Part shown: piece by piece, positions 1 to 18,711 of the stretch | Layout of the letters: each line of letters begins with the position of its first letter | Position numbering within the stretch: the stretch's first letter is position 1 | Origin: Candidatus Ratteibacteria bacterium | GTDB lineage: Bacteria > Ratteibacteria > UBA8468 > B48-G9 > DTJG01 | Length of the DNA: 18,711 bases | NCBI GenBank assembly: GCA_049971295.1 | Contig: JBMFLH010000035.1 | Span: forward strand, 1 to 18,711 | Reading direction: 5' to 3' | Made by a program: the position numbers and the translations under genes | The notes under the pieces: generated by a model | Database searches by the model: none | What the model was told of the DNA's origin: nothing | Seen by the model: only the letters and a program-made list of their open reading frames with translations

Positions 1-46
1 CTATATACGAGAACTTCTTGTGCTGATCCACTCCTATATATCGCAT
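1..46 (-). CDS. IS110-family transposase/recombinase, N-terminal 15 codons (truncated by window edge)
   Basis: Manual translation from ATG 46..44: MRYIGVDQHKKFSYI, matching the IS110 DEDD RuvC-like N-terminal motif Y-x-G-x-D-x-H-K. Strong SD AGGAGGTG at 58..51. Not in the ORF track; only 15 aa visible. Confidence 0.8.
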   Translation of the reverse strand, partial: MRYIGVDQHKKFSYI

Positions 47-104
47 AGCGCACCTCCTCTTTTTTCTTCTTATTTTACTACCAGGGCACTATGCTTTCAT
101 TATA
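1..104 (-). mobile_element. Left end of an IS110-family (IS1111-type) insertion sequence
   Basis: Minus strand reads TATAATGAA-AGCATAGTGCCC...AGGAGGTG-cgct-ATG. TAATGAA (102..96) resembles the short terminal segment that precedes the sub-terminal inverted repeat in IS1111/IS4321-type elements; TATAAT at 104..99; short (~55 bp) non-coding left end. Exact boundary is inferred. Confidence 0.65.
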
Positions 105-108
105 TCTT

Positions 109-348
109 CTATGTGATTTTTTTTGTTGATAAATCCTGTTCACAAAAAATTTCAATCGCTGCATCCGGACATATAATGGCACATTTTTTACATCCTTTAC
201 AATCGCCATTGACCACTTCAATAAAGTGATAGCCAAATTTGTTAAATGATTTGGAAATTGTTAAAAGTTTTTGTGGACACACTTCAATACATAGCCCACA
301 CCCTTTGCACCTGTTTTTATTAATTTTCAGATTAATCCCTTTCCCCAT
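109..348 (-). CDS. 2x[4Fe-4S] dicluster ferredoxin, similar to the delta subunit of 2-oxoacid:ferredoxin oxidoreductases
   Basis: Two CxxCxxCxxxCP motifs (CKGCGLCIEVCP, CKGCKKCAIICP) and linker FNKFGYH. Start placed at ATG 348 (MGKGINL); the ORF-track start at 375 overlaps nadK more deeply. Confidence 0.9.
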   Translation of the reverse strand: MGKGINLKINKNRCKGCGLCIEVCPQKLLTISKSFNKFGYHFIEVVNGDCKGCKKCAIICPDAAIEIFCEQDLSTKKIT

Positions 349-1118
349 GAGAACTTTTCCTTTAATGTATTCCAAAAATCCCAGTTTTCAGGAACCATTA
401 ACTTGAATGATTCTTGACCGGGTTTAATTTCAAGTAATTGCTCTTTTTGCAGGCCTATTCTTTCCTGGCCATCAATAATAATGTCACAATCTTGAGATGG
501 TTTAAGTAAGATTCTTCCTTCATATATGCAGTTTCTCCACGTACCAGTAAATGGTGCAAATGCAACTACTAATATTGACCTGGATTCAGGAAAAACAATA
601 GGTCCTCCTGCTGAAAAAGCATGTGCGGTGGAACCGGTTGGAGTGCTGATTATCATTCCATCTGCTCTAAAATAAAACACTGTGGAACCAAGGGTTAATT
701 CAAACTTCACCATTCTTATGTCTTTTCTAAATACTATCATTTCGTTCAAAGCCCTTCCAGCAAATTTTACTTCATTAAATGGAAAAACGATATTTCCTTC
801 AAGATACATGCGAGGTGAAATACGAAAATTTCCGGACAATACACTCTGCATTACTTTACTCATATCTTTACAATCTATTGTAAGAAAACCAAATTTTCCG
901 AAGTTCAGTCCGAGAAGTGGGATATCAAAAGACGGTAGCATTTTGAATCCTCTGAGAACAGTTCCGTCTCCACCAAGTGAAATGAGAATTTCTGTGTTCG
1001 TAGAACATGGAATAACTTTTGCACCAATCTGTTGAATAATCTTTTCAAGATTATTTCTTATACCGAATATATTCTGAATCTTTGGATTTTCGATTATTGA
1101 AACATTAGATATTTTCAT
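327..1118 (-). CDS. nadK: NAD(+) kinase
   Basis: GGDGT motif, GLNFGKFGFL, ALNE, ADG..ISTPTGSTA..SAGGP, DGQ; follows dxs as is common. Confidence 0.95.
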   Translation of the reverse strand: MKISNVSIIENPKIQNIFGIRNNLEKIIQQIGAKVIPCSTNTEILISLGGDGTVLRGFKMLPSFDIPLLGLNFGKFGFLTIDCKDMSKVMQSVLSGNFRISPRMYLEGNIVFPFNEVKFAGRALNEMIVFRKDIRMVKFELTLGSTVFYFRADGMIISTPTGSTAHAFSAGGPIVFPESRSILVVAFAPFTGTWRNCIYEGRILLKPSQDCDIIIDGQERIGLQKEQLLEIKPGQESFKLMVPENWDFWNTLKEKFSWGKGLI

Positions 1119-2931
1119 AAAAGTTTTTCACCCTTCCTATGATACCATCTTTGTCAAGGTTGAAATTTTTCAACAATTCTTCCCTTGAGCCAGTTTCAAT
1201 AAATGTGTCAGGAATTCCTATTCGTAAAATTTCAGGCAACAGTTTTTTTTGATTGCATATTTCAAGAATTAATGAGCCGAAACCTCCTGAAAGTACTGTT
1301 TCTTCACAGGTTACAATTTTTTTGTACAATGGCAACATGTTTTCCACATTTTCATCCAGTGGACATATTTTGCTTACAGGCACAAAATCTATCTGAATGC
1401 CTTGTTGGTTTAAAAACATACATGCCTGATAAGCAATTTCTGCCATTGAACCTGGACAGAGACAAAGAATTTTACCATTATTTTTTATTTCCTGCACGTT
1501 TTCTGGCAATAACTCGCGCGGATATCTGATTATAACAGGTGTTTTATAATCCAGAGATTGTTTGAGAACTTCCTCGATATTCTTAAGAGAAAATGGACAG
1601 AATATTGTAATACCAGGGATACTTCTGAGAAAGGCAAGGTCATAAATACCCTGATGCGTAGGGCCATCACCAGACACAATGCCGGCTCTGTCAACCAGTA
1701 TCACAACGGGTAAGTTTTGAAGGCAAACATCATGAAATACCTGGTCATAAGCTCTCTGTAAAAAAGTACTGTAAATTCCAACAAAAACTTTTTTCCCTGT
1801 TTTTGCGATTCCTCCAGCAAAAATTAAGCTATGACTTTCTGCAATGCCGACGTCAAAAAATCTATCCGGAAATTTTTTTGTAAATCCATCAAACCCGAGT
1901 CCATATTCCATAGCAGAAGTAATCACATAAAAATCATGTTCTTCGCCATACTTTTCAAGAACTTTTCCAACAAAGGTCCCTGTGGATGCTGTCTTAAAAA
2001 GAACTTCGCCTGTTTCTATGTTAAAAGGTCCGATGCTATGATACTTTTCAGGATTTTTTTCAGCCGGGATATATCCCTTTCCTTTTTTTGTTATTGCGTG
2101 GAGTATTTTTGGCCCCCCTTGGTTTAAAAGATTCGGTAAAACATCCAAAATTTGATTGAGGTCGTTTCCGTCTATGGGGCCAAAATATTGAATACCGAGT
2201 TTTTCAAAAAATACCCCAGGAATAATGAGATGCTTTGTTTTTTGCTCCAGATCCTTGCTTAGTTTGACTATTTGCTCGCCTATAGCAGGAATTTTTTCAA
2301 TAATTTCTTTTATCTCTTCTTTTGATTTTATTAATACAGGCATGGTGACAAGTTTTGTTAGATAGTACGACAAAGCTCCGCGAGTTTTTGATATTGAAAA
2401 ATTATTATCGTTGAGTATAACGAGAATATTTTTCCCGGAAAAACCCAAATTGTTCAGCCCTTCAAAGTTTACTCCGTTTGTTAAACTACCATCTCCAATC
2501 ACAACTACTGTTTTTATTCTACCTTTATTTTTTTCTTCAATTGTTTGAAGTCCTAAAGCTGCCGAGATTGCTGTGCCAGCGTGTCCTGTTAAAAATAGGT
2601 CAGTTTGGTTCTCCTGGGGATTTGGAAAGCCTGAAATTCCTCTGTATTTCCTCAGGGTACTGAATTTACTGAATCTTCCTGTAAGTAATTTGTGCGAATA
2701 TATTTGGTGTCCGACATCAAATATTACCCTATCAGGCGGGATATTCAAAGTATAATGGAGAGCGACCGTAATTTCCACAATTCCAAGATTGGAAGCAAGG
2801 TGTCCTCCGTTGCTGGAAACAACTTTTATAATTTCGTTCCTAATTTCCTGAGATAGTTGTTCCAGCTGTTGCCTGGTAAGCTGTTTTATGGTACCTGGTG
2901 ATTGATTGATTTTTTCAAGAAGAGTGCTCAT
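1105..2931 (-). CDS. dxs: 1-deoxy-D-xylulose-5-phosphate synthase
   Basis: GGHLASNLG, FDVGHQ.Y.HK, TPP motif GDGS..G..FE..NN, ILNDN, GPIDG, TKKGKGY, RFFDVGIAE, YSTFLQRAYDQ, DRAG..DGPTHQG; 608 aa. Confidence 0.98.
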   Translation of the reverse strand: MSTLLEKINQSPGTIKQLTRQQLEQLSQEIRNEIIKVVSSNGGHLASNLGIVEITVALHYTLNIPPDRVIFDVGHQIYSHKLLTGRFSKFSTLRKYRGISGFPNPQENQTDLFLTGHAGTAISAALGLQTIEEKNKGRIKTVVVIGDGSLTNGVNFEGLNNLGFSGKNILVILNDNNFSISKTRGALSYYLTKLVTMPVLIKSKEEIKEIIEKIPAIGEQIVKLSKDLEQKTKHLIIPGVFFEKLGIQYFGPIDGNDLNQILDVLPNLLNQGGPKILHAITKKGKGYIPAEKNPEKYHSIGPFNIETGEVLFKTASTGTFVGKVLEKYGEEHDFYVITSAMEYGLGFDGFTKKFPDRFFDVGIAESHSLIFAGGIAKTGKKVFVGIYSTFLQRAYDQVFHDVCLQNLPVVILVDRAGIVSGDGPTHQGIYDLAFLRSIPGITIFCPFSLKNIEEVLKQSLDYKTPVIIRYPRELLPENVQEIKNNGKILCLCPGSMAEIAYQACMFLNQQGIQIDFVPVSKICPLDENVENMLPLYKKIVTCEETVLSGGFGSLILEICNQKKLLPEILRIGIPDTFIETGSREELLKNFNLDKDGIIGRVKNFYENI

Positions 2932-4283
2932 TTCTTGTTGATCAGTAATTGTTGCTTTGCTGCATCTATCATGTTTGATATTTCATTTCTCGGGGACAAT
3001 TCCTGAGCCCTTGCCCACCAAAAAATTGCCTTGACTGGGTTCTTCATTTTGTAATAAAGATATCCAAGATGTTCAAAGATTTCAGGATCTGATTCTTTTT
3101 TTTGTGCCATCAATAAAAATTTTTCTGCAAGTTTATAATTATTTTTTTTATAATATGCCCAGCCAAGACTGTCAAGATATGCACCATTATCAGGATCAAG
3201 ACTGATTGCTTTTTGGATGAGCTGAAATGCTTCATCAATGTTTTTGTTTTCAAGTAGAAATGAATATCCAAGATAATTCAAAGCAAGATGATTATTTGGA
3301 TCCAGCTGTATCGCTTTTCGCATACATTGTTCCATCTCAACCTTTTTATTCATTTTGTCATAGACAAGTCCCAGATTGAACCATGTTTCAGACGTTTCTT
3401 TTATCATCAGTGCACGCTTATAATAAATTTCTGCTTCTGAATATTGTTTATTTTGAAAACTTATGAATCCAACAATTTGATTGAGCATTGCGGATTTAAG
3501 ATTTTTTTTGATTGCTTTTGTCAAAACCGCCTCTACCTGATTCCAGTCGCCTTGCTTCATATAAATCTCAACCATTTTTTCATAAGGTACAGGGTCTTCA
3601 GGAGATATCTCTGTTGCTTTTTTATAATATTCTATAGCATTTTCATCATTGTTTTGCTGCAAATAGATAGATGCCAGTTGCACATAACTTTTTTCAAATG
3701 CTGGTTGTAATTTTATCGATTCAAGAAAATATTTTTCGGCTTCTTCCATTTTATTCATTTTTACCAGAAGTAGACCAGAATTGAAATAAAGCAAAAAATT
3801 CGAAGGAAATTCCTCAATTAAAATTTTGTAAGACCCAAGGGCTTTCTCGTACTGGTTGGTTAGAACATATAGATCACACAGAATCATTCTATATGATGGA
3901 AATTCTTTTATTTTCAAACCTTTCTCCAGGTACTTAATGGCATTGTCATAGGATTTCATATAGTAATATGTAAGGCCCAAACCCATAAAGTTTTCAGGGT
4001 CACTTTCGTTGAAAGAGATTGCTTTCAAGAATGCTTTTTCTGCTTCTTTGAATTTTTTTTCTTTCAACAAAATTTTACCAATTTTACCAAGCAAAAAACT
4101 GTTGGGGGAATCTTGTTGAAGTGCCTTTTGATACATAACAAACGCATCTTCTAAATTTCCATCGGATTCATATAAAAGACCCTGAATGTAATACTTCCTC
4201 GCCAAATCACGAGTTGTTTCCAATGAAAGTGAAGCGCATCCTGTAAGAAAAAGCGCAACAGCAAGATAAAGAATTATTTTCAT
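2928..4283 (-). CDS. TPR-repeat lipoprotein
   Basis: Signal peptide with lipobox LTGC (Cys16); tandem TPR-like repeats; C-terminal ALNYLGYS...DPDNGAYLDSLGWAYYK typical of envelope TPR proteins. 4-nt overlap with dxs start. Confidence 0.9.
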   Translation of the reverse strand: MKIILYLAVALFLTGCASLSLETTRDLARKYYIQGLLYESDGNLEDAFVMYQKALQQDSPNSFLLGKIGKILLKEKKFKEAEKAFLKAISFNESDPENFMGLGLTYYYMKSYDNAIKYLEKGLKIKEFPSYRMILCDLYVLTNQYEKALGSYKILIEEFPSNFLLYFNSGLLLVKMNKMEEAEKYFLESIKLQPAFEKSYVQLASIYLQQNNDENAIEYYKKATEISPEDPVPYEKMVEIYMKQGDWNQVEAVLTKAIKKNLKSAMLNQIVGFISFQNKQYSEAEIYYKRALMIKETSETWFNLGLVYDKMNKKVEMEQCMRKAIQLDPNNHLALNYLGYSFLLENKNIDEAFQLIQKAISLDPDNGAYLDSLGWAYYKKNNYKLAEKFLLMAQKKESDPEIFEHLGYLYYKMKNPVKAIFWWARAQELSPRNEISNMIDAAKQQLLINKK

Positions 4284-4379
4284 TTATCTTTTTCTTTTCT
4301 TATGCCTGAGGGCGCGTAGCCTCTTTTTTCTTTTGTGTGTTTTGATTTTCCTTCTTTTTCTTTTCCTTCCACACGGCAT
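4284..4379 (-). CDS. Small basic ribosomal protein, bS22 / AURKAIP1-COX24 (mS38) family, 31 aa
   Basis: Manual translation MPCGRKRKRRKIKTHKRKKRLRALRHKKRKR*; SD AAGGAG at 4390..4385; TAA directly abuts the TPR gene ATG. Below the ORF-track length cutoff. Confidence 0.88.
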   Translation of the reverse strand: MPCGRKRKRRKIKTHKRKKRLRALRHKKRKR

Positions 4380-4390
4380 GTATTCTCCTT

Positions 4391-5266
4391 TTAATAGATG
4401 AGCTTGTTAAGATTGTATTCCACTATTCCAGATGCACCAAGTTTTTTTAGTTCTGGAATGATATCCTTCGCCTCTTTTTTATCAATAATAGTTTCAAGGG
4501 CATACCATCCTTTTGCTGCGAGCGGAGCGATGGTGGGTTTTTTAATTGCTGGTAGTTTCTTCAGAATCGATGGAATGTCTTTTTTCTGTGCATTCATTTT
4601 TAGTCCGACTTTTCTGCTTGCATTCAATGCACCTTCCAGAAGCAAAGAAATGTTTTCCATCTTGGTTCTTTTCCAGGGATTCTTCCACGAATTTTTATTA
4701 GCAAAAAAACGTGGAGTGGATTCCATGATGGTATCAATGATTCTTAATCCATGAGAGGCAAGTGTTACTCCGGTTTCTGTAATTTCTACAATTGCATCAA
4801 CAAGATGTCCAGCTTTTATTTCTGTTGCACCCCATGAGAATTCAACGTTACAATTCACCCTGTGTTTTTTTAGGTAGTCTCTGGTTAGATTGACAAGTTC
4901 TGTCGCAATAATTTTTCCTTCAAGGTCTTTCACGGATTTGATAGATGAATTTTCTTGAACAGCAAGGACAATTTTTACTGGTTTCAATCCTCGTTTTGCA
5001 TAACACAATTCACATATTTCAATAATATCAGCTCTGTTTTCAAGAATCCAGTCCTTTCCTGATATTCCTGCGTCAAAAACGCCTAATTCCACGTACCTTG
5101 GAATTTCCTGAGCTCTTATTAAAATTGCCTCTATTTCCCTGTCATCAAAGGAAAGATAATAACTCCTGCTAATATTTGAAACTTCAAATCCTGCGTTAAT
5201 AAAAAGATTGATTGTGGATTCCTGAAGACTACCTTTTGGTATCGCAAGTTTTAATTTTTGATTCAT
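4391..5266 (-). CDS. hisG: ATP phosphoribosyltransferase, long form
   Basis: LAIPKGSL, RAQEIPRYV, D.GI.G.D, SWGATE, DAIVEITETG.TL, C-terminal regulatory domain (PTIAPL...LKKLGASGI); 291 aa. Confidence 0.97.
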   Translation of the reverse strand: MNQKLKLAIPKGSLQESTINLFINAGFEVSNISRSYYLSFDDREIEAILIRAQEIPRYVELGVFDAGISGKDWILENRADIIEICELCYAKRGLKPVKIVLAVQENSSIKSVKDLEGKIIATELVNLTRDYLKKHRVNCNVEFSWGATEIKAGHLVDAIVEITETGVTLASHGLRIIDTIMESTPRFFANKNSWKNPWKRTKMENISLLLEGALNASRKVGLKMNAQKKDIPSILKKLPAIKKPTIAPLAAKGWYALETIIDKKEAKDIIPELKKLGASGIVEYNLNKLIY

Positions 5267-6234
5267 ATGATTTTCTGTTTTTCTTTGTAAAAACCAATGT
5301 TTCTGTATTTTTGATATCGTTTTTCCGTCAGAATTTTGATATCCACGGAACGCAATTCATTCAGGTTTTTTTCTATGCAATCACCAAGGATTTTTATCAT
5401 CTCCTGTGGTTGTGAATGTGCCCCACCTTGAGGTTCAGGAACTATTTCATCTATCAGACCGAGTTTCAATAAATCAGGCGCAGTGAGCTTTAAAGATTCA
5501 GATGCTTCCATTACCGCATCCTGGTTTTTCCAAAGTATCGAAGCGCAACCTTCTGGTGATATCACAGAATATATTGCAAATTCAAGCATCAAGATTTTAT
5601 CGCCAACTCCTATTCCAAGAGCACCACCGCTTCCACCTTCTCCAATGATTACCACGATAATTGGAGTGGTGATTCCTGCCATTTCATAAAGATTGTTTGC
5701 AATCGCAAGTGCCTGATTTCTTTCTTCAGCTTCTATATGGGGATGTGCACCAGGCGTGTCCACCAAGGTGATAACAGGAAATGAGAATTTTTCAGCGATT
5801 TTCATTACCCGGAGTGCTTTTCTATATCCTTCTGGATGAGCCATACCGAAGTTTCTTCTGATGTTTTCTTCAGTGTCTTTCCCCTTTTGATGGCCCATAA
5901 TAGCAACCGAAAAACCTCTGAATTTTCCGATGCCAGCGATAATTGCTGGATCATCTCCACATATGCGATCACCATGAAGTTCGTAAAAATTTTCAATCAA
6001 ACCGGAGATGTAATCGTATGTATGGGGTCTCTGTGGATGCCTTGCGATTTGAACTTTCTGCCATGGAGTAAGATTTGAGTAAATGTCTTTTGTTTTTTCA
6101 CGAAAAAGCTGTTGAAACTGAGTTATTTGTAGTTGATTGTCGATATTCTTTCTTTTTCGTATATCCTGAAGATTGAGTATCTGTTTTTCTATTTCTTCAA
6201 GTGGTTTTTCAAAATCTAGATATTTTCTTTCCAT
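5263..6234 (-). CDS. accA: Acetyl-CoA carboxylase carboxyltransferase subunit alpha
   Basis: YLDFEKP, ARHPQRP, ELHGDR, RNFGM.HPEGYRKA, GEGGSGGAL, YSVISPEGCASILW, EP.GGAH. Confidence 0.98.
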   Translation of the reverse strand: MERKYLDFEKPLEEIEKQILNLQDIRKRKNIDNQLQITQFQQLFREKTKDIYSNLTPWQKVQIARHPQRPHTYDYISGLIENFYELHGDRICGDDPAIIAGIGKFRGFSVAIMGHQKGKDTEENIRRNFGMAHPEGYRKALRVMKIAEKFSFPVITLVDTPGAHPHIEAEERNQALAIANNLYEMAGITTPIIVVIIGEGGSGGALGIGVGDKILMLEFAIYSVISPEGCASILWKNQDAVMEASESLKLTAPDLLKLGLIDEIVPEPQGGAHSQPQEMIKILGDCIEKNLNELRSVDIKILTEKRYQKYRNIGFYKEKQKII

Positions 6235-6238
6235 TTTC

Positions 6239-6526
6239 TTAAATGATTTTTGGGACCTTGAAAAGATTTCCTGTTTTTTCTGGAGCGTTCTTCATGACTC
6301 TGTCAACAGGAAGCGATGGTCTGGATGTGTCTTTTCTACATACGTTGGTGAAAGGCAGAACATGTTTTGCGGGTTCAATGTTTTCAGTATCTAACTGGTT
6401 GAGTTGAGAAATATAATCCAGTATACTTTTAAGATCAATAATGATTTTTTCCATTTCGCTTTCCTCTATTTTTATTCTCGCAAGCTTTGAAAGATAATCA
6501 ACAGTTTTCCTATCAATATCTGACAT
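6239..6526 (-). CDS. gatC: Asp-tRNA(Asn)/Glu-tRNA(Gln) amidotransferase subunit C
   Basis: 95 aa; KLARI, IL.Y..QL..LDT..IEP, R.D, NAP.....F.VPKII; SD GGAGGTG at 6537..6531. Confidence 0.95.
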   Translation of the reverse strand: MSDIDRKTVDYLSKLARIKIEESEMEKIIIDLKSILDYISQLNQLDTENIEPAKHVLPFTNVCRKDTSRPSLPVDRVMKNAPEKTGNLFKVPKII

Positions 6527-6543
6527 GTCACACCTCCATTAAT

Positions 6544-6572
6544 ATTATACAGGGAAAAAGTTTTTTGGTCAA
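6544..6572 (-). promoter_or_regulatory. sigma70-type promoter of the gatC operon
   Basis: TTGACC (6572..6567) - 17 nt - TATAAT (6549..6544), just upstream of the gatC SD. Confidence 0.8.
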
Positions 6573-6601
6573 AGAAACATTTTTCAGTTTTGGTTGATTT
6601 G

Positions 6602-6610
6602 TGATATTAT
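6602..6610 (+). promoter_or_regulatory. Possible extended -10 promoter for the two plus-strand glycosyltransferases
   Basis: TG-A-TATTAT 18 nt upstream of ATG 6629; no convincing -35; AT-rich context. Confidence 0.35.
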
Positions 6611-6628
6611 TTGTGAAATATTTCAATC

Positions 6629-7684
6629 ATGCAGATGAAAATCAATGTACTGTTAAATCTGGGCAAAAAACCCAGCGGTGCGGCGAGACCAGTTATTGAA
6701 TTTTTTAACAAACTGTCGATGAATCACGATATTGTTATGTACAAGGCGTACAATCCTAATAAAAACGGCCTGGAATATTTTATTAGAGAAAAAATCGGTT
6801 TTTTGTTAAAAGGCAGAAAGTATACTCAGAACTGGATTGTATCCAATTTTCCTGTAAAAATAATACCCTATTATCATGAAAAATGGGTAAGAGATGGCGA
6901 TATCGTTTTTTTTCGTTCAGCAGACCTTGCAACAGTGGTCTCTCATTGGGGTATTGAAAAAGGGAAAAAAGTGATGAGGGTTTCCAATATTCATATATTT
7001 GACAGTCACATTAGAATTCCTGAAAATATCGTTCTTATCCCTTCGTCAACAATGATATACGAGAAATTGAAGATTTTATATCCAGGACACACAATTTACA
7101 GGGTTGGCAATGGTGTTAATTGTAAGTTTTTTTCTCCTGGAAACAGGACCTATGATAAACCAGCATCACTTGGAATGATTTTATACGAAGGCAGACATTC
7201 TGGTCATAAGGGTATGGACGTAGGTTTTGAAGTGATGAAAAGTATAAAGAGAAAATTTCCTTATCTGCGATTTTTGGTTGTTGGATTGAAAAAACAAAGA
7301 AATATACCTGACTTTGTTGAATTTATTGATGGGTCGACAAGTAATGGTATGTTACAGTTTTATAGAAAGACAGATATTTTTCTTTATTCAAGTTTGGCGG
7401 ATGCATGGCCAAATCCTCCGATGGAGGCAATGGCATGTGGTTGTGCGGTTGTGACAACAGATGTTGGCGGGGTGAGGGATTTTGCGAAAAACCGTGAAAC
7501 AGCAATCATTTGTGCTCCAGGAGATATTGAAGAATTGACGATGGCGGTTGAGCATCTGATTTTTAATCCTGAATTCTGGGTAAAATTGGCAAAAAATGGC
7601 AACATTGCTATTCAACAGTTTGATTATAATATACAGGCAAAAATACTGGAAAAAATTTTCTATGAAATTTTATCAACCAGTTGA
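6629..7684 (+). CDS. Glycosyltransferase family 4 (GT-B)
   Basis: GNGVN, HKG.D, DIFLYSS.ADAWPNPPMEAMACGCAVVTTDVGG. Start may be 6629 or 6635. Confidence 0.9.
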   Translation: MQMKINVLLNLGKKPSGAARPVIEFFNKLSMNHDIVMYKAYNPNKNGLEYFIREKIGFLLKGRKYTQNWIVSNFPVKIIPYYHEKWVRDGDIVFFRSADLATVVSHWGIEKGKKVMRVSNIHIFDSHIRIPENIVLIPSSTMIYEKLKILYPGHTIYRVGNGVNCKFFSPGNRTYDKPASLGMILYEGRHSGHKGMDVGFEVMKSIKRKFPYLRFLVVGLKKQRNIPDFVEFIDGSTSNGMLQFYRKTDIFLYSSLADAWPNPPMEAMACGCAVVTTDVGGVRDFAKNRETAIICAPGDIEELTMAVEHLIFNPEFWVKLAKNGNIAIQQFDYNIQAKILEKIFYEILSTS

Positions 7685-8777
7685 TTATCCTGCAGAAAGA
7701 TTTGAAAGGTTTTATAAAAATCCAGTGTATCTTACATTGCAAAAGCGTATGAGAAGTATACTTGTTTTTATAGGAGAATCCCGTTATGGGGATTTTATGC
7801 TTTCTTTGCCATTTTTTCAGGCGTTAAGAGAAATGTTTCCGGATTCAAAAATTATCTTTGCAGGCCATAGATTGAATGGTCTTGAAAAATTTTCTGAGAT
7901 ATTGCCATTTGTGGACATTTACTATGAAATGAGGATGCGTAAGAAAAGAGAAGTATTATTCAAATGGCATTCTTTATTTTATCTTTGTTTGAAAGAAAAT
8001 GTTGACCTTTTGATTGATACTCAAAGATATTCAATTGTTAACCTATTGCTTGCCTGTTTACCTGTGCGATACAGACTTGGCTATGGAACAAAGTGTTTTT
8101 TCTCCAACTGGAAGTTTAGCGAGAAAGGTAGGAAAAACATTCACGATATATTTCAACTATTGGCTCTTTGTAGAGTATTAGGTAAAGCGGATATAAAACT
8201 ATATGTTGACATTGAATTTCCTGAAGAATATAAAAATAAGGTCAGACCAATAATTTCTCAATCAGGCAGATGGGTTTCCATTTTCCCAGGGGCATCAGAA
8301 AAGGAGAAATGCTGGCCACCTGAAAGGTTTGCCGCAGTGGCAGATGCTCTGGCAGAAATGGGGTATGCCATTTTGTTACTTGGAAGTTCAAAGGAAAAGG
8401 AACTATTGGTGCGGGTAAAAAGAAATATGAAGTATCAGCCGGTTATTCCAGTTTTTATCAATGATGAATTCGGGAAAAACCCTGTTTACGCTGCCTTGTT
8501 TTGTTCAAAGAGCAAGTTGTGTATCAGCAATGAAAGTGGCGGTGTGCATTTTGCCGGACTTGTTAACACGCCAATCGTTGGTATATATGGGCTGAAAAAT
8601 CCTGTAAAGTGGGGACCTTTGAGTCACAATAGCATTGCACTTTATAAAAATTTACCATGTTCTCCCTGCAAAATGAGGAAAGCAAAACTTGCCTGTCCTC
8701 TTAATAGAAAGTGTTTGCTTGATATTACAGTGGAAGAAGTCATTGAAGCATGTAAAAAGTGTCTTGAAGAGTCTTGA
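7662..8777 (+). CDS. Glycosyltransferase family 9 (LPS heptosyltransferase-like)
   Basis: YGDFMLSLP, IDTQ, FPGAS..EKCWPPERF, ISNESGGVH, IYG...P..WGP, PCSPC..C...C. Start placed at ATG 7662 rather than 7596 to reduce overlap. Confidence 0.9.
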   Translation: MKFYQPVDYPAERFERFYKNPVYLTLQKRMRSILVFIGESRYGDFMLSLPFFQALREMFPDSKIIFAGHRLNGLEKFSEILPFVDIYYEMRMRKKREVLFKWHSLFYLCLKENVDLLIDTQRYSIVNLLLACLPVRYRLGYGTKCFFSNWKFSEKGRKNIHDIFQLLALCRVLGKADIKLYVDIEFPEEYKNKVRPIISQSGRWVSIFPGASEKEKCWPPERFAAVADALAEMGYAILLLGSSKEKELLVRVKRNMKYQPVIPVFINDEFGKNPVYAALFCSKSKLCISNESGGVHFAGLVNTPIVGIYGLKNPVKWGPLSHNSIALYKNLPCSPCKMRKAKLACPLNRKCLLDITVEEVIEACKKCLEES

Positions 8778-8781
8778 TTTT

Positions 8782-9735
8782 TTATACTCTTGCTATCTTC
8801 TGTAGCAGTTTCCATGAGATGGTTTTTCCTTTAAGAAATTTTGCAAGTTTTTTCACGTGACTGAAGTCGTCTTTTACTTCTGTTGCCCAGTGTAAGGTGA
8901 CCGGAACAATGAGAGAAAGCGGTGTTAATGTTTTCATCCAGAAAAGTATATTTTCGGTTGTTCCTGAAAATGGTTTATAACCGGCTATGTAAATGGAATT
9001 ATTTAATACACACGGAACGACATAAAATCCGAATGTTTTGGCCGACGAATATCCTCCGCACACGATTTTGAAATGTTGTGAAAAAACGCAAAAGTTTGTT
9101 TTTTCAAAAGTGTCAAATGGCGGTATAAATGCAACAGGATTCAAAGAAAAATTTTTTAAAATTTGGATGCCTTTTTCAATTTTTTCATTTGTTTTGTGCT
9201 CCGAAAGTCCGACAAATTCAGAATGAAATTTACTCCTTGTTAATGTCTGGTGAGTTAATCCGTGTAGTGCAATTTCTATCGTTGAAAATTTTTTTATTAA
9301 AGAAATTTCTGTGTCTGTCAATTCGTAATAATTCTTCTCGTGTGGATTATGTCGATTCTTACTTAATTGTGGCGTAATACCAAGTAAAAATTTTATTTCA
9401 TTTTCTTCGAAAATGGATGCAAACTTCTCGAATGTTTTAGAAGGATATTCCCAGTGAGGAAAATCATCAACCCTGATCAAAAATGAATTTTCAGACAAAT
9501 TCATATGTTTGCCTGAGAAAAAATGAAATGCCTGTCTGATTTTTTCTATTTTCTTAAGAACGATTAAATACTGTCTATCTCGATACGACATGGAGAATGT
9601 TTTTTTTAATAAATAAAATTTATCAGCGACAAGGTTATAGTGACCGCTGGAAACAAAATTACGAAGGTCATAGTCCGTAATCTCAAAGGGTCTTAATAAA
9701 AACCTTAAACTTTCAAAGATGTTCTCAATTACCAT
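8782..9735 (-). CDS. Polysaccharide deacetylase-like protein (DUF2334/CE4-like)
   Basis: IRVDD, IALHGLTHQ, SEF.GL, FIPPFD, TLHW motifs. Confidence 0.8.
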   Translation of the reverse strand: MVIENIFESLRFLLRPFEITDYDLRNFVSSGHYNLVADKFYLLKKTFSMSYRDRQYLIVLKKIEKIRQAFHFFSGKHMNLSENSFLIRVDDFPHWEYPSKTFEKFASIFEENEIKFLLGITPQLSKNRHNPHEKNYYELTDTEISLIKKFSTIEIALHGLTHQTLTRSKFHSEFVGLSEHKTNEKIEKGIQILKNFSLNPVAFIPPFDTFEKTNFCVFSQHFKIVCGGYSSAKTFGFYVVPCVLNNSIYIAGYKPFSGTTENILFWMKTLTPLSLIVPVTLHWATEVKDDFSHVKKLAKFLKGKTISWKLLQKIARV

Positions 9736-10988
9736 CTGCCTTCCAGTATGTTCACAAACCTTTTTGCCATTTCAATATGACTGAACCTCATAAGCTCTTC
9801 CTTAATTCCCATATATGTTACCTGACCACGTTGTTTCCATTGTTTATATGCATTTACAAGATAGATCTCAATTTCCTGCAAGGTCTGACAATGGTTTCCT
9901 GCCTGTGTTTTTATAAGAAGTTTTTCTATTTCGCCGCCTTTTTCGCCAATAGAAATAATTGGCCTTCGTGCCGCCAGGTATTCAAAAATTTTCGCGGTGA
10001 GTGTACCCTCTTCTCCCTGTAAACTTGCTGTTAGAATGAGTAATATCTGACTTTTTCTTTGAATGGATATTATCATGTGGCGTGGTTGTGTGCCATGATA
10101 CTGAACAATATCCCGAAGTGAGTACCTTGAGGCAAGATTTAAAACCCAGTATAGATCCGGACCATAAAAGTTGATTTTAATATCTTTTTTATCAAGGGCA
10201 TTTTTTTTAACTAAATTGTTTATCGCTTCGAAGAGCATGGACGGATTTTTTGATAAAGGATGCATGGAACCAGTGTAGGTTATGGTGAAGGAATCTGTAA
10301 TCATACTTGTTTCAGTAGATATTTCTTCAGGATCAAATCCATTGGGAATAACAAAGACGCGTTTATCAGGATGGTCTTTTTTAAGGCGATCAGCCATGTA
10401 TTCTGAAACAATGGAAAGGGCATCGGCCCTTTCAAGTACTTTTTTTTCTAAAGATTTTTCGAAACGTGTTCTGAGTGAGTTTCTTCTGAATTGGGTCCAT
10501 GGATCTCTGAAATCCGCCAGCCAGAAAATTTCTGGATAAATTTTTTTCAGATATGATGCAACAATGTGACAGGTTGCTGGGCCAAAATTACTTACAATAG
10601 CTTGAGGTTTTTCTTTTTTTATTATTTCTTTGCCCGCTGATACTGCGAATGGAAGCCATCCGATTCTGCTATCGGGTATGTCTATCATGCCTCTAAAGAA
10701 CGAATAAATCCTGCCGTTAAAACCAGGCAAAGGGCCTGCTATGGATTTCAATCTTCTTCGTAATTCAGGATTGGTCAGATACGGAAGCAACTTCTGATAT
10801 GGGGGATGAGTTTGAACAACATTAAAATAATGTTCGGGTTCATCGGGAAGAATGGTGGTCAAAACGATAACGTGCCATCCAAATTCAGGAAGGTATTTGG
10901 CAAAACCCCGGGCACGGATCGCACCAACCTTTTTCGATGGAGGAAAGTGATACGTGATGTAAAGAACTTTTTTTTTGTTTTTACTCAT
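9729..10988 (-). CDS. Glycosyltransferase family 4 (GT-B)
   Basis: YHFPP...GAIR...AKYL...GW, ADFRDPW, IPNGFD, YTGS, KIFEYLAA.RPI. Confidence 0.9.
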   Translation of the reverse strand: MSKNKKKVLYITYHFPPSKKVGAIRARGFAKYLPEFGWHVIVLTTILPDEPEHYFNVVQTHPPYQKLLPYLTNPELRRRLKSIAGPLPGFNGRIYSFFRGMIDIPDSRIGWLPFAVSAGKEIIKKEKPQAIVSNFGPATCHIVASYLKKIYPEIFWLADFRDPWTQFRRNSLRTRFEKSLEKKVLERADALSIVSEYMADRLKKDHPDKRVFVIPNGFDPEEISTETSMITDSFTITYTGSMHPLSKNPSMLFEAINNLVKKNALDKKDIKINFYGPDLYWVLNLASRYSLRDIVQYHGTQPRHMIISIQRKSQILLILTASLQGEEGTLTAKIFEYLAARRPIISIGEKGGEIEKLLIKTQAGNHCQTLQEIEIYLVNAYKQWKQRGQVTYMGIKEELMRFSHIEMAKRFVNILEGRW

Positions 10989-11002
10989 TTTTTTAAGGTT
11001 TA

Positions 11003-11053
11003 GTATAATTGGATTATTTATTATACACCAAATCAGAAAATTGTACCTGATTT
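11003..11053. repeat. Two adjacent 7-N10-7 palindromes in the upstream region of the 10988 gene
   Basis: GTATAAT-N10-ATTATAC (11003-11026) and AAATCAG-N10-CTGATTT (11030-11053); the first contains TATAAT on both strands. Confidence 0.5.
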
Positions 11054-11176
11054 TTTCTGCACTATTTCTGATTCTGTCAATTGCAAAAACCGGTAATGAG
11101 TTTTGAAATACATATGATAAAAACAGAAAAATTTGTTTAGCCGGAATAAATAATGGTTACTTATTGTAAGATTTGT

Positions 11177-12025
11177 TTAGTTATCCTTTTTACAAACACC
11201 AAATAGCTCTATGGACTTTTTAATCTGTTCCTTTTGATCCACGAGGAAAAATTCATTCATAGAAAATTTTGAAAAAAGATTATCGAATGATAAATTTGCT
11301 GATGTTTGTTTGGTGAGCTGCAACAATTTCAAAACCTTTCGAACTGTTTTTTTAATTGAGGTAACCGGTGTTTTGTAGACTCTTGTTTTTTCTATTTCCT
11401 CAATCCATTGAACAGCTCGTAATCCTTTTATTTGGACATTACTAAAACTGGGTTTCAAGATTTTTAACAATTCCTTGTAGGTAAATTCCTGATAATGTTC
11501 TTTATTAAATGGTTTTTGCCACGGAAGCAATCGGAAATTTTTGTTCGGAGTAATAACAAAAAACAACCCATCTTGATTTAGTAGTCTTTTAACATTTGAA
11601 AGAAAATGAACTATTTGATTAGGATGAATGTGTTCTATAATTTGAGAGGCAATGATGACATCAAACCAGTTGTCAGGGTATGGTAAATTTTCAGCATCCA
11701 AGTTTTCAAATTTTACATTTGGTAGTTTTCTGTTTTCCTGTGCAAATTTTATTGCTTTTGAATCACTATCAATAGCAATAATTGAACATGCTTCTGTATA
11801 GATACGTGTTTCACCATAACCTATAAAACAACCTATGTCGAGCACTTTTCTATTTTTACAGAAAGGTGCAATGAGGTCGTATGTTTTGATGTGCCGGGCA
11901 TGTACCAGGAATGCTGGAAAATTATTTTTATATTTTTCAATGTTCTTAATCTTGCCCTGTTTACTTAAATAATCGACAAGAACATAAAAATCTTCTAAAA
12001 CGGTGGTTTCTATTCTTTTGTGCAT
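11177..12025 (-). CDS. Class I SAM-dependent methyltransferase
   Basis: VLDIGCFIGYG motif I, AIDSD, DAENLPY.D..FDVI, IIEH, ITPN, EHYQEF. Confidence 0.9.
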   Translation of the reverse strand: MHKRIETTVLEDFYVLVDYLSKQGKIKNIEKYKNNFPAFLVHARHIKTYDLIAPFCKNRKVLDIGCFIGYGETRIYTEACSIIAIDSDSKAIKFAQENRKLPNVKFENLDAENLPYPDNWFDVIIASQIIEHIHPNQIVHFLSNVKRLLNQDGLFFVITPNKNFRLLPWQKPFNKEHYQEFTYKELLKILKPSFSNVQIKGLRAVQWIEEIEKTRVYKTPVTSIKKTVRKVLKLLQLTKQTSANLSFDNLFSKFSMNEFFLVDQKEQIKKSIELFGVCKKDN

Positions 12026-13137
12026 AACACCCTTTTGTAAATACTATCTATTTTTTTTCCGATTGCTTCATGGCTAAAGTATTTTGCATATTGAGCTATT
12101 TTATTCGAGGAATATTGTTGATAATGGTCTAAGATATATTCAATGGCGTCAGCCAGAGCTTTAGCATTACGTGGTGGAACAAGAATGCCAATGTCAGGAT
12201 TGACTTTTTCTTGCAGTACTGGCAGACTTGTTGTTATGACTGGTTTTCCGCATGCTATGGCTTCTAAAATCGTAATCCCGAAAGTTTCATACAGGCTTGG
12301 TTGTACATAAAAATCACATTTTCTCATAAATTCTGCAACCTCAGGTTTTGACTTCAATCCATGAAACACCAGCATTTTGTCAATTCCGTATTTTATGGAC
12401 AATTGTTCATATTCTTTTCTCTTGTGGCTATCACCAACAATGTCTAAAACAAAATCCTGTCTTTTTGTCTTAATAAGACTTACCGCTTGCAATAGATATG
12501 AGAAGCCTTTATTTTCAGAAGGCGACCCAACAAATAGCATTTTTTTTAAATCATTGTCTTTTCTTTGCGGAATTGGAAAAAAAATTTCAGTGTTTATCAC
12601 GTTAGGTATAATTTCAAATCTGCTTTTGATTCCATAACATGTTATTGAATTTTTCAAATTTTCACTCACGGGCAAAACAATTCTGGCTCTATGAAAAACA
12701 AAACGCGCTTCCCAGATTTTGAGTTTACTCATTTTTCGTCGAGAAAAAATACTCCAGTGTTCAGATATGATCACAGGTATATGATAGATTTTCCCAAGTA
12801 TTATTGCTGGTAATCCTGCAAGAAAGATATGTGCATGAATAATATTGGGCTTCCATCCATTGCTTAATAATTTTTTGAAGATTCTTATCATGCTGAAAAC
12901 ATATGCAATCTCTTTTAGAAATATTATTTTTTTATACCTTGCTCTGATTGTTCTGATTCCATCTTCAACCCTGTCAGAGACTATTTGATAGAATGTTTTT
13001 ATTTGTTGATCGAATTCACTATAGACCACGATCACATCGTTAAAAATGGACACAGCTTTTGCATGTTCTTTAATAAATATTCCATTGATTGGGCTTTTTT
13101 CAGATGGATACCAGGCAGTAAGAAAAAGAATTTTCAT
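12010..13137 (-). CDS. Glycosyltransferase family 4 (GT-B)
   Basis: WYPS....GIFI.EHA, IIHAH, SEHWS, IPN, NKG, PSLYETFGITILEAIACGKPVI (E-x7-E). Confidence 0.93.
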   Translation of the reverse strand: MKILFLTAWYPSEKSPINGIFIKEHAKAVSIFNDVIVVYSEFDQQIKTFYQIVSDRVEDGIRTIRARYKKIIFLKEIAYVFSMIRIFKKLLSNGWKPNIIHAHIFLAGLPAIILGKIYHIPVIISEHWSIFSRRKMSKLKIWEARFVFHRARIVLPVSENLKNSITCYGIKSRFEIIPNVINTEIFFPIPQRKDNDLKKMLFVGSPSENKGFSYLLQAVSLIKTKRQDFVLDIVGDSHKRKEYEQLSIKYGIDKMLVFHGLKSKPEVAEFMRKCDFYVQPSLYETFGITILEAIACGKPVITTSLPVLQEKVNPDIGILVPPRNAKALADAIEYILDHYQQYSSNKIAQYAKYFSHEAIGKKIDSIYKRVLCTKE

Positions 13138-13600
13138 TTTTTTATTAAGTTAAGCAGTTTATTTGTTTTTTTCATCTATTGTTGCTTCTCTATGATTGTA
13201 TCTCCAGATATATTCTGAGAGGTAGAATTTCCTTTTCTTTTTCCGTTGACGACCTATACATGTCTTACTTCTACTACCCCTTCTAAAGCTTCACCAATGT
13301 CTTTGCTCATCATTCTTCTTGTAAGAGCACAGCATTTTAAAACTTTGTATTCAGTCAGTCCCGTTTGTTCCTCTATCATCTTTATTCTGCCTGATATTAA
13401 AAACCATTTCAGAAATTTCTTCCATTCATACCTGCTTAAATTTAACGGATATCCTTTTTCCTGAATTCATACCGGCAATCCCTGCACCGTAACTTTCCCC
13501 GCCGTACCTTCCAAAACTTCTTTCCAGAACATCCTGGACATTCTACCTTTGTCATAACCACATTATATCTCTTCTAAGTGGCTATTTCCAAAGATAACTC
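13134..13600 (-). mobile_element. Degenerate, internally deleted IS1595-family element (transposase pseudogene)
   Basis: Manual translation in successive frames: 13555..13442 MTKVECPGCSGKKFWKVRRGKLRCRDCRYEF (Zn ribbon); 13454..13254 GYPLNLSRYEWKKFLKWF...LEGVVEV; 13263..13159 TCIGRQRKKKRK-FYLSEYIWRYNHR. These match the IS1595 layout Zn ribbon / HTH / G.VE.DETY.GG / YL.E..WR.N.R, with the catalytic core missing. Boundaries approximate. Confidence 0.82.
13562..13591 (-). promoter_or_regulatory. Putative transposase promoter retained in the IS1595 remnant
   Basis: TTGGAA (13591..13586) - 18 nt - TATAAT (13567..13562), 6 nt before ATG 13555. Confidence 0.45.
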
Positions 13601-13729
13601 TAATTTTTCATTAACTCTTCCTTTGTATCACATATAGATTTTAGAACATTAATTTGATGGAAAACCCGTATCAAATTTTTGCCCCAATAATCATCACCAA
13701 TAACTCTTACGCGTACTTTTTCTGGTCAT
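13600..13729 (-). pseudogene. 5' fragment of a Gfo/Idh/MocA-family oxidoreductase (WbpB/WlbA-like sugar dehydrogenase)
   Basis: 13725..13600 reads PEKVRVRVIGDDYWGKNLIRVFHQINVLKSICDTKEELMKN*, matching the family start V(I/V)G.GYWG.NL.R.F......CD with an eroded Gly motif. The ATG at 13729 (ATGA overlap with upstream gene) is one base out of frame. Confidence 0.7.
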
Positions 13730-14466
13730 TTTTTTGTTCTGACGATTTTTATCCATTCTTCTATTTTTTTAAGTTCTTCGTAGGTATTAATATCACAACT
13801 TTCTTCAGGCGGTATTTTTATTGTATGTATCTTTAGCCCATCTTTCAGGTATTCTGCATAGACATCTGTAAGATAAAATTCACCGGCGGCGTTATTATTG
13901 TTGATTTTTCGCAATTCCTGATAAATTGAATCCGATTCACAAACAATGAACCCTGCATTGACTTCTTTGATTTGAAGAGTTTTTTCATCAGCATCTTTTG
14001 CTTCTATAACTTTTGTGAATTTTCCGTCAACTCGTATCACTCTTCCTTTACTTCCTGGGTTCGGTAAGATTGCAGTAGCTATGGTAATATCGGCACAATT
14101 TTTAATGTGCTGGTCAACAAGATTTCTAAATGTCGAAGTTGTGACAAGTGGTTTGTCCGCATATGTCACAAGAAGCGTACAATCTAAATTCTCAAAAATC
14201 CTGGATGTTGTCAACAGTGCGTGTCCGGTACCGAGTGGTTTTTCCTGAATCACGTACTCAATTCCGTCAAAACTGCGCAGTACTTTTTTTGTTTCATCAT
14301 TATCAGGACCAACCACAACCACAATTTTGTTGACCACAGGCTGTATGGTTTCAATAATTTTTACAATCAAGGGTTTACCCTGATACTCGGTTAAAATCTT
14401 ATGTTTTTTTTCTCTATACCGAGAACTTTTTCCTCCCGCAAGTACGATCCCTGAGATAGTTTTCAT
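13726..14466 (-). CDS. Stand-alone sugar-phosphate nucleotidyltransferase, GlmU N-terminal (uridylyltransferase) domain only
   Basis: LAGGKSSR, K.L....GKP, QEKPLGTGHA, E.KDA, EVNAG, NNNAAGEFYLTD; 246 aa with no hexapeptide-repeat acetyltransferase domain. Confidence 0.88.
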   Translation of the reverse strand: MKTISGIVLAGGKSSRYREKKHKILTEYQGKPLIVKIIETIQPVVNKIVVVVGPDNDETKKVLRSFDGIEYVIQEKPLGTGHALLTTSRIFENLDCTLLVTYADKPLVTTSTFRNLVDQHIKNCADITIATAILPNPGSKGRVIRVDGKFTKVIEAKDADEKTLQIKEVNAGFIVCESDSIYQELRKINNNNAAGEFYLTDVYAEYLKDGLKIHTIKIPPEESCDINTYEELKKIEEWIKIVRTKK

Positions 14467-14473
14467 GAGTAAA

Positions 14474-14501
14474 ATTATACACTTTTTTCTTCTACTTTCA
14501 A
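14474..14501 (-). promoter_or_regulatory. Internal sigma70-type promoter, probably leaderless
   Basis: TTGAAA (14501..14496) - 16 nt - TATAAT (14479..14474), 7 nt before ATG 14466; no SD. Confidence 0.55.
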
Positions 14502-15484
14502 TACTTTTTTGAAAGCAAATCTAAAATTATATCCACGTTAATCTGTTTCATACAGGAACGATGGGAACACGTCTTCTTGTAACAGGGTGGGCAGGTATTT
14601 TTTGCACGAACATAAACAATTCCTGGTGGACAATGATTTTCTGGATTTGTGGGTCCAAATATTGCTATTGTGAAGGTTCTGGTTGCGGCTGCCAGATGCA
14701 TTGGACCACTATCGGTGGTGATAAGCGCCATTGCATTTTCTATAATTAGTGCCAGATCTGAAAAATTTGTTTGGCCTGAAATATCAATAATTTTTCTATT
14801 GATTTGAGATGCTACTTTGTTGTTTATTGACCTGGCATACTTATCGCCTACCAAAACAATAGAAAATCCTTTGTTTATAAGAGAATTTCCTAAATTGACC
14901 CAGTACTCTGTCAACCAGAGTTTTGTTTGCCATTGCGTTGATGCAGCAGGATGAAACACCACATATTTTTTTTCTGCCAGTCCATAGTTTTCAAGATACT
15001 TTTTAAAATCTTTCCTTTTTTTCTCAGAAATCCAGACCTGTAAATGTCCCTGTATGGGCGCGCCGGTGACTTGTTGCCAGAATTTTAACTGAGAATTTAT
15101 TGGATCAAGTCCGGATGCCTTTTTTATCCCCTGGGTTAGCAGAAATTTACCCAATTTTTTCTTATAAAGGCCAATTCTTTGACGACTCCCGATTACAAAA
15201 GTAAAAAAATTGGTTTTTAAATTTCCTTGTAAGTCAATGGTGACATCGTAATTTCTTTTGCGGATAGTCATCATTAGCCCTATAAATTTAAGAATATTTT
15301 TCGGACCAGGTAATGTGAATATTTGCTTAATCAAAGGACAGTCCCGATAGATTTCAGCATAAGTTTTAGTTGTAAGAAGAGAAATTTCAAAATCGTGGAA
15401 AGCTTTTGCTGCGATATCAACGGAGAGAGAAAAAAGAATCATATCTCCAAATGCACCTGTTTTTATCAAAAGTATGTGTTTCAT
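14498..15484 (-). CDS. Glycosyltransferase family 9 (LPS heptosyltransferase, WaaC/WaaF-like)
   Basis: GAFGDMIL, IDLQG, FHP....W.TK.W, TTDSGPMHLAAA, IFGPT.P, CPPCY..C...C. Confidence 0.92.
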   Translation of the reverse strand: MKHILLIKTGAFGDMILFSLSVDIAAKAFHDFEISLLTTKTYAEIYRDCPLIKQIFTLPGPKNILKFIGLMMTIRKRNYDVTIDLQGNLKTNFFTFVIGSRQRIGLYKKKLGKFLLTQGIKKASGLDPINSQLKFWQQVTGAPIQGHLQVWISEKKRKDFKKYLENYGLAEKKYVVFHPAASTQWQTKLWLTEYWVNLGNSLINKGFSIVLVGDKYARSINNKVASQINRKIIDISGQTNFSDLALIIENAMALITTDSGPMHLAAATRTFTIAIFGPTNPENHCPPGIVYVRAKNTCPPCYKKTCSHRSCMKQINVDIILDLLSKKY

Positions 15485-15489
15485 ATTAC

Positions 15490-16560
15490 TCAGAGTATTT
15501 CCTTGTATATTCTTACAGTTTTTTCTACCATTTGTTCAATGGAAAAATGATTCATAACAAATTCCCTGGCGTTGGTTATCATGCGATTTAGTTCCTCCGG
15601 ATTTTTAATAACGAATTCAATCGCTTTTGCCATTGCCTCGATGTCGCGCGGCGCTGTGAGAAGTTCTGTCTCAGTTTTGACAAATGTGCCTTTTTCTATG
15701 CCATGCAGAGTAGTCAAAACCGGCACTCCAGCGATTTGCGCTTCATAAACAATTCTGCCCAGCCATTGAACATGGCCTTTTTTAAATGTTTCAGTTTCTA
15801 TATGGGGTGCTACAAGAAGATCAATTTCAGGCAAATAGTCAGACGCTCTGCCCTGCAAAAATAATATTGTGATGCCGAATTTTTCGCCAAGGTATTCAAG
15901 ATTTTTTTTATAGGGGCCGTCTCCTATGATGTGGATTTTTATAAATGGGACATTCTGTTTGACGATTGCAGCTGCGCGAATCAGATACTGAAATCCCTTT
16001 AATTCTGTCAGTCTTCCAATGCCACCTATGATAAAGTTAGAGTGTTTTTTTCGGGGAAGATTTATATATGGTTCAAATTTTATTCCATTATGTACAATCC
16101 GAACACAATCCGGGTGTGCTCCCAGTTTCTTAATCGCAAATTCACTAAGGGATTCGCTTATCACGATCACTCTTTCACCCTTGCCCATGATTTTACTATA
16201 AAAAGAACAACCATAAAATCCGTGGATGCTTGTAACAAATTTGGTTTTTGGATTTTTTCTTGTAGCATAATAACCAATCCATGCAGGAAATCTGCTTCTG
16301 CAGTGGAGAATATCTGGTTTTTCATCTGCAATAAGTTTTTGCAAAATTTTCAGGGATTTCAGGAAAACAACCGGTGTTTTTCTATTCGTTGGCAGGTTGA
16401 ACCATTTAATATTTTCTTTTTCCATCAAAGGGACATAACTACCGAGTCCTGAAATTACAGTGACCTCAATACCCATTTTCTTCATGCCGCATGCAAGGTC
16501 AAAGGTTCCTTCTTCTACACCACCAAGATTCATTTCAGGAACCATAAGAAAGACTTTCAT
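15490..16560 (-). CDS. Glycosyltransferase family 4 (GT-B)
   Basis: PEMNLGGVE, LHCRSR.PAW, T.IHG.Y, VI.IS, HNGI, IGRLTELKG, GR...EA..AGVPV. Start placed at ATG 16560 (MKVFLMV), just after the upstream stop. Confidence 0.9.
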   Translation of the reverse strand: MKVFLMVPEMNLGGVEEGTFDLACGMKKMGIEVTVISGLGSYVPLMEKENIKWFNLPTNRKTPVVFLKSLKILQKLIADEKPDILHCRSRFPAWIGYYATRKNPKTKFVTSIHGFYGCSFYSKIMGKGERVIVISESLSEFAIKKLGAHPDCVRIVHNGIKFEPYINLPRKKHSNFIIGGIGRLTELKGFQYLIRAAAIVKQNVPFIKIHIIGDGPYKKNLEYLGEKFGITILFLQGRASDYLPEIDLLVAPHIETETFKKGHVQWLGRIVYEAQIAGVPVLTTLHGIEKGTFVKTETELLTAPRDIEAMAKAIEFVIKNPEELNRMITNAREFVMNHFSIEQMVEKTVRIYKEIL

Positions 16561-16561
16561 G

Positions 16562-17575
16562 CTATTCAAATAGGTATAATTGTCTATTTTCATCAAGAAT
16601 AAGCCGGGCAGCTTCAATAACAGCGTCAGGGGTTATGCTTTTGATACACTGATAATTCTTATTACATCGATATTTTTTGTTGCATGGGAAGCATTCAATT
16701 TGACTGTGAATGTTAATGTATCGTGTTCCTATGGGACCAAATCTATATGGATTTCCAGCACCGAAAATGGCAACGACAGGCGTTTTTACAGCGCAGGCGA
16801 GATACAGAAAAGAGCCATTTCGAGTAATTGCAAGATTGGTTATGGATAGAATCGCCGCAATCTCACGAAGGTTTACTGTTTGTGACATATCAATAATATT
16901 CTGTCTATATTTTGTTGAATTGATAATTTTATAGACAGCAGGGGCATGATTATTTCCAAAAATAAGAATTTTTGCATTATAATCCTCAATGAGAGTTTCA
17001 CAGACCTTAATATAATTGGAAAGGTCCCACTTATCCAAAAGGTCTTTATCTTCCATATGAATTGCGACCAGTGTCGATGAATTACTGATATTTCTCGACC
17101 TTAAAAATTCTTTTACTTTTTCTCTGTCAGCGTCAGAAACAGGAAAAAATATTTCAACCTTTGCAGGTTTTCCAAATACTGGCTCAATCAATCGTAGAAA
17201 GTTGATGCTTTCATGCGTAAAAAACCTATCAGTGAATATTTTGATTTTCAAAAAATTCAGCTTTATTTTTGCTCGCAAAATATACGGAATTATGGACGGA
17301 CGAAACGATATGATGAACTTATACTTTTCTTTACTCAGTGTCCTGCAGGTTTTTATAAAACTCTGTTTTTTATGGACGATAATTCGGTCAAACCACCCAT
17401 ACTCTTTCAGGACTTTTTCTGACCTTGCTGTTGCGACAATATCGATTTTGGCATTACTATCCCATTCTCTTATCTGTTTGATGACCGGGGTTAATAGTAA
17501 ACAGCTTTCAACGTCTCTTCCGTCAATAATCAGGACCTTGCCTGATTCACCAGATTTATAATTTTTTTTGCGCAT
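16562..17575 (-). CDS. Glycosyltransferase family 9-like protein, divergent
   Basis: LLTP..K.I....P/S.AKID, KW...NY, LA.AVKTPVVAIFG..NP.RFGP, CFPC...C...C..SI; canonical GD and DSG..H motifs are altered. Confidence 0.82.
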   Translation of the reverse strand: MRKKNYKSGESGKVLIIDGRDVESCLLLTPVIKQIREWDSNAKIDIVATARSEKVLKEYGWFDRIIVHKKQSFIKTCRTLSKEKYKFIISFRPSIIPYILRAKIKLNFLKIKIFTDRFFTHESINFLRLIEPVFGKPAKVEIFFPVSDADREKVKEFLRSRNISNSSTLVAIHMEDKDLLDKWDLSNYIKVCETLIEDYNAKILIFGNNHAPAVYKIINSTKYRQNIIDMSQTVNLREIAAILSITNLAITRNGSFLYLACAVKTPVVAIFGAGNPYRFGPIGTRYINIHSQIECFPCNKKYRCNKNYQCIKSITPDAVIEAARLILDENRQLYLFE

Positions 17576-18603
17576 TGTCTTGAATCATTAAGAATTGGAA
17601 AAGTTCTCACATTGGAAATTTCCAACAAAATTTCTGGAATTTTTTCAAATTCATCAGCCGAGATGTACACACAATGTTTGTTCTTAACAAGTGTTTCTAT
17701 AGTTGTATCGAAGACGATCTTTTTTCTTTTCCTGCCAGTACCCAGAACAATGACAGGTTTACCAGTTGAACACACTTCAGACATCATCGTGATACTATCT
17801 TCAGTTACAAAAAGAATATCACAGGTTGCCAGAATTCCAAAATAGTGTGAATCCGAGCTTATTCCTGGAAACTCCCGATAGACGAAATTTTCACCGACCG
17901 TTTCTTCCTTAAGAAAATAAACAACATTTACAGGTGTCCTTCTTGAAGTTGTAAGGAAAAAAACAAAACCCTTTTCCGCCAGCATTTTCAACAGGGACAA
18001 AAGTTTATTTGCCCACACAATATCCATAACATAGTTCTGGTCATTTCCTCCTATGATAACTCCTATTTTACTTTTTTCAGGTATCTTTAGTTCATTCAAC
18101 ATTGTTGACTTTGCACATTCCAACAGTCTGGCATTTACTCTATTTGGTGCTCCAGTAGTGACAAAAATGTTTTTAAGTTTTGTAAGAAATGGATAACGAA
18201 CAATATCATGAATAGGAACAATCAAAAGATCGAATTGTTTTAGCGGCACTGTTTCGGGTGTCATGATACAGATTGATCTTGCACACAGTTTTCTGGCAAT
18301 AATAAGATTTACAGGCGCAAGAAAAGAACCCGCAGAGATTACGATATCAAATTTTTCCTTAGGTATTTTGGTTTTTGAGAAGATTCTGAAAAACATCTCA
18401 GCACATCTGTGGGTTCTGAATTTTAATAGCTCTCCAATAATTTTTGATGCAATTTTTGTGGAACCCTTTCTTCTTGGGAGTTTGTATGAAGGCCCTTTAA
18501 ATTTTACTGATAGAATGTGGAATTGGTAACCAGTGGCTTCGGCGACTCCAACAGATTGATTAGTATTTCCAGGAATACCGTCATCAAGTACAAGAATTTT
18601 CAT
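17530..18603 (-). CDS. ELM1/GtrOC1-family (DUF1022) putative glycosyltransferase
   Basis: DG.PG..NQS.G.AE, IS.G, FDLLIVP.HD, GAPN, IIGG, TTSRRTP, Y.G.LA..D...VTEDS.TM.SE..STGKPV. Confidence 0.88.
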   Translation of the reverse strand: MKILVLDDGIPGNTNQSVGVAEATGYQFHILSVKFKGPSYKLPRRKGSTKIASKIIGELLKFRTHRCAEMFFRIFSKTKIPKEKFDIVISAGSFLAPVNLIIARKLCARSICIMTPETVPLKQFDLLIVPIHDIVRYPFLTKLKNIFVTTGAPNRVNARLLECAKSTMLNELKIPEKSKIGVIIGGNDQNYVMDIVWANKLLSLLKMLAEKGFVFFLTTSRRTPVNVVYFLKEETVGENFVYREFPGISSDSHYFGILATCDILFVTEDSITMMSEVCSTGKPVIVLGTGRKRKKIVFDTTIETLVKNKHCVYISADEFEKIPEILLEISNVRTFPILNDSRQCAKKIINLVNQARS

Positions 18604-18609
18604 GGTATT

Positions 18610-18711
18610 TCAATTCATTCTTACAGAAATTTTTCTTTCAGCAAGAAATTTTTTTATTTGTTTGATTGTGAATGTTCTGAAGTGAAGTAAGGACGCAAGC
18701 AATACTGCTGA
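18610..18711 (-). CDS. hisF: Imidazole glycerol phosphate synthase cyclase subunit, 3' end (truncated by window edge)
   Basis: Manual translation SAVLLASLLHFRTFTIKQIKKFLAERKISVRMN*, matching the HisF C-terminus (A.LAAS.FH....I..K..L....I.VR). Not in the ORF track. Confidence 0.88.
   Translation of the reverse strand, partial: SAVLLASLLHFRTFTIKQIKKFLAERKISVRMN

Follow-up and report, generated by a model that had tools for sequence, protein, structure and literature searches.

The window analysed here is an 18,711-nt stretch of a Candidatus Ratteibacteria genome, and contig C35, one of the 127 contigs of the assembly, consists entirely of it. The window very probably carries, at its edge, the left end of an RNA-guided mobile element of IS1111 type, about 1.28 kb long, which occupies six sites in the genome and is directed to Shine-Dalgarno (SD) sequences by its guide. 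We also consider it highly probable that the copies land in the ribosome-binding sites before host genes and rebuild that signal. The ends, the repeat, the core and the sites were read from the genome's own sequence, and the recombinase and the RNA fold from close relatives; the steps of the mechanism draw on covariation and on the IS110/IS1111 mechanism as published in the available parts of PMC11187229 and PMC11208160. The RNA-guided IS110/IS1111 class has been known since 2024. What appears to stand out here is an SD/start-codon target encoded by the guide, a target that an earlier note on this DNA had overlooked.

The Left End in the Window

Read on the minus strand, positions 107..1 are the left end of an element of the IS110 family, IS1111 type. 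The features of this region are as follows.

1..46, minus strand: first 15 codons of an IS110-family recombinase, including the first catalytic Asp (D7), truncated by the contig end
47..105, minus strand: short non-coding left end of 59 nt, 86–90% identical to the left ends of full copies
51..58, minus strand: ribosome-binding site of the recombinase gene, AGGAGGTG, whose AGGAGG ends 6 nt before the ATG
86..99, minus strand: left sub-terminal inverted repeat, 14 bp, exact
99..104, minus strand: predicted −10 box TATAAT, 5 bases past the ferredoxin stop TAG
106..107, minus strand: AG core dinucleotide, common to target and donor; an occupied site has it at each of its two junctions, an empty site a single time
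108..114, minus strand: left target half, made of the ferredoxin gene end and the start of the next gene's ribosome-binding region
109..375, minus strand: host 2x[4Fe-4S] ferredoxin gene with Fer4 domains, which lies upstream of the insertion in the same orientation and outside the element
327..1118, minus strand: host NAD kinase gene of the same operon

The minus-strand ATG at 46 begins MRYIGVDQHKKFSYI in a frame that leaves the window at base 1, and AGGAGGTG is complementary to the 3′ end of the host's own 16S, the tail of which was located on contig C41. This frame, together with AGGAGGTG at 58..51, TATAAT at 104..99 and the ferredoxin stop (TAG) at 111..109, is present just as the earlier note had described it. 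The boundaries drawn in that note have to be moved. The left inverted repeat lies at 99..86 and not at 95..84; the right-end repeat, predicted as GGGCACTATGCT, is actually GCACTATGCTTTCA; and a flank taken to run from 115 to 105 would include base 105, which is element.

As listed, the ferredoxin frame shares 327–375 with the end of the NAD kinase gene. An alignment to relative G002 makes a later ferredoxin start, at about 348, the more likely one.

Copies in the Assembly

Six left and five right ends of the element are present in the assembly, all of them at contig ends, and the element body is absent. The left-end stretch, read from 107 inwards, is repeated at five further contig ends with 97–99% identity and unrelated flanks; all five matches start at window 107, and they span 107, 107, 107, 78 and 53 bp, limited by the contig ends. 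At a few left-end bases the genome's own copies vary among themselves. When one mismatch is allowed, the 14-mer of the repeat (99..86) has 11 occurrences; 10 of these are exact, where 0.015 exact matches are expected from composition, and every occurrence is at most 126 bp from a contig end. Six of the occurrences fall in left ends and five, inverted, in the second common end, in line with the proposal that a sub-terminal inverted repeat would have its partner in a matching right end.

The left junction reads flank-AG-ATATAA-repeat and the right junction repeat-GGGG-AG-flank, with GGAG replacing GGGG in the right end of one own copy. AG is found in 22/23 distinct left flanks and in 11/11 right flanks. 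Gene order in relatives pairs C23 with C90, C26 with C113, C70 with C89 and C108 with C119, and C46 is paired with C94 by elimination only. The window pairs with C68, where the downstream gene reappears at the contig start; C68 begins at codon 31 of that gene, and the window's right junction is missing from the assembly. Empty orthologous sites, which the earlier note had suggested looking for, are found in relatives and carry an SD, an ATG and a single AG, the left and right flanks overlapping by 2 bases. Insertion thus leaves no true target duplication and involves one short shared core, as is characteristic of the IS110 family.

When the element ends are joined over one core, a predicted TTGCAC-17 bp-TATAAT promoter results. 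The −35 box sought near the right end is there, as TTGCAC, and a circle would give the promoter its 17-bp spacing; in the window as it stands, the promoter scan lists nothing that uses TATAAT at 104..99. A circle-junction promoter is predicted in 6/6 elements with a spacing of 16–18 bp, by a pattern to which two −10 variants were added once the sequences had been seen.

The element was not found in 14 other genomes of the family (completeness 62–97%), where the site is empty, and its ends occur in 1/64 other genomes of the phylum. The 251 genomes around G065 yielded one further element, in G065 itself, and viral contigs yielded one 21% match.

Full Copies and the Recombinase

A 20-base left-end pattern retrieved 21 metagenome stretches, two of which (L020 and L023) were dropped, having no recombinase after the motif and unrelated sequence downstream. 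Both ends are present in seven stretches, with an intact 349-aa frame in five of the seven and a full element length of about 1.28 kb. The genome's own ends are 86–94% identical to those of the full copies. The protein of the full copy L011 matches PF01548 (E 4.7e-18) and PF02371 (E 5.7e-24), and it scores 253 bits against NF033542, for which the cut-off is 140. The full copies thus carry the DEDD_Tnp_IS110 and Transposase_20 domains as well as the D-E-D-D and SG residues of the IS110 family, and the family assignment made earlier is supported by these copies elsewhere. D7, E54, D92, D95 and S260 are conserved in 23 recombinase sequences; the window covers residues 1–15 and so D7 alone. The expectation of a short left and a longer right end also holds in L011, which has 56 nt of non-coding DNA before the gene and 170 nt after it.

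Among the matches listed, the closest named recombinases are those of ISAtu7 (34%) and ISGsu4 (30%); IS5708 matches at 28% over half the length. Similarity to the solved IS621 and ISCro4 is confined to residues 189–330 (E 1e-13 to 1e-14). Judged by sequence, this branch is distant from the characterised recombinases. ISAtu7 itself is classed as IS1111, yet it is at most 29% identical to the elements in the columns listed, according to the part of the source data of PMC11187229 that is available.

Decayed copies also exist. In L029 no recombinase follows the left end, and the frames of L014, L019, L024 and L027 are broken or shortened. The left-end remnant of L029 (L029:2501–2570) lies immediately before a host gene that bears its own SD.

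Several properties place the element with IS1111. Its sub-terminal inverted repeats, measured in the genome's own ends, are 14 bp long; a length of 11–13 bp is usual for IS1111 in the accessible text of PMC11187229, and 7–17 bp is given for sub-terminal inverted repeats in that of PMC11208160. The IS1111 rule of 7 (or 6) + 3 bp is exact in L045, L048, L051 and L086. The window's element follows it only when the mismatched outermost pair is counted, that is, when base 100 is taken in as a fifteenth repeat position, and L069 (10+3) and L047 (8+3) depart from it. The longer non-coding region downstream is seen in L011, the element's own right region being unassembled, and the strand order of the RNA, with the top-strand complement before the bottom-strand match, was computed on relatives. 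The narrow IS110 group of IS621-like elements, with a long RNA-bearing left end and no long repeat, does not fit a left end of 59 nt, a 14-bp repeat and an RNA at the 3′ end.

Insertion Sites

At 10/11 distinct right junctions an ATG stands 4–6 nt past the core and opens a frame of 68–410 codons, the modal offset being 5 nt (6/11 sites). The background for AG, GAG and GGAG sites in the genome is an ATG at 5.6–8.4% (binomial P ≤2e-10, for sites that are partly non-independent, as several loci may derive from related samples). The eleventh junction has its ATG 12 nt on, preceded by a second SD. L011 and L018 have the same right flank and different left flanks, so one of the two is probably mis-assembled. 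For this genome alone, 4/5 right junctions show an ATG at that spacing. Left flanks end in GGAG in 16/23 distinct cases, and at its six own sites the element is co-oriented with the downstream gene and lies within or just before the SD of that gene.

The window's site can be read uninterrupted in relative G008 (89% DNA identity), where it consists of an SD, 5 nt and the ATG of a sugar-isomerase-like gene. Public-run contigs show an empty site in a relative at the window's locus in 2/3 runs. For the copy in G024, no empty sites were found among five genomes of its genus.

The right end and the core together read GGGGAG, and the downstream gene therefore receives a new SD at the same distance. 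Computed pairing with the host anti-SD after insertion is stronger at 3/5 sites, about equal at one and slightly weaker at one.

A half element at L049:1165–1400 has once more an SD and an ATG after its right junction. An anti-SD-like stretch follows immediately after its gene.

The Guide RNA

All RNA evidence comes from relatives, whose ends are 86–94% identical; this genome's guide RNA is absent from the assembly. In full copies the 3′ end carries a predicted two-domain RNA fold (z −3.4 and −4.5). In the loop of the first domain, the 3′ strand is AAAAGGAG, which is the left target plus the core; on the 5′ strand lies the complement of G-GAAACAT, a sequence made up of the second core base, the spacer and the start codon; the right guide thus holds the complement of CAT at the modal ATG offset. 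The second domain contains AGGGGAG, identical to the right end plus the core, and TATAT, the complement of the five bases with which the left end begins. The loops of the relatives' RNA therefore match both target and donor, which is what the fold and complementarity check proposed for it was meant to find. The earlier note had placed the guide RNA downstream of the transposase. The 3′ position stands, but the RNA is not wholly outside the gene: it is predicted to begin, with its target loop, 39 nt before the end of the stop codon, inside the recombinase gene.

Five relatives (L045, L047, L051 and L048, at 56%, 47%, 41% and 39% identity to the L011 protein, and L069, found via a profile) keep this RNA layout with other letters, and the letters follow their own flanks and ends. 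Over six elements the guide-flank target score is 87 against a permutation mean of 46.5 (1/720) and the donor score 55 against 38.7 (1/720), in registers that were set with the flanks in view. A register-free target test gives 92 against 71.3 (2/720), and with the loop strands swapped the register-free score is 66 against 65.5 (358/720), which is no signal. The permutations left out L046 and L049, whose ends or loops are unresolved, and L067, and used L030 as the only representative of the close copies. A further element, L086 (50%), the seventh, was read afterwards; by eye and in the same registers it matches its left target at 7/9 and its right target at 9/10 positions, and its donor guides are complete. 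In five relatives that are distant or do not sit in an SD, the same guide positions agree with the own flank at 6–10/10.

Within the clade the matches are loose, at 4–9/9 on the left and 3–7/9 on the right. The idea that the guide should encode the window's flank holds in part, the relatives' left target guide agreeing with this flank at 5/9 positions. When the guide positions outside the ATG are used to scan the genome, 17/95 sites scoring at least 9/10 are gene starts, as against 1019/202,298 overall, an enrichment of about 35-fold; among sites with a perfect score, 0/9 are gene starts by a simple definition of start. Pairing with the ATG, or selection, must accordingly add to the placement, and selection may indeed do so at gene starts.

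In the fold of minimum energy, the two strands of the target guide form pairs between themselves, and RNAalifold on a MAFFT alignment put the outer stem in a wrong register, so the structure itself is given with no claim of covariation. Rfam returned no match at the gathering score in four loci.

Some of the relatives show features of their own. In L016:1779–1923, the right target guide carries a one-base substitution that at the same time turns Ser into Pro in the recombinase tail, and it agrees with a G at the matching flank position; this is a single case of guide-protein coupling. L045 is also inserted in an SD, and it shares one genome with L069 (G065; about 1380–1420 and 2780–2810), which has the same RNA layout and is inserted in a REP-like palindrome. 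The junction cores of L051 (G020) differ, with TG on the left and TA on the right; its left and donor guides read TG and its right target guide pairs with the A, a pattern that suggests exchange between the two core bases.

Proposed Mechanism and Alternatives

The element would excise as a circle, at whose junction the TTGCAC-17-TATAAT promoter would form and drive a transcript yielding both recombinase and guide RNA. The first loop would pair with the target AAAAGG-AG-GAAACATG (SD, 5-nt spacer and start codon) and the circle junction would be paired with the second. Through recombination at the AG core, the element would then come to lie between the gene's upstream DNA and its spacer and ATG, so that the downstream gene would retain spacer and ATG and receive GGGGAG from the element. 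Such an insertion would probably be near-neutral for translation, and the orientation of resident copies suggests transcription from the promoters of host operons. A full copy showed no terminator-like site, but there is a 9-bp hairpin in the right end, so insertions may have some polar effect.

We give about even chances to a broader reading, in which the guide of this lineage encodes the initiation region (SD, 5-nt spacing and ATG) and the donor end is shaped to rebuild the SD. The element would in this way gain low-cost entry before many genes of any host with a canonical SD, and expression from host promoters. As the right target guide is also protein-coding, retargeting would change the recombinase tail.

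The placement at gene starts could also have another origin. The guide might pick loose, purine-rich AG sites, with insertions elsewhere being purged and those in SDs remaining as harmless, and the looseness of the pairing speaks for this: of the genomic sites that score high against the guide, a minority (17/95) are gene starts, right flanks match at just 3–7/9 positions, the left flank of L015/L030 matches at 4/9, and SD flanks are of low complexity in an A-rich genome. We nevertheless find this account unlikely. The complement of CAT stands in the right guide exactly where the ATG most often lies (5 nt, 6/11), the same positions agree with the own flank at 6–10/10 in five relatives that are non-SD or distant, and purging alone leaves the uniform orientation and the scarcity in other intergenic DNA unexplained.

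Guidance to the SD by the element's own RNA, the reading we prefer, would not carry over to the window if its copy were a dead or truncated left-end remnant, or belonged to a sub-lineage with another guide, to which the relatives' RNA would be inapplicable. There is a very small chance of this. In its favour, remnants such as L029 exist, as do broken or shortened frames (L014, L019, L024 and L027), five right ends were found for six left ends, and the own copies differ at a few left-end bases. Against it, a full-length repeat collapsed in assembly would account for the contig break and for the downstream gene's reappearance where C68 starts, the own right ends are 86–94% identical to those of the full copies, and every own site fits the relatives' target. 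It is scarcely conceivable, finally, that the frame is an ordinary host gene start, such as another RNase H/ASKHA-fold protein beginning YIGVD. The window has 15 codons only, and the assembly gives no PF01548 match to the element, but the stretch occurs in six copies with different flanks, and it was not found in 14 other family genomes (completeness 62–97%), where the site is empty. The same 20-mer precedes full IS110 recombinases elsewhere, and the repeated copies and these recombinases together refute the host-gene explanation.

If the broader reading is true, the element would lend itself naturally to placing cargo between the genes of an operon. The targeting and repair of ribosome-binding sites would explain how a site-specific element spreads across hosts without a dedicated landing pad. 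The usual targets of the IS110 family are repeats such as REP, attC and transposon ends. An SD-encoding guide would, in addition, give a molecular reading of an old observation on IS900, and the branch supplies seven natural sets of guide, target and donor with a common RNA layout.

Comparison with Known Systems

IS900, an IS110-family element of Mycobacterium avium subsp. paratuberculosis, was reportedly found by Doran et al. in 1997 to target translation initiation signals. The two elements differ in how they use the host signal. In IS900 it is borrowed by hed, a frame on the strand opposite the transposase (PMC8141618, in the part available), whereas here the recombinase is co-oriented with the host gene and has its own SD, and the element end rebuilds the SD of the host. 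The available part of PMC8141618 describes no guide RNA for the target choice of IS900.

Among the closest parallels are the IS1111 seekRNA elements ISEc11, ISKpn4, ISPst6 and ISPa11 (Siddiquee et al. 2024, PMC11187229). As far as the accessible text of that paper goes, they have in common with the present element the sub-terminal repeat, the 7+3 ends, the longer 3′ non-coding end, the circle-junction promoter (predicted here), the recombinase size (349 aa) and the G..P....SG motif, as well as the RNA strand order of top-strand complement followed by bottom-strand match. Their targets are attC, REP or the ISEc11 site, whereas the target here is the SD/start-codon region; the target loop here starts inside the coding sequence. 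The bridge RNA of IS621 (Durrant et al. 2024, PMC11208160, in its accessible text) likewise has two loops, for target and donor, a 2-bp core, left guides that match the top strand, right guides that are complementary, and a circle-junction promoter. Unlike IS621, the present element has its RNA at the 3′ end, reversed loop strands, an AG and not a CT core, and a long repeat, and, of the two core bases, its right guides cover the second at most.

The openly searchable full texts, a scope that leaves out subscription papers, gave no report of a bridge or seek RNA guide that encodes an SD and a start codon. The terms 'Shine' and 'ribosome binding' are absent from the searchable supplements of PMC11208160 and PMC11187229, where the target logos are figures, and an SD-like target may be on record there. 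The accessible parts of PMC7823733, 10.1101/2025.10.25.684509 and 10.64898/2026.08.14.744561 hold nothing relevant.

Further Observations

IS110 domains on C113/C106 and on C102 were considered as the missing element body and rejected as belonging to other elements with other ends. In G000, C113:3045–3439 and C106:1–960 carry one IS110-family recombinase gene split over two overlapping contig ends, and C102, at about 3990–4839, carries another with different ends; C113 has the right end of the SD-targeting element at one end and another IS110 at the other. Several further repeats break the assembly at G000 contig ends, for example C14/C15/C16/C100/C110, C10/C56/C76 and C8/C13/C83, and these are probably the ends of further mobile elements.

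The rhizobial relative L086 (237–250 and 1710–1790) seemingly sits within the coding sequence of another transposase, its flanks forming what we take to be an IS6-like frame. Within the window, 6629–13137 is a cluster of frames on both strands, which are presumably, judging by motifs, glycosyltransferase-like, deacetylase-like and methyltransferase-like.
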